Assembly: GCF_044324875.1 (NCBI RefSeq)
Contig: NZ_CP172185.1
Direction: 5' to 3' (one strand)
Source of the DNA: Escherichia coli
GTDB lineage: Bacteria > Pseudomonadota > Gammaproteobacteria > Enterobacterales > Enterobacteriaceae
Length of the DNA: 64,000 bases
Shown here: positions 1-64,000 of the stretch, in pieces
Layout of the letters: the number at the start of each line of letters is the position of its first letter
Position numbering within the stretch: the stretch's first letter is position 1
Notes under the pieces: model-generated
What the model saw: the letters and a program-made list of their open reading frames with translations, nothing else
Databases searched by the model: none
Told to the model about the DNA's origin: nothing
Made by a program: the position numbers and the translations under genes

Positions 1-29
1 GGCGACGCCGCGCGCCGCCGTGGGAAACA

Positions 30-548
30 TTAACCACCAAGACCAATCGCCGAGCGCACGCGGTCCGGGAAGACGTTTTTGCCGTCCTTGCGTTCGATGT
101 GGTTCAGTAAATCAATCTCCAGCACCGGACGGTCGTTAATGCTGAGTTTGTAGTAGGTACTCCTGACCGCATAGGTGTGAGACGTGACCTCACCCTGTTT
201 TGCCTCCCCCGTATCAATTTCCGTCACGCGGCCGCGAAGCTCAATTTCATACAGGTCGCTCTGCTCTTCATCGTTGTAGTACTCACCGACAAAGCGCAGC
301 AGCGTACCGTCGATCGTGCCGCCGTACTTAAGGAACAGTTCGCGGGTCGGCCCGCCCATGGTGAAACTCGCATCCAGCGCGCCGTCATCCAGACCAAGGT
401 CGATATTCACCGCGCCGGCCATACCACCACCGCGATAGGCTTCCGTTTTACGGGTCAGTTTGGGGGGCGTGAAGCCGGTCACCCTGCCAATCTGGTTCAC
501 CCCGTCAGTAAACAGCGTGAACACCCTGAGATTTTTTGGTACGGCCAT
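30..548 (-). CDS. P2-family phage major tail tube protein (gpFII-like)
   Basis: 172-aa ORF whose sequence I recognise as a P2 FII-type tail tube protein; its start overlaps the stop of the upstream sheath gene, as in the P2 FI-FII pair. Confidence 0.6.
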   Translation of the reverse strand: MAVPKNLRVFTLFTDGVNQIGRVTGFTPPKLTRKTEAYRGGGMAGAVNIDLGLDDGALDASFTMGGPTRELFLKYGGTIDGTLLRFVGEYYNDEEQSDLYEIELRGRVTEIDTGEAKQGEVTSHTYAVRSTYYKLSINDRPVLEIDLLNHIERKDGKNVFPDRVRSAIGLGG

Positions 549-1830
549 TAAGCACCTCCAAGCGTCGCAAATGCAGGACCAAAGAATTCATCAGTAAACG
601 TCTGGTAAAGTTCCATATCCTCAAGCGGCGGAACGGGCGTGTACTTGTAGCGGATACGCACGCGTCCCTGACGAAGTTCCGTGGTGCTGTTATCCACCAC
701 GTCATACCAGCACTCCGCACCAACGAGACGTCCTGACGTAACCAGCGCATCCAGTTTTGCGCGAATTGCGCTTAACACGTCTTTCACATTAGCAGGGGTC
801 AGCGGGGCATCAATCGTTTCAAACTGCGCTTCCGCAATGGAATCAGCCAGCACCTGAGCGGTTCGCGTGTACACCTCAAAGATATACGCCTTCGTTTCCG
901 GCGTACGGTTGCCCCAGAAGCGGAAACCGTTACGGCAAATGATGGTAGTGATTTCCTTGTTGTTGAGATTGTTGGCATCGCTGTCTTCGGACTGAAGGGA
1001 CCAGAACACCGGGCTGGAAATACCCAGCACATTTCTTACCGGCACGTTGGACAGCGATTTATGCCAGCCCTGTTCGTGGTCAATACGTGCACGTAAACCG
1101 CAGGCGTACGCCGCAGCCGGGAAGACCTCATTAGCGCCGGATTTCGGGTTATGGGCGATGAAGTCCGGCCAGACCAGCATAAGTTCGCGCTCGTTAAATC
1201 TGGCGCGGTAGCTGATTGCATCGGCGGGCTTCTTGCAGTTGTGACAGCCCGCGTAGACAAATGCGCGAAGTTTTTCTGCAATTACACACAGGGATTTTGT
1301 GACAGCTTCAGTATCCAGTCCGGGCGCTGCGATGATGCGCGGACGGTAACCGATGGCATCATCCTGTTCAGCTATCAGAAGTGCATACATACCGGTATAA
1401 TTACCGTCGCCATCCGTGCCACCAATGACATACTGGTCCTGCGTTTTGTGTGGGTATACAGGATGTGCATCTTCAGACTCATCAATACCAAAAAATGCCC
1501 TGTCTTCAGGATCCAGATGACCGAATGATGTAACTCCTGTATCCGGGGCGCCCTGAGAACTGGCATCAGGAACGCGCACCACAATCACCTTCGTGCTCAC
1601 CTGGTCGGCGACAGCCTTAAGCGATTTGTAAAGCGTCCCCTTTGTGCCGGCCTTACCCAGCACATCACTGACGCGGGTCAGCAGTGTGGGTTTGTTCAGC
1701 GGGAACAGAGTTTCATCCGCGTCATCTGCCGTAGCCACAATACCAATAACACTGGAATCCACATCATTAATGGCGGTGGCAAGGCCGGTACTTTCCCTTA
1801 CGCGCGCACCATGAAAGCGTGTTTCACTCA
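548..1830 (-). CDS. P2-family contractile tail sheath protein (gpFI-like)
   Basis: Long ORF 548..1978; start placed at the internal Met (MSETRF...) at 1830; sheath-like sequence, gene order FI then FII. Confidence 0.6.
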
Positions 1831-1992
1831 TATGTTTCACCCTTGTCTGGCTGGTTGATTTTGCGTAATCATTACCCACACACGCGGTAATCTCACCCCT
1901 TTGATGTTGTCTCCTGACAGCGACAACAAAACAGCCATTCAACGCCGCTGCGGTGCATGAAACCATTACAGAACGCACCAGGAGAGAACACC

Positions 1993-3084
1993 ATGAAAGA
2001 GCTGTCAGTTACCGTTCCGTCACCGGATATCGACATCACCATCAACAACAACACACTGGCAAACCTCACAGAGCGACTCATGACGCTGACCCTGACGGAT
2101 AACCGGGCCTTTGAGGCAGACCGCGTCACCCTCACCCTTGACGATACGGACGGGCAGTTACAGTTGCCACCACGTGGCGCACGCCTGAGAGTGATGATTG
2201 GCTGGCGAGGAGAATCACTGGTTAACAAGGGCACCTACGTCGTTGATGAGGTTGCGTGGGAAGGACCTCCAGATAAACTGATCATCACCGCCAGCAGCGC
2301 AGATTTTCGGGAAGAGTTCAACGTGAGGCGGGAGGTATCCTGGCACGACGTGACCGTAAAACAGGTTGTGTCAGCCATCGCTCACCGCTACGGCCTGAAG
2401 ACACAGATAAGCGAAATCCTCATGGATATCGAAATTGACCACGCTGACCAGACCGAAGAGAGCGATATATCCTTCCTGACCCGCATGGCTGAAATGCTGG
2501 GTGCGATTGCCACCGTAAAAAACGGCAGCCTGTTATTCATTCTGCCGGGTGGCGGAACCGGGCCGGACGGAAAAGCCCTGCCTTCGTTCGCCATTACCCG
2601 CAGCAGCGGCGACAGTCACCGCTTTCGCATTGCTGACCGTGATGCGTATACGGGGGTCCGGGCGCACTGGCTCGATCTGAAGTTCGGGCACAAGAAAAAA
2701 GTGAACGTGAAGCGACGCAGGGAAGCCGGGAAACAGAAACAGGAGAAGAGCAGCAGCCGGGAGGGTGATTACATGGAAGGCGCGGAAGGGAACGTCTACG
2801 TTCTGCGCAGGACTTACCAGAATGAAGAAACCGCACGACGTGCAGCTGCGGCAAAGTGGCAGGAGTTACAGCGGGGAGCAGCGGCATTCTCCATCACTCT
2901 GGCACGGGGTCGTGCCGACCTGTATCCCGAAATGCACGGCAGGGTAACAGGTTTTAAAAGCGAGGTGGACAATCAGGACTGGATTATTGCCAGGGTGGAG
3001 CACATCATAGATGAAAGCGGCTTCACCACACAACTGGAGCTGGAAGCGAAAATCCCCGAATGGATAGCAGATTCAGGCGGATAA
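1993..3084 (+). CDS. P2 gpD-like late tail protein
   Basis: ORF 1957..3084; ATG at 1993 is preceded by GGAGAG; sequence resembles P2 gene D product; followed by an ogr-like gene as in P2. Confidence 0.6.
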   Translation: MKELSVTVPSPDIDITINNNTLANLTERLMTLTLTDNRAFEADRVTLTLDDTDGQLQLPPRGARLRVMIGWRGESLVNKGTYVVDEVAWEGPPDKLIITASSADFREEFNVRREVSWHDVTVKQVVSAIAHRYGLKTQISEILMDIEIDHADQTEESDISFLTRMAEMLGAIATVKNGSLLFILPGGGTGPDGKALPSFAITRSSGDSHRFRIADRDAYTGVRAHWLDLKFGHKKKVNVKRRREAGKQKQEKSSSREGDYMEGAEGNVYVLRRTYQNEETARRAAAAKWQELQRGAAAFSITLARGRADLYPEMHGRVTGFKSEVDNQDWIIARVEHIIDESGFTTQLELEAKIPEWIADSGG

Positions 3085-3127
3085 AATTAAAATGAGCCAT
3101 CTCCACTCAGCCAGATAAGGAGAAGCC

Positions 3128-3379
3128 ATGTTCCGTTGTCCCCTATGCGGTGCATCCGCACGTATCCGCACCAGTCGCAATGAAAATGATTCAGGCACAG
3201 TTCGCCTGAAGTACTACCAGTGCAATAACCTCGAATGCGGGATCGGCTTTACCACACTGGAGGGTTTTAACAAATTCACATCAAAACGCGCCCCGTCGCC
3301 GCAGGGTACAGAGCGGATACCGTGGGAAGATTTTCCGGGATCTCACAGGGGGAATGCTCAGATGAATCTTGATATTTAA
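3128..3379 (+). CDS. ogr: Ogr/Delta-family zinc-finger late-gene activator
   Basis: 83-aa ORF with N-terminal MFRCPLCG...YYQCNNLECG Cys4 arrangement typical of P2 Ogr; lies directly after the gpD-like gene. Confidence 0.6.
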   Translation: MFRCPLCGASARIRTSRNENDSGTVRLKYYQCNNLECGIGFTTLEGFNKFTSKRAPSPQGTERIPWEDFPGSHRGNAQMNLDI

Positions 3380-3497
3380 GAACAATAATCAGGTTGAGAG
3401 GACATCATAAGGCAAGTAGATTAACGGCAGATACTTTCCCGCAACCACGGGCAAGTATTTAATTATCCATGATGAAATATGACCTAAATTGTTTTTT

Positions 3498-3524
3498 GCC
3501 CGCCGGAAAGCGGGCATTTTTTTA
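3498..3524 (+). terminator. Rho-independent terminator T1 (GCCCGCCGGAAAGCGGGC + T-run); first of 8 near-identical copies
   Basis: Perfect GC-rich hairpin followed by 7-9 T residues, read directly from the sequence. Confidence 0.7.
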
Positions 3525-3737
3525 TTCTTTTGTGGTTATGGGGTCATCAGGAACCACGTGCAGATTATATTTTTGTTTTTTTGGCGTTCCTCCGGCAGCA
3601 ACGAGTTCATCAATAAGACACTGACACGCCTGAACATCCCGGGCATGTCTTAGTTTCACCTTTATTGATTTAACCTTATCCTCACCGGAGGAGAAATGCA
3701 GTTCAATCTCAATATCGTTTCTTCGGAACAATCTCAT
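3522..3737 (-). CDS. Hypothetical small protein (71 aa) whose N-terminus MRLF[R/H]RND[I/V]EIELHFSSGEDKVKS recurs in the repeat units
   Basis: N-terminal 26 aa conserved in a second copy (ATG at 4907, AGGAGG 7 nt upstream) and partly in a third (around 5550); overlaps antisense to a plus-strand mini-ORF. Confidence 0.3.
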   Translation of the reverse strand: MRLFRRNDIEIELHFSSGEDKVKSIKVKLRHARDVQACQCLIDELVAAGGTPKKQKYNLHVVPDDPITTKE

Positions 3738-3749
3738 ACGCCCCCCTGA
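3696..3749 (+). CDS. Mini-ORF MQFNLNIVSSEQSHTPP (17 aa) with strong SD; candidate leader or small peptide
   Basis: GGAGGAGAA immediately before the ATG; a second copy at 4866..4922 encodes MQFNLNIVSVEQPHKTTS; the third copy has lost its ATG. Confidence 0.25.
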   Translation: MQFNLNIVSSEQSHTPP

Positions 3750-3962
3750 ATATATCAGAAATGCTAGTATCGAAAAATGAGAAAACAGTTAGACAGGAGA
3801 AACATATTAACACAAATCATTTATACCTATAGATGAAATTATAATTTCATTCATGAATATGATAGATAACTATATTGTGAACAAAATGAAAAATGGCTAA
3901 ATTAAAAATGGGCATGGAGGAATGCCCGGTTATCAATATAATGTGACGTAGATCATTGTTTT

Positions 3963-3990
3963 GCCCGCCGGAGAGCGGGCATTTTTTTTG
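3963..3990 (+). terminator. Rho-independent terminator T2
   Basis: GCCCGCCGGAGAGCGGGC hairpin + T8. Confidence 0.7.
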
Positions 3991-4190
3991 CGCCTGCCAT
4001 CGAGGCGCCTTCCCTGGCGCACACAAAGCAGCCCTGATTTTCCATGAAAACTTCAGGGTTGAGCTGCGGGCACAAAGTGAGTAGATTAGCTACGGGTACC
4101 TCCCCCTGACAACAGGAAGGGTGTCCATTATCCATGATATACAAACGAAAAGTCTTGTTTTTTGCCCGCCGAAGCGCGGGCATTTTTTTA
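3990..4190 (+). ncRNA. Candidate ~200-nt terminator-bounded sRNA unit (B1)
   Basis: Begins after T2 and ends with T3; contains internal stem-loops (GCGCCTGCCATCGAGGCGC; CCCTGATTTTCCATGAAAACTTCAGGG); three paralogous copies elsewhere in the array. Confidence 0.3.
4164..4190 (+). terminator. Rho-independent terminator T3
   Basis: GCCCGCCGAAGCGCGGGC hairpin + T-run. Confidence 0.7.
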
Positions 4191-4315
4191 TGCATCAGAC
4201 AAGATACAGCCCACCCCAACTGACACCTGAAATATTGCCGCAACAAAAAGAAACAGTTAAATTACGCGCGGGTGCCTTTCGGCTGATGGCCGGAGGGAAA
4301 ACCTGAAGGCCGGAT

Positions 4316-4549
4316 GTGGAAAGGCCCCGGAAAACATTTCTGTTTAACCGAGGCCCTAACCGCATTACCTTGACAAGTGAAAGGTTAGCGCCTCTCCGGA
4401 AAAGGAGCAAGTGCTATGTCGCAAAAATCGCTTACGGCCATCACGTTCTGCGTGACGGCAATCCTCATCATCTGGATATTGCACGGTTCGCTGTGCGAAA
4501 TACGGATGAGCTTCTGGGGAGCGGAGTTTGCGGCGTTCTTACAATGTAA
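4316..4549 (+). CDS. mok: mok-like overlapping reading frame of hok locus 1
   Basis: 77-aa ORF in a different frame overlapping almost all of the hok ORF, the arrangement characteristic of hok/mok/sok loci. Confidence 0.45.
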   Translation: MERPRKTFLFNRGPNRITLTSERLAPLRKRSKCYVAKIAYGHHVLRDGNPHHLDIARFAVRNTDELLGSGVCGVLTM

Positions 4550-4556
4550 GAAGTAA
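4416..4556 (+). CDS. hok: Hok/Gef-family type I toxin (46 aa)
   Basis: MSQKSLTAITFCVTAILIIWILHGSLCEIRMSFWGAEFAAFLQCKK: hydrophobic TM segment followed by the Hok hallmark SLCEIR motif; GGAG SD upstream; strong terminator downstream (~4650-4690). Confidence 0.75.
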   Translation: MSQKSLTAITFCVTAILIIWILHGSLCEIRMSFWGAEFAAFLQCKK

Positions 4557-5134
4557 GGAAACCGCGACGGGGGAGCAATCCCCCGTCAATCGGTTGCCAG
4601 GGTAAGGTCGATAAGGCACCCTATCTCACAGACATGAACAACAAACCCGCAGCATAAAAACTGCGGGTTTTCTTTTTGGTGTCCTCACCGACTTGAAACA
4701 GTGATCAGACTATAAGACAAAGCCCGCAATGTTGCGGGCTTACTCTACCTCTCGAAAATGTGGTCACTGCGTGGACATACGCTGATACAAATCCTTTATA
4801 TCAATAAATTAAATCTTTGTTTTTTTCATCAACAATGATTTAACCTTATCCTCACCGGAGGAGAAATGCAGTTCAATCTCAATATCGTTTCTGTGGAACA
4901 GCCTCATAAGACAACCTCCTGAATTCATCAGAAACACAGTCAACTGAAAACCAGAAAGCAGACAAACAGTGGACACACATTAATACAAATCATTTATACC
5001 TATAGATGAAATTGCAGTTTCATCTATAACATGACAGGTAACAATATTGTGAAAAAACTCAAAACTCGTTAGATTAAAGACGGACAGAGCAATGCTACTT
5101 TATCAATAACATGTAACCTGTACTTCCTTATTTT

Positions 5135-5161
5135 GCCCGCCGAAGCACGGGCATTTTTTTT
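5135..5161 (+). terminator. Rho-independent terminator T4
   Basis: GCCCGCCGAAGCACGGGC hairpin + T-run. Confidence 0.7.
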
Positions 5162-5360
5162 GCGCCTGCCATCGAGGCGCCTTCCCTGGCGCACACAAAG
5201 CAGCCCTGATTTTCCATGAAAACTTCAGGGTTGAGCCAAAAGCACAAAGACAGTAGATTAACCACGGGTGCCTTCCACCTGACAACAGGAAGGGTGTCCA
5301 GTATCAATGACAGACAACTCACATTGCTGTTTTGCCCGCCGGAAAGCGGGCATTTTTTTA
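5162..5360 (+). ncRNA. Candidate sRNA unit (B2)
   Basis: Paralogue of B1, bounded by T4 and T5. Confidence 0.3.
5334..5360 (+). terminator. Rho-independent terminator T5
   Basis: Identical hairpin to T1 + T-run. Confidence 0.7.
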
Positions 5361-5784
5361 TTCTTTTGTGGTTATTGGGTCATCAGGAACAACATGCAGA
5401 TTATGCTTTGATTTTTTTGGTGTTATTACAGCAGCAACGAGTTTATTAATAAGACACTGACATGCCTGAACATCCCTGACATATCATAATTTCACTTTAT
5501 TTTTTTAGCTTGTCCTTTCTGGAGCAGAAATATCTCAACATCGTTTCTGTGGAACAACCTCATTTGCCCCTGAATGTATCATAAATATCAGCATCGGAAA
5601 ACCAACAGCAATACAGAAGAAACATGTTAATGCAAATCACTTATACCTATAGATGAAATTACAGTTTTGTTCATAAATATGATAAGTAACTATATTGTGA
5701 ATAAAATGAAAACTAGCTAAATTAAACGTGGGCATGGTGGAATGCCTCGTAATCAATAATACATGATCCGTACTTCCTTGTTTT

Positions 5785-5811
5785 GCCCGCCGGAAAGCGG
5801 GCATTTTTTTG
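5785..5811 (+). terminator. Rho-independent terminator T6
   Basis: Identical hairpin + T-run. Confidence 0.7.
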
Positions 5812-6007
5812 GCGGTTACCATCGCCTCACCTTCCTGGTTCACATGAAGCAACCCTGATTTTCCATGAAAACTTCAGGGTTGAGACAAAAGCACAAAGAC
5901 AGTAGATTAACCACGGGTACCTTCCACCTGACAACAGGAAGGCTGTCCAGTATCAATGACAGACAACTCACATTGCTGTTTTGCCCGCCGGAAAGCGGGC
6001 TTTTTTT
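5812..6007 (+). ncRNA. Candidate sRNA unit (B3)
   Basis: Paralogue of B1, bounded by T6 and T7. Confidence 0.3.
5983..6007 (+). terminator. Rho-independent terminator T7
   Basis: Hairpin + T-run. Confidence 0.7.
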
Positions 6008-6210
6008 GGCAGTTATCATAGCCGCACCTTCCTGGCACATATGAAGCAACCCTGATTTTCCATGAAAACTTCAGGGTTGAGACAAAAGCACAAAAACAGT
6101 AGATTAACCACGGGTGCCTGCCACCTGACAACAGGAAGGGGTGTCCATTATCCATGATATACAAACGAAAAGTCTTGTCTTTTGCCCGCCAAAGCGCGGG
6201 CATTTTTTTA
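6008..6210 (+). ncRNA. Candidate sRNA unit (B4)
   Basis: Paralogue of B1, bounded by T7 and T8; its 3' part matches B1 almost exactly. Confidence 0.3.
6184..6210 (+). terminator. Rho-independent terminator T8
   Basis: GCCCGCCAAAGCGCGGGC hairpin + T-run. Confidence 0.7.
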
Positions 6211-6420
6211 TGCATCAGACAAGATACAGCCCACCCCAACTGACACCTGAAATATTGCCGCAACAAAAAGAAACGGGTGCCTTTCGGCTGATGGCCGGAG
6301 GGAAAACCTGAAGGCCGGATGTGGAAAGGCCCCGGAAAACATCTGTGTTTAACCGAGGCCTGACCCTTCCTACCGTGACAAGTGGAAGGTTAGCGCCTCT
6401 TTGTAAAAGGAGCAAGCGCT

Positions 6421-6561
6421 ATACCGCAAAAAACGATTATTGTTGGCATTTTATGCCTGACAATAACCCTGGTCATCTGGATGGTCCACGATTCGTTATG
6501 TGAATTCAGCTTTGATATCTGGGGAGCGCGTTTTGCGGCGTTCTTGCAGTGTAAACCGTAA
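6421..6561 (+). pseudogene. hok: Second hok-like toxin copy with ATG replaced by ATA (possible pseudogene)
   Basis: In-frame translation (I)PQKTIIVGILCLTITLVIWMVHDSLCEFSFDIWGARFAAFLQCKP keeps the TM segment and SLCE motif, but the position of the start codon reads ATA; the mok-like frame (6321..6503) is shortened. Confidence 0.5.
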
Positions 6562-6711
6562 GAAACCGCAGCGGGGGAGAAATTCCCCGCTATCCGGTTG
6601 TTGGGGTGGGCCGATATGGCGCCCTTTCCCTGTAGAGACAAAACAAAAAACCAGATTTGCCCGCCATTGAGAGGGCTTTTTTGTCACCCTCACCAGTGAG
6701 GGCATCATCAT

Positions 6712-6934
6712 TCAGAGGCGCGTAAGCCACCCGGCGTTAACATCCTGCCTGTCAACCCTGGCCGCAGAGTCTGAACGGCAGGTACCGGAAGGAGTACCAA
6801 AAACATCCCTGACAAGTTCCGCCACCTTCCCGATATCATCAGGTGTCACATTCCTCACCTCGGCCGTGATCCGTGGCGTACCATCATCGTTAACAAGAGT
6901 GGCTTTAAAGCTGGTGCGAAGGGAAAACAACATC
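6712..6934 (-). CDS. Hypothetical small protein (~73 aa)
   Basis: ORF 6712..6939; AGGGAGGGG SD before the second ATG; hairpin + T-run terminator on the minus strand at ~6650-6700. Confidence 0.4.
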
Positions 6935-7137
6935 AACATCCCCTCCCTTTGGTTCGTTGCACTGACGGCACGACACCATCAGGAAAAAGAAAAGCCCACA
7001 ACGTCAGTATTGTGGACTTTTTTCTTCAAAGATGGACATTATCTGGACACATGAAAATAAAATCCATTTATTTTCATATAGTTAAGTACCATGCAAAAGC
7101 GCCCGCAGGCGCTTTTTAGATTCAGAAAAATTGGGTA

Positions 7138-8451
<1,314 letters not shown>

Positions 8452-8520
8452 TTAAATGGGAGATGTGGCCACAGCCTGCGACCACAGGGATACAGTAACA
8501 ACATTACCGCAACGATAACA

Positions 8521-9864
8521 TTAACGGTAGCGTTTTATGGGGCTATTTTGATCCTGTTCAGCCAGCCAGGCGAGCTTTTCGCCAATCTTGCCTTCAAGGC
8601 CCCTGTTTGTCGGGAAATAATAGCGTGTTTGTGCTATTTCCGGCGGGAAGTAAACCTCACCGGCAGCATAAGCGTTTGCTTCATCATGAGCGTAACGATA
8701 TTCCTGCCCGTAGCCCATTTCCTTCATTAATTTCGTCGGCGCATTACGCAAATGAACCGGCACGTCATAATCCGGACGTTCGCGAGCATCGGCCAGCGCG
8801 GCTTTAAACGCGGTGTAGACAGCGTTGCTTTTTGGCGCGCAGGCGAGGTAAACAATCGCCTGAGCAATGGCGCGTTCTCCTTCCGCCGGGCCAACTCGGG
8901 TAAAGCAATCCCAGGCCGCAATTGCCACCTGCATCGCTCGTGGATCAGCATTACCCACATCTTCCGACGCTATCGCCAGACAGCGACGCGCGACATATAA
9001 CGGATCGCCACCGGCAGTAATAATTCGCGCATACCAGTACAGCGCCGCATCGGGTGCGCTACCACGTACCGACTTATGCAGTGCGGAAATGAGATCGTAA
9101 AAGCGATCGCCTTTGTTATCAAAGCGGGCGCTACGTTCACCGGCGATTTCGGTCAGTAATTCAGGCTTCAGGACCCGCTTACCGCTATCATCGACTTCGG
9201 CCATATCCGCCATCATTTCCAGCGTATTTAACGCCCGGCGCGCGTCGCCATTCACCACTTCAGCAATGGCGCGTCGCGTTTCATCTGGCAGAACTATATC
9301 CTGACCACCATAGCCACGGGTTTTGTCTTCCATCGCCTGAGTAAGCACCTGCTCAATATCCTCTGTACTCAGGGATTTCAGCAGATAGACACGGGCACGG
9401 GAAAGCAGTGCCGAGTTAAGTTCAAACGACGGGTTTTCAGTGGTTGCGCCAATAAAAGTGATGGTGCCGTCTTCAATATGTGGCAGAAATGCATCCTGCT
9501 GGCTTTTGTTGAATCGGTGAACTTCGTCAACAAAAAGAATAGTGCGGCGACCAGCATTGCGGTTTTGCCGAGCGCGCTCGATCGCCTCGCGAATCTCTTT
9601 CACGCCAGAAGTAACGGCAGAAATACGTTCCACATCAGCGTTCGCATAGCGGGCAATCACTTCAGCGAGGGTTGTTTTGCCGGTACCCGGCGGCCCCCAG
9701 AGGATCATAGAATGCAAATGCCCGGCTTCGATAGCGCGCGGCAACGGCTTCCCCGCAGCCAGCAAATGTTGCTGGCCGATATACTGTGCTAAATTTTCTG
9801 GCCGCATACGCGCGGCCAGAGGTTGAAAAGTATTATCCGAAAAATCGAGCGACAGATTGCTCAC
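8521..9864 (-). CDS. rarA: Replication-associated recombination protein A (AAA+ ATPase)
   Basis: 447-aa ORF with Walker [10 protein letters not shown]; recognised as RarA/MgsA. Confidence 0.95.
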
Positions 9865-9874
9865 TCAGGTGCCT

Positions 9875-10486
9875 CTACTTACGTTGATCATCTACCGTGA
9901 CGCCTTGCGGCGGGGTGAAGGTAAATTTCGCTGCTTCCACAGCCCCATTTTGCTGGGATTTCAGTTGATAACTGCTGCGCTGATCGTCCTGCTCCACCGC
10001 GCTAAACTGATGGATCGTGCCATCACGTCCCACGTTAATGGTGAACTGCTTCAGATTGCCATTGCTGGCTTTCGGCGTCAGGACAAAGTCATCGCCATTC
10101 TGTTTGATATTGTACTGCTGCCAGTCGCTGGACTGGTTGCGGGCAATCAGCATAAACGGCGTATTACCGGTGGCATCTTTCAGCCAGGTTGCCGTAGCTT
10201 GCTCAACGAACGGGTTATAGAACCACAGTGTTTTACCGTCAGAAACCAGAATGCTTTCATCAGGTTGAGTCATATGCCAGTTGAATAAGTTTGGACGTTT
10301 CACCCACAGATCGCCCTGACCTTCCTGCACCGCCGCGCCGCTACCGTCAGTCACTTTTTGTGTGAAGCTGGCGTGGAAGCTGCTGACTTTATCCAGGCGG
10401 CTTTTCAGATCGCTTGCGGCATCAGCCCAAACGCTGCTTGCTACTAAGCTTGAGAGTAATGCACAGGTGATGGCAATTTTTTTCAT
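9875..10486 (-). CDS. lolA: Outer-membrane lipoprotein carrier protein LolA
   Basis: 203-aa periplasmic protein with signal peptide; recognised as LolA. Confidence 0.95.
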
Positions 10487-10597
10487 CATTATTCCTCAAA
10501 TTACGTCACTCCCGACCGGGAGTTCCCTCTACTCTCTATTCCAGGCTAATAATCAGCTTGAGGAAAGAAGAAAATACTGAATTTTCAGTTGATAGAG

Positions 10598-10640
10598 TGC
10601 CGGATGCAACGCTACCGCGCCTTATCCGGCCTACGATGCA
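10598..10640. repeat. REP (repetitive extragenic palindromic) element
   Basis: GCCGGATGC...GCGCCTTATCCGGCCTAC motif between lolA and ftsK. Confidence 0.7.
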
Positions 10641-10644
10641 TTAA

Positions 10645-13600
10645 TTAGTCAAACGGCGGTGGGGCCAGCACTTCACGATTACCGTTGTGCCCCTGTTCGC
10701 TGACAATCCCCTGCGCTTCCATCTGTTCGATAATACGCGCTGCACGGTTATAACCAATGCGGAACTGACGCTGTACGCCAGAAATTGATGCTTTGCGTTT
10801 TTCAGTGACAAACTGCACCGCCTGATCGAACAACGGATCCAGTTCTTCAGCGCCATCGAAACCGCCCGCGCCACCTTCGCTTTCACTGTCGGAGGTGATG
10901 CCATCAACATACTGTGGGCGACCACGCGCTTTCCAGTCCTGCACCACGGCATGAACTTCCTGATCGCGAACAAAAGCACCATGAACACGTACCGGCAACG
11001 TGGAGTTCGGCCCAGAGTAAAGCATATCCCCCATACCCAGCAGTGATTCCGCGCCAGCCTGATCAAGAATGGTACGTGAGTCAATCTTACTGGATACGGT
11101 AAAGGCGATACGGGTCGGAATATTCGCTTTAATCAGACCAGTAATAACATCAACCGATGGACGCTGCGTTGCCAGTACGAGGTGGATACCCGCGGCACGG
11201 GCTTTTTGCGCAAGACGTGCTATAAGCTCTTCCACTTTTTTACCTACCGTCATCATCAGGTCGGCAAATTCGTCCACCAACACCACAATGTACGGTTCTT
11301 TTTTCAGCACCGGATGCTGGGCATCCATACTGTCACCCGGCTTCCAGTACGGGTCTGGAATCGGACGCATCATGCGATCGGCTTCAGCAATTTTTTCGTT
11401 ATAACCCGCCAGATTACGCACACCTAGGGCGGACATCAGCTTATAACGACGTTCCATTTCATTTACGCACCAGCGCAAAGCGTTGGCAGCATCTTTCATG
11501 TCGGTAACGACTTCCGTTAACAGATGCGGAATGCCTTCATAAACCGAAAGCTCCAGCATTTTCGGGTCGATCATGATGAAACGCACATCTTCTGGCTGTG
11601 CTTTATAAAGCATGCTCAGGATCATCGCGTTCACCCCGACAGACTTACCGGAACCGGTAGTCCCCGCAACCAACAAGTGCGGCATTTTCGCCAGATCGGC
11701 AACCACCGGCTCACCGGCGATATCTTTACCCAGCACCACGGTTAATGGCGACGGATTATCGCGGAATTTGGCGTTATCCAATACTTCGCGCAGATAAACG
11801 GTTTGTCGTTTTTTATTCGGTAACTCCAGACCTACATAGGGTTTGCCAGGAATAACTTCAACGACACGCACCGCCACCGTCGAAAGTGAACGGGCAAGGT
11901 CCCGTGACAAGTTAGAAATGCGCGCCGCTTTTACGCCCGGTGCCAGGTTAAGTTCAAAGCGAGTGATAACCGGCCCCGGAGAGTAATTGACGACATCGGC
12001 TTTAATACGGAAATCAGCCAGACGCGCTTCCACCAGACGCGCCATTTGTTCAAGCGCAAAGGTATCTACCGGCTCCACTTCGCTCGGCGGAGGTGTCAAC
12101 AAATCCAAAGAAGGCAGCGGCGTCGTCGGTTTATGCAACGGACGGCTGTCGCCATTACGCATCAACAGCGGATGAAGCAGGGTATCCTGCGGCTGTGGCG
12201 CAACTGGCTGTTGTGGCTGCTGATACTGCTGCTGCGGTGCAACCGGTTGTTGCGGCTGCTGTACAGGTTCAACAATTGGCGTAAACAACGGTTCGTGTGG
12301 ACCATCATCCAGCAACGCTTTCATTGGCGAAAATTCAAAATCATCCAGCGAGAACGGATTCGCCCCAGCCGGTTGTTCGCCGGAATAACGTTGTTGTTGA
12401 GTTTGCGCAAACTGACGAGCCAGTTCAGCCTCTGCCGCAGCATCTGCATCTTCTGCGTTTACGGGCACATCATGTTGATACTGTTCGCCATAGCGTTGCT
12501 GCTGTGTCTGGGCGAACTGACGTGCCAGTTCATCCTGCTGCATCGCATCGATTTCATCATCGTTGTACTGATCGCCAGAATCGTACTGATTGCGCTGGGC
12601 TTCACGGGCTTTTTCTTCTGCCGCACGCTGTGAGGGCAGCTTAATACCGTAAGACGCCAATTCACGACGAGTTGGCACGCGGATACGTTTCGGTCGTGGC
12701 AACTGCGGGCCAATCCCCTCTTTGACCTGCGGACGCGGTCCACCGCTATTTGCCAGACTGAAGACTGGCGCGGCAACGGTTGCGGCAGCCCCCGTCGCCA
12801 GTGTCGCTTTTTTCACGCCAGATGCCAGCGGAGAAACAGCGGCAGCGGCTTCTACTGGAGGTACTGCTGCAACAGAAGGTGCTTTCAGCGAAGATTTGAT
12901 CGGTTCTGGTTCTTTAACCGGTTCAGGAATCGGTTGATACCAGGCCGCAAGTTGTTCACGTTCACGGGCACGCTTCTCTTCCACTTCTTCAAAATAGTAA
13001 AGCGGCGGACGCGCGGGTTTTGTCTCTTCTACAACGGGCTCAGGCTCCACAACAGGGTGCTGTTCAACGGGTTGCGGCTGTTGGTACAACGGCTCCTGAG
13101 CGGCTGGCTGCTGATAAGTTTGCTCAGTCTGGTATGTAGACTGTGGAGCAAAAGTGGATTGCTGCTCTTCGGCTTGCCAGGCGTTACCTGCCGCCGTTTG
13201 TTCTGGCGCAGGGGCGTAATACGGCTGTTGCGCAGACTGTTCCGCCGCAGTTGCATAATACGGCTGCTGAACAGGTTGTTCCGCCGCAGGAGCGTAGTAA
13301 GGTTGTTGCACAGGTTGTTCCGCTGCTGGCGCATAATACGGCTGCTGTGGCTGTACAGGTTGTTGCAGCGGCTCATTATATTGCACTGCAGGCTGCGCAT
13401 ATTGTGGCTGCTGTGGGTAACCTTCCTGTGCAGGAGCAATAACCGGCTCTCCCGTTTGTGGCCCCGGTACAGGCTGCCAGGCTACTGTAGGTTGTGCAGG
13501 TGGAACATCAACAGAGGCAACAGGCGGCGTCTGAGTCACAGGTTCAACCGGCGCAGCCCAGCTTTGTGTCGCCGTGGTAGCAGCAGCTGCTACAGCAACA

Positions 13601-14556
13601 GGTTCGGTAATTGGCGCACCGTTTAATAATGGATCGTATTCGTCATATTCTGGCTGCGTTGCACGATTGCCCGAAAAGAGGACGTCGTCCGGGTCGGCAG
13701 CCACACCGCGTGCAGTGTAGGTAATCTCTTCTTCATCATCCATCCGCTTACCGGAGAACAACGCAGCATCTGTTTGCCGCCCCATCGGATTAATGAATTT
13801 TTCCGCCAACCGTTTACGACGCGCTAACGCGCCGCGAAGAATACGGGCACGGCGTGATTCATGCTGTTTGCCGTGATTTTCATCTTCATACTCTTCGTCA
13901 TCTTCATACTCATCTTCATCGACCCAGGTATCATCGCGACGTGTACGATTACTGGCGAAGGTGAGAATGTTTAAAATCCAGCCGCCGAGTTTTTCAGCAA
14001 TGGTCACCCATGACCAACCGGTGAACAGCGTCAGACCCGCAGCCCAAACGCAGAGCAGCGCAATAGTTCCCCCGCTACTGTGTAGCAGTGGTTGTAGCGT
14101 AGTGCTTAGTAAGCTGCCAATGACGCCACCGGAGGCAAAATACCAGATATCGTCAGCGTTGATTGCCGCCAGACCACAGGAGGTAAGGATGAGCGCCAAA
14201 ACGCCAATGATGCGTAGCGAAACGGCAAAATAATCAATGTATTCGTCGCTGGACTGATGACGCCAGGCAAACCAACAACCGCCGACAATAATGACGGGAA
14301 TGGTGTAAGCCATCACGCCAAAAATAAAGAACAGCGTATCTGCCAGCCACGCACCGGGCATCCCACCTAAATTATGGATAGGTTCATGCCAGGCCGTTTG
14401 CGACCAGCTGGGGTCCGAAGGGTTAAAGCTTAGTAAGGCAGCCATCAACCAGACGGCAAACAGGACAATAAGGATCAGCAACGCCTCCAGAAGGCGGCGG
14501 CCGCTACTTAACTTTGTCAATGTGACTTCTTTGTCTTCAGTGTATTCCTGGCTCAA
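10645..14556 (-). CDS. ftsK: DNA translocase FtsK
   Basis: 1303-aa ORF: N-terminal membrane domain, PQ-rich repetitive linker, C-terminal motor with Walker A (GTTGSGKS) and gamma domain. Confidence 0.95.
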
Positions 14557-14690
14557 GAAAGGCTCTCCAGGTTACAGGCTTTTCCTGCCCGATGCTAAAA
14601 CGGACAACAGTACCAGGTTACCCCAGTACTGTTGCTGTATGGATTAACAGGAGTGTAATCAAAATACGCCGATTTTGCACCTGTTCCGTG

Positions 14691-15185
14691 TTAGCGCGTC
14701 TTAATAACCAGACGATTACTCTGCTTGACTTCTTCCATAACAACGTATGTCCGTGTGTCATTGACGCCAGGCAGACGCAGCAGGGTTTCCCCCAGCAACT
14801 TACGGTAAGCTGACATATCCGGCACGCGTGTTTTCAACAGGTAGTCGAAATCACCGGATACTAAATGACACTCCTGAATTTCTTCAAGTTTTTGTACAGC
14901 GGTATTGAATTGTTCAAACACATCCGGTGCGCCACGATTCAGAGTAATCTCAACGAATACCAGAAGTGATGCATCCAGATAATGGGGGTTCAGCAGCGCC
15001 GTATAGCCCTGAATAAACCCTTGTCTTTCCAGCCGACGCACACGCTCAAGGCACGGCGTTGGGGAAAGTCCCACACGTTTAGAAAGCTCGACGTTAGAAA
15101 TACGCCCATCCTTTTGCAACTCATTAAGAATGTTACGATCGATACGGTCGAGATCTTTGCCAGGGCGCTTCTTGCTATCTACCAT
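14691..15185 (-). CDS. lrp: Leucine-responsive regulatory protein
   Basis: 164-aa product starting MVDSKKRPGKDLDRIDRNIL...; the longer track ORF is an upstream extension. Confidence 0.95.
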   Translation of the reverse strand: MVDSKKRPGKDLDRIDRNILNELQKDGRISNVELSKRVGLSPTPCLERVRRLERQGFIQGYTALLNPHYLDASLLVFVEITLNRGAPDVFEQFNTAVQKLEEIQECHLVSGDFDYLLKTRVPDMSAYRKLLGETLLRLPGVNDTRTYVVMEEVKQSNRLVIKTR

Positions 15186-15612
15186 TATTATTGTCTCTCT
15201 GTATTCCTTCCCTACTCCTGTCTGACCCTGAAACATCACTGTTCAGAGTCGCTACCCGTCACGATAGACCGAAATCATGAAGATTCACGGCGCGCAATGC
15301 CTGGGTCTACGGTGAGAAGACCGTTGCCTTGTGGCAGCTATCGACATCACGAATGGCGTCTGTCCACGCCATACGTAGATTTCACTAGCACGGTAAACAT
15401 GGTATTTACATGCATGGTTATGCGCATATAAGAATACTGTTTTTTTTCTTCCTCGAATGTTTTCGCAAAACACCAGGGGATTGTCAAAGCAAAACATCGA
15501 TTTTTAGTACAACATGCCAGATATTCATTAACAGGGGCGTTTATTCATCATTTAATCGGCTTATAAAGCGGGAAATTTAAGTAGCAGAGGTGATAATGAC
15601 GGGAGAATTTGA

Positions 15613-16695
<1,083 letters not shown>

Positions 16696-16817
16696 TTTTA
16701 CAAATCAGTAACAAAAGTAAAGAAGGCGACACCATGCGACTATGGGTCGCCTTTATTTTTTCCTCGTTGTAACATTGCTCTGCAAATAATTCTGATAACT
16801 CACCTGCTAAGCGTGCA

Positions 16818-18584
16818 ATGAATAAATCCCGTCAAAAAGAGTTAACCCGCTGGTTAAAACAGCAAAGCGTCATCTCCCAACGTTGGCTGAATATTTCTCG
16901 TCTGCTGGGCTTTGTGAGCGGCATATTGATCATTGCCCAGGCCTGGTTCATGGCGCGAATTCTGCAACATATGATTATGGAGAATATTCCCCGTGAAGCC
17001 CTGCTGCTTCCCTTTACGTTACTGGTTCTGACCTTTGTACTGCGCGCATGGGTGGTCTGGTTACGCGAACGGGTGGGTTATCACGCCGGGCAGCATATCC
17101 GCTTTGCCATCCGCCGTCAGGTTCTCGACCGTCTGCAACAAGCAGGGCCAGCGTGGATTCAGGGTAAACCGGCGGGGAGCTGGGCGACGCTGGTACTCGA
17201 GCAAATTGACGATATGCATGATTACTATGCACGCTACCTGCCGCAAATGGCGCTGGCAGTGTCGGTGCCGTTGCTGATTGTGGTGGCTATCTTCCCCTCT
17301 AACTGGGCTGCGGCGCTCATTCTGCTGGGCACTGCTCCGTTAATTCCGTTATTTATGGCGCTGGTTGGAATGGGGGCTGCCGATGCTAACCGACGTAACT
17401 TTCTCGCTCTTGCTCGCTTAAGTGGGCATTTTCTCGATCGCCTGCGCGGCATGGAAACATTGCGTATTTTTGGTCGTGGTGAAGCTGAAATTGAAAGTAT
17501 TCGTTCTGCTTCGGAAGATTTCCGCCAACGGACAATGGAAGTGCTACGGCTGGCGTTTTTATCCTCCGGCATTCTCGAATTTTTTACCTCGCTGTCAATT
17601 GCTCTGGTGGCGGTCTACTTTGGTTTTTCCTATCTCGGCGAGCTGGATTTTGGTCACTACGATACTGGCGTGACGCTGGCTGCGGGTTTTCTGGCCCTGA
17701 TCCTTGCGCCGGAGTTTTTCCAGCCATTACGCGATCTCGGTACGTTTTATCATGCTAAAGCCCAGGCTGTTGGCGCAGCTGACAGTCTGAAAACGTTTAT
17801 GGAAACCCCGCTCGCCCATCCGCAACGTGGTGAGGCGGAATTAGCATCACCCGATCCGGTGACCATTGAAGCCGAGGATCTGTTTATTACATCACCAGAA
17901 GGTAAAACGCTGGCTGGACCGCTGAACTTTACTTTGCCAGCAGGCCAACGTGCCGTGTTGGTTGGTCGCAGCGGTTCAGGTAAAAGCTCACTGCTGAACG
18001 CGCTTTCTGGTTTTCTCTCATATCAGGGATCGCTACGAATCAACGGGATAGAATTACGCGATTTATCACCGGAATCATGGCGTAAACATCTCTCCTGGGT
18101 TGGGCAAAACCCACAATTACCGGCAGCAACACTACGGGATAACGTACTACTGGCACGACCTGATGCCAGCGAACACGAGTTACAAACAGCGCTGGATAAC
18201 GCCTGGGTCAGTGAGTTTCTACCGCTCCTGCCACAAGGCGTTGATACGCCTGTTGGCGACCAGGCTGCCCGCCTTTCCGTGGGGCAGGCACAGCGCGTGG
18301 CGGTGGCCCGAGCATTACTAAATCCCTGTTCGCTATTACTGTTGGATGAACCCGCTGCCAGCCTTGATGCTCACAGTGAACAGCGCGTAATGGAGGCGCT
18401 TAATGCCGCCTCTCTGCGCCAGACAACGTTAATGGTCACCCACCAGTTAGAAGATCTTGCTGACTGGGATGTCATTTGGGTAATGCAGGATGGTCAGATT
18501 ATTGAGCAAGGACGTTACGCGGAATTAAGCGTGGCTGGTGGTCCTTTCTCCACATTGCTGGCCCATCGTCAGGAGGAGATTTAA
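16818..18584 (+). CDS. cydD: ABC transporter (glutathione/cysteine exporter) subunit CydD
   Basis: 588 aa with TMD plus NBD (GRSGSGKSS Walker A). Confidence 0.95.
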   Translation: MNKSRQKELTRWLKQQSVISQRWLNISRLLGFVSGILIIAQAWFMARILQHMIMENIPREALLLPFTLLVLTFVLRAWVVWLRERVGYHAGQHIRFAIRRQVLDRLQQAGPAWIQGKPAGSWATLVLEQIDDMHDYYARYLPQMALAVSVPLLIVVAIFPSNWAAALILLGTAPLIPLFMALVGMGAADANRRNFLALARLSGHFLDRLRGMETLRIFGRGEAEIESIRSASEDFRQRTMEVLRLAFLSSGILEFFTSLSIALVAVYFGFSYLGELDFGHYDTGVTLAAGFLALILAPEFFQPLRDLGTFYHAKAQAVGAADSLKTFMETPLAHPQRGEAELASPDPVTIEAEDLFITSPEGKTLAGPLNFTLPAGQRAVLVGRSGSGKSSLLNALSGFLSYQGSLRINGIELRDLSPESWRKHLSWVGQNPQLPAATLRDNVLLARPDASEHELQTALDNAWVSEFLPLLPQGVDTPVGDQAARLSVGQAQRVAVARALLNPCSLLLLDEPAASLDAHSEQRVMEALNAASLRQTTLMVTHQLEDLADWDVIWVMQDGQIIEQGRYAELSVAGGPFSTLLAHRQEEI

Positions 18585-20306
18585 ATGCGCGCTTTGCTAC
18601 CCTATCTGGCACTGTATAAACGTCATAAATGGATGTTAAGTCTTGGTATTGTGCTGGCAATTGTCACACTGCTCGCTAGTATCGGTCTGTTGACACTTTC
18701 CGGCTGGTTCCTCTCCGCCTCAGCGGTAGCGGGGGTTGCCGGACTGTATAGCTTCAACTATATGCTACCCGCTGCGGGCGTGCGTGGCGCAGCAATCACC
18801 CGTACTGCCGGGCGCTATTTTGAACGTCTGGTAAGTCACGACGCGACTTTCCGCGTGTTGCAGCATCTGCGCATTTACACCTTCAGCAAATTGCTGCCCC
18901 TATCCCCTGCCGGACTGGCGCGCTATCGTCAGGGCGAATTGCTCAACCGCGTGGTGGCGGATGTTGATACGCTCGATCATCTTTACCTGCGCGTTATCTC
19001 GCCGCTGGTGGGCGCTTTTGTGGTGATTATGGTGGTGACAATCGGGTTAAGTTTCCTTGATTTCACCCTCGCCTTTACGCTGGGCGGCATTATGTTACTG
19101 ACGCTTTTCCTGATGCCACCACTGTTTTATCGTGCGGGAAAAAGCACCGGGCAAAATCTGACTCATCTACGCGGGCAGTATCGCCAACAACTGACGGCCT
19201 GGCTGCAAGGGCAAGCTGAGCTGACCATTTTTGGTGCCAGCGATCGTTATCGGACGCAATTAGAGAATACAGAAATTCAGTGGCTGGAAGCGCAACGTCG
19301 TCAATCTGAACTCACCGCATTGTCGCAAGCGATAATACTGCTCATTGGCGCGTTAGCGGTGATCCTGATGCTGTGGATGGCGTCTGGCGGCGTTGGCGGC
19401 AATGCTCAACCCGGCGCGTTAATTGCCCTGTTTGTCTTCTGCGCGTTAGCCGCGTTTGAAGCACTGGCACCAGTAACGGGTGCATTTCAGCATCTGGGGC
19501 AAGTCATTGCCTCTGCCGTACGGATCACTGACTTAACGGATCAAAAACCGGAGGTCACCTTCCCTGATACCCAAACTCGTGTTGTCGATCGCGTTTCGCT
19601 GACGTTACGGGATGTTCAGTTCACTTATCCGGAGCAATCCCAACAGGCACTTAAAGGGATTTCTCTTCAGGTAAACGCCGGAGAACATATAGCGATTCTC
19701 GGGCGAACCGGATGCGGCAAATCAACGCTGTTACAACTGCTGACCCGCGCATGGGACCCGCAACAGGGCGAGATTTTGCTTAACGATAGCCCCATAGCCA
19801 GCCTGAATGAAGCGGCTCTAAGACAGACCATCAGCGTTGTTCCTCAGCGAGTGCATCTGTTTAGCGCCACGCTGCGTGATAATCTGTTACTCGCCTCGCC
19901 TGGCAGTAGTGATGAGGCTCTGGCGGAGATCTTACGTCGCGTTGGTCTGGAGAAGCTGCTCGAGGATGCAGGTCTCAACAGTTGGTTAGGTGAAGGCGGA
20001 CGCCAGCTCTCCGGTGGTGAACTACGCCGTCTGGCTATCGCCCGTGCGCTGTTACATAATGCGCCGCTGGTATTGCTGGATGAACCTACAGAAGGCTTAG
20101 ATGCCACAACCGAAAGTCAGATCCTTGAATTGCTTGCAGAAATGATGCATGAGAAAACGGTGTTAATGGTCACCCATCGACTTCGCGGACTCTCTCGTTT
20201 CCAACAGATAATAGTGATGGACAACGGGCAAATTATTGAGCAAGGTACTCACGCAGAACTGCTTGCCAGACAGGGGCGTTATTACCAGTTTAAGCAGGGT
20301 TTGTAA
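18585..20306 (+). CDS. cydC: ABC transporter subunit CydC
   Basis: 573 aa, start abutting the cydD stop; NBD motif GRTGCGKST. Confidence 0.95.
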   Translation: MRALLPYLALYKRHKWMLSLGIVLAIVTLLASIGLLTLSGWFLSASAVAGVAGLYSFNYMLPAAGVRGAAITRTAGRYFERLVSHDATFRVLQHLRIYTFSKLLPLSPAGLARYRQGELLNRVVADVDTLDHLYLRVISPLVGAFVVIMVVTIGLSFLDFTLAFTLGGIMLLTLFLMPPLFYRAGKSTGQNLTHLRGQYRQQLTAWLQGQAELTIFGASDRYRTQLENTEIQWLEAQRRQSELTALSQAIILLIGALAVILMLWMASGGVGGNAQPGALIALFVFCALAAFEALAPVTGAFQHLGQVIASAVRITDLTDQKPEVTFPDTQTRVVDRVSLTLRDVQFTYPEQSQQALKGISLQVNAGEHIAILGRTGCGKSTLLQLLTRAWDPQQGEILLNDSPIASLNEAALRQTISVVPQRVHLFSATLRDNLLLASPGSSDEALAEILRRVGLEKLLEDAGLNSWLGEGGRQLSGGELRRLAIARALLHNAPLVLLDEPTEGLDATTESQILELLAEMMHEKTVLMVTHRLRGLSRFQQIIVMDNGQIIEQGTHAELLARQGRYYQFKQGL

Positions 20307-20347
20307 GCTATTATTGAACGATCCGACTTGCGTGGAGTTTTGCGGTC

Positions 20348-21052
20348 ATGCGCCTGGTTCAGCTTTCTCGCCATTCAATAGCCTTCCCTTCCCCGGAAGG
20401 CGCATTACGTGAGCCTAACGGCCTGCTGGCACTTGGGGGCGATCTTAGCCCTGCGCGCCTGTTAATGGCTTACCAGCGTGGTATTTTTCCGTGGTTTTCT
20501 CCAGGCGACCCCATCCTCTGGTGGTCGCCCGATCCTCGCGCGGTGCTTTGGCCTGAATCACTGCATATCAGCCGTAGTATGAAGCGATTTCATAAACGCT
20601 CGCCCTATCGTGTCACGATGAATTACGCTTTTGGTCAGGTCATTGAAGGCTGTGCCAGCGATCGCGAAGAAGGAACCTGGATCACGCGTGGCGTGGTCGA
20701 AGCCTACCATCGCCTTCACGAACTCGGTCATGCCCACTCCATTGAAGTCTGGCGTGAAGATGAGCTTGTCGGCGGTATGTACGGCGTGGCCCAGGGAACG
20801 CTATTTTGTGGTGAGTCCATGTTCAGCCGGATGGAAAATGCGTCTAAAACGGCGCTTCTGGTATTCTGTGAGGAATTTATTGGTCATGGCGGTAAGCTTA
20901 TCGACTGCCAGGTCCTTAACGATCACACAGCGTCGCTTGGTGCCTGCGAAATTCCCCGCCGGGATTACCTTAATTATCTCAATCAAATGCGCCTCGGACG
21001 ATTGCCGAATAATTTCTGGGTACCACGGTGCTTGTTTTCACCACAAGAATGA
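20348..21052 (+). CDS. aat: Leucyl/phenylalanyl-tRNA--protein transferase
   Basis: 234-aa ORF recognised as Aat. Confidence 0.9.
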
Positions 21053-21333
21053 ATGTTTTCGGCACATTTCTCCCCAGAGTGTTATAATTGCGGTCGCAGA
21101 GTTGGTTACGCTCATTACCCCGCTGCCGATAAGGAATTTTTCGCGTCAGGTAACGCCCATCGTTTATCTCACCGCTCCCTTATACGTTGCGCTTTTGGTG
21201 CGGCTTAGCCGTGTGTTTTCGGAGTAATGTGCCGAACCTGTTTGTTGCGATTTAGCGCGCAAATCTTTACTTATTTACAGAACTTCGGCATTATCTTGCC
21301 GGTTCAAATTACGGTAGTGATACCCCAGAGGAT

Positions 21334-21555
<222 letters not shown>

Positions 21556-21591
21556 TTGTTTTACCGCCTGATGGGCGAAGAGAAAGAACGA

Positions 21592-21622
21592 GTAAAAGGT
21601 CGGTTTAACCGGCCTTTTTATT
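21592..21622 (+). terminator. infA rho-independent terminator
   Basis: GGTCGGTTTAACCGGCC hairpin + T-run. Confidence 0.6.
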
Positions 21623-21808
21623 TTGTGATATGTATGAAGTACTTTGGAAGTATAAGTCCATAACTTGTCTCGATGTAGATATACTGCACAACTTGTTTAC
21701 AGTATGAGCAAACAATAATTATCATTAAAATTCTTCTTGACCGTTTTACTCCAACTCCCTATAGTAGCGCCCCGTTGCCACCCATGAGGTTTGGTAGCAA
21801 AACAATTT

Positions 21809-21896
21809 GGTGAGGTGTCCGAGTGGCTGAAGGAGCACGCCTGGAAAGTGTGTATACGGCAACGTATCGGGGGTTCGAATCCCCCCCTCACCGCCA
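21809..21896 (+). tRNA. serW: tRNA-Ser (anticodon GGA)
   Basis: 88-nt sequence GGTGAGGTGTCCGAGTGGCTGAAGGAGCACGCCTGGAAAG...GGTTCGAATCCCCCCCTCACCGCCA with long variable arm and encoded CCA. Confidence 0.9.
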
Positions 21897-22057
21897 TATT
21901 CAAAGAAGAGCTCGTACGAAAGTGCGAGCTTTTTTTTCGCATATTGCACTCCAGGGGGGATGAGAAGCCCCGACCGGGGTTCGACAACTGGCGCAGCCAG
22001 TTGGACAGACCACGAACACAGTGAGTGGGCTGCCCGCAGGGCGAGCGAAGCGAGTCA

Positions 22058-22112
22058 ATCCCCCCTCACCGCCATATTTAAAGAAAAGCTCGTACGAAAG
22101 TACGAGTTTTTT
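22058..22112 (+). repeat. Direct repeat of the tRNA-Ser 3' end (18 nt) plus its terminator
   Basis: AATCCCCCCTCACCGCCA followed by AAAGAAAAGCTCGTACGAAAGTACGAG+T-run duplicates 21879..21940 with few mismatches. Confidence 0.7.
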
Positions 22113-22416
22113 TCGCATTTTATCTGCCTGTACGGCAGTGAACGGTATAAAAATCGAGTTTTTCTTTCGGTTGGCTTTCTAAGCTGCCTGTACGGCAGTG
22201 AACTCAAATACTACACGTTTAGTCCGTTATTAATAAAGCAAAACCATCTCATTTTCCTGCTACCACCCTTTTTTATCCTTACCTTCCCGCAGCACTAATT
22301 ATCAACAACTTACCATCATCATCAAAAAAAGGGGCTGAACCTCCTCCACCCCATAAACAAAAAGTCCGTAACCTCTTTCGAGATTACGGACTTCACCAAC
22401 CTACCTAACAATTAGA

Positions 22417-31956: not shown

Positions 31957-32998
31957 TATTAGCGGTAAGCTGTGCGTAGGCCAGCAAATGCGGGATTATT
32001 GCCCCTGTATATTCCGGCTCTCTGATAATGTGGTCGGATGTGTTGATTAAATAGTTTGTGCGAAAAATGCACCTGTAACCATCAGTTAACAACGGATATA
32101 CAGGGGGGACCATGAATGATAAGGGGGTGCCGTTTGATGTGCTCCTGCAAAAGCTGAATGCTGCACGCGCCGCAAGGGAACGTGAGCGCATGAGTAATAA
32201 CCCTGTCCCTCCTGAATTACCTCGCCCTGAACATTTTCCGCTTGAGGATTTCATCAGGGGACGAATCCGAACAAAACGATAACCGCCGCCGTGATATGAG
32301 GCATCACGACGCAATGCATTACAGGTGAGCACCATGAACAAATCCATATTATCCCCCACAGTTCTGGACGTAAACACAAAGCAGCGACAGATATTATTAC
32401 GCGCCGTCATTAAAGCCAGACACGAGAAATTAAACCAAATCTTAAGATAAGATACGCCGCTACCGCTGTAAGTCTTCATCAGAAACAGAAAACGCCAGAG
32501 CAGATGAGCACGGAGGTAACTCTTTATGAAAATAAACGAATCAGGGGAAATTACCGAAGCCAGCGTGGTACGCCAGCGGAGGCGGGAACGACGGGTACGG
32601 CCCCCCGCGCCATCCGATAATTTCCCGCTTGAGCGCTTCATCAGTGAACGGCCCCGCATACGCTGGAACGGCACAACCCCATACCCCGAGGAGAGACAGA
32701 CAAAAAACAAACAGCGATGATGAAATCTGGAGGCCAATACCATCACCCAGCCAGTCGGGGATTGCTGGCGGGCTTCCTGTTCGCTGGTGGCCCCGATGGT
32801 AATAACGCGTGGTTGTGCTGTGCTCAGGGCGATAAAACGCCAGATGTATTTATTCAGGTTGTGCGGGTCCCGCCCTTGCGGGTGTGTGGTATGATTTAAC
32901 ATAGCTACCTCGATACGCTTTCTATCGTTGGTGGTTAGAAGCCCCGTTACTGCTCCAACAGTGCGGGGTTTCGTCGTTTCTGCACCTTTCATCAACAA

Positions 32999-33051
32999 GG
33001 TGTTGAACACCAATTTAAGCCTAGGTGTTAAACACGCCAAGTGTTGAACAC
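32999..33051. promoter_or_regulatory. Three palindromic operator-like sites (GTGTTGAACAC, GTGTTAAACAC, GTGTTGAACAC)
   Basis: Three copies of an 11-bp palindrome spaced ~20 bp apart, ~50 bp upstream of the RHH-like small ORF. Confidence 0.55.
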
Positions 33052-33100
33052 TTATTTTTTTCCTGCATACTGCATTTGTTTTTTGTAAGGGGTACACAAC

Positions 33101-33279
33101 ATGGCGACAAAAGCAGTAAACGCAAAATCACAAACAGTTGCGGCAAGGGTTCCGCATGAAGTTATGAACAATGTTGAGGCGGTAAAAATGCCTGGTGAAA
33201 GTACAGGGCAGTTTGTAACAGCAGCATTAAAGCGAGAAGTTGAATACCGCCAGCGCCGCAAGGCCAAAGAATCAGAATA
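33101..33279 (+). CDS. Ribbon-helix-helix-like small DNA-binding protein (59 aa), divergent from the island operon
   Basis: MATKAVNAKSQTVAARVPHEVMNNVEAVKMPGESTGQFVTAALKREVE fits an RHH beta-alpha-alpha pattern; AAGGGG SD. Confidence 0.4.
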
Positions 33280-33328
33280 ATCACTATCAGCGCCGTGGTG
33301 TGAGGTACTGCGGCGCATTGTTTTAAAG

Positions 33329-33529
33329 GTGATAATTATGAATAACCAGGAACTACAAAATAAAGCATTATCAATTATCATGCGCCAGCGTGAGAAAACC
33401 CGCAGGGAAATAAATAAGGCATTAACCCGCACTGAAAATCTTAAAGTTCCTGATAAGTTCGCCCTTGATCCTTTTGTCGAGAAATACCCTCGGCGCTTAA
33501 AAGCAAACAAAAACCGCCCACCTGGCTGA
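33329..33529 (+). CDS. Hypothetical small basic protein (63-66 aa) downstream of the RHH gene
   Basis: ORF with AAGGTGA SD; possible two-gene module with the RHH gene. Confidence 0.3.
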   Translation: MIIMNNQELQNKALSIIMRQREKTRREINKALTRTENLKVPDKFALDPFVEKYPRRLKANKNRPPG

Positions 33530-33667
33530 CAATCCACCAGCAAGCCACCACACTGGACACATTGCCCACCAGCCAGCAAATCGCTATGATGTTCGGGCTT
33601 ATGTTTAGTGTTTTCCCATTGGCGACCGCCCCCGGTCGCCTTTGTTTTATGTGTCATATACTCCCCT

Positions 33668-33877
33668 TTACGCTGCCTTGCCTGAATTAATGCGATCCCG
33701 GCTTTTAACCCATTCCATAACCTCGGACAGCAGCCAACCTACAGAACGCCCACCAAGATTACGGCGAGACGGAAAGCTCCCTTTTTTCTCCAGTTCGTAG
33801 CGTGTAGTGCGACACACTCCAGTTAACTTACGACATTCATCCTCACGGATTACGCGATCTTCATTTATTTCACGCAT
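33668..33877 (-). CDS. alpA: AlpA/Vis-family phage transcriptional regulator (69 aa)
   Basis: MREINEDRVIREDECRKLTGVCRTTRYELEKKGSFPSRRNLGGRSVGWLLSEVMEWV matches the AlpA (P4 Vis-like) HTH family; the track ORF is extended upstream. Confidence 0.7.
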   Translation of the reverse strand: MREINEDRVIREDECRKLTGVCRTTRYELEKKGSFPSRRNLGGRSVGWLLSEVMEWVKSRDRINSGKAA

Positions 33878-34296
33878 ACAAAAACCTACATAAAAATTAC
33901 GTATATAAACTTTTCTCTTAGCTGTAGATATATGAGATCGGATATTACTTAGATTCTTTTTCACCTCTTAAATTAAAAACACAACCATGCTAAAGGCTTT
34001 GTTCGCTAAGGTTCGTAGAAGCTCGTTAGTGTTTAAAATCGTGTCACGAGTTTTTAAGCGACGCAACAAAAAATGTCGTCATTTGGCATGTCACCTGAAT
34101 TACCTCATTAAAAACAAATAGATAAACCATCAGATGTTGGAACAATCAAGAAACAGAGAATAAGAACTCAGAAGAAGACATTTCAATTTTTTTCGATAGT
34201 TGACACATATAAAGAGAAGATATTTGCAGATATTCCCCGATATTCTAAGATCTATTCACGGCTGTAATCTCTTAAAGAAAAAACAGCCGTAATTTG

Positions 34297-35535
34297 TCAA
34301 GAATTTTGGGGGTAAATTCGCGGGGTCATAACAACGATTTTTTCATCATTGTTCTGGAGAAGCTCGAGACGGTCTACCCATAGATTAAGAGCGTCACGCT
34401 TTGCATCGAGATAACGGGAGTGGTTATAGACGCGTTGCATTCCTGGCATCTGGTGGGCAGTAAGCTGTTCGACAATATGCGGATCCACGCCTAAATCGTT
34501 CAGCATGGTTGTAAATGTGTGCCGGATGTCGTGCAACGACCAGGGGGCTTGATTAATGCGTCTGTGTGCCGTTCTTCCGTACTCTGCTACGGATGATTGC
34601 CCTTTCAGTTCTCCAAGCAATAAGCCCGTGTGCCTGTTCTGCTCCACCAGCTTCATGACGAACGGCAAGATCGCTTCCGGTATTGGCCTGAATATTGCTA
34701 CCTTCGTTTTGCTGTGTTCTTTCGGCACAGTCCAGAGCATTTCTTTAAAATCCCATTCCCGAACCTCGGAGCGTCTTAGCTCAGTGGTACGGCATCCGAA
34801 GACAATCAGAAGGCGAATTAAAGCGCTGTAGTACGGCGGGAAAATTTTTTCATCCAGTGCGCGGAGTAGCTCGCCAAGCTCCTTGTTTGTTAGCACTCGC
34901 TCGCTTATTTCTGCTTTTTTTCCCACATCACCTACGACCATATCATCAAGAACGTTACTGACGGCGTAGCGACGTTTACGGCAGTACTTAAGCGCCTGTT
35001 TGCATACCTGCAACAAAAAGCCGGCTGATACCGGATTACGCTTAGCAAGCTGGTCAAAACAGGCCAGCCAGTGGCGTAGCTCGCATTTATCCAGCGGCAT
35101 AGCACCAATCTGGCTGATTATGTGCTTATTGATACGGCTTTTCAGTGATTCGTGGTCAGTGCGCTTTTCCTTCGCATACGACTCAAGCCAGTAAGTGAGC
35201 GCGTCCTTAACCGTCACGGGGGCTAACGCTTCCTGCACTGTGTGATTAAGCTCATGGCGTGGATTTTTCCCCTCCGCCAGCCAGGCGCGACACTGTGCCG
35301 CTTTTTCCCTGGCTGCTTTCAGGCTCAGATCGGGATAGTTGCCCAGTCTCAGGCGTTCCGGTGATACCTGCCTGCCAGTTCCGGCCCTGTAAGTGAAATA
35401 CCAGGTTAACAGGCCGCTGGTGGAATGTCTTACGCTAAGATTGCCACCGTCATTAAAAAAGGCGTTTTTTGTGGTTGGTGATCCGCTTAATTTTCGTAAA
35501 AGAGTGTCGCTAAGTCTATGAATTGCGCTGCTCAT
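34297..35535 (-). CDS. int: P4-type tyrosine integrase (412 aa)
   Basis: C-terminal catalytic region with HDIRHT and RVYNHSRY motifs; att repeat 25 bp upstream of the start. Confidence 0.85.
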   Translation of the reverse strand: MSSAIHRLSDTLLRKLSGSPTTKNAFFNDGGNLSVRHSTSGLLTWYFTYRAGTGRQVSPERLRLGNYPDLSLKAAREKAAQCRAWLAEGKNPRHELNHTVQEALAPVTVKDALTYWLESYAKEKRTDHESLKSRINKHIISQIGAMPLDKCELRHWLACFDQLAKRNPVSAGFLLQVCKQALKYCRKRRYAVSNVLDDMVVGDVGKKAEISERVLTNKELGELLRALDEKIFPPYYSALIRLLIVFGCRTTELRRSEVREWDFKEMLWTVPKEHSKTKVAIFRPIPEAILPFVMKLVEQNRHTGLLLGELKGQSSVAEYGRTAHRRINQAPWSLHDIRHTFTTMLNDLGVDPHIVEQLTAHQMPGMQRVYNHSRYLDAKRDALNLWVDRLELLQNNDEKIVVMTPRIYPQNS

Positions 35536-35559
35536 GTTTCGCGTTTCCGGTCATCAAAA

Positions 35560-35583
35560 TTAACTACACCATTGACTACACCG
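35560..35583 (+). repeat. Right att-type direct repeat (TTAACTACACCATTGACTACACCG)
   Basis: Matches 25219..25242 with one mismatch. Confidence 0.7.
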
Positions 35584-35938
35584 TGCATCGTACAAGGGCA
35601 AACCGTGACGAACAAGAGCGAACAAGTAAAACAAAATTTTCCTTTATAATCATAGCGATGAATGCACACAAAACACTACCACGAACACCCGCGAACACTA
35701 GATGATAAATAACTATCATCTATCGTTGGCATCAGGACATCTGTCACATTCCTGTCAATAGCGTTAACTGCTTCAAATTTTTGATTCATACCTGCCCCCT
35801 GGCCCCTGTCAAATGCTTGACGGCTCGCCCTAATTCTCTAAATTGTATTTCTAGAGTTGGCGAGGTTTTGAACAGCCCCCTCTCTGACCCCGGTTTATTC
35901 CATCTTACTTGTATAAGATTTGCGAAGGATGTCGAAGC

Positions 35939-36163
35939 ATGGAAAAGGGTACTGTTAAGTGGTTCAACAATGCCAAAGGGTTTGGTTTCATCTGCCCTGA
36001 AGGCGGCGGCGAAGATATTTTCGCTCATTATTCCACCATTCAGATGGATGGTTACAGAACGCTAAAAGCTGGACAATCCGTTCAGTTTGATGTCCACCAG
36101 GGGCCAAAAGGCAATCACGCCAGTGTTATTGTGCCCGTCGAAGTAGAAGCGGCAGTCGCATAG
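35939..36163 (+). CDS. cspD: Stationary-phase cold-shock-domain protein CspD
   Basis: 74 aa MEKGTVKWFNNAKGFGFICPEGGGEDIFAHYSTIQ... (CSD with RNP motifs). Confidence 0.95.
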   Translation: MEKGTVKWFNNAKGFGFICPEGGGEDIFAHYSTIQMDGYRTLKAGQSVQFDVHQGPKGNHASVIVPVEVEAAVA

Positions 36164-36235
36164 CTCTTCTGTCTCATTGTGTACATCCTAAAGGCAAAAT
36201 GCCAGCCCGATCGGCTGGCATTTTTATCTCAAAAA

Positions 36236-38182
36236 TTACTCTCGTGCCAGAGCATCTACTGGATCCAGTCGTGCCGCATTTCGTGCGGGTAACCAGCCAA
36301 ATAAAATCCCGGTGACCGTCGAGCAGAGAAACGCCAGCAGCAGCGCCAACGGTGAAAAACCAATCTCCCAGCCGGGTAAGAAAAGCTGTAAGGTGAAAGC
36401 AATTAACAATGACAGTGTTATTCCCAACGCGCCACCGACCAGGCAAACCAGTACGGCTTCGATCAGGAACTGTTGCAAAACATCGCTTGCTCGCGCACCT
36501 ACAGCCATGCGAATGCCAATTTCCCGCGTCCGCTCGGTCACTGACACCAGCATAATATTCATTACACCAATACCGCCCACCACCAGCGAAATCACCGCCA
36601 CCAGCGTCAGAAACAGTTGTAAAGTACGTGTGGTCTTTTCAACGGTTTTCAAGACGCCGTCCATGTTCCAGGTAAAGAAATCCTTTTTTCCGTGGCGCAG
36701 TGAAAGTAAACGCATGAGTTGCTGTTCCGCCTCAGCGCTGTCAAATCCTTCTTTCACCCTGACAGTAATGGAGTTCAGCCACGACTGGCCCATAACTCGC
36801 CCGGACATCGTGCTGTAAGGTAGCCAGACACGCAGCACTTTACTGCTACCAAACATCGACTGTTTTTCTTCCGCCACACCAATGACTCTGGCGGGCATAT
36901 TGCCGACCAGAATCACCTCGCCAACCACATCTGCTTTATGGGGGAAAAGCTGGCGGCGAGTATTACTGTCGAGAACTACGACCTGCGCACGACCGTTCAG
37001 CTGCTCCTGATTAAAGGTGTTCCCTTCACTGAAGGTCATGCCATAGACATTAAAATAATCGCCGCTCACGCCATTGGCACTGGCAGCCACATCAACATTG
37101 TTATAACGCAGGCGCAGGTTTTGCGAGACGGCAGGTGTGGCTGAGGCGACCCACGGTTGTTTTTGGATGGCGATTAAGTCATCGTACTTCAGCGCCTGCT
37201 GATATTGCGGATCGTCATCGCCAAAATCTTTCCCGGGATAGACATCAATAGTATTCGTACCAATAGAACGAATATCCGCCAGCACCATTTGTTTGGCGGC
37301 GTCACCCACCACGACAATGGAAACCACCGACGCAATACCGATAATAATCCCCAGCATGGTCAGTAAAGTACGCATTTTATTCGCTGCCAGCGCCCGCCAT
37401 GCCATCGTCAGCGCCTCGTTAAAACCGCTGACAAACTGCCGCCAGCCAGACGCCGTGTTGACAGCAGGTTCCGTCCCGCCAGCAACATTCACTTTTTCAA
37501 TGGCGGGAGGATTGCGCACAATTTCGCTGTCGCGAATTTCGATCACCCGCTCGGCCTGAGCAGCGACCTGCGGATCGTGGGTGACGATAATCACCGTATG
37601 CCCGCGATCGCGCAGCTGATGCAGGATCGCCATCACCTCTTCGCCAGAATGGCTGTCCAGTGCGCCGGTCGGTTCATCGGCAAGAATTACCTGACCGCCG
37701 TTCATCAATGCCCGCGCGATGCTGACGCGCTGTTGCTGACCACCCGAAAGCTGTGCCGGATAATACTCTGTACGGTCTTCCAGCCCCAGTCGTTGCAGCA
37801 ACTCCTGGGCGCGAAGCAGCCGCTGTTTCCGCTCAAGACCGGCATAGACGGCGGGTACTTCAACGTTCTGCTCGGCGGTTAAATGCGAAAGCAAATGGTA
37901 ACGCTGGAAAATAAAGCCGAAATGCTCGCGGCGCAGTTGCGCCAGCGCATCGGCGTCCAGTGTGGCAACATCCTGACCGGCGACGCGATAGGTGCCGCTG
38001 GTGGCCTTATCCAGGCAGCCGAGAATATTCATCAGGGTCGATTTGCCGGAACCCGAAGCGCCGACAATCGCCACCATCTCACCAGCATAAATATCGAGGG
38101 TGATGCCCTTCAGCACCTCAACCTGCTCATCACCGGCAGGATAGCTGCGACGAATATCCTTTAATTCGAGCAAGGGCGTCAT
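36236..38182 (-). CDS. macB: Macrolide export ABC transporter MacB
   Basis: 648 aa; N-terminal NBD (GASGSGKST) and C-terminal FtsX-like permease. Confidence 0.95.
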
Positions 38183-39294
38183 TGTGCAGCTCCTGGTTTG
38201 GCCTCACCAATCACCACTTCATCGCCCGCTTCCAGCCCTTTGACAATCTCAACATCGGTATCGTTACGTGCGCCAATCGTCACTTCACGCTCGCGTGTTT
38301 CACCATTACGCAACAATTTGACTTTATAACGATTATCGCCAACCGGATCGCCTAACGCCGACAGAGGGATCGTCAGCACATTTTTCACATCGGTGAGCTG
38401 AATATGCACTTGCGCGGTCATATCCAGCCGCAGCAAACCATTGGGGTTGGGGACTTCAAAACGGGCGTAATAGAAAATAGCGTCGTTAACCTTTTCCGGC
38501 GTCGGTAGCACATCCTTGATTTGCCCCTCGTAGCGCGTCAGCGGATCGCCAAGCACCGTAAACCAGGCTTTTTGCCCCGACTTCAGGTGGATTACATCCG
38601 CTTCAGAAACCTGCGCTTTTACCAGCATGGTGCTCATATCTGCCAGCGTCAGAATGTTCGGTGCTTGTTGTGCGGCAATCACCGTTTGGCCTTGCAGAGT
38701 GGTGATTTGCGTGACTTCCCCGGCCATCGGGGCAACGATGCGGGTGTAATCGAGATTGCTTTTAGCCGTATCGAGTGAGGCCTGATTGCGCTTGATTTGC
38801 GCGTCAATGGTGCCAATTTGCGCCTGTTTCACAGCCATCTCCGTCGCGGCGGTATCAAGATCCTGCTGTGAAACCGCTTGCGTTTGTGCAAGACGTTGCT
38901 GACGGGAATACGTCACCCGCGCCAGTTTCAGCTCCGCTTCCGCCTGCTGCCGCTGCGCGCGTAGCTCCATCAGCGTTGCTTCCACCTCCTTAATCTGGTT
39001 TTCAGCCTGTTCAGGATCAATAACCCCTAAAAGCTGGTCTTTTTTTACTTTATCGCCAATCGCCACCGACAGCGTTTTCAACTGACCGCTGACCTGCGCG
39101 CCCACATCAACCTTACGCAGCGCGTCCAGCTTTCCGGTCGCCAGCACGCTTTGCTGTAAATCACCGGGGCGCACAATCAGCGTCTGATAAGTCGGCACGG
39201 GTGCGTTAAGAATTCTCCATAACGTAATCAGCCCGGCAATGACTATCACCAGCGCAATAACGTAACGCTTCTTCACGGTTTTCCGCTTTTTCAT
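38179..39294 (-). CDS. macA: Macrolide export membrane-fusion protein MacA
   Basis: 371 aa from [21 protein letters not shown]...; stop overlaps the macB start. Confidence 0.95.
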
Positions 39295-39408
39295 AAATAT
39301 TCTGAATACTCCATATGCCAATCCGGGTCATTAACTTCAACGAAATATCAACAAAACCCTAAAATTTACGTTAGTAATCACACTATTGATGTTTGGTTAA
39401 GATACGCA

Positions 39409-40401
39409 ATGGTGAAATCGACGTCATGTATAACCATTGATTTCATGAATATGTCGCAGCTAACTGAACGGACCTTTACGCCATCTGAATCTCTCAGCAG
39501 CCTGTCACTTTTTCTTAGTCTGGCACGTGGACAGTGTCGGCCGGGTAAATTCTGGCATCGCCGTAGTTTTCGCCAGAAATTTTTGCTGCGCTCGTTGATT
39601 ATGCCGCGTTTAAGCGTTGAGTGGATGAACGAACTTTCCCACTGGCCTAATCTCAATGTGTTGTTAACGCGCCAGCCGCGACTGCCTGTGCGTCTGCATC
39701 GCCCTTACCTTGCGGCGAATCTTAGCCGTAAGCAATTGCTGGAGGCGTTACGTTACCATTATGCGTTACTCCGCGGGTGTATGTCGGCGGAAGAATTCAG
39801 CTTATATTTGAATACCCCCGGGCTGCAACTGGCGAAGCTGGAAGGCAAAAACGGCGAGCAGTTCACACTTGAGCTGACCATGATGATCTCAATGGATAAA
39901 GAAGGTGACAGCACAATCCTGTTCCGCAACAGCGAAGGTATTCCTCTGGCAGAGATCACGTTTACCCTGTGTGAATATCAGGGGAAAAGAACAATGTTTA
40001 TTGGCGGACTGCAAGGCGCAAAATGGGAAATTCCACATCAGGAAATCCAGAATGCGACGAAAGCCTGCCACGGGCTATTTCCCAAACGCCTTGTGATGGA
40101 AGCAGCCTGTCTGTTTGCCCAACGTTTGCAGGTAGAGCAGATCATTGCCGTCAGCAATGAAACACATATTTACCGCAGCCTGCGTTATCGCGATAAAGAA
40201 GGCAAGATCCATGCTGATTACAACGCGTTCTGGGAGTCGGTCGGCGGCGTATGTGATGCTGAACGCCATTACCGCCTTCCGGCACAGATAGCACGAAAAG
40301 AGATTGCCGAAATCGCCAGTAAAAAACGGGCTGAATACCGTCGGCGCTATGAGATGCTCGACGCTATTCAGCCACAAATGGCCACGATGTTTAGCGGTTA
40401 A
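39409..40401 (+). CDS. ybjX: VirK/YbjX-family protein
   Basis: 330-aa ORF in conserved position between macA and ybjD; exact start uncertain. Confidence 0.8.
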   Translation: MVKSTSCITIDFMNMSQLTERTFTPSESLSSLSLFLSLARGQCRPGKFWHRRSFRQKFLLRSLIMPRLSVEWMNELSHWPNLNVLLTRQPRLPVRLHRPYLAANLSRKQLLEALRYHYALLRGCMSAEEFSLYLNTPGLQLAKLEGKNGEQFTLELTMMISMDKEGDSTILFRNSEGIPLAEITFTLCEYQGKRTMFIGGLQGAKWEIPHQEIQNATKACHGLFPKRLVMEAACLFAQRLQVEQIIAVSNETHIYRSLRYRDKEGKIHADYNAFWESVGGVCDAERHYRLPAQIARKEIAEIASKKRAEYRRRYEMLDAIQPQMATMFSG

Positions 40402-42056
40402 TCCGCGCGACCGCGCGCCAGCCACAGCACGCGTGAGAACATTTTTTTCAGCAGCGTCGGTACGGAATCCACACCACGACGTCCTGCCTCCATTGCCACT
40501 TCAATGGCAAGATCGGGTTTGGAAGAGCGATGGATCGCTTTCGAGATAATTTTGCGCAGATTCATCGGTACATTTTCCGGGATTTGAGCCACGCGGTGGA
40601 ACACATCGGAAAATCCCTGGCGATACATAAAATGTTCCATATCCAGCGCCGGTAACGCCGTTAAATGTTCTCGTTCGGCTTCCCGATCGTTATTCAACAG
40701 GCTGCGTACCGTAGCGGCATATTTCTTCCCTGCTTCATCGCCATCGACCAGTACATGCCATTCAATCCCCATTCGCCGGGCAAATTTAACCAGTGGCTTT
40801 AGCCCGGACTGGGCAAACTCAATGACCTTGATCCCTTCGGCATCAAAATGATGTCCGCACTGACGCGCCAGTTCATTGATAACCCAGGTTTCCGTTTCGC
40901 CTTCCACCAGCAGCCAGCAGCGTGCAAACAACGATGACGGACGATTAAAACGAATGTGGAAAGAGATGCGTCGGCTATCTTCGGTACTCAAACCACTCGG
41001 CCCCAGACGCCAGGCGGCAACGCGCGAGGACTCACGTACCAGTCGGCAAACATGCTCTACTGGCGTTAACGAAAGCAACTCACCCGAGTTGGTGGTGGCA
41101 ATGCGCTGCAATGGCAGAAGATTCAACAGATGCCAGGCAACTGAAAGCATAATGGGGTGTAAACGGGTTTCTGGATCTTCGATCAGCAACAATGGACGGG
41201 CGTCTTTATCCAGTCGCAATGTGCCTTTTGCCTGCAATAAAGTAGCAAACAGGCCGAGCAAAATAACCCGATACGAGCGCCCTCCAGGTCGGTCAATCAT
41301 CCTGTTGATGATATCCAGATAGCGCCAGCTTCGTTGCTCATTGCTGGCCCGCCGCCGCATTAAACGATATCGCGCCTGTCCGGCCCCCTGCTCAGAGAAA
41401 TAATGCTCAAGCAGCTGTACCATTGCGGAAAGTCCCTGACGAATCTGCCCATCAGAGAGATTTTGCGGATGTGAGGATAGCTCACGGGCGAGGAAATCGA
41501 GCTGGCGCGCGGTGACTTCCACATTAGGGACATTTGGCACCGTGCCGTTACGAATACGGCGCATAAAACGGGCATCACGCAAGCGCAGCACCGGCATTAA
41601 ACGCACCAGATGGCGTGCCTGGTCGTTAATATCCTCGACATCAATCGGATGTCCGTCTTTATCGAGAAAACTGCGCAGTGTCATCACGCTGCCGTCTTCC
41701 GCACTCTCCCCTTCCAGACGATAAAAAATACGGTGATAGCCATCGGTGCATGGCGTCCAGCACGCTTCCAGCGGCCGATAGCGGCGAACCCGATGTCGGC
41801 CTGGCAGCGATTCGCGGAAGGTCAAAATAATATGCAGATGATGTTCTCGCCCGTTGATATCTCCCGGCGGGAACCAGAAATCGTCGCGCTCAAAATGGTA
41901 GAGATCTGATTCTGGCGATAGCAGCAGGGTTAAGGCGTCCAGCAAGCTGGATTTACCCCACGCGTTCTCCCCAATCAGGACGTTGTTTTGTTCCAGCATC
42001 AACGACAAACGGTTGATACCGCGAAAACCCACAATTTCAACGCGCTCAAGAATCAT
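40398..42056 (-). CDS. ybjD: OLD-family ATPase/nuclease (AAA-ATPase + Toprim) YbjD
   Basis: 552 aa; N-terminal ABC-type ATPase (NVLIGENAWGKSSLLDAL); conserved chromosomal position. Confidence 0.85.
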   Translation of the reverse strand: MILERVEIVGFRGINRLSLMLEQNNVLIGENAWGKSSLLDALTLLLSPESDLYHFERDDFWFPPGDINGREHHLHIILTFRESLPGRHRVRRYRPLEACWTPCTDGYHRIFYRLEGESAEDGSVMTLRSFLDKDGHPIDVEDINDQARHLVRLMPVLRLRDARFMRRIRNGTVPNVPNVEVTARQLDFLARELSSHPQNLSDGQIRQGLSAMVQLLEHYFSEQGAGQARYRLMRRRASNEQRSWRYLDIINRMIDRPGGRSYRVILLGLFATLLQAKGTLRLDKDARPLLLIEDPETRLHPIMLSVAWHLLNLLPLQRIATTNSGELLSLTPVEHVCRLVRESSRVAAWRLGPSGLSTEDSRRISFHIRFNRPSSLFARCWLLVEGETETWVINELARQCGHHFDAEGIKVIEFAQSGLKPLVKFARRMGIEWHVLVDGDEAGKKYAATVRSLLNNDREAEREHLTALPALDMEHFMYRQGFSDVFHRVAQIPENVPMNLRKIISKAIHRSSKPDLAIEVAMEAGRRGVDSVPTLLKKMFSRVLWLARGRAD

Positions 42057-42481
42057 ATCCCCTCCAGAAATATGTGACTTATCCTTTACGCTGGCAGTAT
42101 AACGGGAAAGGCCATGCTAATACGTGATGACATCACATTTAAGCATGGCAAATGTCTGAAAAATGAGCGAATAATCGCGTTATACTCCCTCTTGCTGATA
42201 AGCCTGCAAAAACAACAAAATCAAATAATTAGCATGATAAATTATTTTTTATTACGCCTAAAGGATTAAATCTTTTGCTTGCACTACACTGTCAATCAGA
42301 CAAATGACTATATGGGGCAACCCGCTGTTGCCCTAAATCAAATTTACTGGATTTATTTATCTGGTGAATGACTCGCCTTCGTTTTTAAAATAGCCGCGCA
42401 TTATTTCCGTCGTCACTTTTTTACGACGACCCTATAAAACGACCATATTTTTCACAGGGTCAATTTTTAATTGAGGTGGAT

Positions 42482-43177
42482 ATGTTCAGAAAATTAGCAG
42501 CTGAATGTTTTGGTACTTTCTGGCTTGTTTTTGGTGGCTGTGGTAGTGCCGTACTGGCCGCAGGCTTCCCGGAATTAGGCATTGGTTTTGCCGGCGTGGC
42601 GCTGGCATTCGGTCTGACCGTTCTGACGATGGCCTTTGCTGTTGGTCATATTTCTGGTGGTCATTTTAACCCGGCGGTCACTATTGGTTTATGGGCTGGC
42701 GGACGTTTCCCGGCAAAAGAAGTCGTTGGCTACGTAATTGCCCAGGTTGTCGGCGGTATTGTTGCGGCGGCGCTGCTGTATTTAATTGCCAGTGGTAAAA
42801 CGGGTTTTGACGCGGCAGCCAGCGGTTTTGCTTCTAACGGTTATGGCGAGCATTCGCCAGGCGGTTATTCCATGCTTTCCGCGCTGGTAGTTGAACTGGT
42901 ATTGAGTGCAGGTTTCCTGCTGGTGATCCACGGCGCAACCGACAAATTCGCTCCTGCTGGTTTTGCGCCGATCGCTATTGGTCTGGCCTTAACCCTGATT
43001 CACTTAATCAGTATTCCGGTGACTAACACTTCTGTTAACCCGGCGCGCAGCACCGCGGTTGCTATCTTCCAGGGCGGCTGGGCATTAGAACAACTGTGGT
43101 TCTTCTGGGTGGTGCCAATTGTCGGCGGCATTATCGGTGGTCTGATTTACCGGACCCTGCTGGAAAAACGTAATTAA
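42482..43177 (+). CDS. aqpZ: Aquaporin Z
   Basis: 231 aa with two NPA motifs (HFNPAV, SVNPAR). Confidence 0.95.
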
Positions 43178-43186
43178 TTAACGCAG

Positions 43187-43216
43187 AAGGCCTGGCGCAA
43201 TGTCAGGCCTTTTTTA
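43187..43216 (+). terminator. aqpZ rho-independent terminator
   Basis: AGGCCTGGCGCAATGTCAGGCCT hairpin + T-run. Confidence 0.6.
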
Positions 43217-43239
43217 AATATATTTATTCATCTTCCTGT

Positions 43240-43500
43240 TGCGCTCCTTGATGTGTTAAGCCACATATAGTCACTGGCGCAGGGAGCGCGCAGGGGGCGG
43301 CCAATCGCCGCCGCCCCCTGCACCCCCGGGCTCTGGCGAACAAAATCGCCGCTGCGCGGTGCCCTCGACTTATCCCTTGCGGCTACCGGGTCGGGCGCGA
43401 GGTAACATCCCTGTAAAACGCGCCCTCAGCCCACATCCATGTGGGCTGCCCCGGCCTTCAGGGAACGCCTCGGCGATTTTGACGCCACCAACACCGGTGC
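43240..43500. repeat. GC-rich palindromic intergenic element
   Basis: Long inverted repeats (GCAGGGGGCGGC..GCCGCCGCCCCCTGC; GCCCACATCCATGTGGGC) in a ~70% GC segment unlike its surroundings. Confidence 0.5.
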
Positions 43501-43660
43501 GGTTTGTAATTAAAGCGCAAGAATATCTTTAAATGAAAATGAATACCCTACCGATCCTTATGCATAACATTTCCTTTTAATTGCAACTTTACTCGTCCTT
43601 CCGCTTTCAGTAGTGTGTCATCGCGCATTTCGACTTCATCTTTGCAAGGACTGGGTTTTC

Positions 43661-44560
43661 ATGTTTTCTGGGCTGTTAATCATTCTGGTTCCCCTGATTG
43701 TGGGTTACCTCATTCCTCTTCGCCAAAAAGCTGCATTAAGAGTTATTAATCAGCTATTAAGCTGGATGGTTTACCTCATTCTCTTTTTTATGGGTATCAG
43801 TCTGGCGTTTCTCGATAACCTCGCCAGTAACCTGTTGGCGATTCTGCATTATTCCGCCGTCAGCATTACCATTATTTTACTCTGCAATATTATTGCGTTG
43901 TTGTGGCTGGAGCGCGGTCTGCCGTGGCGCAACCACCACCAGCAAGAAAAACTCCCGTCGCGTATTGCGATGGCGCTGGAGTCGCTAAAACTGTGCGGCG
44001 TAGTAGTGATTGGTTTTGCCATTGGTCTGAGTGGACTGGCTTTCTTACAACACGCGACCGAAGCCAGTGAATACACCTTAATTCTGCTACTTTTCCTCGT
44101 CGGTATTCAGTTGCGCAATAATGGCATGACCTTAAAGCAGATTGTCCTTAATCGCCGGGGAATGATTGTCGCCGTGGTGGTGGTTGCCAGTTCATTAATT
44201 GGTGGTTTAATTAACGCCTTTATTCTTGATCTTCCCATCAATACCGCGCTGGCAATGGCCTCTGGTTTCGGCTGGTATTCTCTTTCCGGTATTTTATTGA
44301 CCGAATCTTTTGGTCCGGTAATCGGGAGCGCGGCGTTTTTTAATGATCTGGCCCGTGAGCTGATTGCAATTATGTTGATCCCTGGGCTGATTCGCCGCAG
44401 CCGCTCTACCGCACTGGGCTTATGCGGTGCGACGTCGATGGATTTCACCCTGCCCGTTCTTCAACGTACTGGCGGGCTGGATATGGTCCCGGCGGCAATT
44501 GTTCACGGTTTTATTCTTAGCCTGTTAGTGCCGATCCTCATCGCCTTTTTCTCTGCGTAA
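43661..44560 (+). CDS. lysO: Lysine exporter LysO (YbjE)
   Basis: 299-aa polytopic membrane protein from MFSGLLIILVPLIVGY. Confidence 0.9.
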   Translation: MFSGLLIILVPLIVGYLIPLRQKAALRVINQLLSWMVYLILFFMGISLAFLDNLASNLLAILHYSAVSITIILLCNIIALLWLERGLPWRNHHQQEKLPSRIAMALESLKLCGVVVIGFAIGLSGLAFLQHATEASEYTLILLLFLVGIQLRNNGMTLKQIVLNRRGMIVAVVVVASSLIGGLINAFILDLPINTALAMASGFGWYSLSGILLTESFGPVIGSAAFFNDLARELIAIMLIPGLIRRSRSTALGLCGATSMDFTLPVLQRTGGLDMVPAAIVHGFILSLLVPILIAFFSA

Positions 44561-44703
44561 TACCTCTCTGGCGGTAGATCCCTGCCGCCAAAATTGCGCT
44601 AAATCAATCTCCCTTAAAGTTGCATGAAAAATCCCTTTTATCCCTGCGTTAAGCGTCTTAACCTTAAACATGTATATTAAATATAATTTTAAAAGGTGTG
44701 ATC

Positions 44704-46356
44704 ATGTTTTGTGTGCAATGTGAACAAACTATCCGTACTCCGGCAGGAAACGGCTGCTCATACGCGCAGGGGATGTGTGGTAAAACGGCGGAAACCTCTG
44801 ACCTTCAGGATTTACTCATCGCGGCGCTGCAAGGGCTTTCGGCCTGGGCGGTAAAAGCGCGTGAATACGGCATCATCAACCACGATGTAGACAGCTTTGC
44901 GCCACGCGCATTTTTCTCAACCCTGACCAACGTTAACTTCGATTCTCCGCGTATAGTCGGCTACGCTCGTGAAGCGATTGCCCTGCGCGAGGCGCTGAAA
45001 GCACAATGCCTGGCTGTAGATGCCAACGCCCGCGTCGATAACCCGATGGCTGACCTGCAACTGGTGAGCGATGATCTCGGCGAGCTGCAACGTCAGGCAG
45101 CAGAATTTACCCCTAACAAAGATAAAGCGGCGATTGGCGAAAACATTCTCGGCCTGCGCCTGCTGTGCCTGTATGGCCTGAAAGGTGCGGCGGCCTATAT
45201 GGAACACGCACACGTTCTCGGTCAATACGACAATGATATTTACGCCCAGTACCATAAAATCATGGCGTGGCTGGGGACCTGGCCTGCCGATATGAACGCG
45301 CTTCTTGAGTGTTCAATGGAAATCGGCCAGATGAACTTCAAAGTGATGAGCATTCTGGATGCAGGCGAAACCAGTAAATACGGTCACCCGACGCCAACCC
45401 AGGTCAACGTCAAAGCGACGGCGGGTAAATGCATTCTGATTTCCGGTCACGATCTCAAAGATCTCTACAACCTGCTGGAACAGACCGAAGGCACGGGCGT
45501 TAATGTCTACACCCACGGCGAAATGCTGCCTGCGCATGGCTACCCGGAGCTGCGTAAATTCAAGCATCTGGTCGGTAACTACGGCAGCGGCTGGCAGAAT
45601 CAGCAAGTGGAGTTCGCTCGTTTCCCTGGCCCCATCGTGATGACCTCGAACTGCATCATCGACCCAACCGTAGGCGCTTATGACGATCGTATCTGGACCC
45701 GCAGCATCGTTGGCTGGCCGGGTGTGCGTCATCTGGATGGCGAAGATTTCTCTGCGGTCATCGCCCAGGCGCAACAAATGGCGGGCTTCCCGTACAGCGA
45801 AATTCCGCACCTGATCACCGTGGGCTTTGGTCGCCAGACGCTGCTTGGCGCAGCCGATACGTTGATTGATCTGGTGAGACGTGAAAAACTGCGTCATATC
45901 TTCCTGCTTGGTGGCTGTGACGGCGCACGCGGCGAACGTCACTACTTCACCGATTTCGCCACCAGCGTGCCGGATGACTGCCTGATCCTGACTCTCGCCT
46001 GTGGTAAATATCGCTTTAACAAACTTGAGTTTGGCGATATCGAAGGTCTGCCGCGTCTGGTGGATGCCGGTCAGTGTAACGATGCTTACTCAGCAATTAT
46101 TCTGGCGGTAACGCTGGCAGAAAAACTGGGCTGCGGAGTCAACGATCTGCCGCTGTCGCTGGTGCTCTCCTGGTTTGAACAGAAAGCGATTGTCATTCTG
46201 CTGACGCTGCTTTCTCTGGGTGTGAAAAATATCGTCACCGGCCCGACTGCACCTGGTTTCCTGACACCAGACCTGCTGGCGGTGCTGAACGAGAAATTCG
46301 GCCTGCGTTCTATCACCACTGTTGAAGAAGACATGAAGCAACTGTTGAGCGCGTAA
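44704..46356 (+). CDS. hcp: Hybrid-cluster protein (hydroxylamine reductase)
   Basis: 550 aa from MFCVQCEQT (N-terminal Cys cluster motif). Confidence 0.95.
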
Positions 46357-46367
46357 GGAGTTTGTCG

Positions 46368-47336
46368 ATGACGATGCCAACGAATCAATGCCCGTGGCGG
46401 ATGCAGGTTCATCACATTACGCAAGAAACGCCGGATGTGTGGACGATTTCCCTGATTTGCCACGATTACTACCCATATCGCGCCGGGCAATATGCACTGG
46501 TCAGCGTGCGTAACTCAGCGGAAACGCTGCGTGCTTACACCATTTCCTCCACGCCAGGCGTGAGTGAATACATCACCCTGACTGTGCGGCGGATTGATGA
46601 CGGTGTCGGCTCCCAGTGGCTGACGCGCGATGTAAAACGCGGTGATTATCTCTGGCTTTCGGACGCGATGGGGGAATTTACCTGCGACGATAAAGCAGAA
46701 GATAAATTCCTGTTGCTGGCGGCAGGCTGCGGCGTCACGCCGATTATGTCGATGCGTCGCTGGCTGGCGAAGAACCGTCCGCAGGCCGATGTGCAAGTGA
46801 TCTACAACGTGCGTACGCCGCAGGATGTGATTTTCGCCGATGAGTGGCGCAACTATCCGGTGACGCTGGTGGCAGAAAATAACGTTACCGAAGGCTTTAT
46901 CGCTGGTCGTCTCACTCGCGAACTGCTGGCAGGTGTCCCTGACTTAGCTTCACGTACCGTGATGACCTGCGGCCCGGCTCCGTATATGGATTGGGTAGAG
47001 CAGGAAGTGAAAGCGCTCGGCGTGACGCGTTTCTTTAAAGAGAAATTCTTCACCCCAGTAGCGGAAGCGGCGACCAGCGGTCTGAAATTCACCAAACTGC
47101 AACCGGCACGAGAATTTTACGCCCCGGTTGGCACCACGCTACTGGAGGCGCTGGAAAGCAATAACGTTCCGGTTGTCGCTGCCTGCCGTGCGGGTGTTTG
47201 CGGCTGCTGTAAGACGAAAGTGGTTTCCGGTGAATATACGGTGAGCAGCACAATGACGCTGACCGACGCCGAAATCGCTGAAGGTTACGTGCTGGCCTGC
47301 TCCTGCCATCCGCAGGGAGATTTGGTTCTCGCATAA
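46368..47336 (+). CDS. hcr: NADH oxidoreductase for Hcp
   Basis: 322 aa; C-terminal 2Fe-2S ferredoxin motif CRAGVCGCC. Confidence 0.95.
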   Translation: MTMPTNQCPWRMQVHHITQETPDVWTISLICHDYYPYRAGQYALVSVRNSAETLRAYTISSTPGVSEYITLTVRRIDDGVGSQWLTRDVKRGDYLWLSDAMGEFTCDDKAEDKFLLLAAGCGVTPIMSMRRWLAKNRPQADVQVIYNVRTPQDVIFADEWRNYPVTLVAENNVTEGFIAGRLTRELLAGVPDLASRTVMTCGPAPYMDWVEQEVKALGVTRFFKEKFFTPVAEAATSGLKFTKLQPAREFYAPVGTTLLEALESNNVPVVAACRAGVCGCCKTKVVSGEYTVSSTMTLTDAEIAEGYVLACSCHPQGDLVLA

Positions 47337-47348
47337 TCGCCTTATGCC

Positions 47349-47380
47349 CGATGATATTCCTTTCATCGGGCTATTTAACC
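47349..47380 (+). terminator. hcp-hcr operon terminator
   Basis: GCCCGATGATATTCCTTTCATCGGGC hairpin + T-rich tail. Confidence 0.55.
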
Positions 47381-47468
47381 GTTAGTGCCCCCTTTTTCTC
47401 CCATCCCTTCCCCCTCCGTCAGATGAACTAAACTTGTAACCGTTATCACATTCAGGAGATGGAGAACC

Positions 47469-49187
47469 ATGAAACAAACGGTTGCAGCTTATATCGCCAA
47501 AACACTCGAATCGGCAGGCGTGAAACGCATCTGGGGAGTCACGGGCGACTCTCTGAACGGTCTTAGCGACAGTCTTAATCGCATGGGCACCATCGAGTGG
47601 ATGTCCACCCGCCATGAAGAAGTGGCGGCGTTTGCCGCTGGCGCTGAAGCACAACTTTCAGGAGAACTGGCGGTCTGTGCCGGATCGTGCGGCCCCGGAA
47701 ACCTGCACTTAATCAACGGCCTGTTCGATTGTCACCGCAATCACGTTCCGGTACTGGCGATTGCCGCTCATATTCCCTCCAGCGAAATTGGCAGCGGCTA
47801 TTTCCAGGAAACCCACCCACAAGAGCTATTCCGCGAATGTAGCCACTATTGCGAGCTGGTTTCCAGCCCGGAGCAAATCCCACAAGTGCTGGCGATTGCC
47901 ATGCGCAAAGCGGTGCTAAACCGTGGCGTTTCCGTTGTCGTGTTACCGGGCGACGTGGCGTTAAAACCTGCGCCAGAAGGGGCAACCTCGCACTGGTATC
48001 ATGCGCCACAGCCAGTCGTGACGCCGGAAGAAGAAGAGTTACGCAAACTGGCGCAACTGCTGCGTTATTCCAGCAATATCGCCCTGATGTGTGGCAGCGG
48101 CTGCGCGGGGGCGCATAAAGAGTTAGTTGAGTTTGCCGGGAAAATTAAAGCGCCTATTGTTCATGCCCTGCGCGGTAAAGAACATGTCGAATACGATAAT
48201 CCGTATGATGTCGGAATGACGGGATTAATTGGCTTCTCGTCAGGTTTCCATACCATGATGAACGCCGACACGTTAGTGCTACTCGGTACTCAGTTCCCCT
48301 ACCGCGCCTTCTACCCGACCGATGCCAAAATCATTCAGATTGATATCAACCCAGCCAGCATCGGCGCTCACAGCAAGGTGGATATGGCACTGGTCGGCGA
48401 TATCAAGTCGACTCTGCGTGCATTGCTGCCATTGGTGGAAGAAAAAGCCGATCGCAAGTTTCTGGATAAAGCGCTGGAAGATTACCGCGACGCCCGCAAA
48501 GGGCTGGACGATTTAGCTAAACCGAGCGAGAAAGCCATTCACCCGCAATATCTGGCGCAGCAAATTAGTCATTTTGCCGCCGATGACGCCATCTTTACCT
48601 GTGACGTTGGTACGCCAACGGTGTGGGCGGCACGTTATCTGAAAATGAACGGCAAGCGTCGTCTGTTAGGTTCGTTTAACCACGGTTCGATGGCTAACGC
48701 CATGCCGCAGGCGTTGGGTGCGCAGGCAACCGAGCCGGAACGTCAGGTGGTCGCCATGTGCGGCGATGGCGGTTTTAGCATGTTGATGGGCGATTTCCTC
48801 TCAGTAGTGCAGATGAAACTGCCGGTGAAAATTATCGTCTTTAATAACAGCGTGCTGGGCTTTGTGGCGATGGAGATGAAAGCCGGAGGCTACCTGACAG
48901 ACGGTACTGAGCTGCACGACACCAACTTTGCCCGCATTGCCGAAGCGTGCGGAATTACGGGTATTCGCGTGGAAAAAGCCTCTGAAGTCGATGAAGCCCT
49001 GCAACGCGCCTTTTCCATCGACGGTCCGGTGCTGGTGGATGTGGTGGTCGCCAAAGAAGAATTAGCCATTCCACCGCAGATCAAACTCGAACAGGCCAAA
49101 GGTTTCAGCCTGTATATGCTGCGCGCAATCATCAGCGGACGCGGCGATGAAGTGATCGAACTGGCGAAAACAAACTGGCTAAGGTAA
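47469..49187 (+). CDS. poxB: Pyruvate oxidase (ubiquinone)
   Basis: 572 aa, TPP/FAD enzyme; recognised as PoxB. Confidence 0.95.
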
Positions 49188-49223
49188 AAAGGGTGGCATT
49201 TCCCGTCATAATAAGGACATGCC

Positions 49224-50225
49224 ATGATTGATTTACGCAGTGATACCGTTACCCGACCGAGCCGCGCCATGCTCGAAGCGATGATGGCCGCCCCGGTTGG
49301 GGACGACGTTTACGGAGACGACCCTACCGTTAATGCTCTGCAGGACTATGCAGCAGAGCTTTCCGGTAAAGAAGCCGCCATTTTTCTGCCTACCGGCACT
49401 CAGGCCAACCTGGTCGCTCTGCTCAGTCACTGTGAACGCGGCGAAGAGTATATTGTCGGTCAGGCCGCGCATAACTATCTGTTTGAAGCCGGTGGCGCGG
49501 CGGTGCTGGGCAGTATTCAACCGCAACCCATCGACGCGGCTGCCGACGGCACGCTACCGCTGGATAAAGTGGCGATGAAAATCAAACCCGACGATATCCA
49601 TTTCGCCCGCACCAAATTACTCAGTCTGGAAAACACCCACAACGGCAAAGTGCTGCCGCGGGAATACCTGAAAGAAGCATGGGAATTTACTCGCGAGCGC
49701 AATCTGGCGCTGCATGTTGACGGTGCGCGCATCTTTAATGCCGTGGTGGCTTACGGCTGCGAACTGAAAGAGATCACGCAATATTGTGATTCGTTCACCA
49801 TTTGCCTGTCGAAAGGACTTGGGACGCCAGTCGGCTCGTTACTCGCCGGTAATCGTGATTACATTAAACGCGCCATCCGCTGGCGGAAAATGACCGGTGG
49901 CGGGATGCGCCAGTCCGGCATTCTGGCTGCCGCCGGGATGTATGCCCTGAAAAATAACGTCGCGCGCTTACAGGAAGACCACGACAACGCCGACTGGATG
50001 GCGGAGCAGTTGCGTGAAGCAGGCGCGGATGTGATGCGTCAGGACACCAATATGCTGTTTGTTCGCGTCGGGGAAGAAAATGCTGCCGCGTTAGGCGAAT
50101 ACATGAAAGCGAGAAACGTGCTGATTAACGCCTCGCCGATTGTCCGCCTGGTGACTCATCTTGACGTCTCGCGTGCACAACTGGCGGAAGTCGCCGCCCA
50201 CTGGCGCGCATTCCTGGCGCGTTAA
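49224..50225 (+). CDS. ltaE: Low-specificity L-threonine aldolase
   Basis: 333 aa; recognised as LtaE. Confidence 0.95.
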
Positions 50226-50235
50226 GGAGGGAGAC

Positions 50236-51666
50236 GTGCCGCAACGCATTTTAGTTCTCGGTGCCAGTGGCTATATTGGTCAGCATCTGGTGCGAACACT
50301 CAGCCAGCAGGGGCATCAGATCCTGGCGGCGGCACGTCATGTCGACAGGCTTGCAAAGCTGCAACTGGCAAATGTCAGTTGCCATAAAGTCGATCTCAGC
50401 TGGCCGGATAACCTTCCGGCCCTGTTGCAGGATATCGATACGGTCTATTTTCTGGTGCACAGCATGGGCGAAGGCGGCGATTTTATCGCTCAGGAGCGCC
50501 AGGTGGCTCTCAACGTCCGCGATGCGCTACGTGAAGTCCCAGTTAAGCAATTAATCTTTCTCAGTTCGTTGCAGGCCCCGCCACATGAGCAATCGGACCA
50601 TCTGCGTGCCCGTCAGGCTACGGCGGATATTCTTCGTGAAGCGGGTGTCCCGGTGACCGAATTGCGTGCCGGAATAATCGTTGGTGCAGGTTCAGCGGCG
50701 TTCGAAGTCATGCGCGATATGGTCTACAACCTGCCAGTCTTAACGCCGCCACGCTGGGTACGTTCACGCACCACGCCCATCGCGCTGGAAAACTTGCTGC
50801 ACTATCTGGTGGCGCTGTTAGATCATCCGGCCAGCGAACATCGCATCTTCGAAGCCGCCGGACCAGAAGTGCTCAGTTATCAGCAACAGTTTGAACATTT
50901 TATGGCGGTGAGCGGTAAGCGCCGCTGGTTGATCCCCATCCCCTTTCCGACCCGCTGGATTTCGGTGTGGTTTCTCAATGTGATTACTTCCGTACCGCCC
51001 ACCACCGCCAGGGCGTTGATTCAGGGGCTGAAACACGATCTGCTGGCGGATGACACCGCGTTACGTGCACTCATCCCACAACGGCTGATTGCTTTCGATG
51101 ACGCGGTACGTCGCACCCTGAAAGAGGAAGAAAAGCTGGTCAACTCCAGCGACTGGGGATACGACGCTCAGGCCTTTGCCCGCTGGCGACCGGAGTACGG
51201 TTATTTCGCCAAACAGGCGGGGTTTACCGTTAAAACGTCCGCCAGCCTTGCGGCTTTATGGCAGGTGGTGAATCAAATCGGCGGTAAAGAGCGTTATTTC
51301 TTTGGCAATATTTTGTGGCAAACCCGGGCGTTGATGGACCGCGCGATCGGTCATAAGCTGGCGAAAGGCCGCCCGGAGCGTGAATATTTGCAGACCGGCG
51401 ATGCGGTGGATAGCTGGAAGGTGATTGTCGTTGAACCGGAAAAACAACTTACGCTGTTATTTGGCATGAAAGCGCCGGGGCTGGGACGACTGTGTTTTAC
51501 CCTGGAAGATAAAGGCGACTATCGTACTATCGATGTTCGCGCATTCTGGCATCCGCACGGTATGCCGGGGCTGTTTTACTGGTTATTGATGATCCCCGCG
51601 CATCTGTTTATTTTTCGCGGAATGGCAAAACAAATCGCCAGACTGGCAGAACAAAGCACAGATTAA
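50236..51666 (+). CDS. ybjT: NAD(P)-binding Rossmann-fold protein YbjT
   Basis: GTG start at 50236 after GGAGGGAG SD; N-terminal [11 protein letters not shown] dinucleotide motif; track ORF begins at an upstream ATG inside ltaE. Confidence 0.85.
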
Positions 51667-51764
51667 TCGACAAAACCTACGTTATTCTTTCATGTTTCCC
51701 ATTGCATCATGGGGGAAATCACGGAAGAATGCGCACGTCATTTTCTCAACAACAGTGGATTGAT

Positions 51765-52778
51765 ATGAAGGTACTGGTTACCGGCGCCACCAGCGGCTTA
51801 GGTCGAAACGCGGTAGAGTTTTTATGCCAGAAAGGCATCAGCGTGCGAGCGACCGGTCGCAACGAGGCAATGGGTAAATTGCTGGAAAAAATGGGCGCAG
51901 AGTTTGTTCCGGCGGATCTGACCGAGCTGGTCTCATCACAAGCTAAAGTGATGCTCGCGGGCATTGATACGCTGTGGCACTGCTCCAGCTTTACCTCGCC
52001 CTGGGGGACACAACAGGCTTTCGATCTGGCTAACGTTCGCGCCACTCGCCGCCTGGGTGAATGGGCTGTCGCCTGGGGTGTGCGTAACTTTATTCATATC
52101 TCTTCCCCCTCCCTGTACTTCGATTATCACCACCATCGCGATATTAAAGAAGATTTTCGCCCTCACCGCTTCGCCAACGAGTTTGCCCGCAGCAAAGCAG
52201 CCAGCGAAGAGGTGATCAATATGCTTTCGCAGGCGAATCCACAAACGCGCTTTACTATTCTGCGCCCACAAAGTCTGTTCGGACCGCACGATAAAGTCTT
52301 TATTCCCCGTCTGGCGCATATGATGCACCACTATGGCAGCATTCTGTTACCGCACGGCGGCAGTGCGCTGGTGGATATGACCTACTATGAAAATGCCGTG
52401 CACGCCATGTGGCTGGCAAGCCAGGAAGCCTGCGATAAGCTACCTTCCGGGCGTGTGTACAACATCACCAATGGCGAGCATCGCACACTGCGCAGCATCG
52501 TGCAGAAGCTGATCGACGAGTTGAATATTGACTGTCGTATTCGTTCCGTCCCCTACCCGATGCTGGATATGATCGCCCGCAGCATGGAGCGTTTAGGCCG
52601 CAAGTCAGCAAAAGAGCCGCCGCTGACCCACTACGGCGTCTCCAAGTTGAATTTTGACTTTACGCTGGATATTACGCGTGCGCAGGAAGAGTTAGGTTAT
52701 CAACCAGTCCTCACCCTGGATGAAGGTATCGAGAAAACTGCCGTCTGGCTACGCGACCACGGAAAACTGCCGCGCTAA
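51765..52778 (+). CDS. ybjS: NAD-dependent epimerase/dehydratase-family protein YbjS
   Basis: 337 aa from [13 protein letters not shown]. Confidence 0.9.
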
Positions 52779-53605
52779 TCCTGCCCGTATTTCTCCAGCA
52801 ACGCTTCGGCAATCGCCTGAGTTTCTGCATCCGCTTCGCCGTTGTATAACGTCGGGCGGAAATGCATCTGGAACGCCATAATCACGCGCCGCTGCTCGCG
52901 CGGTGTCATATCAGGTTTAACGTCATAACCGTAGCGCGCCAAAAGCTCCAGCAATGACGCGGTATCTACCGGTGTGTGCGGCGCGCGCCCGGCAAGGTAA
53001 AAGTTCACCCGCTGCGCATCCGGCCAGGCACCAATCCCCTGCTGCGCCAGTTGTTGCCAGAGGAATAACGGCCCCGGATCGTCTTTGCGCTGCGGCGCAA
53101 TATCCGCATGTGCCACTACGTTTTCCGGCTTGATGTGATAACGGGCAATAATATCTTTCGCCAGCGGAATAAGCGCCTGAATCTGTGCCTGTTCAAACGG
53201 GGCAAAATATTTCACTCCGGCTGATTTCTGCCAGCCACGGTTTTCCAGCTCAATGCCAATAGAGGTGTCGTTAAGGCGCGTTGCCCCGCGCCAGGCGCTA
53301 ATCCCCGCATGCCAGGCCAGTTCTTCTTCCGGCACCAGTTGCCAGATGCGCGGTTTACCGTTGTATCGCGGTGGCACAGCAGGCACCAGATAATGCGAGC
53401 TGACCTGCTTATCGGTCAGTGTCGCCAGCGAGCTATCAAAATCATCTGCGGTGTAGTGGATCACCAGCACTTTAATGCGCGGATACGCCGCCTGCGCCTG
53501 GCGTCGGGTATCAAGCTGATATCCCTCTTTCTCGACAATGCCTTTTTCGCCTGCACACCCTGCCAATAACAGAGCGACAGCGACCAGCCAAAAGACTCTT
53601 CTCAT
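52775..53605 (-). CDS. amiD: N-acetylmuramoyl-L-alanine amidase AmiD (lipoprotein)
   Basis: 276 aa with lipobox LLAGC; amidase_2 family. Confidence 0.9.
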
Positions 53606-53925
53606 CGACGCGTTTTCACCGCCGTACCGCTGACGCTAACCATCAGCATACTGCCATTTTGCCCGACCGTTTCATAGTCGATATCAATACCAACCACGGC
53701 ATCGGCCCCCAGCGCCCGGGCCTGATCGCCGAGCTCCTCAAAGGCGATCTCCCGCGCTTTACGCAATTCTTTTTCATAAGCCCCGGAGCGTCCGCCAACG
53801 ATATCGCGGATACCGGCAAAGAAATCACGGAAAATATTGGCACCTAAAATCGCTTCGCCGGTCACCACACCGCAATATTCGACGATGGTCTGGCCTTCCA
53901 GAGTTGGGGTTGTAGAAAATTGCAT
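53602..53925 (-). CDS. ybjQ: YbjQ-family (UPF0145) protein
   Basis: 107 aa; conserved position upstream of amiD with overlapping stop/start. Confidence 0.9.
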
Positions 53926-54135
53926 GATCGATCTCCTTGTTTGTTAAGCCTTCGATCTCTAAAGCATTATCGGACTGATATGCCATGTTGGGAAGAAGGT
54001 TTTGATCAGTTTAGGAAATCATCTCATTGTGTCAAAAACACCCACTTAAGTCTTTACGATTATCCGTTGCATAACCCGATATTGGTTTCATTATAGGGTA
54101 CCGCTTACCTGTCTTATTATGTTGCACCAACAACA

Positions 54136-55938
54136 TTAATGAGCGGAAAGAGGCAACTTATATTGTAAATGACTCCTAAAGTCTTCCCCATCTTGTGACT
54201 GAGGTATATACCTCTGGATTGCTTTTTGGTCAGACGCCGCAAAACAAGAAAGTAATAAGATCTCAATGCTTTTGTCATTAATATAAGCGAAGATCATTCT
54301 TGCAAATTCGTAAATAAACGCCCGATCCTGAGCGCTTAATAGTTTAATGCAATATTTATTCTTAAGAGAGAAAATAATTTCAAGGAAAGCATCCGCAGCA
54401 ACCTTCACGTTATTCCCGGCGCTCATATTATATATATCTCTTGCACAGATAGAGTACAGAGATAGTAAACAGCCATACAAATAATCATTTATTAATTCTT
54501 TTGTCCATTTTACTGGCAACCAGGGTTTTATCTTGACACCATGCATACTACAGTCATGAAAAAGACATTTACTGAAATTAACTCTTATCATATCAACATT
54601 GAAAAAATTGCAGTTAATAAATTTTAAAGAATGAGTATTTACGTTGTTAATTTTAACAGATCTGAACGAAATATTTTTGAATACACTGTTTATTACATTG
54701 CTATTTGTTATTTTAACATCACCTAAACTGCCGTTTTCAAAGCAACACTTCTTCAATATACTTTCATTCACAACAGTATGTGATAAATGGAGATTATTTA
54801 TGTTTTGCTTTATTAATGCCACGTCATTAAAATGACTATATTTAATAAAGCATCCATTATTGAGTAGTGTTTTAAGATTGACTAAATTAGTTGCATCTTC
54901 ACATACCATCGTGGCAACTGGAACAGGCAACGACATGAAAACTTCTTCATTCACCATCAAGTGGATCATGCATTGCGTTCCCTTTGTCATATCCACACTT
55001 ACGCTACAAATATCGTTGTAATGCGCAGAGTGCATTTCAGGAAACAGATTAAACACGGTATCTTGAAAGGCACTAAATCGTGTTAATAAATCCTGATAAT
55101 GAACAGGTCTTGTTTCAAAATTATCATCAGCAAATCCAAGCACTATTGCATGCTCTACATCTAACGCAGTTTCAAATGACTCTTCTTCTGTAAAATCATT
55201 ATTTAAAACCTCACCTGACGTATTTTCACTGTCATAAAAAGTACCCATCAATGCGATATTGTTTGTTACAGAGTCTTTTTCGATATTCTCACTAATTACA
55301 TATCGCCTGCTATAATCATAAAAATGAATAAACGCATCCTTTATAAAGGATATATATTGCTCTTTGTTAAAGTCAATACGACTGTATAATTTTTCAAAAA
55401 TCACATTCGCAATCTTACTACCCATAGTATGCCTGTATAATAATGGGTGCGATTCAATCGTAAAATACTTGTCTAATTGATGTTGTAATTTATTCTCATA
55501 GTCTAGTGGGAAAAGAAATTTTTGTCTTTCAAGTTTCCCATTCGATACATTACGTATTCCAATGGTAATTCTTTCATTACCCACTTTTATTTCAACTTCG
55601 TTATCTTCTGATTTGCCAAGATATTTTTTAACATCAATCTCGAAAGCATTACTAAAAAATATATTAAATTGATAATTCGCTGATGGAATATTTTCCGCTA
55701 GCAACTCATCATTTTTTATGAGATCACTATCAGCATTTATTGCTAATATCAGATGCAAGTAGATGGTGTCCCATGTAGACAACTCACCCTTACGACTGGA
55801 ATTTAATATCGCGAAAAATTCCTTCAGTGAATCGAGGAAATTATCACTTTGATTCAGTTGTGTGCCTGGAAATGATGATGCTTGATCAGATATATTGTTT
55901 ATCATATTAAAAATCACCCAAGGGAAAAGATATTCCAC
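54136..55938 (-). CDS. Pentapeptide-repeat protein (600 aa), candidate secreted effector (EspX-like)
   Basis: AT-rich ORF; residues ~400-460 form ~11 consecutive pentapeptide repeats (NSVFK NISFR SVKIN NVNTH SLKFI NCNFF NVDMI RVNFS KCLFH DCSMH GVKIK). Confidence 0.6.
   Translation of the reverse strand: MEYLFPWVIFNMINNISDQASSFPGTQLNQSDNFLDSLKEFFAILNSSRKGELSTWDTIYLHLILAINADSDLIKNDELLAENIPSANYQFNIFFSNAFEIDVKKYLGKSEDNEVEIKVGNERITIGIRNVSNGKLERQKFLFPLDYENKLQHQLDKYFTIESHPLLYRHTMGSKIANVIFEKLYSRIDFNKEQYISFIKDAFIHFYDYSRRYVISENIEKDSVTNNIALMGTFYDSENTSGEVLNNDFTEEESFETALDVEHAIVLGFADDNFETRPVHYQDLLTRFSAFQDTVFNLFPEMHSAHYNDICSVSVDMTKGTQCMIHLMVNEEVFMSLPVPVATMVCEDATNLVNLKTLLNNGCFIKYSHFNDVALIKQNINNLHLSHTVVNESILKKCCFENGSLGDVKITNSNVINSVFKNISFRSVKINNVNTHSLKFINCNFFNVDMIRVNFSKCLFHDCSMHGVKIKPWLPVKWTKELINDYLYGCLLSLYSICARDIYNMSAGNNVKVAADAFLEIIFSLKNKYCIKLLSAQDRAFIYEFARMIFAYINDKSIEILLLSCFAASDQKAIQRYIPQSQDGEDFRSHLQYKLPLSAH

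Positions 55939-64000: not shown

Follow-up and report, generated by a model that had tools for sequence, protein, structure and literature searches.

Small-RNA-like cassettes, two hok loci and a fossil attachment arm in the patchwork cargo end of a decaying P2-like prophage of Escherichia coli

A 3.3-kb array of repeated units, found in a 64-kb stretch of Escherichia coli DNA (the window), makes up the cargo region at the right-hand end of a decaying P2-like prophage; it is a patchwork of known parts in an unusual arrangement. The whole array lies inside the defective prophage and is not host DNA. Our best explanation, in which we have moderate confidence as a whole, is that a defective prophage, P2-like and of the P88/Xuanwuvirus type, has here its accessory ('moron') arm, which reaches from ogr to the prophage's own attR. 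It is rather probable, on a reconstructed order of events, that nested integration of a P88-like phage and subsequent recombination built this arm.

Organization of the array and its place in the prophage

The array is punctuated by nine terminators, all on the plus strand, eight of them near-identical and one degenerate. A regular-expression scan with the pattern TTTGCCCGCC-N7-GGGC(A)T5-8 gave matches at 3495, 3960, 4161, 5132, 5331, 5782, 5980 and 6181 and a degenerate ninth copy at 6656; no other site with this pattern was found in the 64 kb on either strand. A consensus scan of 3000-7400 counted 18 terminator-like sites, compared with 4.3 +/- 2.5 in shuffled sequences. The segments cut by the terminators are 143, 466, 200, 972, 198, 451, 197, 202 and 473 nt long. 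By repeat search and alignments, three unit types were resolved within 3381-6682: type A three times (A1, 3524-3989; the truncated A2', 4836-5161; A3, 5360-5810), type B five times, including the ogr-proximal B0 (B0, 3381-3523; B1, 3990-4189; B2, 5162-5359; B3, 5811-6007; B4, 6008-6209), and hok twice (hok1, 4190-4677; hok-psi, 6210-6682). The earlier note had described three module types separated by eight nearly identical terminators, and pattern scan, repeat search and alignments agree with this description, with the units in the self-alignment delimited by terminators. The concern that the array might be an assembly artefact can be set aside, as 23 complete E. coli genome records contain the same 3.3 kb with 99.8-99.9% identity. 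At least 80% of the 3.3 kb is covered in 25 complete records, and the carriers, from several sources and countries, were isolated from chickens and humans.

On its left the array borders an ogr/Delta-like late activator (3128-3379, plus strand; PHROG 603, E 4e-14), the last conserved late gene of the prophage. The P2-type late genes D and ogr are both present according to RefSeq annotation and PHROG, and an Ogr-type late promoter dyad, TGTTGT-N12-ACAACA, is located at 1905-1928 in the FI-D intergenic region. The prophage has kept integrase, immunity and tail genes and is devoid of capsid, replication and lysis genes. To the right of the array, orf75 (6712-6939, minus strand) is an ORFan without a match in the family searches, and no other gene lies between it and the attachment arm; its conservation extends to sister elements, two of which (L005 and L158, described below) have homologous stretches. 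The true right end of the prophage (6990-7109, plus strand) has a hairpin at 6990-7021, a P arm at about 7030-7094 with GGACAT/GGACAC repeats, and the core AAAAGCGCCCGCAGG at 7095-7109, formed by the 3' half of the serS terminator. Comparison of the empty K-12 site, the attL next to dmsA and the attR gave the core CCTGCGGGCGCTTTT, of which the prophage has one copy at each end, on the dmsA side (attL) and on the serS side (attR), and K-12 a single copy. The array had been placed between a P2 remnant and serS; its physical position is indeed between ogr and serS, yet it is prophage DNA, upstream of the prophage's own attR, and not host DNA.

The two hok loci and the fossil attachment arm

The hok1/mok1/sok1 locus on the plus strand has a promoter TTGCCG(4235)-17-TAAATT(4263), an mRNA of about 4270-4677, mok at 4316-4549, hok at 4416-4556, fbi at 4613-4621 and its own terminator at 4643-4677. 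The hok ORF is intact, as the earlier note had read it, and its product, MSQKSLTAITFCVTAILIIWILHGSLCEIRMSFWGAEFAAFLQCKK, matches Pfam HOK_GEF (PF01848) with E 9.8e-7 and is named Hok/Gef family protein in RefSeq; an NCBIfam HokA match of 30.7 bits falls under its cut-off of 89. The overlapping mok1 ORF starts with GTG, and the locus matches PHROG 251 (MokW-like) with E 8.5e-22. The Rfam sok model RF01794 aligns over its full length to the leader with 46.2 bits (E 2e-8), which falls short of the gathering score of 59. The antisense sok1 would lie at about 4375-4310, with a candidate promoter on the minus strand, TTGCTC-17-TAACCT at 4410-4382, assigned by eye. In the predicted minimum-energy fold of 4270-4677, nt 1-15 of the mRNA fold back to pair around AAGGCACCC (4613-4621; z -9.5). 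hok1/mok1/sok1 is predicted to be a hokW-type type I toxin-antitoxin system, most likely working, which would stabilise the prophage element or act in phage-phage conflict.

In hok-psi (plus strand), ATG had been reported as changed to ATA, and ATA does stand at 6421, at the head of an otherwise open 46-codon frame (6421-6561) that carries SLCEF. This frame matches HOK_GEF with E 1e-4, so that the family search upholds both copies as genuine Hok family members. The mok frame is truncated (6321-6503) and the promoter has lost 15 bp (agttaaattacgcgc), including the -10 hexamer. The sok model again aligns over its full length (48.1 bits, E 7e-9; sub-threshold against the gathering score of 59), and the fold-back is still predicted by minimum free energy, with z -4.9. 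The ATA start and the promoter deletion indicate that hok-psi is dead. Its terminator T9 (6656-6682) is a degenerate copy of the shared terminator, and that of hok1 differs; the likeness of T9 to the shared type may also be due to convergence, because GCCCGCC-type hairpins are common terminators. The two loci are ~82% identical to each other, and hok-psi is ~78% identical to the hok of P88-like phages. In contrast, phages PhiR44_2 and Chuche share 92-95% identity with the segment 4234-4687, which holds hok1, and only 74-77% with D-ogr of the prophage. The sequences thus argue that hok1 and hok-psi are of different lineages.

Directly after hok1 follows what appears to be the fossil right end of a P88-like phage (4678-4841, plus strand), that is, the P arm of attP and the core, with a hairpin at 4720-4741 and the arm-type repeats GTGGTCA (4760) and GTGGACA (4771). 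The stretch 4696-4841 is 87-90% identical to the attP arm of Chuche and PhiR44_2, phages of a type whose natural attR lies upstream of flk. The core remnant reads CATCAACAA followed by TGATTT, with the junction to orf71 at 4835/4836. Among the matches listed, the match to the fossil arm stops at or before 4841 in all 38 other records (620 genomes match in total). hok1 is, by these identities, a recent import together with the attachment arm.

The A and B cassettes

The A units also appear to be fossil phage right ends, made of a truncated last gene, orf71, and a decayed P88-type arm. In A1, orf71 (3522-3737, minus strand) is followed by a P-arm-like stretch (3796-3839), a palindrome and a predicted RNA of ~80 nt that starts from a plus-strand promoter, TTGTGA(3875)-17-TAAATT(3903), and ends at T2 (3960-3989). 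The orf71 product matches PHROG 14142 and corresponds to the C-terminal half of proteins of 128-133 aa; a 128-aa relative is encoded by the last gene before the attachment arm in another P2-like prophage, beside raiA. A2' is cut exactly at the P88-type core. It keeps the first 24 codons of orf71, now read as a fusion ORF (4809-4976, minus strand), the best-preserved P-arm-like stretch (4969-5012, z 12.6) and the plus-strand RNA with T4 (5132-5161); an intact A2-type unit was found in an IMG/VR contig (L018). In A3 the orf71 frame has decayed with no ORF left, and the plus-strand RNA ends at T6 (5782-5810). In its mid-part every A unit is similar to the P88-like P arm (z 5.9-12.6, p <= 0.002).

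The B units are all on the plus strand. B0 has promoter-like hexamers TTGAGA(3394)-17-TAGATT(3422) and a predicted RNA of ~95 nt with a 5' hairpin, ending at T1 (3495-3523), and it occupies the slot directly after ogr which holds hok in Chuche and PhiR44_2. B1 has the promoter TTGAGC(4059)-17-TAGATT(4087) and an RNA from about 4094 to 4189 (T3); B2 has a palindrome at 5204-5230, the promoter TTGAGC(5231)-17-TAGATT(5259) and an RNA from about 5266 to 5359 (T5). The promoters of B3 and B4 are at 5880-5908 and 6077-6105, with T7 at 5980-6007 and T8 at 6181-6209. GGTTGAG and GTAGATTA are invariant and at a fixed 17-bp spacing in seven B copies, including B0 despite its diverged spacer and flanks.

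Each A/B transcript is bounded, on sequence evidence only, by an independent promoter with consensus-like hexamers at 17-bp spacing and by a Rho-independent terminator. In the predicted folds every unit begins with a hairpin and stays open in the middle, before a terminator whose 7-bp GC stem is followed by 7-8 U, so that the units resemble Hfq-type small RNAs of 80-100 nt. Since promoter hexamers and terminators are their conserved parts, the eight cassettes are probably transcribed, into RNAs of 80-100 nt with predicted Hfq-type 3' ends. In Rfam, the sok model aligns at both hok loci, although below threshold, but no A or B unit matches a family at gathering score, the best scores being rseX 26, RyhB 24 and AgvB 23 bits (thresholds 50-56), which rest mainly on the terminator. 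That the array may be a multi-RNA regulatory locus, as the earlier note suggested, is in keeping with the promoter, hairpin and terminator anatomy but gains nothing from the family search.

The cassettes might be a functional family of sibling Hfq-dependent, trans-acting sRNAs which rewire expression of the host or of competitor phages, the array being kept by selection for dosage or seed diversity. We consider this possible but doubtful. It would accord with the preservation of promoter hexamers and terminators while spacers and flanks diverge, with the canonical sRNA architecture and long U tail, and with the two or three versions of a single-stranded 'seed', each recurring in several copies (UUAUCCAUGAUA...; GUAUCAAUGACAGACAACUCACAUUGCU; and, in A2 and A3, UACUUCCUU, which is CU-rich and anti-SD-like); for E. 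coli there is ample documentation of sRNAs and anti-sRNAs encoded by prophages (bioRxiv 10.64898/2026.05.13.724894). Against it speak, besides the Rfam result, the narrow distribution of the units, with carriers limited to about 30 of the 5426 complete E. coli genomes and no occurrence among deposited phages and plasmids, and the fact that copies come and go between strains with no obvious pattern. The A2 RNA is without its 5' hairpin, and structure covariation is negligible (1 compensatory pair in 19 among seven closely related B sequences). A target search in the prophage and the window found none, duplex predictions were uninformative, and the complement of the conserved stretch was found there only in the units themselves.

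The B units appear to have a promoter and 5' leader in common with hok loci; they lack mok, hok and sok. B2, B3 and B4 resemble the hok promoter and leader with z 2.3-6.9 across three hok references, B2 being significant against all three (z 5.2-6.9, p <= 0.002), while B0, B1 and a B unit of a sister element (L005_Ba) are below significance against the same references. The resemblance is confined to ~45 nt, and the 3' bodies of the B units have no similarity to hok 3' UTRs. A further reading, which we regard as unlikely, concerns the descent of the cassettes: the B units, perhaps together with the RNA halves of the A units, would be toxin-less hok descendants (hok promoter, tac-like 5' end folded on an fbi-like partner, hok-lineage terminator), exapted as a tandem prophage sRNA family with diversified single-stranded seeds. 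If true, it would document how regulatory sRNAs can arise from the mRNA of a type I toxin, and the arm of a P2-like prophage would be a nursery for new sRNAs.

Assembly of the array

Two sister elements at other chromosomal sites carry the same ogr and orf71. One, at copA (L005), has the order B0-A-B-B-orf73-attR, and the other, at zapB-glpF (L158), B0-A-B-A-B-B-hok-psi. They differ from the window by indels of whole units with repeats at their borders: L158 is without exactly the 1172-bp segment between B1-left and B2-left, which are 100% identical, and the fourth terminator of L005 is a T8/T9 hybrid at the position of hok-psi in the window. B2-right and B3-right are likewise 100% identical and B1-right and B4-right 97%, so B1 is a chimera of B2-left and B4-right. 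The mosaic identities and repeat-bounded indels bear out recombination at shared repeats, which had been suspected earlier, and the indels point to nested integration followed by homologous recombination.

Probably, the array was assembled by ordinary phage processes. A base array of promoter-hairpin-terminator cassettes, B0-A-B-B as in sister elements, would have come first. A P88-like phage bearing hok1 may then have recombined, via its attachment core, into a core-like site in orf71 of a resident A unit, and collapse of the tandem prophages by homologous recombination would have left hok1, P arm and core fused to truncated orf71. Finally, units would have been shuffled, duplicated and deleted as the 29-bp terminators and the unit repeats of ~100-200 bp took part in unequal crossing-over and gene conversion. 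No intermediate carrying a second integrase was found. The orf71 junction has only TGATTT in common with the P88 core, and therefore illegitimate recombination is equally possible at this step.

Simple tandem amplification of one ancestral A-B-hok block by unequal crossing-over, with no second phage, is disfavoured and seems improbable to us. It would account for the recurring repeat spacings (1172, ~650 and ~200 bp), for the B-to-hok junction, which is 99% identical in both copies (4119-4254 vs 6139-6274), and for the mosaic unit identities. However, it does not sit well with two hok loci that are less similar to each other than hok1 is to free phages and that have different terminators, with a complete P88-type arm and core after hok1 and none after hok-psi, or with the cut of A2 at that very core. 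The proposal of the earlier note that type I toxin-antitoxin modules had been amplified in tandem is not supported, for the same reasons. It is also highly improbable that the shared terminator acts as a site-specific recombination site, for example as an integrase attachment core, with integron-like capture of cassettes. Breakpoints in sister elements do fall in or next to the terminator, as in the T8/T9 hybrid of L005 and in a terminator-orf71 joint at which the orf71 gene loses its 3' end, and P2-family phages are known to attach in sRNA or mRNA terminators, here that of serS. Yet homologous recombination over identical repeats of 29 bp and longer gives the same breakpoints, the two integrase specificities use unrelated cores (in the serS terminator and upstream of flk), and no phage or prophage was found with an attachment arm abutting the shared terminator.

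Comparison with known systems

The hok loci are of the kind known from hokW-sokW (described in PMC8621323) and other prophage hok/mok/sok loci (Stx phage Sp5; P88-like P2-family phages), with a Hok/Gef peptide with SLCE motif, an overlapping mok frame, a predicted 5'-3' tac/fbi fold-back and a sok model alignment on the leader (E ~1e-8, below gathering). The slot immediately after ogr is that of hok in phages P88, Chuche and PhiR44_2. Unlike hokW-type loci, the array has two hok copies of different lineage in one prophage arm, one of them inactivated, and these are interleaved with toxin-less cassettes in which a promoter and leader of hok type are used again; at the end of hok-psi, the terminator type common to the array stands in place of the usual hokW-type one.

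The consensus of P2 integrase arm sites is TGTGGACA; in K-12 the attachment site of P2 lies in the cyaR terminator, next to ogrK. Like other right ends of the P2 family (D-ogr-cargo-attP), the element has D and ogr genes, with an Ogr dyad between FI and D, and an accessory slot that separates ogr from the attachment site; its arm repeats are of the GTGGACA type, and attL and attR each carry the core. It departs from this family in that the slot is 3.7 kb of almost entirely non-coding repeats, in that a second integrase specificity is represented inside the slot by a fossil attachment arm, and in that head, replication and lysis genes are missing.

The A and B units, known from sequence, are like the Hfq-dependent sRNAs and anti-sRNAs of prophages in pathogenic E. 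coli (AgvB, AsxR, Esr41, PasA-D, STnc100) in being short intergenic units, each with a promoter of its own and a hairpin at the 5' end and each closed by a strong Rho-independent terminator that has a long U tail, and in having multiple variant copies per genome. Unlike AgvB itself, they score 17-23 bits on its model against a gathering score of 56, and the covariance models of Esr41, STnc100 and AsxR gave no match to them at all. The known prophage sRNAs occur in lambdoid phages as dispersed copies, whereas the copies of the A and B units stand in tandem.

Structure of the array and its place in the prophage

A pattern scan for the terminator TTTGCCCGCC-N7-GGGC(A)T5-8 gave nine copies between 3495 and 6682, all on the plus strand, and no copy on either strand elsewhere in the 64-kb window. 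Eight of the nine were nearly identical, and the ninth, at 6656, had a weakened stem. By a generic scan, 18 terminator-like sites were counted in 3000-7400, compared with 4.3 +/- 2.5 in shuffled sequences. Repeat search and alignments sorted the nine segments cut by these terminators into three unit types: an A unit of about 460 nt in three copies, a B unit of about 200 nt in four full copies together with a 143-nt B0 immediately 3' of ogr, and a hok-type unit of about 480 nt in two copies. Their order in the array (3381-6682) is B0-A1-B1-hok1-[arm]-A2'-B2-A3-B3-B4-hok-psi, where hok1 and hok-psi are the intact and the inactivated hok copy and [arm] is a piece of attachment arm. The repeat structure is real and not a matter of chance. 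The modular array of three unit types with eight near-identical terminators, as proposed in the earlier note, was borne out by the scan, the repeat search and the alignments, and a degenerate ninth terminator can be added to it. A collapsed repeat produced during assembly was also considered and could be excluded, because the 3.3 kb recur with the same structure, 99.8-99.9% identical, in 23 records of complete E. coli genomes that differ in source and country. At least 80% of the array was covered in 25 E. coli genome records.

The array had been placed by the same note in DNA between a P2 remnant and serS, and this description had to be corrected. In K-12, dmsA lies 238 bp after serS, while carrier genomes have an element of roughly 21 kb between the two genes. 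Comparison of K-12 with both junctions identified a 15-bp attachment core, CCTGCGGGCGCTTTT. This core makes up the 3' half of the serS terminator and is found at attL and at attR (7095-7109); the phage attachment arm of the element occupies about 7030-7094. The array is therefore an accessory arm of the prophage, located between ogr, the last conserved gene of the element (ending at 3379), and the attachment arm, and is not host DNA. Read from dmsA, the element starts with an integrase gene; a C-like repressor gene, cox and some small early genes come next, and what follows is confined to tail genes (S-like, V, W, J, I, H, G, U, truncated T, E, FII, FI and D).

One defective P2-like element, devoid of capsid, terminase, lysis and replication genes and with a truncated tape-measure gene, was seen at three chromosomal sites depending on the strain: the serS terminator, the copA promoter region and zapB-glpF (window 1-7109; L007 20197-38001; the copA sister element L005; the zapB-glpF sister element L158). 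Although defective, the element may have kept the ability to move or to be moved. The same attachment core, AAAAGCGCCCGCAGG, adjoins different host DNA at zapB-glpF (L158, about 6440-6460), so this core gives the integrase access to at least two places in the chromosome. An Ogr/Delta-type late-promoter dyad of the canonical form TGTTGT-N12-ACAACA lies in the divergent FI-D intergenic region (1905-1928). The last gene before the attachment arm, orf75 (6712-6939, minus strand), is a 75-aa ORFan without a PHROG or NCBIfam match and is kept in the sister elements at copA and zapB.

Two hok loci, a foreign arm and exchange of units

The hok1 locus (4190-4677) encodes a 46-aa peptide with the SLCEIR motif, which matches Pfam HOK_GEF (E 9.8e-7) and the PHROG 'MokW-like host killing' (E 8.5e-22) and is annotated in RefSeq as Hok/Gef. 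It is overlapped by a mok frame (4316-4549), and its leader could be aligned over the full length of the Rfam model of the antisense RNA sok; the 46 bits (E 2e-8) fall short of the gathering score of 59. Folding predicts pairing of the 5'-terminal 15 nt with an element, AAGGCACCC, close to the 3' end; such a tac/fbi fold-back is characteristic of the family. The full-length RNA was far more stable than shuffled sequences (z -9.5). By analogy with hokW-sokW (PMC8621323), hok1/sok1 would be an addiction or exclusion module. The intact state of this copy, noted previously together with its motif, was upheld by Pfam, PHROG and RefSeq, and the change of ATG to ATA in the second copy, hok-psi (6210-6682), was confirmed from the sequence. 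The hok-psi locus has also lost 15 bp of the hok promoter, including the -10 hexamer, and retains a truncated mok frame. Since its 46-codon frame is open and matches Pfam (E 1e-4) despite the ATA codon, the promoter deletion and the truncated mok, hok-psi is a recently inactivated paralogue, and it represents a separate, inactivated lineage.

Positions 4234-4687 were 92-95% identical to the P88-like phages PhiR44_2 and Chuche, whereas in the same phages the identity was only 74-77% for the D-ogr region and about 78% for hok-psi. Directly 3' of hok1, the stretch 4696-4841 is 87-90% identical to the region before attP in PhiR44_2 and Chuche, and it holds a hairpin, the arm repeats GTGGTCA and GTGGACA, and the core ...TTTTTTTCATCAACAA(G)GATTT. 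Where P88-type phages occur as natural lysogens, this arm adjoins the region upstream of flk. This stretch was matched by 620 E. coli genomes and, among the matches listed, all but the array itself end at or before 4841. In the window, the arm is joined to the middle of the A-unit gene orf71 at a core-like sequence (TTTATTGATTTAACC in the intact A1), and owing to this junction A2 keeps only the first 24 codons of orf71. As judged from these identities, hok1 and its attachment arm evidently came from a P88-like donor.

The simplest history that we infer has two steps, integrase-mediated entry at orf71 and then collapse of tandem prophages. A P88-type phage carrying B0-A1-B1-hok1 would have integrated, or recombined illegitimately, into orf71 of the resident element, with the orf71 sequence CTTTATTGATTTAACC as the putative target of a P88-type integrase in the nested integration. 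The two homologous prophages would then have collapsed into one, which could explain why a single integrase is left. An intermediate of this history was not found.

The free P88-like phages Chuche, PhiR44_2 and P88, as well as many E. coli prophages, have the order FII, FI (minus strand), D, ogr, hok, optional cargo, attP, int. The ogr and orf71 genes of the window are shared with three sister elements. The copA element (strains CS5L and CM2) reads ogr-B0-A-B-B-orf73-attR, with four terminators and no hok; the zapB-glpF element (strain SCU-115) reads B0-A-B-A-B-B-hok-psi; the IMG/VR E. coli prophage contig L018 combines an intact A2-type A unit with a B unit whose left half is interrupted by an IS10 end (L018 1-125). 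The difference between SCU-115 and the window is exactly a 1172-bp segment between the 100%-identical B1-left and B2-left. In the copA element the fourth terminator is a hybrid of the terminators T8 and T9 followed by the flank CACCCTCACCAGTGAGGG, as after T9 in the window; it follows that hok-psi is an optional segment between two copies of the terminator. Within the window, identities are mosaic, being 100% for B1-left and B2-left, 97% for B1-right and B4-right, 100% for B2-right and B3-right, and 99% for 4119-4254 against 6139-6274. The units recombine, and the mosaic identities together with the gain and loss of units form the pattern that homologous exchange between repeats would produce.

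Origin and possible products of the A and B units

The gene orf71 is an ORFan: family searches gave no Pfam or NCBIfam match, and a word-index search returned near-identical E. coli proteins only. It matches PHROG 14142, and a full HMMER search of 1.84 billion proteins gave 8 matches, including proteins of 128-133 aa, of which orf71 is the counterpart of the C-terminal half. One of these longer relatives is encoded in another P2-like prophage, located beside raiA, as the final gene ahead of the attachment arm, and is transcribed inward from the att end, like orf75 in the window. In all A copies the preceding terminator cuts the native 3' end of orf71, and the stretch upstream of orf71 resembles a P88-type P arm (z 12.6 for A2 and about 6 for A1 and A3, p <= 0.002). 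The A units are best read as fossil phage ends. Homology of orf71 to orf75 was not accepted, the BLASTP match covering just 21 residues, off-register, at E 0.003.

The B0 unit lies exactly at the position of hok in P88-like phages. When the alignment was allowed to open long gaps, the promoter of B and about 20 nt at the start of its transcript lined up with hok loci, with the common pattern CAAAAG..ACAG-TAGATTA-N5-CGGGTGCCTT-C..CTGA. Local alignment of B2, B3 and B4 with three hok loci gave z values of 2.3-6.9 relative to dinucleotide shuffles, B2 reaching p <= 0.002 against all three, and was not significant for B0, B1 and the Ba copy of the copA element. The 5' end of the B RNAs, GGGUGCCUU, is predicted to pair with AGGGUGUCC a few nt downstream, resembling a miniature tac/fbi fold-back. 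Because the 3' bodies of B have no significant similarity to hok 3' UTRs, the idea of an internally deleted hok is limited to promoter and leader. The hypothesis that B descends from such a locus appears to us evenly balanced.

Each A or B unit has a sigma-70-like promoter with 17-bp spacing (TTGAGN-17-TAGATT or TTGTGA-17-TAAATT/TAGATT), and the predicted RNA of 80-100 nt consists of a 5' hairpin, an A/U-rich open segment and a 7-bp GC stem with 7-8 U. GGTTGAG, GTAGATTA and the terminator do not vary among the seven B copies, even though identity has dropped to about 50-65% in the B0 spacer and flanks; an invariant promoter and terminator amid diverged flanks argues for selection on transcription start and stop. 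The B units are non-coding, since reading frames are not conserved between copies. No Rfam family matched the A and B units at the gathering score, the best being rseX (26 bits), RyhB (24) and AgvB (23), and at E <= 10 there were sub-threshold sok matches and, for the other units, only generic terminator-driven ones. Covariation gave nothing useful for the B RNA structure, the sequences being too few and too similar. No targets of the A and B RNAs were found within the element. Predicted duplexes of each small RNA with local mRNA 5' regions were long, loop-filled and uninformative; the one signal seen repeatedly was that A2 and A3 match the ribosome-binding site of ogr in a generic anti-SD manner. 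Transcription of the A and B cassettes is, on balance, somewhat probable; that they regulate something is rather unlikely.

A conserved imperfect palindrome, CCCTGATTTTCCATGAAAACTTCAGGG, is located directly upstream of the -35 in B1-B4 (in B2, 5204-5230), centred near -54; it is not in B0 or elsewhere in the prophage and could be a regulator binding site. Ogr-dependent transcription of B was rejected, as this palindrome differs from the Ogr dyad. The open segment of B2 (5318-5328) and B3 (5967-5977) contains CTCACATTGCT, which we take to be identical to an 11-mer of the RyhB base-pairing region (Rfam RyhB 24 bits, E 0.22) and which may be due to chance.

Distribution and comparison with known systems

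Of 5426 complete E. coli genomes, 30 contain A and B units; carrier strains include LH10-b-1, F11 and NRZ14408. The units were absent from all 50,697 phage and 72,556 plasmid records, and further copies came from three contigs of IMG/VR and two of metagenomes. Scans of IMG/VR, GTDB genomes and metagenomes with the promoter/terminator pattern gave three E. coli-like viral and two metagenome contigs, the remaining matches being chance or generic terminators. An Enterobacter lambdoid prophage shares GAAAAGTCTT and a similar terminator in an unrelated context. In Rahnella spp. (L135, about 6600-6710; L141, L148, L154) there is a conserved chromosomal sRNA-like gene, with TATACT followed by GCGTGCTCACCCCCGAGGGAG..., which ends in a near-identical TTTGCCCGCC-N7-GGGCATTTTTTT terminator and has a body unrelated to the A and B units. 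A literature search found no record of the array terminator sequence or the cassettes. The study of Pas sRNAs in lambdoid prophages concerns RNAs other than the A and B units (bioRxiv 10.64898/2026.05.13.724894).

The 3.7-kb arm is a compact and readable record of cargo gain and reshuffling at prophage ends: recent capture of a toxin-antitoxin locus with the attachment arm of its donor, an older inactivated paralogue, fossil phage ends, and repeat-mediated gain and loss of units between strains. Should the eight cassettes be expressed, they would constitute an undescribed and narrowly distributed family of prophage sRNAs in poultry-associated and human E. coli, and, as their promoter and leader appear to be derived from a toxin locus, they would bear on the origin of new sRNA genes. 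If they are not, the array would be ordinary prophage debris.

The hok part of the array is a member of a known family, and its setting, the accessory slot next to att, is that known from the P2 family. What is unusual is that toxin-less, hok-like promoter-terminator cassettes are packed so densely, that a fossil attachment arm with a second specificity lies inside the array, and that a live and a dead hok paralogue occur side by side.

Follow-up and report, generated by a model that had tools for sequence, protein, structure and literature searches.

Putative hok-derived mini-genes predicted to make sibling small RNAs in the cargo region of a P2-like prophage of Escherichia coli

The question raised by this locus is what a set of direct repeats of about 200 nt, each ending in a transcription terminator, may encode in the cargo region of a prophage, between ogr and attR. 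Positions 1–7094 of the analyzed window, a 64,000-nt stretch of an E. coli genome, belong to a defective P2-like prophage integrated within the serS terminator and constitute its right end. Its core genes finish with ogr (3128–3379, plus strand), the late-gene activator annotated in RefSeq as an ogr/Delta-like zinc finger protein, after which the cargo region starts; the prophage ends at about 7094, and the attR core AAAAGCGCCCGCAGG (7095–7112, unstranded) was located within the serS terminator by comparison with the K-12 empty site and the dmsA-side junction. The original prediction described the repeats as four candidate tandem sRNA genes, each spanning a whole repeat. The reading as paralogous small-RNA genes still appears to be the best one, although the 200-nt unit is probably not the transcript and the family is larger than four. 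Most likely, as judged from sequence comparison, the repeats belong to a new family of prophage-encoded sibling sRNAs, the expression of which is predicted.

The four direct repeats, 197–202 nt long, are real (units B1, 3990–4189; B2, 5162–5359; B3, 5811–6007; B4, 6008–6209; all on the plus strand) and constitute a 174-nt repeat family with 66–95% identity to the reference copy. The array as a whole contains eight homologous modules, namely five of B type (B0–B4) and three of A type (A1, 3875–3989; A2, 5047–5161; A3, 5695–5810; all plus strand), the latter sharing the B-type terminator at their ends. The extra B-type copy, B0 (3394–3523, plus strand), comprises the 3′ half only and starts 15 nt past the ogr stop codon; it sits where the ogr 3′UTR would be. 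Altogether, 11 distinct modules could be aligned from promoter through terminator. Protein coding in the units was considered and rejected, as the ORFs on both strands shift frame among copies or cross a terminator. The perfect terminator with a T8 run that had been ascribed to every unit holds as far as a T run follows a G+C-rich hairpin in each of them, but the exact hairpin GCCCGCCGGAAAGCGGGC occurs only in the units at 5162 and 5811 (the remaining two have GCCCGCCGAAGCGCGGGC and GCCCGCCAAAGCGCGGGC) and the run is T7. Overall, the region 3000–7300 contains 18 terminator-like sites vs. 5.2 ± 2.8 in shuffled sequences.

Besides the repeats, an att-like sequence, remnants of a small ORF and a hok/sok locus that is still intact are found in the span 3990–6210. 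The small ORF itself (3522–3737, minus strand; 71 aa, WP_001236182.1, family MGLLNRNDIEIE...), identified from the ORF list and homologue searches, is convergent with B0, its stop codon overlapping the terminator T run of B0. Searches of Pfam, NCBIfam and PADLOC with it were negative, and PHROG merely placed it in a family of unknown function; none of its distant homologues is adjoined by modules. It is also present as truncated and degenerate copies, one of which (4809–4976, minus strand) was recognized from the ORF list and repeat family D12. The sequence at 4760–4841 (unstranded; repeat family D9), with its TGGTCA/TGGACA repeats, is similar to an att P′ arm. Many related P2-like prophages have matching right ends, and in this window the sequence closes one prophage right arm, with a second, truncated one following. 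The intact locus, hok1 (4234–4677, plus strand), has a promoter TTGCCG-N17-TAAATT, a Hok ORF at 4416–4556 and its own terminator at 4643–4677; its protein matches a MokW-like host-killing protein in PHROG (E 8.5e-22) and is annotated in RefSeq as a Hok/Gef family protein. The second locus, hok2 (6275–6685, plus strand), is decayed, with ATA in place of ATG and 15 nt of the promoter deleted in this window, and its 3′ end is a terminator of the module type (6656–6685).

Where transcription of a module would start is indicated by promoter prediction, which had originally been proposed for the 5′ end of each unit. No promoter-like site lies ahead of the units, and for the B3–B4 pair such a site would fall inside the B3 terminator; instead, a promoter-like site TTGAG(A/C)-N17-TAGATT is found in the middle of all four. 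In fact, every module has a predicted sigma-70 promoter of the hok type (TTGnGa, 17 nt, TAnATTA). For B0 the −35 element is TTGAGA (3394–3399) and the −10 element TAGATT (3417–3422), with a predicted RNA at about 3429–3523 and the terminator at 3497–3523. The corresponding elements of the A types are TTGTGA (3875–3880) and TAAATT (3898–3903) in A1, 5047–5052 and TAGATT (5070–5075) in A2, and 5695–5700 and 5718–5723 in A3, with predicted RNAs at about 3910–3989, 5082–5161 and 5730–5810, respectively. In the B units, the promoters are at 4059–4087 (B1), 5231–5259 (B2), 5880–5908 (B3) and 6077–6105 (B4), and the predicted RNAs extend over about 4094–4189, 5266–5359, 5915–6007 and 6112–6209. The first ~70 nt of the B repeats (3990–4058 in B1), including a 31-nt near-palindrome, are upstream of the promoter, and the homology of B0 and of the A types to the B units begins only at the −35 element. 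Because of the mid-unit position of the promoter, its homology to that of hok and the restriction of the B0 and A homology to the part from the promoter on, the RNA is probably the 3′ ~95 nt of each ~200-nt unit.

These observations also bear on the original version of the hypothesis, that the entire unit is a single sRNA beginning right after the preceding terminator. Such an RNA would agree with the sharp delimitation of the units by terminators, with the very stable 13–14-bp hairpin in the 5′ half of B units and with the folding of the entire unit (z = −2.7). We nevertheless regard it as very improbable, given the site of the promoter and its hok homology, the complete lack of the 5′ half in B0 and the A types, and a first hairpin that is out of register among copies. 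The 5′ half of the B units has no similarity to any sequence in the window or in the prophage.

The short predicted transcripts (80–100 nt; ~80 nt for A and ~95 nt for B types) consist of a 5′ stem-loop, a single-stranded UAUC(A/C)AU stretch, a U-rich tract and a strong terminator, and the module folds accordingly show a 5′ hairpin, an open middle and the terminator. The UAUC(A/C)AU motif is located 32–35 nt ahead of the terminator in all types, as counted from the module alignment. All modules end in UUUUGCCCGCC...GGGC(A)U7-9, i.e., in the U tail of at least seven residues, preceded by a U-rich tract, of an Hfq-type terminator, and the predicted RNAs would thus have the usual layout of an enterobacterial Hfq-type sRNA (5′ stem-loop, single-stranded motif, U-rich tract, terminator with 7–9 U). 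Fold z-scores range from −0.9 to −2.7 across copies, with −2.7 for B0 and only −1.05 for A2. Two stem-loops are common to all copies of the ~200-nt repeats, in line with the conserved internal stem-loops originally noted. The differences between copies, on the other hand, had been taken to be mostly compensatory, and this did not hold: 25 of the 36 predicted pairs never vary, one pair is changed on both sides, and covariation is absent from whole units and short RNAs alike, every measure equaling the shuffle expectation (score 0.067 vs. 0.068 in shuffles). This is explained by the existence of only ~7 distinct B sequences and by stems that hardly vary. Nor did Rfam, originally proposed as a check, name the family, with nothing on the units at the gathering threshold of Rfam 15 and, at E up to 10, only weak terminator-driven matches to RyhB, AgvB and the Trp leader (18–24 bits).

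Between module types, the promoter hexamers and terminators are invariant, whereas the spacers are only 24–53% and the transcript bodies 47–58% identical. Invariant positions account for 9 of 12 in the hexamers vs. 15 of 102 across spacer plus transcript body (Fisher p = 3e-5, a result somewhat inflated by anchoring of the alignment on conserved blocks); in view of the distribution described below, this conservation may partly reflect recency. The modules could instead be cis-acting DNA elements rather than RNA genes, either a terminator stack shielding host genes from phage late transcription or a combination of palindromic operators and terminators used as joints for cassette exchange. Strong near-palindromes are indeed present upstream of A and B promoters alike, hok2 is bracketed by two terminator copies (6181–6210 and 6656–6685), and the order of modules varies among prophages with breakpoints at the terminators. 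However, insulation would need just one or two terminators, and both the conserved promoters and the single-stranded motif would be left unexplained; the palindromes, for which the role of repeated operators was rejected, occur nowhere else in the prophage. A purely cis-acting role is, in our estimation, very unlikely.

The ancestry of the putative RNA genes appears to lead back to hok. The module promoter and first 17 nt match the promoter and 5′ end of hok1, with scores for B2, B4 and A1 reached in 0 of 300 shuffles, and a covariance model built from the modules detects the hok promoter in ~35 related phages (15–19 bits). The hok1 mRNA has its 5′ end, the tac element, at 4270, which is also position 1 of the Rfam sok model in its match to this locus (4270–4429; 46 bits, under the gathering score), and its fbi element, AAGGCACCC, at 4613–4621 (tac and fbi as described in PMC9841398). 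The 5′ end of the B modules, GGGUGCCUU, equals the hok1 tac element, and the 10-nt CGGGTGCCTT common to B2 and hok1 spans the hok1 5′ end as well as the predicted B2 5′ end. At the other end, the 3′ tail of hok2 aligns with the body of B1/B4/B6 (z = 3.9; score reached in 0 of 2000 shuffles), and the 3′ arm of the B stem-loop aligns with the hok2 fbi and, in all B copies, is predicted to pair with the 5′ end. Transcript bodies are significantly homologous to hok in B1/B4/B6, more weakly in B2, and not significantly so in the A types and B0; a homology of the B body to the 3′ end of hok1 was rejected as the alignment was not significant. Neither a Hok/Gef toxin frame nor an overlapping mok frame exists in the units, Hok ORFs being confined to 4416–4556 and, in decayed form, to hok2; the antisense sok and its target region are absent as well, the Rfam sok model matching only 4270–4429 and 6275–6432 (E up to 10). 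Since their promoter and first 17 nt match hok mRNA and the 3′ part of B1/B4 matches the hok2 3′ end, the B RNAs look like internally deleted “mini-hok” RNAs.

Overall, we give about an even chance to the reading, drawn from these comparisons, that the ogr–attR region carries eight paralogous, autonomous, hok-derived mini-genes making predicted small RNAs. Each would lead from a hok-type sigma-70 promoter through a non-coding transcript of ~80 nt (A) or 95 nt (B) to a strong intrinsic terminator. The B type would have originated by an internal deletion in a hok toxin locus that removed mok, hok and sok and spared the promoter, tac (the ~17 nt at the mRNA 5′ end) and the terminator, B1, B4 and B6 having additionally kept the fbi element and the 3′ tail. 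Because tac and, in B1, B4 and B6, fbi were spared, the 5′ stem-loop of the B RNA would be the former tac:fbi helix. Recombination between identical terminators may then have multiplied the mini-genes. Beyond the observed anatomy, homologies and distribution, we infer that the mini-genes would be transcribed in lysogens and that their RNAs may act in trans, with the single-stranded motif base-pairing with host or phage mRNAs. A search by duplex energies and motif scans revealed no convincing target in the prophage or the window, complementarity being at chance level; the chance-level matches include 9 nt in an early prophage gene and an A1:hok2 pseudogene duplex of −28 kcal/mol, which has no counterpart in hok1.

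A more specific function would follow if the B-type RNAs were mini-hok decoys, with tac pairing with fbi/ucb of full-length hok mRNAs of this or other elements and thereby shifting the timing of Hok activation. The B2 5′ end is identical to hok1 tac over 10 nt and complementary to hok1 fbi (4613–4621), and B1 and B4 are each directly upstream of a hok locus. Yet the predicted fold buries the tac-like end in the 5′ stem-loop, B1, B3 and B5 have A for G in the motif, the tac sequence is missing from the A types and B0, and the arrays at two other integration sites (copA and ihfA) lack any hok, which together make decoys of this kind a rather far-fetched proposal. The same low probability applies to the related idea of B RNAs as trans-acting mimics of both hok mRNA ends, serving as decoys for fbi/ucb of host, plasmid or rival-prophage hok mRNAs; if true, Hok killing would be triggered or blocked, i.e., the RNAs would be a weapon or a shield between mobile elements.

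The distribution of the modules is very narrow and young. They are present in 30 of 5,426 complete E. coli genomes, and an exact-pattern scan found them in 3 viral contigs and 5 real metagenome contigs (plus one chance match) and in none of 100,044 species representatives. Carrier strains include LH10-b-1, F11, NRZ14408 and B771. The phage record collection yielded no module match, and a scan for the terminator by itself retrieved only unrelated phages. Modules were absent from 80 loci, 77 of which were new, that surround related ogr genes (Ogr 71–73% identical) and in which hok directly follows ogr. Within their own lineage, modules are kept in every prophage seen so far, in three to six copies per prophage, at integration sites next to serS, copA and ihfA.

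This pattern is relevant to a serious rival of the mini-gene reading, namely that the modules are non-functional debris: hok loci decayed by deletion of the toxin and copied passively, as identical terminators recombined unequally and prophage right ends became fused, with any transcripts having no role. The hok ancestry of the modules, the decay of the neighboring hok2, the truncated and degenerate copies of the small ORF, the decayed 5′ hairpin of A2, the lack of covariation and the narrow distribution are all in keeping with debris, as is the window array itself, a fusion of two right ends that are each also found separately elsewhere. Its counterweights are the invariance of promoter hexamers and terminators amid divergent spacers and bodies, the 5′ hairpin that occupies one position in the A, B and B0 types yet differs in sequence among the three, and the retention of modules throughout the lineage at all three sites. 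On balance, we consider decay without function possible, although unlikely.

Several known systems can be compared with the proposed mini-genes. With hok/sok they share a homologous promoter, the first ~17 nt of RNA (tac), an fbi-equivalent 3′ arm pairing with the 5′ end, the terminator of the neighboring hok2 and a location adjoining ogr, where P2-like relatives carry hok; they differ in having neither a mok/hok frame nor a sok gene, in escaping the Rfam sok model (which matches only the two hok loci), in a predicted RNA of ~95 nt vs. ~400 nt and in being present three to six times per prophage. The Hfq-binding sRNAs that E. coli prophages encode are known to spread with prophages and through inter-prophage recombination (bioRxiv 10.64898/2026.05.13.724894; PMC12803456). 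Like PasA-D, AgvB/AsxR, Esr41, DicF and svsR, the modules, as predicted, are intergenic sRNA genes of the accessory genome, limited to some E. coli lineages and variable in copy number; in contrast to these, which are from lambdoid prophages and were found experimentally, the modules reside in a P2-like prophage, have no detectable sequence in common with the families of Rfam and are known from sequence alone. The tandem sibling sRNAs OmrA/OmrB, Qrr1-5, LhrC1-5 and AbcR1/2 are likewise paralogues in head-to-tail order, and every copy has a promoter and a terminator of its own (predicted in our case); conservation resides in the terminator and a short single-stranded motif, the remaining sequence being variable. 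Those are core-genome regulators with known targets and transcription factors (review PMC4211561), whereas the modules are confined to one phage lineage. The modules also resemble phage morons, promoter-gene-terminator units that have inserted between core genes or near att: they are autonomous from promoter to terminator and lie in the att-proximal variable region of a temperate phage. Unlike morons, the modules are reiterated and would carry a non-coding RNA as their payload. Literature searches by sequence strings and keywords retrieved no paper on this locus.

If the modules are unexpressed, the present analysis is merely an account of toxin-locus decay and reshuffling in a prophage cargo region. 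If expressed, they would represent a previously undescribed sRNA family, with sibling members encoded in the prophage of a P2-like phage and possibly engaged in RNA-level cross-talk with hok systems, and an unusually clear case of sRNA gene birth, in which a type I toxin mRNA lost its coding middle, kept its promoter, paired ends and terminator, and was then multiplied. As such, they would provide a concrete and testable example for the origin of accessory-genome sRNAs.

The window comes from the E. coli chromosome; its first 3379 nt carry the P2-like prophage genes for tail sheath, tail tube, gpD and Ogr, and serS (7138-8430, minus strand), together with rarA and lolA, lies on the far side of the repeat array. 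Judged against the unoccupied K-12 site, the prophage ends at ~7094 and the attR core, AAAAGCGCCCGCAGG, falls within the terminator of serS; from the positions of ogr and attR, the repeats therefore sit in the variable cargo region between the two. A reference genome that shares this array retains a 17.5-kb prophage remnant spanning int to ogr, flanked by dmsA and serS. The resident prophage no longer has genes for replication, head or terminase. At attR (7095-7112), as at ~20090-20110 of another DNA record (L100), this P2-like phage enters the transcription terminator of serS, which is restored by the core copy that the phage brings; sister prophages are integrated at sites adjoining copA and ihfA. 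Farther along the window (21809-22203), a tRNA-Ser(GGA) gene, taken to be serW from gene order, is followed by an element repeating the tRNA 3' end and terminator (Rfam RtT match, 48.6 bits). Next come two orphan type I-F CRISPR repeats (22121-22144 and 22176-22203) separated by a single 31-nt spacer, without cas genes in the vicinity; they resemble the CRISPR remnant known from between clpA and infA.

The four repeat units (B1-B4; 3990-4190, 5162-5360, 5812-6007 and 6008-6210) are present where the original prediction located them, are 197-202 nt long, and group into a repeat family of 174 nt whose members are 66-95% identical to the reference copy; each unit closes with a G+C-rich hairpin and seven T. 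The repeat observation is real and more extensive than first reported, and its reading as an sRNA family is plausible, although the transcript boundaries first proposed are wrong. The exact terminator hairpin quoted for every unit was found in just two of the four, and the T runs comprise seven rather than eight residues. The argument from compensatory differences between copies is unsupported: 25 of 36 predicted pairs are invariant, one is changed on both sides, and all covariation measures equal the shuffle control. No Rfam family matches the units.

Terminator-like sites are enriched between 3000 and 7300 (18 vs. 5.2 ± 2.8 in shuffles), and one 30-nt terminator is found in nine places from 3495 to 6685. 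There is a fifth B-type copy, B0, which starts 15 nt past the ogr stop codon and comprises only the 3' half of the unit, and three further modules (A1-A3) combine a different body with that same terminator. Alignment of the last 150 nt of all distinct modules shows that A and B types are homologous from a promoter-like element through to the end. The common layout comprises a -35 element TTGnG(a/c), a variable 17-nt spacer and a -10 element TAnATTA, followed in the predicted RNA by a stem-loop from ~7 nt after the -10, a single-stranded UAUC(A/C)AU stretch 32-35 nt ahead of the terminator, a U-rich tract and the terminator. Among 11 distinct modules, 9 of 12 hexamer positions are invariant vs. 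15 of 102 in spacer and body (Fisher p = 3e-5, a value to be read with caution, as the sequences are related and the conserved blocks served to anchor the alignment). The 5' stem-loop keeps its location in A, B and B0 modules even though its sequence is unrelated between the three types. The predicted RNAs, ~80 nt (A) or ~95 nt (B) long, have folds in which an unpaired middle separates a hairpin from the terminator (z-scores -0.9 to -2.7).

Since the promoter lies inside the 200-nt B repeat, the first ~70 nt are upstream of it; here the first hairpin is out of register between copies. Each B promoter is preceded by a 31-nt near-palindrome, AACCCTGATTTTCCATGAAAACTTCAGGGTT (4028-4058, 5200-5230, 5849-5879 and 6046-6076), which overlaps the -35 element by two bases, its last two being the first two of that element. 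Neither another occurrence of the near-palindrome nor a detectable relative of this upstream part was found in the window or prophage; the obvious guess for the upstream part is a protein-binding site. In one allele (B6, from the third array arrangement listed below), two outer pairs are broken and the inner stem is one pair longer.

Searching with a covariance model of the 11 modules, we obtained weak yet consistent matches to the hok promoter region in the window (4231-4307) and in ~35 related P2-like prophages. Direct alignment confirms this link between the module 5' end and hok: the intact locus hok1 (4234-4677) reads TTGCCG-N17-TAAATT-ACGCGC-GGGTGCCTTTCGGCTGA, B2 reads TTGAGC-N17-TAGATT-AACCAC-GGGTGCCTTCCACCTGA, and for B2, B4 and A1 the observed score was reached by 0 of 300 shuffles. 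Position 1 of the Rfam sok model, which in the R1 sequence corresponds to the hok mRNA 5' end, falls on 4270. This is the first G in the hok1 motif GGGTGCCTTTCGGCTGA and supports the predicted start of the B RNAs. This end is the tac element, paired in the inactive full-length mRNA with fbi near the 3' end (PMC9841398); in hok1, fbi is AAGGCACCC (4613-4621). The decayed locus hok2 (6275-6685) closes with a module-type terminator (0 of 500 shuffles for most modules), which hok1 does not. In a global alignment the hok2 tail, running from fbi (GGCGCCC) up to the terminator, matches the B1/B4/B6 body running from the stem-loop 3' arm (GGTGTCC) likewise up to the terminator (z = 3.9; score reached by 0 of 2000 shuffles); similarity is weaker for B2 (20 of 2000) and not significant for the A types and B0. 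The simplest account of module origin is internal loss followed by multiplication: a hok2-like locus would lose everything between ~+17 and fbi, the tac:fbi helix would become a short hairpin closing a small loop, and the resulting mini-gene would then multiply and diverge. The Hok start codon of hok2 is ATA in place of ATG and a 15-nt deletion in the window removes its -10 element; a metagenome copy (L098) has an intact promoter, and ATA nonetheless.

In related prophages (Ogr 71-73% identical) hok directly follows ogr and modules are absent. The module-bearing lineage occupies three integration sites (adjoining serS, copA and ihfA) in three arrangements: ogr-B0-ORF-A1-B1-hok1; ogr-B0-ORF-A2-B2-ORF'-A3-B3-B4-hok2; and ogr-B0-ORF-A4-B5-B6. 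The window array is the first followed by a truncated second, with a joint near 4800-4841 in sequence that matches many P2-like prophage right ends. Breakpoints fall at terminators or inside the small ORF, positions that fit recombination between repeated segments. DNA just upstream of the A modules (3796-3839, 4969-5012 and 5616-5659) resembles the phage att P' arm (4771-4814 and 7043-7086), with TGGACA repeats and then AATACAAATCATTTATA, which suggests that A/B segments may have been captured via nested integration or imprecise excision. The same region holds a palindrome, CTATAGATGAAAT...ATTTCATCTATAG, perfect only in A2.

The small ORF (3522-3737, minus strand; 71 aa, MGLLNRNDIEIE...), of which relics lie at 4809-4976 and ~5380-5560, belongs to a small but real protein family that has no match in Pfam, NCBIfam or PADLOC. 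Members in distant relatives lie beside hok or close to a primase-like (Toprim-domain) gene, and some make up the C-terminal portion of 128-133 aa proteins. The stop codon of the ORF overlaps the B0 terminator T run, and its predicted mRNA would therefore run antisense into B0.

The units are present, never annotated, in 30 of 5,426 complete E. coli genomes, as well as in three viral and five metagenome contigs, and are absent from 50,697 phage records and 100,044 species-representative genomes. In one viral contig (L006, 1-~90, minus strand) a B unit is broken off after ~45 nt by what looks like an IS10 end.

Transcription of the modules is somewhat likelier than silence, given that the promoter is hok-homologous and selectively conserved, the terminators are strong and every lineage member seen has kept the modules. 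The main rival, that they are toxin-less hok relics copied passively, is favoured by decay in hok2, A2 and the additional small-ORF copies, by how young the family is and by the lack of covariation. Judging from architecture only, transcribed modules may regulate by base-pairing via the conserved open motif, probably with Hfq; no target emerged from a search of the limited sequence available (prophage and window). A more unusual possibility, that B RNAs mimic tac and in this way act on hok mRNAs, is disfavoured: the predicted fold ties up the tac end in a helix, the motif is mismatched in several copies, and hok is missing from the arrays at two of the three sites (copA and ihfA).

Among the papers searched, none contains the module sequences or describes the locus; the nearest described systems are the Pas sRNAs of lambdoid prophages, other prophage-encoded sRNAs and tandem sibling sRNAs (PMC4211561). 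If expressed, the modules would form a new family within a known kind, one whose origin is instructive.

Follow-up and report, generated by a model that had tools for sequence, protein, structure and literature searches.

Two in-frame 39-nt minisatellites in the linker of Escherichia coli ftsK and the length of a 1303-residue FtsK allele

The ftsK gene and the repeats of its linker

In the window, by which the whole stretch of 64,000 nucleotides that was analysed is meant, ftsK is flanked by lrp (14691-15239, minus strand) and lolA (9875-10489, minus strand). Nine annotated records of E. coli have the same order lrp-ftsK-lolA-rarA as the window, and nine RefSeq records of E. coli give the same TTG start for ftsK. 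The DNA of the gene was 97-99% identical to the annotated ftsK in 5,425 of the 5,426 complete E. coli genomes. The closest complete genomes showed 98.9-99.3% identity across 24 kb, so that the source strain itself is not among them. Exactly this 1303-aa protein is encoded on 241 contigs, where it is recorded as E. coli FtsK. A Pfam search of the translation revealed the N-terminal four-helix membrane domain (PF13491 FtsK_4TM, aa 20-191, E = 5e-42), the C-terminal alpha domain (PF17854 FtsK_alpha, aa 814-914), the P-loop motor (PF01580 FtsK_SpoIIIE, aa 922-1135) and the KOPS-reading gamma domain (PF09397 FtsK_gamma, aa 1238-1298). The Walker A motif GTTGSGKS was also seen. By its domains and its position the protein is an FtsK/SpoIIIE DNA translocase, the enterobacterial FtsK. 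The gene is a mosaic that is similar to SCU-109 at its 5' and 3' parts and to other lineages in its middle part. This indicates that recombination does move segments of ftsK.

The membrane domain and the alpha domain are separated by a long linker (aa 192-813), in which the same Pfam search found no domain. The linker consists of 13% P, 12.5% Q and 14% A, and the P and Q residues together make up 42% of a first tandem array (array A) and 77% of a second one (array B). The following features were defined, all of them on the minus strand:

10645..14556, minus strand: ftsK, DNA translocase FtsK, TTG start, 1303 aa, taken from the list of open reading frames
12118..13983, minus strand: linker from the membrane domain to the alpha domain, aa 192-813, with Pfam boundaries
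13348-13368, minus strand: partial leader unit LQQPVQP before array A
13192..13347, minus strand: array A (MLVA locus ms06), four 39-nt units of 13 aa each, aa 404-455
12385..12531, minus strand: third repeat, a 35-aa/105-nt unit (aa 676-710) with a partial copy of 14 aa behind it (aa 711-724)
12184..12261, minus strand: array B (MLVA locus ms07, also CVN001), two 39-nt units of 13 aa each, aa 766-791

Array B ends 22 aa ahead of the FtsK alpha domain. With Tandem Repeats Finder a period of 39 was obtained for array A (13198-13347, 3.8 copies, score 168-209) as well as for array B (12187-12261, 1.9 copies, score 108); besides, the array coordinates were set in codon register by dissection of the units. 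At a period of 13 residues, 33 of 39 positions were identical in array A and 11 of 13 in array B. When the amino acids of the linker were shuffled 2000 times, neither value was reached at any period from 5 to 40 (the maxima were 15 and 9), which implies that the repeats are real. The sequence-only reading of this DNA had placed a PQ-rich repeat tract at 12100-13500. This range does span both arrays, but the units that were described for it are those of the YYAPAAEQ array only, i.e. array A. The motif of the third repeat was found at aa 676 and at aa 711. It is rarely polymorphic, one or two extra full copies being present in the public E. coli FtsK proteins P0005, P0009 and P0003.

At the DNA level, identity among the units of array A is 72-82%, and the differences between them are for the most part synonymous; units 1 and 2 even encode the same peptide, with 9 synonymous and no non-synonymous differences. 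This suggests that the units are old duplications of which the peptide would be under purifying selection, and it makes strict neutrality of the sequence, as distinct from the count, doubtful. The two units of array B in the window are the two most divergent ones, namely the first and the last of the array. The longest exact in-register match between units is 8 nt in array B of the window, 17 nt in its array A and 28-50 nt in long B alleles.

The FtsK linker was described as unstructured and proline/glutamine-rich, with a length and a composition that differ among species (PMC5357621). The same review attributes filamentation to linker mutations and mentions that parts of the linker contact FtsQ, FtsL, FtsI and FtsZ (Bigot 2004, Dubarry 2010, via PMC5357621). 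The K-12 linker (FtsK-L; Bigot et al., 2004; Dubarry et al., 2010) is also PQ-rich, unstructured and about 620-650 aa long, and the order of the domains is the same, with the 4TM domain before it and the alpha-beta-gamma motor after it. K-12 FtsK is an A2/B6 protein (two A and six B units, 1329 aa), whereas the window allele is A4/B2 (1303 aa). In the two studies of the K-12 linker the variants reportedly were engineered deletions and not natural repeat alleles. The linker with its arrays is predicted to be a disordered PQ-rich tether of the FtsK DNA pump to the septal membrane anchor.

Allele lengths and copy numbers in E. coli

The sequence-only reading had given a length of about 1329 aa for FtsK of K-12 and had put the difference from the 1303 aa found here down to repeat-number variation in the linker. 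This length was confirmed by the ftsK gene of the laboratory strain ME8067, which has 3990 nt (1329 aa), and by a review that gives about 1329 aa (PMC5357621). Strains labelled K-12, C600 and TOP10 share the array sizes of ME8067. When the alignment and the count of units that had been proposed were carried out, neither the length nor the repeat count was identical to that of the reference. Array A has four units in the window versus two in K-12 (O157:H7 also has two), and array B has two units versus six. The net change relative to K-12 is +26 - 52 = -26 aa. Repeat-number variation in the linker thus explains the whole gap between 1303 and 1329 aa. The tract that had been named is, however, not the one behind the shortfall. 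Array A is expanded, and the whole deficit lies in array B, which had not been mentioned.

Among 10 aligned E. coli alleles the differences in length were confined to arrays A and B and were multiples of 13 aa. The compared alleles combine two to four A units with two to eight B units, and their total length ranges from 1290 to 1381 aa. Two to twelve B units were found among the 120 closest distinct public proteins, of which 117 have four A units. Array A accordingly evolves more slowly than array B. A length of 1329 aa is reached in two ways, as A2/B6 in K-12 and as A4/B4 in relatives of the window allele. The total length of FtsK is homoplasic and therefore a poor marker. Reliance on gene length or on a single array misleads, because the arrays vary independently and their changes can cancel out. 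For annotation pipelines it follows that an E. coli FtsK of 1290-1433 aa is normal allelic variation and not an error.

Copy numbers in the population were determined in systematic samples of the 5,426 complete E. coli genomes, the array sizes being read from the BLAST spans of synthetic queries that contained the flanks only. Whole-gene megablast was abandoned for allele lengths, since about one third of the genomes gave split matches with pieces that overlapped inside the repeats. Copy numbers from short-read draft assemblies, such as those among the public proteins, could be distorted by repeat collapse. In 60 sampled genomes array A had two units in 20, three in 21 and four in 19. Array B mostly had six or seven units in the 59 informative rows, and five, eight and nine were also found; about seven rows gave a non-integer size, which still corresponded to a change of whole codons. 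A two-unit array B was absent from these 59 genomes. A targeted search retrieved it from at least seven of the 5,426 complete-genome records, i.e. two O145:H28 outbreak isolates, four THO-008-like strains and one O18ac:H14 strain.

Typing loci and counterparts in other Enterobacteriaceae

The MLVA loci CVN001, ms06 and ms07 were presumed to lie in ftsK, and this placement was then tested by mapping of the primers. For ms06 and ms07 the primers and a 39 bp repeat are published, and ms07 is the same locus as CVN001 (Gorge et al. panel; PMC4553163 Table 1). The sites in the window are:

13079..13457, minus strand: ms06 amplicon, predicted 379 bp, both primers exact with a single match each
13438-13457, minus strand: ms06 forward primer site
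13079-13098, plus strand: ms06 reverse primer site
12091..12521, minus strand: ms07/CVN001 amplicon, predicted 431 bp
12502-12521: ms07 forward primer site, exact
12091-12110: ms07 reverse primer site, 3 mismatches in this strain

The ms06 primers of the Gorge et al. panel flank array A, which has the same 39 bp unit, and there is no difference of substance. The ms07/CVN001 primers (Lindstedt et al. generic E. coli MLVA; Gorge et al. Shigella/E. coli panel) flank array B, again with a 39 bp unit. The ms07 reverse site sits where the protein alignment predicts it (SLDLLTP). A reverse-primer sequence that fits this lineage reads, in the sense orientation, CTTTGGATTTGTTGACACCT. In this lineage the ms07 reverse primer could amplify less well owing to its three mismatches, of which users of MLVA should be aware. 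Array A is ms06 and array B is ms07/CVN001. The feature was already known and the arrays are long-established typing markers, which bears out the proposal of the sequence-only reading that repeat number at this site marks strains.

The published ms06 alleles 2, 3 and 4 correspond to the three states found in complete genomes, of which this strain has allele 4; the published ranges for ms07/CVN001 match the unit counts in genomes (2-12), of which this strain has the rare minimal allele. For ms07/CVN001 the published allele numbers derive from fragment sizes and are possibly offset from the unit counts given here. In S. sonnei ms06 alleles 2-4 and ms07 alleles 2-8 were reported (PMC4553163). Swedish ESBL E. 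coli had CVN001 alleles 4-8, with alleles 5 and 6 at 40% each (PMC5217547), and one ST131 isolate, with CVN001 = 2 in place of the usual 6, differed at this single locus (PMC3407997). The lineages in which a collapse to two units was encountered are that of the window, part of O145:H28, the THO-008-like strains, O18ac:H14 and the ST131 variant.

The occurrence of the arrays outside E. coli was examined by a pattern scan in which each species was represented by one genome. It yielded 120 loci, mostly from Enterobacteriaceae, 94 of which had enough upstream sequence. In 24 of these 94 loci at least three PQ-rich units stand in tandem shortly ahead of the alpha domain. The array periods ranged from 12 to 17 aa across species, 13 being the commonest. 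The unit of array B is common to Escherichia, Salmonella and Citrobacter, and array A is confined to Escherichia species. At the array-B position many Enterobacteriaceae have no array or one with another period (12-17 aa); in Klebsiella and Enterobacter the PQ sequence is degenerate and forms no regular array, and in S. enterica arizonae about 4.5 units of 13 aa are present there.

The Salmonella counterpart is STTR7, or SENTR2, a 39-bp VNTR in ftsK that is used for MLVA and has 9.3 copies in S. Enteritidis (PMC2430564). It shares the 39 bp unit and its location in ftsK with array B, but Salmonella lacks array A with its YYAP units. A natural two-repeat indel of 84 bp in the linker of S. Enteritidis was swapped between strains and left the one phenotype that was assayed unchanged (PMC6137255). 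The 84 bp of this indel are not a multiple of 39.

Change of copy number and its meaning for FtsK

Two, three, five, six or seven B units occur in public proteins that are identical over the remaining 1,276 residues. At the DNA level, the O145:H28 strains RM12761 (B2) and RM13514 (B8) are 1 nt apart in the 3,831 nt outside array B and differ by 234 nt (6 units) inside it. As judged from these comparisons, array B demonstrably changes faster than point mutations accumulate. DNA dissection of the units revealed that the two A units of K-12 equal the first and the fourth unit of the A4 alleles. THO-008 has an A unit that is a hybrid between units 1 and 2, and strain 873.10 has one between units 3 and 4. 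These two strains also have B2 alleles, with hybrid B units that differ between them. In the B2 alleles of the window and of O145:H28 RM12761 exactly the first and the last unit were kept. These differing make-ups imply that B2 arose at least three times. A recent common origin of the window B2 and the RM12761 B2 was considered and rejected, because the two genes differ at 81 sites despite identical array B DNA; 5 of the 81 sites lie within 150 nt downstream of array B.

Whole-unit variants, in-register breakpoints inside units and hybrid units were thus all observed, as is characteristic of a minisatellite. Such changes in copy number would be explained by replication slippage or unequal exchange. 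Slippage, RecA-dependent unequal exchange and import by homologous recombination are indistinguishable by sequence alone. Slipped-strand deletion is known to depend strongly on the homology of the repeats. As the in-register repeat in B2 is exact over only 8 nt, the contracted allele is probably stable by comparison. The suggestion of a slippage hotspot therefore fits long array-B alleles, with their exact matches of 28-50 nt, but fits the alleles of this strain poorly, in which the exact match in array B is 8 nt and the A units are 72-82% identical.

It is highly probable that the arrays are two ordinary in-frame minisatellites with a 39-nt unit (13 aa) in a disordered PQ-rich linker, which would change by slippage or unequal exchange, be tolerated and for that reason serve as typing markers. 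The repeats would misalign in register during replication slippage or unequal sister-strand exchange, and each event would add or remove whole 13-aa modules, leaving the reading frame and the folded domains undisturbed. If the linker tolerates the change in length, the variants would persist and drift, and it is this persisting drift that would make the arrays useful for typing. The A4/B2 allele would then have gained two A units and lost four B units relative to A2/B6 of K-12 to arrive at 1303 instead of 1329 aa.

That the two-unit array B of the window is an assembly artefact, in which a longer array was collapsed by a short-read assembler, is very improbable. The exact 1303-aa protein is present on the 241 contigs mentioned above, which come from several pipelines (NCBI, ENA, Logan) and of which some exceed 1 Mb, B2 was found in at least seven RefSeq complete-genome records, and PCR fragment sizing reports ms07/CVN001 allele 2 in S. 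sonnei and ST131 E. coli. It is true that long B arrays (8-12 units, 312-468 nt) exceed the typical short-read length, that their units have exact in-register matches of 28-50 nt and that a collapse would likewise leave exactly the first and the last unit, as in B2. However, a genuine B2 array of 78 nt should fit one read and be easy to assemble correctly. There is next to no chance that the arrays form a contingency (phase-variable) locus at which gain or loss of repeats switches FtsK or an overlapping gene on and off. A hypermutable tandem repeat does sit inside the coding region, and long antisense open reading frames overlap the arrays (12046-12633 and 12934-13626, plus strand). Yet the unit of 39 nt equals 13 codons, every allele examined was in frame and of full length, and cell division requires the N-terminal part of ftsK. 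Phase variation was rejected since the length of the unit is divisible by three; what the arrays bring about instead is modulation of length. The antisense frames were likewise dismissed, as artefacts of a composition in which CAG/CCG-rich sense codons leave the opposite strand free of stops. None of the nine E. coli records has an annotated gene at their positions.

Another alternative is that copy number is under selection. The array B count would then act as a dial for the length of the tether from anchor to pump on which selection could work, the arrays would set its reach or stiffness, and the recurrent contraction to two units would be adaptive instead of the outcome of drift. The independent origin of B2 on at least three occasions is consistent with this, as are the hundreds of assemblies in the lineage of the window allele, the conservation of the unit peptides while synonymous sites diverge, and the recurrence of PQ-rich tandem units at the array-B position in 24 of the 94 species sampled. 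The filamentation of linker mutants and the contacts of the linker with FtsQ, FtsL, FtsI and FtsZ, as summarised in PMC5357621, point in the same direction. On the other hand, two to twelve B units occur on near-identical backgrounds with no sign of a preferred value beyond 6-7, and Klebsiella, Enterobacter and many other genera do without a regular array. Moreover, the sole allele swap on record, that in Salmonella, gave no phenotype, egg-white survival being the one assay (PMC6137255). Selection on the count is therefore considered unlikely. If it were nevertheless to operate, collapse of array B could, for example, affect when or how efficiently chromosome dimers are resolved, or how stable the divisome is.

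The interpretation as ordinary, tolerated minisatellites suggests that the copy number is close to neutral. A conserved composition combined with turnover of the sequence and number of the units is what would be expected of a tolerant spacer. The practical value of this is small. The ftsK arrays are legacy typing markers, and a surprising effect of linker length is not hinted at by these results. The natural series from B2 to B12 on identical backgrounds is ready material to ask whether the length of the linker matters.

Mosaic structure of the ftsK allele

The ftsK allele of the window (10645-14556) is, as judged from sequence comparison with other annotated alleles, a mosaic. Upstream (5') of array A, the 39-nt repeat of MLVA locus ms06, it differed from the SCU-109 allele at 3 of 1188 positions, and 3' of array B, the 39-nt repeat of locus ms07/CVN001, at 6 of 1539. 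The segment between the arrays was further from SCU-109 (16/924 differences) than from O145:H28 and THO-008 (7-8/924). Because the parts outside the arrays are almost identical to SCU-109 and the part between them is nearer to O145:H28 and THO-008, this suggests that intragenic recombination took place in the past.

Further repeats, antisense frames and unusual FtsK alleles

The linker carries a third repeat, and each array is overlapped by an open reading frame on the opposite strand:

12385-12531, minus strand: third linker repeat, a 35-aa unit followed by a partial copy (FtsK aa 676-724)
12046-12633, plus strand: antisense ORF of 195 aa overlapping array B
12934-13626, plus strand: antisense ORF of 230 aa overlapping array A

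Rare public E. coli FtsK alleles contain one or two additional full copies of the 35-aa unit, i.e. P0005 and P0009 (1403 aa each) and P0003 (1412 aa). At the antisense ORFs no gene was annotated in the E. coli records compared; most likely these frames simply result from the richness of the sense strand in CAG/CCG codons. In the ftsK locus of Escherichia albertii NBRC 107761 (L016), array B is reduced to about two units immediately before the FtsK alpha domain. A stretch of 11 alanines (VQQQPAAAAAAAAAAAPQPQY...) precedes them, so that this position is filled by a low-complexity sequence of another kind. In another public E. coli protein, P0002 (1461 aa), an insertion of 93 aa duplicates part of the membrane domain; this reflects either a misassembly or a genuine tandem duplication in a domain that is essential.

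The neighbourhood of infA and clpS

An integrated element of about 10 kb was observed at about 26000-35600, flanked by clpS and cspD/macB. Downstream of infA lies a single tRNA gene, directly after which an RtT sRNA repeat is annotated in the matching TUM9803 stretch.

21809-21896, plus strand: tRNA-Ser (GGA), serW position
about 24740-25060: clpS, one border of the element
29429-31177, minus strand: DNA primase family protein
31670-33097, minus strand: Icd-like division inhibitor
34297-35535, minus strand: tyrosine integrase
36236-38182: cspD/macB, the other border

Based on the annotation of the near-identical TUM9803 stretch, the element also encodes a terminase small subunit, a ProQ/FinO protein, a PerC regulator and SSB. 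It looks like a phage satellite island, P4-like or PICI-type. The 24.4-kb query containing it was covered for at least 80% in only 39 of 5,425 genomes, and in some genomes type I-F CRISPR-Cas genes occupy the clpS-cspD/macB neighbourhood instead.

The ms07/CVN001 reverse primer site

The published ms07/CVN001 reverse primer has three mismatches with the window strain at 12091-12110, one of them three bases from the primer 3' end. In the 150 nt that directly follow array B, 3-7 positions distinguish the window allele from each of the nine comparison alleles. Such downstream divergence might weaken the PCR typing of this lineage at ms07/CVN001.

What the first reader, a model, noticed from the sequence alone, without database searches (positions are those of the whole stretch)
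22120..22210. Two copies of palindrome CTGCCTGTACGGCAGTGAAC downstream of clpA
A 20-bp element with internal dyad symmetry (CTGCC-N4-GGCAG) occurs twice 60 bp apart, between the clpA 3' end and the tRNA-associated repeat. It could be a protein-binding site pair or a small repeat family. It is not a canonical REP.
Basis: seen in the sequence. Interest (0 to 1): 0.2.

Follow-up and report, generated by a model that had tools for sequence, protein, structure and literature searches.

The report
Orphan type I-F CRISPR mini-array
The two "palindromes" are the two repeats of a tiny leftover CRISPR array found in nearly all E. coli; its single spacer matches a gene of the CRISPR system this strain no longer has, an already published "anti-cas" arrangement, so the finding is real but ordinary.

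Summary
CTGCCTGTACGGCAGTGAAC occurs exactly twice (22124-22143 and 22184-22203), 60 bp apart, with none expected by chance.

On the minus strand the two copies are the first 20 nt of two 28-nt type I-F CRISPR repeats. The repeat at 22203-22176, GTTCACTGCCGTACAGGCAGCTTAGAAA, scores 50.1 bits against Rfam CRISPR-DR4 (gathering score 35). The repeat at 22143-22116 is a terminal repeat with a divergent 3' end. A 32-nt spacer (22175-22144) lies between them.

A 213-nt AT-rich leader lies between clpA and the first repeat. It is 90.6% identical to the leader of the genuine array that sits beside cas1f in cas-positive E. coli. No I-F Cas protein is encoded in the window.

The spacer matches csy3 (cas7f) of the E. 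coli I-F operon at 30/32, and csy3 of two other Escherichia species at 31/32. Both mismatches are synonymous third-codon changes, and the protospacer is preceded by the I-F PAM (5'-CC).

This is the known CRISPR3 / CRISPR4.1-2 / RR1 orphan array of the clpA-infA locus. Almendros et al. 2016 reportedly showed that such arrays block uptake of I-F cas genes.

Verdict: already known, low interest.

The parts
22176..22203 (-). Leader-proximal type I-F CRISPR repeat, GTTCACTGCCGTACAGGCAGCTTAGAAA.
   Evidence: Rfam CRISPR-DR4 RF01317: 50.1 bits, gathering score 35, E 1e-10, model positions 1-28 of 28. Identical to all internal repeats of the cas-adjacent arrays in L002 and L004. Folds as a 5-bp stem with a 5-nt loop, -8.6 kcal/mol.
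22144..22175 (-). Single 32-nt spacer, GCCAACCGAAAGAAAAACTCGATTTTTATACC in crRNA sense. It is an anti-cas spacer that matches csy3 (cas7f).
   Evidence: 30/32 to csy3 of E. coli FDAARGOS_1253, with 5'-CC upstream; shuffled spacers leave at least 11 mismatches. Both mismatches are synonymous third-codon positions. 31/32 to csy3 of Escherichia sp. E1V33 and E. whittamii. In cas-F-positive E. coli the hits are annotated csy3. No protospacer in the phage or plasmid collections.
22116..22143 (-). Terminal (leader-distal) repeat, GTTCACTGCCGTACAGGCAGATAAAATG. The first 20 nt, including the hairpin, are intact and the last 8 nt diverge.
   Evidence: CRISPR-DR4: 29.7 bits, below the gathering score, E 2e-4. 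Alignment. It is the terminal repeat, unchanged or with 1-3 point changes, in all 12 other cas-less E. coli loci sampled. Folds into the same hairpin.
22204..22416 (-). Leader of the array: 213 nt, 39% G+C, between the clpA stop and the first repeat. It includes the clpA terminator (22394->22361) and a promoter-like site (22325->22298).
   Evidence: 90.6% identical to the leader of the cas1f-adjacent array in L002, 95.3% to K-12, and only 56% to the leader of the other (infA-side) array. Promoter and terminator consensus matches are predictions only.
22089..22106 (-). Terminator-like hairpin plus T-rich tail, 10 nt downstream of the terminal repeat on the array strand. It is the reverse reading of the serW/RtT terminator.
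   Evidence: Consensus scan. Prediction only.

Best explanation
This is an orphan (cas-less) type I-F CRISPR mini-array on the minus strand, co-oriented with clpA: leader, 28-nt repeat, 32-nt spacer, terminal repeat. The literature calls it CRISPR3, CRISPR4.1-2 or RR1 of the clpA-infA locus of E. coli.

Shown here:
- Repeat identity, 28+32 periodicity, hairpin and homologous leader.
- Absence of I-F cas genes from the window.
- A spacer derived from the I-F gene csy3, with the correct PAM.

Inferred from established I-F biology and published work: the array is transcribed from the leader. On its own it does nothing, because no Cas6f or Csy complex is present. If DNA carrying an I-F cas operon enters the cell, the incoming Cas6f would cut the transcript after position 20 of each repeat hairpin. 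That yields one 60-nt crRNA: the 8-nt handle CUUAGAAA, the 32-nt spacer and a 20-nt hairpin. The terminal repeat keeps exactly the 20 nt this requires. The incoming Csy complex and Cas3 would then be guided to csy3 on the incoming DNA, destroying it or triggering primed adaptation against it. The array would thus act as an 'anti-cas' vaccine that keeps active I-F systems out. The same spacer is also compatible with being a scar of past self-targeting that selected for loss of the cas operon.
For: - Rfam CRISPR-DR4 hits on both copies; exact identity to the repeats of cas-adjacent arrays.
- 60-nt period made of a 28-nt repeat plus a 32-nt spacer; hairpin fold.
- Leader 90.6% identical to that of the array next to cas1f in a cas-positive strain at the same chromosomal site.
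- No I-F Cas homologue in the window, with a ClpA control at 100% identity.
- Spacer matches csy3 at 30/32 and 31/32 with a CC PAM and only synonymous differences.
- In my sample of 13 cas-less arrays, 16 of 17 spacers (7 distinct) hit cas1f, cas3f or csy3 with 1-3 mismatches, 14 of the 16 behind CC.
- Literature: locus and names (PMC3903273; PMC2886076); one RR1 spacer matching csy3 (PMC12736100); PAM (PMC3506596).
- Two Mojica-group reviews report that native orphan arrays are constitutively expressed, interfere with plasmids carrying the I-F cas genes and prime new spacer uptake (Almendros et al. 2016 Nat Microbiol 1:16081, as described in PMC5972030, and PMC8616872).
Against: - Transcription and processing of this particular array were not tested; the promoter is only a 9/12 consensus match.
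- I found no csy3 allele that matches the spacer perfectly. The constant mismatch is at spacer position 2, inside what I recall as the I-F seed, so direct interference by this spacer may be weak and it may act mainly by priming, or not at all.
- Only 64 kb were available, so cas genes elsewhere in the genome cannot be excluded.
- I could not read the 2016 primary paper. I do not know whether the csy3 spacer was among those tested.
Confidence: 0.93

Rival explanations
1. It is a neutral relic. It is a true I-F CRISPR remnant, but this copy has no present function and persists only through inertia and its position between essential or core genes.
For: No cas genes at the locus. A seed-position mismatch to every csy3 allele found. 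Some strains are reduced to a single solitary repeat, for example XH992, so loss of the spacer is tolerated. Terminal-repeat hairpin mutations occur in K-12 and others (GACAG).
Against: The array region is present in 5407 of 5426 genomes. Nearly every retained spacer in sampled cas-less arrays is an anti-cas spacer (16 of 17), whereas none of the 20 spacers of the cas-positive strain L002 coincides with any of the anti-cas spacers sampled. Published experiments report interference by native orphan arrays.
Confidence: 0.05
2. One reading: a pair of DNA operators bound by a dimeric transcription factor that regulates clpA or serW.
For: Dyad symmetry and two copies spaced about six helical turns apart.
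Against: The sequence is identical over 28 nt to the repeat of arrays with up to 38 units next to cas genes. The spacing is exactly repeat plus spacer. The sequence between the copies differs between strains and derives from cas genes. The sites lie downstream of both convergent genes, beyond their terminators.
Confidence: 0.01
3. It has a Cas-independent RNA role. The hairpins or the transcript would act as a small RNA, as a terminator or insulator between the convergent clpA and serW units, or as a decoy that sequesters incoming Cas6f or Csy proteins in the manner of phage RNA anti-CRISPRs.
For: Stable hairpins between convergent transcription units that have terminators on both sides. Solitary repeat units in viruses have been proposed as dominant-negative inhibitors (PMC8616872).
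Against: There is no direct evidence. Dedicated terminators already flank the array. The consistent anti-cas content of the spacers is not explained by a role for the repeats alone.
Confidence: 0.01

Closest known systems
E. coli orphan CRISPR4 array with anti-cas spacers (CRISPR3 of Touchon & Rocha 2010; CRISPR4.1-2 of Diez-Villasenor/Almendros; RR1 of Slukin et al. 2025)
   Same: Same chromosomal site (clpA-serW-infA), same 28-nt repeat, same terminal repeat ending ATAAAATG, same leader, no cas genes, and one spacer matching an I-F cas gene with the I-F PAM.
   Different: Nothing of kind. The spacer is the csy3-directed one rather than the cas1f-directed spacer of K-12. The exact spacer is in roughly 380 of 5426 complete genomes (379 best hits at >=99% identity). 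This strain also carries an RtT element between serW and the array, which K-12 lacks.
Complete type I-F CRISPR-Cas locus of E. coli (e.g. LF82, FDAARGOS_1253)
   Same: Same locus, repeat and clpA-side leader.
   Different: The complete locus has cas1f, cas3f, csy1-3 and cas6f, plus a second array between serW and infA, 7-13 spacers per array in L002, and a different terminal repeat (ending TATTCACA). None of these is present here.
Virus-borne mini-CRISPR arrays and solitary repeat units (Faure 2019; Medvedeva 2019, as summarised in PMC8616872)
   Same: One spacer flanked by a full repeat and a truncated or degenerate repeat, no cas genes, and reliance on Cas proteins supplied in trans.
   Different: Those are carried by viruses and use the host's Cas proteins against competitors. 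This one is chromosomal and would use the invader's own Cas proteins against the invader.

Membership tests
Type I-F CRISPR array (Rfam CRISPR-DR4 / 'CRISPR-4' repeats) | Repeat sequence matches the family consensus over its full 28 nt | tested here: met
   The repeat at 22203-22176 scores 50.1 bits against a gathering score of 35. The terminal repeat scores 29.7 bits, below the gathering score, E 2e-4. Identical to the repeats of cas-adjacent arrays.
Type I-F CRISPR array (Rfam CRISPR-DR4 / 'CRISPR-4' repeats) | Regular repeat-spacer periodicity (28-nt repeat plus about 32-nt unique spacer) | tested here: met
   The period is exactly 60, as in L002 and L004. There are only two repeats, the minimum possible.
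Type I-F CRISPR array (Rfam CRISPR-DR4 / 'CRISPR-4' repeats) | Repeat RNA forms the 5-bp stem / 5-nt loop hairpin at positions 6-20 | tested here: met
   Minimum-free-energy fold .....(((((.....)))))........ at -8.6 kcal/mol for both repeats. Cleavage by Cas6f was not tested.
Type I-F CRISPR array (Rfam CRISPR-DR4 / 'CRISPR-4' repeats) | AT-rich leader upstream of the first repeat, homologous to the leader of a cas-linked array | tested here: met
   213 nt, 39% G+C against 50.5% for the window; 90.6% identical to the L002 cas1f-side leader.
Type I-F CRISPR array (Rfam CRISPR-DR4 / 'CRISPR-4' repeats) | Cognate cas genes adjacent (complete CRISPR-Cas locus) | tested here: not met
   tblastn with the six I-F Cas proteins finds nothing in the 64 kb window, and only 520 bp separate serW from clpA. 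The array is therefore an orphan, not a complete system.
Anti-cas orphan CRISPR4 array (Almendros et al. 2016) | Located in the clpA-infA interval of an Escherichia chromosome that lacks I-F cas genes | tested here: met
   Gene order infA - serW - RtT - array - clpA. ClpA is 100% identical to E. coli ClpA. The rest of the genome could not be seen.
Anti-cas orphan CRISPR4 array (Almendros et al. 2016) | Spacer matches an I-F cas gene next to the I-F PAM | tested here: met
   csy3 at 30/32 (E. coli) and 31/32 (E. whittamii, Escherichia sp. E1V33), with 5'-CC and synonymous mismatches only. PAM definition from PMC3506596.
Anti-cas orphan CRISPR4 array (Almendros et al. 2016) | Array is expressed and causes interference or priming against incoming I-F cas DNA | not testable with these tools
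   Known only from the literature, for other strains. Here there is only a promoter-like site at 22325->22298.
REP / BIME extragenic palindromes | Match to the REP consensus, many dispersed copies per genome | tested here: not met
   There are only two copies in 64 kb, and in other genomes the matching sequence is confined to this locus (median of one place per genome). The REP consensus itself was not scanned.

The most novel reading that the evidence does not exclude
This csy3-directed spacer mismatches every csy3 allele I found at seed position 2. The most novel reading is that it cannot direct interference and that the conserved repeat hairpins instead serve a Cas-independent role, such as an RNA decoy for incoming Cas6f or Csy proteins, or an insulator between the convergent clpA and serW transcripts.
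Probability: 0.03. Interest if true: 0.4.

Novelty: already known. Interest (0 to 1): 0.08.

Why it matters
For annotation, it matters that this short palindrome pair is labelled as a CRISPR remnant rather than as a regulatory site. NCBI's PGAP annotation leaves it unannotated in most genomes ("none" under the hits). Biologically, it is an example of a published idea: a genome can keep a one-spacer array as a trap that turns an invading CRISPR-Cas system against its own genes. That helps explain why most E. coli lack I-F immunity. Nothing here goes beyond what has been published since 2010-2016.

Tried and rejected
1. Protospacer search of the spacer in the phage and plasmid collections. Only sub-significant partial matches were found. 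The single 100% "plasmid" hit is a 4.9 Mb E. coli chromosome filed as a plasmid, that is, the same locus.
2. I tested whether the divergent last 8 nt of the terminal repeat (ATAAAATG) mark the junction of a simple deletion of the cas operon, by aligning with the serW-cas6f interval and the cas1f-side end of a cas-positive strain. The sequences do not correspond, and the cas-positive terminal repeat ends TATTCACA. The origin of the junction is unresolved.
3. The operator-pair and REP readings were considered and rejected (see the rival explanations).
4. The weak Rfam hits in the region (sX4, leader peptides, MicC and others, all far below their gathering scores) were dismissed as spill-over from the tRNA and terminator sequences.
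5. I could not obtain the primary 2016 Nature Microbiology paper and relied on two reviews by the same group.

Full report
**Observation.** The 20-mer CTGCCTGTACGGCAGTGAAC occurs exactly twice in the window, at 22124-22143 and 22184-22203 on the + strand. There are no further copies even with three mismatches allowed, and 100 dinucleotide-preserving shuffles gave none. The copies lie between the 3' end of clpA (ORF 22417-24708, minus strand) and tRNA-Ser(GGA) at 21809-21896 with its downstream repeat. The internal dyad is CTGCC-N5-GGCAG, not N4.

**What it is.**
- Read on the minus strand, the clpA-proximal copy extends to 28 nt: GTTCACTGCCGTACAGGCAGCTTAGAAA (22203-22176). It matches Rfam CRISPR-DR4 (RF01317) over the whole model at 50.1 bits (gathering score 35, E 1e-10).
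- The second copy (22143-22116, GTTCACTGCCGTACAGGCAGATAAAATG) scores 29.7 bits. It differs at five of its last eight positions.
- Repeat (28 nt) plus spacer (32 nt, 22175-22144) gives the 60-bp period.
- Each repeat folds into a 5-bp stem and 5-nt loop at -8.6 kcal/mol.
- A gathering-threshold Rfam scan of the whole window finds only the tRNA, this CRISPR repeat and an RtT element.

**Context.**
- The region is E. coli chromosome. The ClpA protein is 100% identical to E. coli ClpA. The 701-bp interval is found in 5425 of 5426 complete E. coli genomes, best at 99.0% in strain C4.
- In E. coli FDAARGOS_1253 the same site holds a complete type I-F system, in the order infA, CRISPR, serW, cas6f-csy3-csy2-csy1-cas3f-cas1f, CRISPR, clpA. 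It has 14 and 8 repeats that are identical to the window's repeat apart from each array's divergent terminal repeat.
- The 213 nt between the window's first repeat and the clpA stop are 39% G+C. They are 90.6% identical to the leader of the cas1f-side array of that strain, 95.3% to K-12, and only 56% to the leader of the other array.
- K-12 has the same two-repeat structure at this site with a different spacer.
- tblastn with the six I-F Cas proteins finds nothing in the window. The only csy3 "hit" (E 0.03) is the spacer itself.
- The array is therefore an orphan, oriented with its leader towards clpA and its degenerate repeat distal to the leader.

**The spacer.**
- In crRNA sense it reads GCCAACCGAAAGAAAAACTCGATTTTTATACC. 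It has no protospacer in the phage or plasmid collections.
- It matches csy3 (cas7f) of the E. coli I-F operon at 30/32, whereas shuffled spacers leave at least 11 mismatches.
- The two mismatches (spacer positions 2 and 23) are both third-codon positions and synonymous; both versions encode RQPKEKLDFYTL.
- The protospacer is immediately preceded by 5'-CC on the spacer-identical strand. This is the I-F PAM, written as GG at the leader-proximal end on the target strand in PMC3506596.
- A scan of one genome per bacterial species, with N at the two wobble sites, found only csy3 of Escherichia sp. E1V33 and E. whittamii. Both match 31/32 and again lie behind CC.
- Across complete E. coli genomes, 652 hold a match. 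379 are at >=99%; all of these that were listed are unannotated array copies. The hits listed at 30/32 fall almost entirely in annotated csy3 genes of cas-positive strains such as LF82, S88 and B7A.

**Generality.** I sampled 12 further cas-less loci from different identity bands.
- The arrays have 1-4 repeats. The terminal repeat ends ATAAAATG in every one; its 20-nt core carries 0-2 point changes.
- 16 of 17 spacers (7 distinct) match cas1f, cas3f or csy3 with 1-3 mismatches, and 14 of those 16 lie behind CC.

**Literature.**
- Touchon & Rocha 2010 call it CRISPR3. They noted that cas-less copies contain only spacers matching the cognate cas genes and proposed an "anti-CRISPR" role (PMC2886076).
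- A 2025 survey lists eight such RR1 spacers: two against cas1f, five against cas3f and one against csy3 (PMC12736100).
- Two reviews report the experiments of Almendros et al. 2016 (Nat Microbiol 1:16081). Native orphan arrays are constitutively expressed and elicit interference against plasmids carrying the I-F cas genes. They also prime acquisition of further plasmid spacers (PMC5972030; PMC8616872).
- I could not read the primary paper.

**Mechanism.**
- Shown here: the anatomy of an I-F array, the absence of cas genes, and a csy3-derived spacer with the right PAM.
- Inferred: transcription starts in the leader. A promoter-like site lies at 22325->22298, downstream of the clpA terminator at 22394->22361. 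A terminator-like hairpin lies at 22106->22089, 10 nt past the last repeat.
- From established I-F biology (my own knowledge), Cas6f cleaves after position 20 at the base of the hairpin.
- That crRNA can act only if Cas proteins are supplied by incoming DNA, whose csy3 gene would then be the target.
- Caveats: the position-2 mismatch to every csy3 allele found may weaken direct interference, and nothing about expression was tested here.

**Unresolved.** The origin of the ATAAAATG end of the terminal repeat is not explained by a simple deletion relative to the cas-positive configuration.

**Verdict.** It is a textbook instance of an already described and experimentally studied element, so interest is low.

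Noticed in passing
window 21940-22074 (+), with flanking duplicated blocks 21875-21945 and 22054-22123: An RtT element (Rfam RF00391, 48.6 bits against a gathering score of 45) sits between serW and the CRISPR remnant. It is bracketed by two roughly 70-nt copies (85% identical) of the tRNA 3' end plus its terminator. K-12 and O157 lack the roughly 180-nt block at this site, and only some E. coli genomes have it annotated here.
   Followed up: partly
L002 4552-4639 versus window 21809-21896: serW of the cas-positive strain differs from the window's serW at two positions (61 G>C and 77 C>G). These look like the two sides of one T-stem pair, i.e. a compensatory change, which suggests that the tRNA allele travels with the I-F island.
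   Followed up: no
L011 (E. coli 23AR0151), leader-proximal spacer: One spacer of a cas-less three-repeat array, GCACACGTCGAGCTGGTGGGGATTAATGCTGG, has no match in the I-F operon (13 mismatches, chance level), unlike the other 16 spacers sampled. Its origin is unknown.
   Followed up: no
L015 (E. coli CB209), downstream of the array: In this strain the array has 4 repeats and is followed by a hypothetical gene and a tyrosine recombinase instead of serW, which suggests an integrated element at or near serW.
   Followed up: no
PLSDB record NZ_CP134663.1 (hit H51): A 4.9 Mb E. coli chromosome is filed in the plasmid collection, which produced a spurious 'plasmid protospacer' hit for the spacer.
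   Followed up: yes
window 22082-22113 (+) / 22106-22089 (-): The serW/RtT terminator hairpin reads as a terminator-like structure on both strands, so it could terminate both the tRNA transcript and any CRISPR transcript.
   Followed up: no

What the first reader, a model, noticed from the sequence alone, without database searches (positions are those of the whole stretch)
31990..33660. 1.6-kb region with only small ORFs: triple palindromic operator, divergent RHH-like gene and duplicated micro-ORFs
Between alpA and the replication module the only long minus-strand ORFs have junk-like composition. Instead there are three GTGTTGAACAC-type palindromes (32999-33051), a divergent RHH-like 59-aa gene (33101-33279), a following 66-aa basic ORF, and two plus-strand micro-ORFs (about 32112-32280 and 32526-32720) sharing a ...FPLE(D/R)FI... 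motif. This looks like the island immunity/derepression switch, or possibly an RHH-antitoxin/toxin pair, and is where helper sensing probably occurs.
Basis: partly seen in the sequence, partly recalled or inferred. Interest (0 to 1): 0.5.

Follow-up and report, generated by a model that had tools for sequence, protein, structure and literature searches.

The report
Two-strand control region of a phage satellite
The apparently gene-poor 1.6 kb is the control region of an E. coli phage-satellite island: one strand is kept free of stop codons for about 660 codons, while the other strand carries a small repressor gene, tiny protein genes and an unannotated antisense RNA, which suggests how such islands stay silent.

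Summary
Exactly three GTGTTRAACAC palindromes occur in 64 kb (0.05 expected), together with the 59-aa gene, the 63/66-aa ORF and the two FPLExFI micro-ORFs.

- It starts with its own ribosome-binding site right after alpA and ends in an Icd/Kil-like domain of the same family as phage P4 Kil.
- The equivalent frame is stop-free in 12 of 16 related loci and split into overlapping frames in the other four, this window included. Randomisations that keep the plus-strand proteins never reproduced it (0/3000 in each of eight loci).
- Its amino-acid sequence is not conserved. It therefore looks like P4 eta: translated so that alpA-driven transcription reads through.
- Here it is broken only by a T7-versus-T8 homopolymer difference.

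On the plus strand, wobble opposite wobble, lie:
- a YlcI/YnfO-family, probably RHH, repressor whose N-terminal residues change together with the operator sequence;
- an Escherichia-only micro-protein family sharing an FxLxxF motif;
- a new ~85-nt structured RNA antisense to the Icd start site, absent from Rfam.

No C4/CI RNA is present. A toxin-antitoxin pair and helper sensing at this site are not supported. All function is inferred.

The parts
33668..33877 (-). alpA-like HTH gene (AlpA/Vis family); its stop codon is at 33670-33668
   Evidence: phrog_2790 'excisionase and transcriptional regulator', E 7.5e-17. PGAP annotates a 210-nt HTH CDS in sister genome L001.
33052..33657 (-). Upstream part of the eta-like stop-free ORF. 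It has an SD AGGGGAG (33667->33661) and ATG 33657 directly after the alpA stop. It runs antisense through orf63 and ylcI.
   Evidence: Sequence and ORF list. No stop in this frame from 33741 to 33054, against 17 and 8 stops in the other two minus frames; 1 of 20000 randomisations was stop-free.
33055..33061 (.). T7 homopolymer (A7 on the minus strand). This is the only break in the long minus frame. It also lies in the spacer of the candidate rightward promoter.
   Evidence: The window has T7; L001, L002 and L019 have T8. All five near-identical genomes are one base longer over the 2401-base query. Adding one T gives a single 662-codon ORF, as in L001.
31670..33097 (-). Downstream part of the eta-like ORF (475 codons from GTG 33097; open from 33127). 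It consists of leader, Icd/Kil-like domain, the antisense of the 0.7-kb insert, and the C-terminal part of a phrog_2512 protein.
   Evidence: The middle 225 codons were stop-free in 61 of 20000 randomisations that keep the plus ORFs, and in 2 of 20000 without that constraint.
32735..32902 (-). Icd/Kil-like (Phage_ASH-type) gene: ATG 32902, SD GAGGT at 32911->32907. Its natural C-terminus and stop are replaced at a recombination junction near 32735-32741.
   Evidence: NF033153, E 1.8e-13; phrog_6196, E 1.9e-44; phrog_1743, E 1.1e-16. P4 Eta/Kil hits the same NF033153 (E 1.2e-20) and phrog_1743. Junction.
32887..32895 (+). Candidate extended -10 promoter (TGgTATGAT) of the antisense RNA
   Evidence: A TATGAT, TATAAT, TATGCT or TATATT hexamer lies a few bases upstream of the element in all 16 copies, including three other genera.
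32901..32986 (+). Candidate ~85-nt antisense small RNA with two stem-loops; the second is followed by a U-rich tail. It is complementary to the Icd-like start codon, SD and 5' leader.
   Evidence: MFE -35.2 kcal/mol (z -5.2) on the plus strand against -22.2 (z -1.05) on the minus strand. Consensus fold -32.5 against -15.6 kcal/mol. In 16 sequences, 95.4% of cells are paired, 6 pairs show compensatory change, and many G.U pairs are valid only on the plus strand. No Rfam family matches.
33000..33051 (.). Three operator palindromes: O1 33000-33010, O2 33025-33035, O3 33041-33051
   Evidence: Equivalent positions in relatives carry other repeated sites that change together with the RHH-like protein.
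33012..33040 (-). Candidate leftward promoter P_L (-35 TTGGCG 33040->33035, 17-nt spacer holding O2, -10 TAAATT 33017->33012; start near 33005, inside O1)
   Evidence: Read from the sequence. A -35-like TTGACA, TTGACG, TTGAAG or TTGAAA, 17-18 nt, then a TAnnnT hexamer sits at the same place in six operator types (sequences). The tool's consensus scan did not find it.
33044..33071 (+). Candidate rightward promoter P_R (-35 TTGAAC inside O3, 16-nt spacer with the T-run, -10 CATACT) for ylcI-orf63
   Evidence: Read from the sequence. A -10 TATACT or TATATT lies at the same place in relatives. The tool's consensus scan did not find it.
33101..33280 (+). YlcI/YnfO-family 59-aa protein, the probable RHH repressor of the operators
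33290..33316 (+). Conserved hairpin between ylcI and orf63. A diverged copy lies at 32287-32311 after ORF56.
   Evidence: (repeat D1). The hairpin plus the following RBS precede micro-ORFs in all loci examined.
33338..33529 (+). 63-aa FxLxxF micro-protein (ORF63)
   Evidence: PGAP CDS in L001. Homologues of 52-57% identity. Family of 75 clusters, all Escherichia or Shigella, all 'hypothetical'. AF2: long helix 3-33 and a short motif helix 44-49, pLDDT 83.
33621..33650 (+). Intrinsic terminator of the plus-strand ylcI-orf63 unit, embedded in the first codons of the eta-like ORF
   Evidence: Terminator scan. It is conserved in relatives, where its antisense encodes the ORF's N-terminus MTHKTKAT / MAGKTKAT.
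32112..32282 (+). ORF56, an FxLxxF micro-protein paralogue inside the rare insert
   Evidence: An identical protein is on record (P0008).
32334..32450 (+). ORF38, a decayed paralogue. It is homologous to the N-terminal part of the 67-aa L007 protein, has in-frame stops at 32448 and 32469, and a remnant of the motif at 32463-32482.
   Evidence: repeat D3; hit H35.
32526..32720 (+). ORF64, an FxLxxF micro-protein paralogue; its stop lies at the junction with the Icd-like gene

Best explanation
The region is the regulatory zone (the published 'Bro zone') of a Gram-negative PICI-type phage satellite. It is built on the plan of the phage P4 vis-eta/kil immunity region, but with a different immunity device.

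Shown here:
- On the minus strand one ORF starts with its own SD and ATG (33657) ten bases after the alpA stop. It stays free of stops across everything in between and ends in an Icd/Kil-like domain of the same family as P4 Kil.
- In this island the ORF continues through a 0.7-kb insert into the next gene: 662 codons in the sister genome. In this window it is split only by a T7-versus-T8 difference at 33055-33061.
- Its openness is conserved but its amino-acid sequence is not.
- The plus strand, with its wobble positions opposite those of the long ORF, carries a YlcI/YnfO-family gene, FxLxxF micro-protein genes and a structured ~85-nt RNA.

Inferred mechanism:
1. In the silent state the RHH-like YlcI protein, made from P_R together with ORF63, binds O1-O3 and shuts the leftward promoter P_L.
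2. The antisense RNA pairs with the start codon, SD and leader of any P_L transcript. The Icd-like gene is then not translated, and the untranslated RNA is terminated, presumably by Rho.
3. When a helper phage switches on the alpA promoter, transcripts enter from upstream with ribosomes already translating the long ORF. As with P4 eta on PLL transcripts, that translation protects them from termination and from the antisense RNA.
4. These transcripts run against ylcI transcription and through the operators. Repressor synthesis falls, and the Icd-like and replication genes are expressed.

The micro-proteins probably act through their short FxLxxF helix on an unknown partner.
For: Island context:
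- Integrase, alpA, DUF4222, primase, SSB, PerC, ProQ/FinO and terS all lie on one strand beside cspD.

Stop-free minus frame:
- It runs from the upstream gene to the Icd/Ash stop in W, L002, L003, L005, L007, L010-L012, L014, L015, L017-L019 and Providencia L094, for 309-674 codons.
- This frame has 0 stops against 15-34 in the other minus frames.
- 0 of 3000 randomisations that keep the plus proteins were stop-free, in each of 8 loci. For the window the figures are 1/20000 (right part) and 61/20000 (middle).
- SD and ATG follow directly after the alpA stop. L001 has a 662-codon ORF.

Link to P4:
- The Icd-like domain and P4 Kil are in the same families.
- The P4 layout is vis - eta/kil - C4 RNA.
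- The P4 eta mechanism, and its mention for PICIs, is summarised in PMC10111431, citing Forti et al. 1999 (PMID 10464191).

Which frame is selected as protein:
- Plus-frame replacements are conservative (mean BLOSUM62 about 0). Minus-frame replacements are radical (-0.8 to -1.6).

Repressor and operators:
- Operator type changes together with the N-terminal residues of the RHH-like protein, and not with the AlpA type or the Icd-like protein.

Antisense RNA:
- Strand asymmetry, covariation, a -10 element and U-tracts.

Published experiments:
- AlpA is required for expression of the gene after alpA, and helper phages induce the alpA promoter (PMC6092414; PMC11773190).

Weak support for Rho sites:
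- The minus-strand RNA has C-rich, G-poor stretches at 33100-33340 and 32780-32940.
Against: - There are no expression data of any kind. Both promoters P_L and P_R are weak consensus matches that I read by eye, and the tool's scan did not list them.
- The antisense-RNA promoter overlaps Icd-like coding sequence, so part of its conservation could come from the protein.
- Rho dependence is borrowed from P4 and not tested.
- Four of 16 loci, this window included, have the frame split into overlapping pieces. An intact frame is therefore not indispensable in every genome, or some islands are decaying.
- The insert at 32040-32730 is a single evolutionary observation: 9 genomes, all at least 99.7% identical.
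Confidence: 0.6

Rival explanations
1. The long minus-strand ORF encodes a genuine multi-domain 'Bro-network/Ash' protein whose N-terminal segments are functional domains. On this reading the plus-strand small ORFs are by-products of that coding sequence.
For: PGAP annotates it as one 477-aa 'Icd-like protein'. Gene callers report 306-670-aa products with Phage_ASH in relatives. PMC10111431 treats such ORFs as Bro-network proteins with extra segments.
Against: - Nothing outside the Icd-like and phrog_2512 parts hits any family.
- Replacements in the minus frame are radical while those in the plus frame are conservative.
- The plus-strand ylcI belongs to a curated family that also occurs on its own in lambdoid prophages, for example DLP12 ylcI next to nohD.
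- Whole segments of the ORF are swapped between islands while only its openness is kept.
Confidence: 0.1
2. ylcI plus the following micro-ORF form a type II toxin-antitoxin (or abortive-infection) pair. The RHH antitoxin autoregulates at the palindromes, and the pair has nothing to do with island induction.
Against: - No toxin or defence family hit for any micro-ORF in NCBIfam, PHROGs or PADLOC.
- The partner varies from one to four tandem paralogues of 56-82 aa.
- The predicted fold is one long helix plus a short motif helix, not a toxin fold.
- The operators overlap a conserved leftward promoter-like element that faces the Icd-like gene.
Confidence: 0.08
3. The structured element at 32901-32986 acts in the minus-strand mRNA, as a leader hairpin controlling Icd-like translation. 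Alternatively it is only the terminator of plus-strand transcription coming from the left. Either way it is not a separate antisense RNA.
For: The minus strand can also form two weaker hairpins. In this window plus-strand ORFs lie to the left, and transcription from them could end at stem-loop 2.
Against: - Six helix positions are mostly G.U on the plus strand and would be A.C mismatches on the minus strand.
- The plus fold is 13-17 kcal/mol more stable, with z -5.2 against -1.05.
- Most relatives have no plus-strand gene to the left, yet keep the element, a -10 hexamer just upstream and a U-tract after it.
Confidence: 0.12
4. The stop-free minus frame is a neutral side effect of the phase and composition of the plus-strand genes and has no function.
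For: With wobble opposite wobble, antisense stops need only T|TA, C|TA or T|CA, so long antisense ORFs are somewhat easier to obtain in this phase.
Against: - Randomisations that preserve the plus proteins and their codon pool give a mean of 7-25 stops and never zero (0/3000 in each of 8 loci).
- The frame also stays open across non-coding spacers, the operator region and the RNA element.
- It always begins at the end of the upstream gene and always ends with the Icd/Ash gene.
Confidence: 0.03

Closest known systems
Phage P4 left-operon control region: vis (orf88) - eta/kil nested genes - cI (C4-family) RNA - seqA/seqC
   Same: - An AlpA/Vis-family gene is followed at once by a long ORF that ends in a Kil/Icd-like domain of the same family (NF033153, phrog_1743).
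- That ORF overlies the internal control elements, and the replication genes lie downstream.
- The proposed logic is the same: translation from the upstream promoter makes transcripts insensitive to immunity.
   Different: - No C4/CI RNA and no isrK/seqA element is detectable, although both are found in P4 and in other islands.
- The immunity RNA candidate is cis-antisense with its own promoter, not processed from the sense transcript.
- There are a protein repressor candidate and operators.
- The ORF is 3-4 times longer than eta and overlaps real genes on the other strand.
Phage P1/P7 immI region: c4 RNA - icd - ant (own knowledge)
   Same: An Icd-family cell-division-inhibitor gene whose ribosome-binding site is the target of a small immunity RNA.
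   Different: The P1 c4 RNA is encoded upstream on the same strand and belongs to Rfam C4, which does not match here. No ant gene follows here.
Phage P22 immI region: Mnt and Arc (RHH repressors), the sar antisense RNA and ant (own knowledge)
   Same: The working parts are similar: small RHH repressor(s) at operators between divergent promoters, plus a short cis-antisense RNA that covers the ribosome-binding site of the controlled gene.
'Bro zone' of Gram-negative PICIs (Mageeney et al. 2023, PMC10111431)
   Same: Same position, between alpA and the replication genes. That paper already notes Phage_ASH ORFs, the P4 eta mechanism and C4/isrK hits in some PICIs.
   Different: As far as I could find in that paper, it does not describe the plus-strand RHH-like gene, the operators, the micro-protein family, the antisense RNA or two-strand coding. 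It treats the unmatched ORF segments as possible protein domains.
YlcI/YnfO (DUF3950) proteins of lambdoid prophages DLP12 and Qin
   Same: The 59-aa protein is a member by the curated NCBIfam model. K-12 YlcI shows the same strand-helix-helix sequence pattern.
   Different: In DLP12 the gene stands alone, divergent from nohD. It is not embedded antisense in a long ORF. No function is published for the family.

Membership tests
P4 eta/kil-type read-through ORF | Long ORF that starts at the end of the vis/alpA homologue | tested here: met
   SD AGGGGAG and ATG 33657 lie 10 nt after the alpA stop. The stop-free frame reaches the upstream gene in 12 of 16 loci without a break.
P4 eta/kil-type read-through ORF | The C-terminal part is the Kil cell-division inhibitor | tested here: met
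   The window ORF and P4 Eta residues 146-193 both hit NF033153 (E 1.8e-13 and 1.2e-20) and phrog_1743. Pairwise BLASTP was not significant. In this window the last ~8 residues and the stop are replaced.
P4 eta/kil-type read-through ORF | A CI (C4-family) immunity RNA and its seqA/isrK target lie inside the ORF | tested here: not met
   No C4, isrK or c4-a1b1 hit even at E<=10. The same search finds them in P4 and in L005, L007, L009, L010 and L012.
P4 eta/kil-type read-through ORF | Translation of the ORF prevents Rho-dependent termination | not testable with these tools
   The only support is indirect: selection for an open frame without protein conservation, and C-rich, G-poor stretches in the minus RNA.
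Rfam C4 antisense RNA (RF01695) | Match to the covariance model at the gathering score | tested here: not met
   The new element is on the opposite strand and has a different architecture.
YlcI/YnfO family (NF041551) | Score above the curated cut-off | tested here: met
   59.7 bits against a cut-off of 30, E 2.1e-16, covering model positions 1-42 of 42.
Ribbon-helix-helix (Arc/MetJ/CopG) DNA-binding proteins | Strand-helix-helix topology with significant similarity to solved RHH proteins | tested here: inconclusive
Ribbon-helix-helix (Arc/MetJ/CopG) DNA-binding proteins | Binds repeated or palindromic operators through the N-terminal strand | tested here: inconclusive
   There is no binding assay. 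Seven operator types change together with the N-terminal residues of the protein and with nothing else in the locus.
Type II toxin-antitoxin pair | The second gene is a recognisable toxin, in a fixed two-gene unit | tested here: not met
   No toxin or defence family hit. There are one to four tandem paralogues. The predicted fold is a helical peptide.
Gram-negative PICI | int and alpA co-oriented, followed by a regulatory zone, primase/replication genes and packaging genes, in an island of about 10 kb | tested here: met
   Annotation of the sister genome: int, HTH (alpA), DUF4222, primase, SSB, PerC, ProQ/FinO and terS between cspD and clpS.
Gram-negative PICI | Induction and transfer by a helper phage | not testable with these tools
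   Known only for other islands (PMC6092414; PMC11773190).
cis-antisense regulatory RNA | Own promoter, a terminator, and complementarity to the target's ribosome-binding site | tested here: inconclusive
   A -10 element is conserved in 16 of 16 copies, a terminator-like stem is followed by a U-tract, and the RNA covers the SD (32907-32911) and the ATG (32900-32902). Expression was not tested.

The most novel reading that the evidence does not exclude
Gram-negative PICIs, for which no master repressor is known, may be held silent by a compact two-strand switch. It would consist of an RHH repressor with exchangeable operator specificities and a cis-antisense RNA. Both are written, together with a family of micro-protein genes, on the strand opposite a several-hundred-codon ORF that exists only to be translated. 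Helper-induced, alpA-driven transcription-translation of that ORF would override both brakes and collide with repressor expression. That would be a natural case of long antisense gene overlap kept by selection on both strands, present in about a third of E. coli genomes.
Probability: 0.35. Interest if true: 0.8.

Novelty: new variant of a known kind. Interest (0 to 1): 0.65.

Why it matters
- **Open question.** The literature on Gram-negative PICIs says it is unclear whether these islands have a global repressor (PMC6092414). This module gives a concrete, testable candidate: the YlcI-like protein, its operators and an antisense RNA. At least part of it is found in 1770 of 5426 complete E. coli genomes, with near-full-length matches in 607.
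- **Annotation.** Current annotation, such as a 477-aa 'Icd-like protein', misreads the locus.
- **Overlapping genes.** The locus offers a statistically clean example of antisense overlapping reading frames. One strand is selected for protein sequence, the other only for remaining translatable.
- **A clean experiment.** The two wobble positions coincide, so stops can be put into the long frame by changes that are silent in the plus-strand genes. That allows a direct test of translation-coupled read-through.
- **New families.** It adds an RNA family that is not in Rfam and an Escherichia-specific micro-protein family with an invariant FxLxxF motif.

Tried and rejected
- **Rfam.** Searches at the gathering score and at E<=10 found nothing in the region. 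A C4/CI RNA is therefore rejected for this island.
- **BLASTP against P4 Eta.** The window's Icd part gave no significant match. Family HMMs later linked the two.
- **Micro-ORFs.** PADLOC, NCBIfam and PHROGs gave nothing. PDB sequence searches gave nothing for the micro-protein or YlcI profiles.
- **YlcI model.** Foldseek was not significant.
- **Phage collection.** tblastn of YlcI and blastn of the insert found no match.
- **Search of protein representatives.** A three-sequence micro-ORF profile found only 7 proteins.
- **Wasted scan.** Most of the 120 hits were chance, and only Edwardsiella, Photorhabdus and Providencia were confirmed with the covariance model.
- **CFT073.** I fetched a region hoping to see EcCICFT073 and got the helper prophage at icd instead.
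- **Literature.** Searches for YlcI/YnfO, Icd-like/ash and the RNA sequence found nothing relevant. Forti et al. 1999 is not held.
- **Programmed -1 frameshift.** The site A_AAA_AAA-TAA (minus strand, 33061->33055) fits formally. I set the idea aside because all close relatives simply carry one more base.
- **Repeat D6.** I considered that the repeat at 32151-32177 / 33237-33263 shows ORF56 to be a YlcI paralogue. I rejected this because the two copies are in different reading frames.
Full report
**Context.** The window is E. coli chromosome. Between cspD and clpS lies an island of about 10 kb whose genes are almost all on the minus strand. In order they are integrase (34297-35535), an AlpA-like HTH gene (33668-33877), the region in question, DUF4222, a primase (29429-31177), SSB, PerC, ProQ/FinO and a small terminase subunit. 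This is the layout of a Gram-negative phage-inducible chromosomal island (PICI). In such islands AlpA is the activator, and helper phages induce its promoter (PMC6092414; PMC11773190).

- GTGTTRAACAC occurs exactly three times in 64 kb, at 33000, 33025 and 33041, where 0.05 matches are expected.
- The 59-aa ORF at 33101-33280 is a YlcI/YnfO-family protein (NF041551, 59.7 bits).
- The next ORF (63 aa from ATG 33338) is annotated in a sister genome.
- The micro-ORFs at 32112-32282 and 32526-32720 share the stated motif.

PGAP calls 31670-33103 one 477-aa 'Icd-like protein'. HMM scans split that ORF into three parts:
- an Icd/Kil-like part (NF033153, E 1.8e-13; phrog_6196, E 1.9e-44);
- a 225-codon stretch with no relative;
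- the C-terminal 120 residues of a phrog_2512 protein.

The minus strand has no stop in one frame from 33741 to 33054, and none in the adjacent frame from 33127 to 31672. The two frames meet in a T7 run at 33055-33061. The 99.9%-identical genome L001 and the relatives L002 and L019 have T8 there. All five near-identical genomes are one base longer than the query. With T8 the ORF is 662 codons, running from an ATG at 33657 to the stop at 31670. That ATG is preceded by AGGGGAG and lies ten bases after the alpA stop.

**The open frame is conserved; its protein is not.** I examined 16 related loci: the window, L002-L005, L007, L009-L012 and L014-L019. They have different integrases, AlpA types and contents.
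- In 12 of them a single stop-free minus frame of 309-674 codons runs from the end of the upstream gene (alpA or antA) to the stop of the Icd/Ash-like gene. In the other four it is split into overlapping frames.
- A Providencia locus shows the same arrangement, with 324 codons.
- That frame has 0 stops, against 15-34 in the other two minus frames.
- In randomisations that keep the plus-strand proteins and their codon pool and shuffle the spacers, 0 of 3000 replicates were stop-free in each of eight loci.
- For the window the figures are 1/20000 for the right part and 61/20000 for the middle.
- Where variants differ, replacements are conservative in the plus frame (mean BLOSUM62 about 0) and radical in the minus frame (-0.8 to -1.6). 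This holds for ylcI and for the micro-ORFs.
- All plus ORFs lie in the one phase in which the wobble positions of the two strands coincide.

**Relation to P4.** P4 has vis (an AlpA homologue), then the 199-codon eta ORF whose end is kil, with the CI RNA (Rfam C4) and seqA (Rfam isrK) inside it. P4 Kil and the window's Icd-like part hit the same NF033153 and phrog_1743 models. For P4 it is published that translation of eta from the upstream promoter prevents Rho-dependent termination and makes those transcripts insensitive to immunity. The source is Forti et al. 1999 (PMID 10464191), which I could not read here; it is summarised in PMC10111431. That paper also notes C4/isrK hits in some PICIs. 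I found such hits in L005, L007, L009, L010 and L012, but none in the window, L002, L003 or L004, even at E<=10 in the window.

**What replaces the CI RNA: a repressor candidate.** Between the Icd-like start (ATG 32902) and ylcI, every variant carries about three copies of a short site at equivalent positions, but the site differs between variants.

| Loci | Repeated site | N-terminal residues of the YlcI-like protein |
|---|---|---|
| Window, L002, L019 | GTGTTGAACAC | SQTVAARV |
| L014, L016 | GTGTAAGACAC | SQSVTARI |
| L015 | GTGTATTTCAC | SQMTTVRI |
| L018 | GTG(C/A)ATCGCAC | SQQLNARF |
| L010, L016 (second copy), Providencia L094 | TGTGTAATGTGTA... | Arc-like ...PPFQFRLDPDL |
| L009 | GGTAATTACC, twice | a further Arc-like type (...PPYQMRLPEEF; sequence translated from sister locus L011) |
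| Photorhabdus L028 | GGTAGTTACC, twice | not determined |

- The site type tracks these N-terminal residues. It does not track the AlpA type or the nearly invariant Icd-like protein.
- The protein models as an extended N-terminus plus two helices.
- K-12 YlcI has the same sequence pattern.
- The RHH assignment is therefore likely but not proven.
- A -35-like hexamer, a 17-nt spacer holding the middle site, and a TAnnnT hexamer face left at the same place in six operator types. This is a candidate counterpart of P4 PLE. The tool's scan did not list it.

**What replaces the CI RNA: an antisense RNA candidate.** The 85 nt at 32901-32986 fold much better as plus-strand RNA.
- MFE is -35.2 kcal/mol (z -5.2) on the plus strand against -22.2 (z -1.05) on the minus strand.
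- The consensus fold is -32.5 against -15.6 kcal/mol.
- Several helix positions are G.U pairs that would be A.C on the other strand.
- A covariance model found the element in Edwardsiella, Photorhabdus and Providencia, and in further E. coli islands.
- In 16 sequences 95.4% of cells pair, and six pairs show compensatory change; 1 of 500 shuffles reached that number.
- The second stem is followed by a U-rich tail, which is a plain T-run in several variants. A TATGAT-like -10 lies just upstream in all 16 copies.
- The RNA would cover the Icd-like start codon, the SD and almost the whole leader.
- No Rfam family matches it.

**The micro-proteins.**
- ORF63, ORF56, ORF64 and at least a dozen relatives share a basic helix and an invariant or nearly invariant F-x-L-x-x-F motif.
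- The family comprises 75 clusters, all from Escherichia or Shigella, all unnamed.
- The model is a long helix plus a short motif helix.
- One to four copies occur per island, each preceded by a conserved hairpin and RBS.
- ORF38 (32334-32450) is a decayed copy with in-frame stops.
- The left-hand cluster lies in an insert found in only 9 of 5426 genomes. It is homologous to part of the alpA-Ash interval of L007-type islands. I could recognise no promoter there. It replaced the end of the Icd-like gene and the start of the next gene while keeping the frame open.
- Their function is unknown. I found no support for a toxin.

**Model (inferred).**
1. In the silent state P_R expresses the repressor and ORF63. 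The repressor closes P_L, and the antisense RNA blocks translation of any leaky Icd-like message, which is then terminated.
2. After helper-induced activation of the alpA promoter, ribosomes translating the long ORF carry transcription through the converging ylcI unit, the operators and the RNA target into the Icd-like and replication genes.
3. No step has been tested experimentally. The decisive experiments are listed separately.

**Verdict.** The region is a new variant of the P4-type immunity and read-through region, with well-supported two-strand coding, a new RNA candidate and a candidate PICI repressor.

Noticed in passing
window 22176-22203 (-): A single perfect type I-F CRISPR repeat (Rfam CRISPR-DR4, 50.1 bits) stands alone next to a tRNA (21809-21893), an RtT element (21940-22074) and clpA. 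There is no second copy in the window, even allowing 3 mismatches.
   Followed up: partly
window 33055-33061; L009 near 3730: Frame breaks in the long ORF fall in homopolymers. The window has T7 against T8 in relatives; L009 has an eight-T run where sister locus L010, judged from its translation, has about one T fewer. These could be real mutations, a slippage-prone switch that also changes the promoter spacer from 17 to 16 nt, or assembly errors.
   Followed up: partly
window 33290-33316 and 32287-32311; L007 3965-4000 and 4250-4285: A conserved hairpin (GCGCCGTG...ACGGCGC) followed by ATTG..CAGG and an ATG precedes each micro-ORF. It is far better conserved than the flanking ylcI gene. Its role is unknown (processing site, attenuator or mRNA stabiliser).
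   Followed up: partly
L009-L012 about 3300-5200; L016: Some islands stack two control modules inside one long ORF. An RHH/operator/antisense-RNA module with a leader remnant comes first. It is followed by a P4-type isrK/C4 module, which contains two C4 copies in some islands.
   Followed up: partly
L001 9071-10504 (= window 31670-33103); L003 4452-5372: RefSeq annotation is inconsistent for this locus. The same frame is called as 67-aa, 306-aa or 477-aa 'Icd-like protein', or as pseudogene fragments. The plus-strand genes are sometimes dropped.
   Followed up: yes
L141 (E. coli K-12) 6252-6446: The family's name-giver, ylcI of prophage DLP12, lies divergent from nohD (small terminase subunit), with palindromes in the 388-bp spacer. 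It may be a small repressor acting next to the packaging genes of lambdoid helper-type phages.
   Followed up: no
window 31478-31677 (-): The gene after the long ORF (phrog_340, start overlapping the long ORF's stop) is annotated as frameshifted in the sister genome. This suggests some decay of this island.
   Followed up: no

What the first reader, a model, noticed from the sequence alone, without database searches (positions are those of the whole stretch)
40398..42056. OLD-family ATPase-nuclease (ybjD) in a conserved core position near the satellite insertion
YbjD has the ABC-ATPase plus Toprim organisation of OLD-family proteins, whose P2-encoded founding member (Old) excludes lambda. The chromosomal copy is conserved but functionally obscure. 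Its proximity (about 5 kb) to a cos-type satellite that depends on lambdoid helpers makes a functional interaction worth testing.
Basis: established knowledge. Interest (0 to 1): 0.3.

Follow-up and report, generated by a model that had tools for sequence, protein, structure and literature searches.

The report
Core E. coli OLD nuclease YbjD
This is the ordinary E. coli core gene ybjD (recently renamed oldB), a stand-alone ATPase-nuclease of the OLD family that has already been described and tested against phages. Nothing in the sequence ties it to the phage satellite that happens to sit 4.8 kb away.

Summary
Window 40398-42056 (-) encodes the 552-aa YbjD, which has an ABC-type ATPase (DUF2813) plus an OLD-type Toprim domain. 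It differs by one residue from E. coli K-12 YbjD.

The finding is already published. YbjD seeded the 2019 OLD-family survey, which placed E. coli among the Class 1 members. A 2026 paper (PMC13261556) ran the proposed experiments:
- The deletion has no phage phenotype.
- Over-expression weakly restricts a few BASEL phages.
- The Toprim domain and Walker A lysine are dispensable for that effect.
- YbjD does not kill recBC-deficient cells as P2 Old does.

My additions:
- The gene is present in 5424 of 5426 complete E. coli genomes.
- It keeps the same chromosomal slot across Enterobacterales and never has a partner gene.
- It evolves as slowly as its housekeeping neighbours (dN/dS 0.015-0.07).
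- All ATPase and two-metal Toprim residues are invariant, and the Toprim core is the most constrained part.
- Its C-terminal region resembles Class 2 (Gabija-type) OLD proteins.

The satellite is a sporadic insertion: about 7% of genomes have that site interrupted. Proximity is therefore not evidence of interaction. Verdict: already known, low interest. One open question remains: what does the strongly conserved nuclease do?

The parts
40398..42056 (-). ybjD (oldB) coding sequence, 552 aa plus stop codon
   Evidence: ORF list; Pfam DUF2813 + OLD-like_TOPRIM; RefSeq annotation of identical loci; 551/552 identical to K-12 YbjD.
41946..41972 (-). Walker A / P-loop, residues 29-37 (GENAWGKSS; K35)
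   Evidence: Motif positions. G29 97%, G34 96%, K35 88% (+9% R) across 115 family representatives. K35 invariant in 79 orthologues. Aligns with P2 Old K37.
41226..41528 (-). Four-helix insertion in the ATPase fold, residues 177-277. This is the predicted dimerisation domain as in Ts OLD.
41157..41192 (-). Walker B and D-loop, residues 289-300 (LLLIEDPETRLH; E293, D294, H300)
   Evidence: BLASTP and MAFFT alignment with P2 Old D299/E300/H306. E293 90%, H300 98% in the family. Invariant in orthologues.
41079..41096 (-). H-loop, residues 321-326 (TTNSGE), with Asn323 in place of the canonical His
   Evidence: Aligns with P2 Old H332. Family: N 63%, H 16%, Q 11%, Y 8%. N invariant in 79 Enterobacterales orthologues. 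Schiltz et al. 2020 note that Asn is a frequent H-loop variant in Class 1 homologues.
40617..40925 (-). Toprim core, residues 378-480, with the two-metal site. Metal A: E385, D438, D440. Metal B: E389, D472, E474.
   Evidence: Pfam PF20469. E385, E389, D438 and D440 align with P2 Old E398/E402/D453/D455. D472/E474 are assigned to metal B by motif position only: MAFFT aligned them to P2 D508/K520 rather than D541/E543, and hhalign did not reach this region. 95-100% conserved in 115 family representatives. Invariant in orthologues apart from one D472N. Lowest dN/dS of the protein, 0.005-0.055.
40401..40616 (-). C-terminal helical region, residues 481-552, with invariant K513-P514. K513 is the candidate catalytic lysine, Class 2-like.
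42096..42101 (-). Conserved -10-like hexamer TATACT (in CGyTATACT), about 40 nt upstream of the start codon. This is the putative own promoter of ybjD.
   Evidence: Alignment of upstream regions from 18 Enterobacterales genera; the element is kept in Enterobacteriaceae at a near-constant distance. No partner gene upstream on the same strand. Transcript detected by RT-qPCR in K-12 (PMC13261556). The consensus scan did not call it, so it is putative.
42059..42065 (-). Shine-Dalgarno GGAGGGG, ending 2 nt upstream of the ATG at 42054-42056
   Evidence: Sequence. The GGAGG core is conserved in nearly all 18 genera.
40398..40401 (.). Tail-to-tail overlap of the ybjD and ybjX stop codons (TTAA); convergent transcription units
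   Evidence: ORF coordinates; sequence. ybjD-ybjX is listed as a convergent excludon from RNA-seq in PMC12288877.

Best explanation
The ORF is ybjD/oldB, a monocistronic, vertically inherited core gene of Enterobacterales. It encodes a stand-alone OLD-family enzyme.

Shown:
- It has an ABC-type ATPase with intact Walker A (K35), Walker B (E293/D294) and D-loop (H300), and an Asn at the H-loop position.
- A four-helix insertion matches the OLD dimerisation domain.
- The Toprim domain has a complete two-metal acidic site (E385/D438/D440 and E389/D472/E474).
- A C-terminal helical bundle resembles that of Class 2 OLD proteins.
- The gene is kept under purifying selection as strong as its housekeeping neighbours, strongest on the Toprim core.
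- It has no partner gene anywhere.
- It has no association with the neighbouring satellite.

Inferred mechanism:
- YbjD is a dimeric, nucleotide-gated nuclease.
- ATP binding at the P-loop, with slow turnover because of the H-loop Asn, holds the protein in a restrained state.
- Release of that state lets the Toprim site, probably completed by K513, nick or cut a nucleic acid. The substrate is DNA or a structured RNA such as a tRNA.

Inferred role:
- The conserved nuclease is dispensable for the only phage phenotype seen, and that phenotype needs over-expression.
- I therefore think its selected role is a host function that uses the nuclease: genome or RNA maintenance, or low-level surveillance.
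- The published anti-phage effect would then be a secondary property of the ATPase/dimerisation part.
- It does not work like P2 Old, because it is not triggered by RecBCD loss. It is not functionally coupled to the cos-type island.
For: Identity and architecture:
- ORF, domains and annotation.

Catalytic residues:
- Mapped against P2 Old and the residue lists of PMC7049728.
- 95-100% conserved in 115 representatives of clusters at <=50% identity.
- Invariant in 79 orthologues.

Vertical inheritance and no partner:
- 5424/5426 E. coli genomes.
- The 80 best genome loci are all Enterobacterales, with identity falling along taxonomy from 97% to 64%.
- The gene always lies between lysO/hcp(/aqpZ) and (ybjX/macAB/)cspD-clpS, with flanking gaps mostly under 500 bp.
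- Distant DUF2813 genes in Vibrio, Chitinilyticum and Motilimonas are also alone among housekeeping genes.
- No UvrD/GajB neighbour was seen in any locus.

Selection:
- dN/dS is 0.015-0.016 against close relatives, where dS is unsaturated (0.46-0.80).
- The Toprim core is at 0.005-0.010.
- Neighbours MacB, LysO, Hcp and AqpZ are at 0.03-0.08; YbjX is at 0.2 or more.

Experiments in PMC13261556:
- The transcript is present.
- The deletion has no phage phenotype.
- The over-expression phenotype is independent of the Toprim domain and of K35.
- K35A is more toxic.
- There is no recBC-ts lethality.

Other:
- MG1655 tolerates Gam alone (PMC12445682).
- Island sporadic, gene fixed.
Against: - No biochemical activity of YbjD has been shown; nuclease and ATPase activity are inferred from conserved residues.
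- The host-function reading is indirect. No growth or repair phenotype of the deletion is known.
- I found no LexA box, no known regulatory RNA and no conserved operator that would point to a pathway.
- A core, constitutively expressed defence gene is not impossible. The 68 phages tested are a small sample, so absence of a knockout phenotype is weak evidence.
- Intergeneric dS values above about 1.5 are saturated, so those dN/dS ratios are approximate.
Confidence: 0.55

Rival explanations
1. YbjD is a dedicated single-gene anti-phage defence (Class 1 OLD) that happens to be fixed in the core genome. Its natural triggers and target phages are simply not among those tested. At native level it would use the Toprim nuclease for abortive infection or for cleaving phage nucleic acid.
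For: - All characterised bacterial OLD proteins act in phage defence (PMC10568477 listing; PMC12392090; PMC12445682).
- Over-expressed YbjD reduces plaquing of Bas18/Bas20 and plaque size of Bas64-68 without measurable toxicity at 0.001% arabinose.
- PADLOC GajA/Old profiles match strongly.
- The catalytic machinery is intact.
- Vc OLD also protects only modestly from its native locus.
Against: - The deletion does not change plating of 68 phages. The over-expression effect needs neither the Toprim domain nor K35.
- The gene shows none of the usual hallmarks of defence genes. There is no presence/absence variation, no defence-island or mobile context, and strict vertical inheritance with a housekeeping-level substitution rate.
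- DefenseFinder-type Class 1 OLD genes occur in 0.45% of genomes. This gene is in every E. coli and in the Enterobacterales orthologue loci recovered here.
Confidence: 0.33
2. YbjD interacts functionally with the neighbouring cos-type satellite or its lambdoid helper, for example by excluding lambda-like phages as P2 Old does, and its position near the insertion reflects that link.
For: - P2 Old, the founding member, excludes lambda.
- The island 4.8 kb away carries a lambda Nu1-type small terminase and so probably exploits lambdoid helpers.
- Lambda and satellites were not included in the published YbjD phage panel.
Against: - ybjD is fixed and position-stable across an entire bacterial order. 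The att site between clpS and yljB/cspD is interrupted in only about 7% of E. coli genomes, and this island is in about 5. There is therefore no co-occurrence signal.
- Five unrelated genes separate them.
- YbjD is not toxic in a recBC-ts strain, which is the very signal that activates P2 Old.
- MG1655, which carries ybjD, shows only a slight defect when Gam is expressed alone.
- By general knowledge, K-12 strains carrying ybjD are standard permissive hosts for lambda.
- YbjD shares only 28% identity with P2 Old over about 200 residues, and its C-terminal region is unalignable.
Confidence: 0.04
3. YbjD is a decaying relic: an OLD-derived protein whose ATPase and/or nuclease are no longer catalytic. 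This was suggested by the non-canonical H-loop Asn and the dispensability of the Toprim domain.
For: - The H-loop His is replaced by Asn323. H-loop His to Ala abolishes ATPase activity in Ts OLD.
- The Toprim domain and K35 are dispensable for the published phenotype.
Against: - Every metal ligand is present and invariant, and the Toprim core has the lowest dN/dS.
- Only 1 of 80 orthologue loci has a disrupted frame (L070).
- Asn at the H-loop is a common variant among Class 1 homologues rather than a lesion, and it is itself invariant in 79 orthologues.
- K35A changes toxicity, so the nucleotide site is functional.
Confidence: 0.02

Closest known systems
E. coli K-12 YbjD (b0876), proposed name OldB (PMC13261556; seed of the OLD survey in PMC6755086)
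   Same: It is the same gene: 551/552 residues identical, the same neighbours aqpZ and ybjX, and the published primers match exactly. All published properties should transfer.
   Different: One conservative substitution (V489 here, M489 in K-12). In this strain a 10.3-kb satellite is inserted 4.8 kb away between clpS and yljB/cspD, which K-12 lacks.
Thermus scotoductus OLD (Class 1; PDB 6P74, PMC7049728)
   Same: - Stand-alone gene.
- ABC ATPase with an inserted four-helix dimerisation domain plus a Toprim domain.
- Glu at the Walker B position and His in the D-loop.
- Two-metal acidic site.
   Different: - Ts OLD has no C-terminal helical domain and places R487 in a loop.
- YbjD has four C-terminal helices (473-547) and an invariant K513.
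- The H-loop is His in Ts and Asn in YbjD.
- Only about 21% identity.
Class 2 OLD proteins: Gabija GajA (PDB 8U7I, 8SM3, 8X5I) and Burkholderia pseudomallei OLD (6NK8)
   Same: - The C-terminal region, including the helical bundle, superposes on the Bp OLD CTR (164 residues, 2.3 A).
- The strongest PADLOC profile is a GajA model (7e-80).
   Different: No UvrD/PcrA-like GajB helicase lies next to ybjD or next to any relative examined. It is therefore not a Gabija system. Sequence identity is 12-17%.
Bacteriophage P2 Old (founding Class 1 member)
   Same: - Single gene.
- Same motif set: K37/D299/H306/E398/E402/D453/D455 align with K35/E293/H300/E385/E389/D438/D440.
- Constitutively expressed.
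   Different: - P2 Old is prophage-encoded, is activated by RecBCD inhibition (Gam), cleaves tRNA-Thr(UGU) and kills recBC cells.
- YbjD is chromosomal and core, and is not lethal in recBC-ts.
- The H-loop is His versus Asn.
- The C-terminal 100 residues are unalignable.
Vibrio cholerae Vc OLD (Class 1, DNA-nicking defence; PMC12392090)
   Same: It is a bacterially encoded stand-alone OLD protein that gives only modest protection from its native locus.
   Different: - The paper sets Vc OLD in the context of the flux of mobile defence elements in V. cholerae and names a phage-encoded inhibitor, Oad1.
- According to PMC13261556, mutating its conserved ATP-binding residues abolishes defence, whereas YbjD K35A retains the anti-phage phenotypes.
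- YbjD is immobile and core.
Cran1, an archaeal OLD-family ATPase of Sulfolobales (PMC12796447)
   Same: - An OLD-family gene that is vertically inherited across a whole order and recapitulates the species tree.
- Apparently not an antiviral gene.
- The ATPase rather than the nuclease is critical for its known function.
- This parallels YbjD's inheritance pattern and its ATPase-dependent, Toprim-independent phenotype.
   Different: - Cran1 is essential and tied to the cell cycle; ybjD is non-essential (Keio deletion viable).
- It belongs to a different clade.
- In YbjD the nuclease residues are the most conserved part, so the nuclease is unlikely to be vestigial.

Membership tests
OLD family (ABC ATPase + Toprim nucleases) | N-terminal ABC-type ATPase with Walker A GxxxxGK[ST] | tested here: met
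   G29-ENAWGK35-S36. AAA_15/AAA_21/SMC_N P-loop hits. Conserved in the family and invariant in orthologues.
OLD family (ABC ATPase + Toprim nucleases) | Walker B acidic pair followed by the OLD-type D-loop histidine (hhhh[ED][ED]PE..LH) | tested here: met
   LLLIE293-D294-PETRLH300 aligns with P2 Old D299/E300/H306. H300 is 98% conserved.
OLD family (ABC ATPase + Toprim nucleases) | H-loop residue after the 'T-[HN]-S' strand. It is His in Ts OLD and P2 Old; Schiltz et al. 2020 report that an Asn exchange also occurs among Class 1 homologues. | tested here: met
   T322-N323-S324: the Asn variant. It is invariant in 79 orthologues. The statement on Asn frequency is from PMC7049728. The effect on ATP turnover is untested.
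OLD family (ABC ATPase + Toprim nucleases) | Helical dimerisation domain inserted into the ATPase fold | tested here: met
   [not shown]
OLD family (ABC ATPase + Toprim nucleases) | C-terminal Toprim domain with metal A ligands (E ... DxD) | tested here: met
   PF20469 E 3.8e-16. E385, D438 and D440 align with P2 E398/D453/D455. 98-99% conserved in the family.
OLD family (ABC ATPase + Toprim nucleases) | Metal B ligands (acidic residue at E+4, and a [DST]xE motif downstream) | tested here: met
   E389 (98%) aligns with P2 E402. D472-M-E474 (95%/99%) lies at the expected place after the last Toprim strand. The mapping of D472/E474 rests on motif and position only; MAFFT placed them opposite P2 D508/K520, not D541/E543.
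OLD family (ABC ATPase + Toprim nucleases) | Catalytic Lys/Arg completing the active site (Bp K562, Ts R487, P2 K550) | tested here: inconclusive
   Two candidates. K513 is 99-100% conserved and lies in the C-terminal helical bundle that superposes on the Bp OLD CTR. R479 is R/K in orthologues but variable in the wider family. No residue-level superposition was available.
OLD family (ABC ATPase + Toprim nucleases) | Metal-dependent nuclease and ATPase activity in vitro | not testable with these tools
   No biochemical data for YbjD were found in the papers read.
Class 1 OLD (defined by gene context: stand-alone gene; Schiltz 2019, Dot 2023) | No adjacent UvrD/PcrA-like helicase, no retron RT/ncRNA, and ATPase and Toprim in one polypeptide | tested here: met
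   Neighbours are aqpZ (divergent) and ybjX (convergent). Across 80 Enterobacterales loci the flanking gaps are mostly under 500 bp and the neighbours are lysO/hcp/aqpZ and ybjX/macA/cspD. No Rfam hit was found in the region.
Ts OLD-type Class 1 architecture | Absence of the C-terminal helical domain found in Class 2 proteins | tested here: not met
   YbjD has helices 473-490, 500-510, 513-527 and 534-547. 164 residues of its C-terminal region superpose on the Class 2 Bp OLD CTR at 2.3 A. I therefore do not file it under the Ts OLD structural subtype, only under context-defined Class 1.
Gabija (GajA/GajB, Class 2 OLD) | GajA encoded in tandem with the GajB UvrD-like helicase | tested here: not met
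   No helicase gene lies next to ybjD in the window, in 80 orthologous loci, or next to six more distant DUF2813 relatives.
P2 Old-type lambda exclusion | Activation by loss or inhibition of RecBCD (lethal in recBC hosts; triggered by lambda Gam) | not testable with these tools
   Published experiment: YbjD expression is not lethal in recBC-ts SK129, whereas P2 Old is (PMC13261556). MG1655 with native ybjD tolerates Gam alone (PMC12445682). By those data the feature is not met.
Typical anti-phage defence gene (pan-genome behaviour) | Patchy presence/absence, location in defence islands or mobile elements, horizontal transfer | tested here: not met
   Present in 5424/5426 E. coli genomes. Syntenic across Enterobacterales with identity tracking taxonomy. 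dN/dS is like the housekeeping neighbours. Distant relatives sit among housekeeping genes.

The most novel reading that the evidence does not exclude
YbjD/OldB, and the DUF2813 clade of Proteobacteria as a whole, may be a domesticated OLD nuclease. Its selected function would then be a host process such as DNA or RNA maintenance that uses the invariant Toprim active site, not phage defence. This would be the bacterial counterpart of the archaeal Cran1 case. The weak, Toprim-independent anti-phage effect on over-expression would be incidental. A sub-point: it would be a Gabija-like (Class 2-type) nuclease module that works without a helicase partner.
Probability: 0.35. Interest if true: 0.55.

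Novelty: already known. Interest (0 to 1): 0.2.

Why it matters
As written, the finding adds nothing new. The gene, its family, its class and the proposed phage assays are in the literature, and the suggested link to the satellite has no support.

What remains worth attention is a mismatch. The only phenotype known for YbjD does not need its nuclease. Yet the nuclease active site is the most strongly conserved part of a protein that an entire bacterial order has kept in one chromosomal slot.

Resolving what that nuclease cuts would assign a function to one of the remaining uncharacterised E. coli genes. It would also show whether OLD-family enzymes have non-defence roles in bacteria, as has been reported for one archaeal member.

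Tried and rejected
- **SOS regulation.** A LexA-box search (CTGT-N8-ACAG, up to 1 mismatch) found no site between 37783 and 45169, and the window-wide count is not above chance.
- **Known RNA elements around ybjD and the island.** No Rfam family reached its gathering score in 24000-44000.
- **Operator.** A 19-nt-arm palindrome at 42111-42149 looked like one. It is kept only in E. coli and E. albertii, not in other genera, so I do not count it as part of the system.
- **Consensus sigma-70 scan.** It found no promoter upstream of ybjD. The conserved TATACT was found only by comparative alignment.
- **A hidden partner gene (GajB-like helicase).** I looked in 80 orthologous loci and six distant relatives and found none. 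One relative lies between a PhD/PIN toxin-antitoxin pair and a family B DNA polymerase gene. That is a single case and I draw no conclusion from it.
- **Residue-level mapping of the C-terminal catalytic Lys.** HMMER profile matches to PDB sequences stop at the DxD motif. hhalign against P2 Old stops at residue 458. Model coordinates are not exposed to the script environment. The K513 assignment therefore stays inferential.
- **Long relatives (1000-1900 aa).** I checked them for informative fusions. Pfam sees only the OLD domains, with large unannotated insertions and extensions.
- **Literature crumbs on expression.** None points to a pathway: mild induction by a cathelicidin-type peptide in UTI89, the EnrR ChIP peak in Edwardsiella, and detection in a Salmonella proteome.
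- **TLS and gap-repair papers.** They mention ybjD only because the aqpZ-ybjD intergenic region is used as a neutral insertion site.


Full report
**1. Observation**

The window has an ATG-to-stop ORF of 552 codons at exactly 40398..42056 on the minus strand.
- Its product matches Pfam DUF2813 over residues 1-375 (E 2.1e-160) and the OLD-like Toprim model PF20469 over 376-440 (E 3.8e-16). Several P-loop/SMC-type models match the first 50 residues.
- NCBIfam gives only N-terminal P-loop hits far below the family cut-offs.
- PADLOC gives GajA and Old profiles (best 7e-80 and 2e-24).
- RefSeq annotates the same locus in other E. coli genomes as 'ybjD: ATP-dependent endonuclease', flanked by aqpZ and ybjX.
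- The protein is 551/552 identical to K-12 b0876.

**2. Surroundings and the satellite**

Gene order in the window is clpA, clpS, [island], yljB, cspD, macB, macA, ybjX, ybjD, aqpZ, lysO, hcp, hcr, poxB.

The island:
- It is bounded by 24/25-nt direct repeats at 25218-25242 and 35559-35583, 10,341 bp apart, and has iterons at 29245-29420.
- It encodes a tyrosine integrase, AlpA, a D5-type primase, SSB, PerC, ProQ/FinO and a lambda Nu1-family small terminase (E 2.7e-75).
The real distance is 4.8 kb, with five genes in between.

Proximity, however, is all there is.
- The 1-kb empty clpS-cspD site is contiguous in 5057 of 5424 genomes, so about 7% carry some insertion there.
- Only five genomes share 80% or more of this island.
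- ybjD itself is present, single copy and at 95% or higher nucleotide identity, in 5424 of 5426 complete genomes.

A fixed gene next to a sporadic insertion site gives no co-occurrence signal.

**3. What is already known**

- YbjD was the query used by Schiltz et al. (2019) to collect the OLD family. That survey listed E. coli among the Class 1 members, meaning stand-alone genes (PMC6755086).
  - The transcript is detectable.
  - The Keio deletion plates 68 BASEL phages like the parent.
  - pBAD-YbjD at 0.001% arabinose reduces plaquing of Bas18 and Bas20 and shrinks plaques of Bas64-68.
  - Mutating the three putative catalytic Toprim acidic residues, or deleting residues 378-552, changes nothing. 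Deleting the ATPase domain abolishes the effect.
  - K35A keeps the effect and is more toxic.
  - YbjD, unlike P2 Old, does not kill a recBC-ts strain.
- The authors propose the name oldB. Their cloning primers match the window without mismatch, so these results apply to this allele.
- P2 Old is now known to be triggered by Gam-mediated RecBCD inhibition and to cut the anticodon stem of tRNA-Thr(UGU). In that work MG1655, which carries ybjD, showed only a slight defect when Gam was expressed alone (PMC12445682). This again shows that native YbjD is not a P2 Old-type sensor.

**4. Catalytic residues**

I used the residue lists from the Ts OLD structure paper (PMC7049728) and alignments with P2 Old.

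| Element | YbjD residues |
|---|---|
| Walker A | K35 |
| Walker B | E293/D294 |
| D-loop | H300 |
| H-loop | N323 |
| Metal A | E385, D438, D440 |
| Metal B | E389, D472, E474 |

- E385, E389, D438 and D440 align directly with P2 Old E398/E402/D453/D455. D472/E474 are assigned to metal B by motif and position only; the automatic alignment did not pair them with P2 D541/E543.
- Asn in place of the H-loop histidine is described in that paper as a variant that also occurs among Class 1 homologues.
- An exhaustive search found 335 clusters (at 50% identity) with E < 1e-30.
- In 115 full-length representatives the Toprim ligands are 95-100% conserved. So are E387, H367, W381 and a K513-P514 pair.
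- In 79 Enterobacterales orthologues all of these are invariant, apart from one D472N.

The residues are not degenerate.

**5. Structure**

- An AlphaFold2 model built on a 63-sequence alignment is confident (pLDDT 88.8, pTM 0.87).
- It shows the ABC fold, a four-helix insertion (177-277) at the place of the Ts OLD dimerisation domain, a Toprim core, and four C-terminal helices (473-547).
- Foldseek ranks GajA first (E 3.5e-19), followed by Ts OLD (5e-16) and then the retron-Eco8 OLD nuclease.
- YbjD 378-552 is 175 residues, so the match must include the helical bundle. Ts OLD lacks that bundle.
- YbjD is therefore Class 1 by context but has a Class 2-type C-terminal architecture. The invariant K513 is the likely counterpart of the Class 2 catalytic lysine.
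- This last step is an inference. Sequence-profile alignments stop before this region, and I had no coordinates to check the geometry.

**6. Evolutionary behaviour**

- A scan of one genome per species recovered 494 relatives. The 80 best are all Enterobacterales.
- Identity declines along taxonomy: E. albertii 97%, Citrobacter about 90%, Klebsiella/Enterobacter about 85%, Cedecea/Buttiauxella about 80%, Pectobacterium/Brenneria 67-68%, Serratia 65-66%, Hafnia 64%.
- In all of them ybjD sits between lysO/hcp (with or without aqpZ) and cspD-clpS (with or without ybjX and macAB). Flanking gaps are mostly under 500 bp. In Pectobacterium the order is simply lysO-ybjD-cspD.
- The gene is therefore older in this slot than several of its neighbours, and it never has a partner.
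- dN/dS against close relatives, where dS is unsaturated, is 0.015-0.016 overall and 0.005-0.010 for the Toprim core.
- In intergeneric comparisons it stays at 0.03-0.07. That is similar to macB, lysO, hcp and aqpZ, and about five-fold lower than ybjX.
- More distant DUF2813 genes in Vibrio hibernica, Chitinilyticum and Motilimonas are also single genes among housekeeping genes. No relative examined has a UvrD-like neighbour.
- Upstream of ybjD, a -10-like CGyTATACT and a GGAGG Shine-Dalgarno are conserved across genera. This fits a gene with its own promoter.

**7. Interpretation**

- The identity of the gene is certain.
- The most likely mechanism is a dimeric, nucleotide-gated Toprim nuclease. 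The K35A toxicity suggests that ATP binding restrains the protein, as reported for GajA (cited).
- The natural substrate and trigger are unknown.
- The key tension is this: the nuclease is the most constrained part of a strictly vertically inherited core gene, yet it is irrelevant to the only phage phenotype, which also needs over-expression.
- I therefore favour a host function for the nuclease, with the anti-phage effect secondary (about 0.55). A dedicated but under-sampled defence role comes next (about 0.33).
- The archaeal Cran1 case shows that an order-wide, vertically inherited OLD gene can have a non-defence role. The authors of the YbjD paper raise the same possibility.
A decaying relic gets about 0.02.

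**8. Verdict**

The gene and its classification are already known, the proposed experiments are already published, and the satellite link is unsupported. Interest is low. The modest additions here are the order-wide synteny and selection data, the invariance of the active site, and the Class 2-like C-terminal domain.

Noticed in passing
window 25218-35615: A 10.3-kb integrative island lies between clpS and yljB/cspD. It is bounded by 24/25-nt direct repeats (25218-25242 and 35559-35583). It encodes an integrase (34297-35535), AlpA (33668-33964), a D5-type primase (29429-31177), SSB, PerC, ProQ/FinO and a lambda Nu1-family small terminase (26604-27188). Three GGGGTAGAGGGCTTTT iterons lie at 29245-29420, just downstream of the primase gene, and look like a replication origin. 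Only 5 of 5426 E. coli genomes share 80% or more of it. Related islands with a capsid gene occupy the same site in others.
   Followed up: partly
window 31670-33097 (- strand): RefSeq annotates a 477-aa 'Icd-like' protein here in identical islands. The translation looks low-complexity and non-protein-like over most of its length, and small ORFs lie on the opposite strand (32112-32282, 32526-32720, 33101-33280). The long ORF may be an over-call covering a regulatory or short-gene region. Tandem Repeats Finder found no tandem repeat.
   Followed up: partly
window 42111-42149: A 19-nt-arm imperfect palindrome (GCCATGCTTAAATGTGATG T CATCACGTATTAGCATGGC) lies just upstream of the putative ybjD -10 element. 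It is kept in E. coli and E. albertii but not in other genera. It resembles a CRP half-site arrangement but with a 5-nt rather than 6-nt spacer. Its function is unknown.
   Followed up: partly
window 40398-40401: The stop codons of ybjD and ybjX overlap tail-to-tail in TTAA. The pair is listed as a convergent 'excludon' in an RNA-seq survey (PMC12288877). The tight tail-to-tail spacing is kept in most Enterobacteriaceae that have ybjX. ybjX evolves about five times faster than ybjD.
   Followed up: partly
proteins P0149, P0162, P0163, P0165, P0175, P0196 (relatives): These are YbjD-like proteins of 1000-1900 aa. They have large insertions inside the ATPase domain, at the position where SMC/Rad50 carry coiled coils, and long C-terminal extensions with no Pfam match. 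They may be SMC-like giant OLD proteins.
   Followed up: partly
L089 832-2532 and L090 801-2501 (metagenome contigs): A DUF2813 OLD gene lies directly between a PhD/PIN toxin-antitoxin pair and a family B DNA polymerase gene on the same strand, 47 bp apart. This is a single observation.
   Followed up: no
L004 6001-7656: The GTDB species representative labelled 'Escherichia coli strain SCPM-O-B-8794' has a ybjD that is 98.7% identical in protein to the window copy but differs at dS 0.46. That is far more than usual within E. coli. The record may belong to a cryptic Escherichia lineage.
   Followed up: no
L070 (Citrobacter amalonaticus AUH_CA_2023_1): This is the only one of 80 orthologous loci where the ybjD frame is interrupted (119-aa product, match length 1658 nt). 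It could be a frameshift pseudogene or an assembly indel.
   Followed up: no
window 21809-21896: tRNA-Ser(GGA) (serW) lies downstream of infA. RefSeq annotates an RtT-like sRNA just after the same tRNA in a related genome (L001 11510-11646).
   Followed up: no

What the first reader, a model, noticed from the sequence alone, without database searches (positions are those of the whole stretch)
43240..43500. GC-rich palindromic intergenic element between aqpZ and lysO
A ~260-bp block with long perfect inverted repeats and much higher GC than its flanks, unlike canonical REP/ERIC consensus as I recall them. It may be a member of a less common repeat family or a structured RNA, and it could affect lysO expression.
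Basis: seen in the sequence. Interest (0 to 1): 0.3.

Follow-up and report, generated by a model that had tools for sequence, protein, structure and literature searches.

The report
Known RRS/TRIP1a repeat beside lysO
The GC-rich palindromic block between aqpZ and lysO is real, but it is the already described E. coli TRIP1a repeat, also called the lysO "replication risk sequence", a DNA element shown to stall lagging-strand synthesis and leave programmed single-stranded gaps.

Summary
Window 43238-43502 is a 62-73% GC block with perfect 12-bp and 10-bp inverted repeats. It folds far better than shuffled sequence and is repeated 1-9 times in 5425 of 5426 complete E. coli genomes.

It is not new. 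Position, length, the short putP-efeU copy lacking about 125 bp, and the dusC-yohP and alx-sstT copies all match TRIP1a-d (Rudd 1999; Li 2024). The published RRS G-quadruplex 20-mer sits exactly at 43308-43327 on the minus strand. This is therefore RRS-lysO (Pham/Cox/Goodman 2023-2026). Those authors showed that it blocks DNA polymerases and causes post-replication gaps, that at least one copy is conditionally essential, and that it affects genome supercoiling.

My additions:
- The G4 strand carries a conserved multi-branched fold: 18 compensatory pairs across Escherichia, Pseudocitrobacter and Klebsiella, and 60 G·U cells against 3 A·C.
- Its core resembles the orphan Rfam motif TwoAYGGAY. 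It scores 29.8 bits against a 43-bit cut-off, and a Pseudocitrobacter sister element that passes the cut-off links the two.
- Natural E. coli carry either orientation at both loci (76/24% at lysO, 63/37% at dusC).

I found no evidence for an effect on lysO expression.

The parts
42482..43177 (+). aqpZ coding sequence (upstream neighbour)
   Evidence: ORF. The K-12 annotation gives the same gene order, ybjD-aqpZ-lysO-hcp.
43187..43217 (+). aqpZ terminator-like hairpin (AAGGCCTG / CAGGCCTT, 9-nt loop) followed by a T run. It is present only in the 'type A' spacer allele.
   Evidence: Inverted repeat I16 and the sequence. It is absent from the type B allele (MS1718). The terminator scan missed it because its loop limit is 8 nt.
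43238..43502 (.). TRIP1a repeat, which contains the 222-bp RRS-lysO element (its exact ends were not fixed here)
   Evidence: Li et al. place TRIP1a (266 bp) 70 bp after the aqpZ stop and 158 bp before the ybjE/lysO start in K-12. The window aligns with K-12 throughout. GC profile. Repeat counts.
43290..43321 (.). Perfect 12-bp hairpin GCAGGGGGCGGC-N8-GCCGCCCCCTGC, with compensatory variants in other copies
   Evidence: I3. GGCGGC/GCCGCC becomes GGAGGA/TCCTCC in dusC copies, and further AU replacements occur in Klebsiella.
43308..43327 (-). Published RRS G-quadruplex motif GGGGGTGCAGGGGGCGGCGG. It overlaps the 5' arm (on the minus strand) of the 12-bp hairpin.
   Evidence: Exact match, the only one in the window, with 0 expected by chance. 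The motif is quoted in PMC10592627.
43322..43448 (.). Inner module of about 125 bp that the short form TRIP1b (putP-efeU) lacks. It is bounded by the imperfect direct repeat CCCCGGGCTCTGGCGAAC / CCCCGGCCTTCAGGGAAC.
   Evidence: Direct repeat D2. Li et al. describe TRIP1b as missing an internal 125 bp.
43328..43494 (-). Multi-branched TwoAYGGAY-like domain, 167 nt, on the G4 strand
   Evidence: Family covariance model R1, 204.1 bits. Rfam RF01731 gives 29.8 bits at 43343-43482 on the minus strand, below the 43-bit cut-off. Covariation.
43427..43448 (-). Hairpin 1. The loop is AUGGAU on the minus strand (ATCCAT at 43435-43440 on the plus strand). The stem covaries and the loop is invariant.
   Evidence: I11. 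CAGCCCAC/GTGGGCTG becomes CGACGCGC/GCGCGGCG (alx copies) and CAGCCCGC/GCGGGCTG (Klebsiella), with the loop unchanged.
43393..43425 (-). Hairpin 2. The loop is AGGGAU on the minus strand (ATCCCT at 43407-43412 on the plus strand), within the context UUACAGGGAUGU.
   Evidence: The outer stem GGGCGCG/CGCGCCC and the closing AC/GU pair covary (GC/GC in Klebsiella). GGA is invariant.
43560..43660 (+). lysO-proximal spacer that is the same in both spacer alleles. It presumably holds the lysO promoter and leader and is not part of the repeat.
   Evidence: Alignment of type A and type B spacers. Promoter assignment is inference only (one search found no strong sigma-70 match).
43661..44560 (+). lysO (ybjE) coding sequence (downstream neighbour)

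Best explanation
The block is TRIP1a, also called RRS-lysO. It is one of two near-identical, inversely oriented GC-rich 'replication risk sequences' that lie about 650 kb either side of dif in E. coli.

Shown by others in K-12:
- When the replication fork unwinds it, the strand carrying GGGGGTGCAGGGGGCGGCGG (the window's minus strand) folds.
- The fold blocks DNA polymerases I, II and IV in vitro and impedes Pol III replication in vivo.
- When that strand is the lagging-strand template, the replisome skips ahead. It leaves a post-replication single-stranded gap of up to about 2 kb, which SSB and RecA fill.
- Deleting or inverting both changes supercoiling across the Ter region.

Shown here:
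- The identity of the element.
- The same strand carries a conserved multi-branched hairpin fold whose pairs are kept by compensatory changes and by wobble pairs that work only on that strand.

Inferred:
- In this window's strain the G4 strand is the lagging-strand template. The gene order matches K-12 and the element has the K-12 (type A) orientation.
- The conserved hairpin fold, and not only the G-quadruplex, contributes to the block.
For: Identity as TRIP1a:
- The position, length and GC content match TRIP1a.
- The other family loci I found independently are TRIP1b (putP-efeU, short form lacking about 125 bp), TRIP1c (dusC-yohP) and TRIP1d (alx-sstT).
- The orientation polymorphism matches. 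I found type B junctions in 1294 genomes and type A in 4120. Li et al. report 1255 reverse and 3448 forward.

Identity as RRS-lysO:
- The published G4 20-mer matches exactly at 43308-43327 on the minus strand.
- In K-12 the G4-strand domain is on the + strand at 915,024-915,190 and on the - strand at 2,229,213-2,229,380. These are the lagging-strand templates of the two replichores, as the paper states.

Mechanism (published):
- Polymerase blocks, ssGap-seq peaks at native and ectopic RRS, conditional essentiality and Psora-seq changes.
- Single-molecule gap formation.

Support from my analysis:
- Both strands fold very stably as ssDNA, the G4 strand more so (-82.2 against -78.6 kcal/mol).
- 75 consensus pairs, of which 18 show compensatory changes.
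- On the 18-sequence set, 99% of cells are paired and 8 pairs are compensatory, against 3.0 in shuffles (0 of 500 shuffles reached 8) and 0-1 in slid controls.
- 60 G·U/G·T cells at 9 pair positions on the G4 strand, against 3 A·C cells at 3 positions.
- Paired columns vary less than unpaired ones (0.31 against 0.59).
Against: - Natural strains often carry the element the other way round: 24% at lysO and 37% at dusC. O157:H7 and E69 are inverted at both loci. In K-12, engineered inversions gave no ssGap-seq peak and altered supercoiling. The lagging-strand G4 arrangement is therefore not universally maintained. However, an inverted RRS still complements the double deletion, and the complementary strand forms gaps at lower frequency in vitro.
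- The G4 motif overlaps one arm of a hairpin that itself shows compensatory changes, so the G4 and the hairpin compete. Which of them blocks the polymerase is not settled by anything I could run.
- The invariant ANGGAN loops suggest sequence-specific recognition, which the gap model does not explain.
- Extra copies (alx-sstT, copA-ybaP, and 13-14 places in a K. pneumoniae chromosome) do not fit a simple picture of 'two sentinels flanking Ter'.
Confidence: 0.85

Rival explanations
1. The element works, also or instead, as RNA. When the G4 strand is transcribed by read-through from a neighbouring gene, its 167-nt core folds as a TwoAYGGAY-type RNA. That fold displays two ANGGAN hexaloop hairpins 28 nt apart, which is the geometry of a dual-site ligand for a CsrA dimer. 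The RNA would then bind or titrate CsrA, or stabilise the 3' end of the upstream mRNA.
For: - Rfam TwoAYGGAY hits fall on the same strand in every Escherichia and Pseudocitrobacter copy scanned: 29.8, 36.6, 31.4, 30.9 and 29.6 bits.
- A sister element in Pseudocitrobacter scores 49.2 bits, above the 43-bit cut-off. My family model finds it full-length at 56.3 bits.
- The loops match the CsrA SELEX consensus RUACARGGAUGU, which has a hexaloop closed by AC/GU and bridges sites 10-63 nt apart. Hairpin 2 reads UUACAGGGAUGU and hairpin 1 reads CACAUGGAUGUG.
- GGA is invariant in all 22 sequences while the stems covary.
- The RMfam authors proposed that TwoAYGGAY binds CsrA.
- Wobble pairs favour this strand, and the RNA consensus fold is better on it (-119.45 against -101.63 kcal/mol).
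- In type B, dusC-yohP and alx-sstT copies, this strand lies downstream of a co-oriented gene with no terminator predicted between them.
Against: - No internal sigma-70 promoter or intrinsic terminator was predicted.
- In 76% of E. coli, including this window, the strand is antisense to both aqpZ and lysO.
- In Potts 2017, ybjE and dusC carry 'No' in all four of the table's Yes/No columns and are listed as not significant. The supplementary files held as text contain no genome coordinates from either locus. Reads from repeats may have been discarded (inference).
- All Rfam scores for E. coli copies are below the cut-off, and the Klebsiella copies gave no hit at E<=0.1.
- G·T wobbles are also tolerated in ssDNA hairpins, so the strand bias does not separate RNA from ssDNA.
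- SELEX ligands favour short stems, whereas hairpin 1 has 9-10 bp.
Confidence: 0.15
2. The family is a selfish, MITE-like or otherwise mobile intergenic repeat. Its structure is kept only because it is needed for the element's own spread, for example through recognition of ssDNA hairpins by a transposase. The copies give the host no benefit.
For: - There are five or more intergenic loci in E. coli and 13-14 places in a K. pneumoniae chromosome.
- Both orientations occur at the same locus, with non-homologous flanks.
- At alx-sstT, K-12 has BoxC-like repeats where other strains have the element.
- Deletion derivatives exist: TRIP1b, a 79-bp deletion on pMTY11352_3, and 11-bp deletions.
- The ends form a weak imperfect inverted repeat (CTTGTTGCGCTCC...AAAGCGCAAG), seen.
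- Klebsiella copies sit between convergent genes in 5 of 5 loci with annotation.
Against: - I found no clear terminal inverted repeats or target-site duplication, and no partner transposase.
- There are no copies in phages or on mobilizable plasmids. Every plasmid hit is typed non-mobilizable, and the plasmid records I opened carry chromosomal genes.
- Orthologous copies keep the fold across species.
- K-12 cannot lose both copies without a compensating amplification.
Confidence: 0.08
3. It is a cis-regulatory element of the neighbouring genes, acting as a lysO leader or attenuator, or as an aqpZ terminator or insulator.
For: It lies in the aqpZ-lysO spacer. In type B strains aqpZ has no terminator hairpin of its own before the element. 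Li et al. speculate about effects on the transcription of neighbours.
Against: The same element sits beside unrelated genes: dusC/yohP, alx/sstT and putP/efeU. Either orientation occurs at the same locus. The constant lysO-proximal 100 bp lies outside it. There is no U-run after any hairpin, and no terminator or promoter was predicted. No riboswitch or leader family matched.
Confidence: 0.03

Closest known systems
TRIP1 repeats of E. coli (Rudd 1999; Li et al. 2024, Genes 15:236, PMC10888264)
   Same: This is the same element. TRIP1a lies between aqpZ and ybjE/lysO, is 266 bp and is 62-65% GC. The short TRIP1b lacks an internal 125 bp. Further copies lie at yohI(dusC)-yohG, alx-sstT and copA-ybaP. 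Direction varies between genomes. A stable 'double-Y' RNA fold was predicted.
   Different: Nothing differs in identity. My analysis adds the covariation and strand-bias evidence, the copies in Klebsiella, Pseudocitrobacter and Citrobacter, and the point that the two orientations come with different flanking spacer sequence.
RRS, replication risk sequences (Pham et al. 2023 NAR, PMC10287960; Pham et al. 2024, PMC10592627; Kusi-Appauh et al. 2026 preprint, PMC13308219)
   Same: This is the same element, RRS-lysO. It has an exact G4 20-mer, the same locus and the same strand relation to replication in K-12. The published function is programmed post-replication gap formation and control of topology.
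   Different: The papers describe two conserved, inversely oriented copies and stress the G4. They do not mention the conserved hairpin fold, Rfam, TwoAYGGAY or CsrA. They do not discuss natural strains that carry one or both copies inverted.
TwoAYGGAY RNA motif (Rfam RF01731; Weinberg et al. 2010, PMC2864571)
   Same: Both have two adjacent hairpins with conserved A-N-GGA-Y terminal loops, enclosed by a long closing stem. Both are multi-copy in some gammaproteobacteria, such as Psychromonas ingrahamii. The hit is on the same strand in every Escherichia and Pseudocitrobacter copy scanned. A Pseudocitrobacter sister element passes the Rfam cut-off and is found full-length by my family model.
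   Different: E. coli copies score 29.6-36.6 bits against a 43-bit cut-off. Loop 2 is AGGGAU or AAGGAC in Escherichia, so it is not strictly AYGGAY; it is ACGGAC in four of the six Klebsiella copies aligned. The element has an extra 3' domain (G-run, 12-bp hairpin and terminal helix). TwoAYGGAY has no known function and is filed as an RNA.
Other enterobacterial intergenic repeats (REP/BIME, ERIC/IRU, BoxC)
   Same: All are GC-rich, palindromic and intergenic, often lie downstream of genes, and vary in presence between strains. At alx-sstT, K-12 has BoxC-like repeats in the same slot.
   Different: The sequence is different. This element is much longer (about 265 bp against roughly 35-127 bp; lengths and from memory). 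Copy number is far lower. The fold is multi-branched rather than a single hairpin.
pilE G4 of Neisseria gonorrhoeae
   Same: It is cited by the RRS authors as the only other bacterial sequence known to trigger gap formation through a G-quadruplex.
   Different: It is an unrelated sequence. It serves pilin antigenic variation, not chromosome topology. I did not test it here.

Membership tests
TRIP1a | Lies in the aqpZ-ybjE(lysO) spacer, 70 bp after the aqpZ stop and 158 bp before the lysO start in K-12; about 266 bp | tested here: met
   The window block at 43238-43502 aligns with K-12 throughout. The only difference is an 11-bp shorter flank on the aqpZ side.
TRIP1a | 62-65% G+C, with a very stable predicted fold | tested here: met
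   GC is 0.62-0.73. RNA ensemble energy is -148.3 kcal/mol on the minus strand, against -143.99 published for TRIP1a.
TRIP1 family | Related copies at putP-ycdN (short form lacking about 125 bp), yohI-yohG and alx-sstT | tested here: met
   The copA-ybaP copy (TRIP1e) was not looked for.
RRS (replication risk sequence) | Contains the G4 motif 5'-GGGGGTGCAGGGGGCGGCGG-3' on one strand | tested here: met
   Exact match at 43308-43327 on the minus strand.
RRS (replication risk sequence) | A near-identical inverted partner lies near dusC, with the pair symmetric about dif (about 650 kb each side) | tested here: met
   In K-12 the domain is on the + strand at 915,024-915,190 and on the - strand at 2,229,213-2,229,380. 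The position of dif is taken from the papers. The window itself does not reach dif or dusC.
RRS (replication risk sequence) | The G4 strand is the lagging-strand template | not testable with these tools
   This holds for K-12 from its coordinates. For the window's strain it is inferred from the shared gene order and type A orientation. The replication direction of the window is not known.
RRS (replication risk sequence) | Blocks DNA polymerases and triggers post-replication ssDNA gaps loaded with RecA and SSB | not testable with these tools
   Experimental results are in PMC10287960, PMC10592627 and PMC13308219. Here I could only compute ssDNA fold stability.
TwoAYGGAY (RF01731) | Score at or above Rfam's gathering cut-off of 43 bits | tested here: not met
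   Window 29.8 bits (E 0.022 in a 1-kb search). Other Escherichia and Pseudocitrobacter copies score 29.6-36.6. Klebsiella copies gave no hit at E<=0.1. The adjacent sister element in Pseudocitrobacter scores 49.2.
TwoAYGGAY (RF01731) | Two hairpins whose terminal loops hold AYGGAY | tested here: inconclusive
   Loop 1 is AUGGAU in all 22 sequences. Loop 2 is AGGGAU, AGGGAC or AAGGAC in Escherichia (a purine at position 2) and ACGGAC in four of the six Klebsiella copies. Some Rfam seed members also have AGGGAU.
TwoAYGGAY (RF01731) | A closing P1 stem, often very long, with stems supported by covariation | tested here: met
   P1 and its extension have 13 or more pairs. There are 18 compensatory pairs over the element.
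High-affinity CsrA ligand | GGA in a hexaloop closed by AC/GU (SELEX consensus RUACARGGAUGU), with two sites 10-63 nt apart | tested here: met
   Sequence level only: UUACAGGGAUGU and CACAUGGAUGUG, with 28 nt between the GGA motifs.
High-affinity CsrA ligand | Binds CsrA in vitro or in vivo | not testable with these tools
   In Potts 2017, ybjE and dusC carry 'No' in all four of the table's Yes/No columns. The supplementary files held as text contain no coordinates from either locus. That is weak negative evidence, because repeats are often masked (inference).

The most novel reading that the evidence does not exclude
The E. coli RRS/TRIP1 elements and the orphan Rfam motif TwoAYGGAY are one family. 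TwoAYGGAY is known from gut metagenomes, Clostridiales and gammaproteobacteria and has no known function. If they are the same, one of two things follows. Either many 'TwoAYGGAY RNAs' are really DNA-level replication-gap elements whose conserved fold forms in the lagging-strand template. Or the RRS also acts through a transcript carrying two CsrA-type GGA hairpins. In either case the conserved covarying hairpin fold and the invariant ANGGAN loops, and not just the G-quadruplex, would be part of how the RRS works.
Probability: 0.4. Interest if true: 0.55.

Novelty: already known. Interest (0 to 1): 0.2.

Why it matters
As a scan finding it is explained. It is the lysO replication risk sequence, a recently characterised chromosome-structure element, and not a new regulator of lysO.

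Three by-products may help people who work on RRS:
- There is comparative evidence for a specific, strand-biased, multi-branched fold with invariant GGA loops. The published G4-centred model does not discuss this fold.
- The link to TwoAYGGAY would extend RRS-like elements well beyond enterobacteria and would give that orphan motif a testable function.
- Natural E. coli lineages, including O157:H7, carry one or both RRS in the orientation that abolished the ssGap-seq peaks and changed supercoiling when engineered in K-12. This offers a natural test of the 'topological relief valve' idea.

Tried and rejected
- **Rfam at gathering thresholds** over the whole window found nothing at the element.
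- **Repeat within the window:** there is no second copy in the 64 kb.
- **K-12 RefSeq annotation** shows no feature in the spacer. That turned out to be uninformative. The K-12 record as held here also listed nothing in the thrC-yaaA region, where I expected an annotated REP, nor over the BoxC-like repeats at alx-sstT.
- **'RSA' repeat:** I suspected from memory that the element was the RSA repeat of Bachellier's survey. Three literature searches found nothing usable, and TRIP1 proved to be the right name.
- **In-place inversion** as the explanation for the two orientations: rejected. The flanks between the element and the genes are non-homologous in the two alleles at both loci.
- **Protein coding:** rejected. 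ORFs are not conserved between copies, and the substitutions are compensatory in stems.
- **Own promoter or terminator:** none predicted.
- **Phage or plasmid carriage:** no phage hits. Every plasmid hit is typed non-mobilizable, and the plasmid records I opened carry chromosomal genes or are whole chromosomes filed as plasmids.
- **Expression and CsrA data:** Term-seq tables and CsrA CLIP-seq and expression tables gave no signal for these loci.
- **The exact 20-mer scan of species-representative genomes** under-reported the range. It missed Klebsiella and Citrobacter, which the blastn search later found.
Full report
**Observation**

- GC is 0.62-0.73 in the 100-nt windows between 43250 and 43499. 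It is 0.43 just upstream and 0.33 just downstream.
- There are perfect inverted repeats of 12 nt (43290-43301/43310-43321) and 10 nt (43427-43436/43439-43448). A 16-nt, 88% repeat spans 109 nt.
- Both strands fold far better than dinucleotide shuffles. As RNA the energies are -144.5 kcal/mol (z -5.98) on the minus strand and -133.7 (z -5.51) on the plus strand. As ssDNA they are -82.2 (z -7.05) and -78.6 (z -6.52).
- The neighbours are aqpZ (42482-43177) and lysO (43661-44560).

**It is a repeat family with a composite anatomy**

The 261-bp block matches 5425 of 5426 complete E. coli genomes, with a median of 3 places per genome and up to 8. The inner 127 bp alone is repeated just as often.

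Following the weaker hits gave these loci:
- putP-efeU: a short form that keeps both ends but lacks about 125 bp.
- dusC-yohP: a full-length copy.
- alx-sstT: short in one genome and long in others. K-12 has BoxC-like repeats in that slot instead.

The short form differs from the long form by a deletion between imperfect direct repeats (CCCCGGGCTCTGGCGAAC / CCCCGGCCTTCAGGGAAC).

Outside E. coli, the family is in E. albertii, E. whittamii, other Escherichia and Pseudocitrobacter. It is also in Klebsiella pneumoniae, K. aerogenes and K. variicola, and in one Citrobacter record, with 13-14 places in one K. pneumoniae chromosome. There are none in phages.

**Orientation polymorphism**

At aqpZ-lysO the element occurs in two orientations, each with its own flanking spacer sequence.
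- Type A is the window and K-12 form and includes an aqpZ terminator hairpin. I found it in 4120 genomes.
- Type B is the MS1718, E69 and O157:H7 form and has no such hairpin. I found it in 1294 genomes.

At dusC-yohP the K-12 type occurs in 3409 genomes and the O157 type in 2002. O157:H7 and E69 are inverted at both loci relative to K-12. E. whittamii and Escherichia sp. E1V33 are mixed. Because the flanks differ, this is not a simple flip in place.

**Structure**

On 18 Escherichia and Pseudocitrobacter copies:
- The consensus fold of the minus strand is better than that of the plus strand (-119.45 against -101.63 kcal/mol).
- 99% of cells pair.
- 8 pairs show compensatory changes, against 3.0 in column shuffles (0 of 500 shuffles reached 8) and 0-1 in slid controls.

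Adding six Klebsiella copies gives 75 pairs, 18 of them with compensatory changes. Among them:
- three in helix P2;
- three in hairpin 1;
- the base and the closing pair of hairpin 2;
- the small hairpin CCGCGCAGCGG, which becomes CCACGAAGTGG;
- four in the 12-bp hairpin and its 3-bp extension.

Wobble pairs fall almost entirely on the minus strand: 60 G·U cells at 9 positions, against 3 A·C cells at 3 positions. Paired columns vary less than unpaired ones (0.31 against 0.59).

The two terminal loops are invariant in GGA: AUGGAU in hairpin 1 and A(G/A/C)GGA(U/C) in hairpin 2.

There are caveats. The sequences are closely related and the independent events are few. The structure was derived from these same sequences. 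Wobble tolerance applies to ssDNA hairpins as well as to RNA.

**Rfam**

Nothing reaches a gathering score at the element. At relaxed thresholds the minus strand hits TwoAYGGAY (RF01731) at 29.8 bits against a 43-bit cut-off, with E = 0.022 in a 1-kb search. Other copies give 29.6-36.6 bits on the same strand. Klebsiella copies gave no hit at E<=0.1.

In Pseudocitrobacter faecalis, the mdlB-glnK spacer holds a second, diverged element next to the family copy. It has the same architecture, and its core scores 49.2 bits, above the cut-off. A covariance model built only from the family (R1, 167 positions) finds that sister element full-length at 56.3 bits, and finds its P. vendiensis counterpart at 54.9 bits. 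E. coli lacks the sister type.

Weinberg's seed alignment shows TwoAYGGAY as a multi-copy sequence in Psychromonas, with some AGGGAU loops. The motif is described as two AYGGAY loops closed by an often very long P1.

**Identification**

A literature search on the old K-12 repeat names settled the matter.

Li et al. 2024 (PMC10888264) describe TRIP1a as 266 bp, 70 bp after the aqpZ stop and 158 bp before the ybjE start. TRIP1b lies at putP-ycdN, is 146 bp and lacks an internal 125 bp. TRIP1c lies at yohI-yohG, TRIP1d at alx-sstT and TRIP1e at copA-ybaP. TRIP1a runs forward in 3448 genomes and in reverse in 1255. They also report recombination between copies that inverts up to 1.3 Mb. All of this matches what I had found independently.

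Pham et al. (PMC10287960, PMC10592627) name the lysO and dusC copies RRS, for replication risk sequences. They state that these appeared in the 1999 screen as TRIP1. Their G4 motif GGGGGTGCAGGGGGCGGCGG matches exactly at 43308-43327 on the minus strand. In K-12 the G4-strand domain lies on the + strand at 915 kb and on the - strand at 2,229 kb. These are the lagging-strand templates of the two replichores, as they report.

**How it works (published; not tested here)**

- The G4 strand blocks Pol I, II and IV in vitro and impedes Pol III replication in vivo.
- With the G4 strand on the lagging-strand template, RRS at native or ectopic sites give RecA/SSB-coated gaps of about 1.4-2.5 kb.
- Engineered inversions give no ssGap-seq peak.
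- Both RRS can be deleted only with a compensating 200-kb amplification, with extra ectopic RRS, or with an inverted RRS in place.
- Deleting or inverting both expands the negatively supercoiled zone across the 1.3 Mb between them.
[quoted passage not shown] The authors propose that the gaps act as topological relief valves at the edges of the Ter domain.

**What my analysis adds, and where it strains the model**

1. The published model centres on the G4. The comparative data show selection for a large hairpin fold on the same strand. This includes the 12-bp hairpin whose 5' arm (on the minus strand) is part of the G4 motif, so the two structures compete. The stable fold computed for the C strand fits the reduced activity reported for it.
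2. The invariant ANGGAN loops look like recognition sites. They match the CsrA SELEX consensus and lie within the spacing that a CsrA dimer can bridge. The RMfam authors proposed that TwoAYGGAY binds CsrA. I found no expression or CLIP support for this and no promoter. I rate the RNA reading at about 0.15.
3. About a quarter to a third of natural E. coli carry an RRS in the orientation that silenced it in K-12, and some lineages carry both that way. The RRS papers I read call the elements highly conserved in sequence and position. The 2024 paper does not mention Rfam, TwoAYGGAY, CsrA or hairpins. I saw no discussion of natural strains with inverted copies in what I read.

**lysO**

Nothing links the element to lysO expression. 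The spacer from 43560 to the start codon is constant between alleles and lies outside the repeat. The same element sits beside unrelated genes. No leader or riboswitch family matches.

**Verdict**

The element is already known as TRIP1a/RRS-lysO, with an experimentally supported function at the DNA level. Interest as a discovery is therefore low. The TwoAYGGAY link and the covarying fold are leads worth passing to people who study RRS.

Noticed in passing
window 21809-22203: tRNA-Ser(GGA) at 21809-21896 is followed by an RtT RNA match (21940-22074, 48.6 bits, above its cut-off). A lone 28-nt match to CRISPR-DR4 lies on the minus strand at 22176-22203 (50.1 bits), with no array around it.
   Followed up: partly
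L009 2150-2420 (Pseudocitrobacter faecalis, mdlB-glnK spacer); L021 5628-5790: A second, diverged element has the same architecture: a closing stem, two GGA-loop hairpins, a G-rich hairpin and a GCGCAA end. It lies back to back with the TRIP1/RRS-like copy. Its core passes the Rfam TwoAYGGAY cut-off at 49.2 bits. It is absent from E. coli.
   Followed up: yes
L005, L012, L024 (aqpZ-lysO type B); L004, L006, L013, L015, L018 (dusC-yohP, O157 type): Natural orientation dimorphism of both RRS loci: 76/24% at lysO and 63/37% at dusC among 5426 complete genomes. O157:H7 and E69 are inverted at both loci relative to K-12. The flanking spacer sequence differs between orientations.
   Followed up: partly
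window 43308-43327 against 43290-43321: The published G-quadruplex motif overlaps one arm of the perfect 12-bp hairpin, and that hairpin shows compensatory substitutions in other copies. The G4 and the hairpin are therefore mutually exclusive folds of the same bases.
   Followed up: partly
L003 2338-2770 (plasmid pMTY11352_3, NZ_CP134387.1): An 88-kb E. coli plasmid carries a ybjD-aqpZ-lysO-hcp segment. Its RRS/TRIP1a has a 79-bp internal deletion that removes both GGA hairpins.
   Followed up: no
L022 3590-3720 (K-12 alx-sstT spacer): K-12 has BoxC-like G-rich repeats (GGGAGAGGGTCGGGGTGAGGG and its inverse) at the position where other strains have TRIP1d. This spacer segment is a replaceable 'repeat slot'.
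   Followed up: no
L008 (NZ_VTVE01000017.1, 'Pseudobutyrivibrio xylanivorans', 432 bp); L019 (NZ_JABWSY010000051.1, 'Bacillus sp.', 583 bp): Tiny, low-coverage contigs in non-enterobacterial assemblies hold E. coli putP-TRIP1 sequence, which is probably contamination. L019 joins a putP-side flank to a lysO-side flank across the repeat, which looks like an assembly chimera or a recombinant.
   Followed up: no
CP125156.1 (5.37 Mb), NZ_CP134663.1 (4.9 Mb), NZ_CP141089.1 (4.9 Mb) in the plasmid collection: Several records in the plasmid collection are whole chromosomes or chromosome fragments, all typed non-mobilizable. Hits to them do not show plasmid carriage.
   Followed up: partly
L020 4755-5379: A tandem run of five above-threshold matches to naRNA4 (the REP-derived nucleoid-associated RNA) at 99-nt spacing, plus weaker ones, in Escherichia sp. 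MOD1-EC7003.
   Followed up: no
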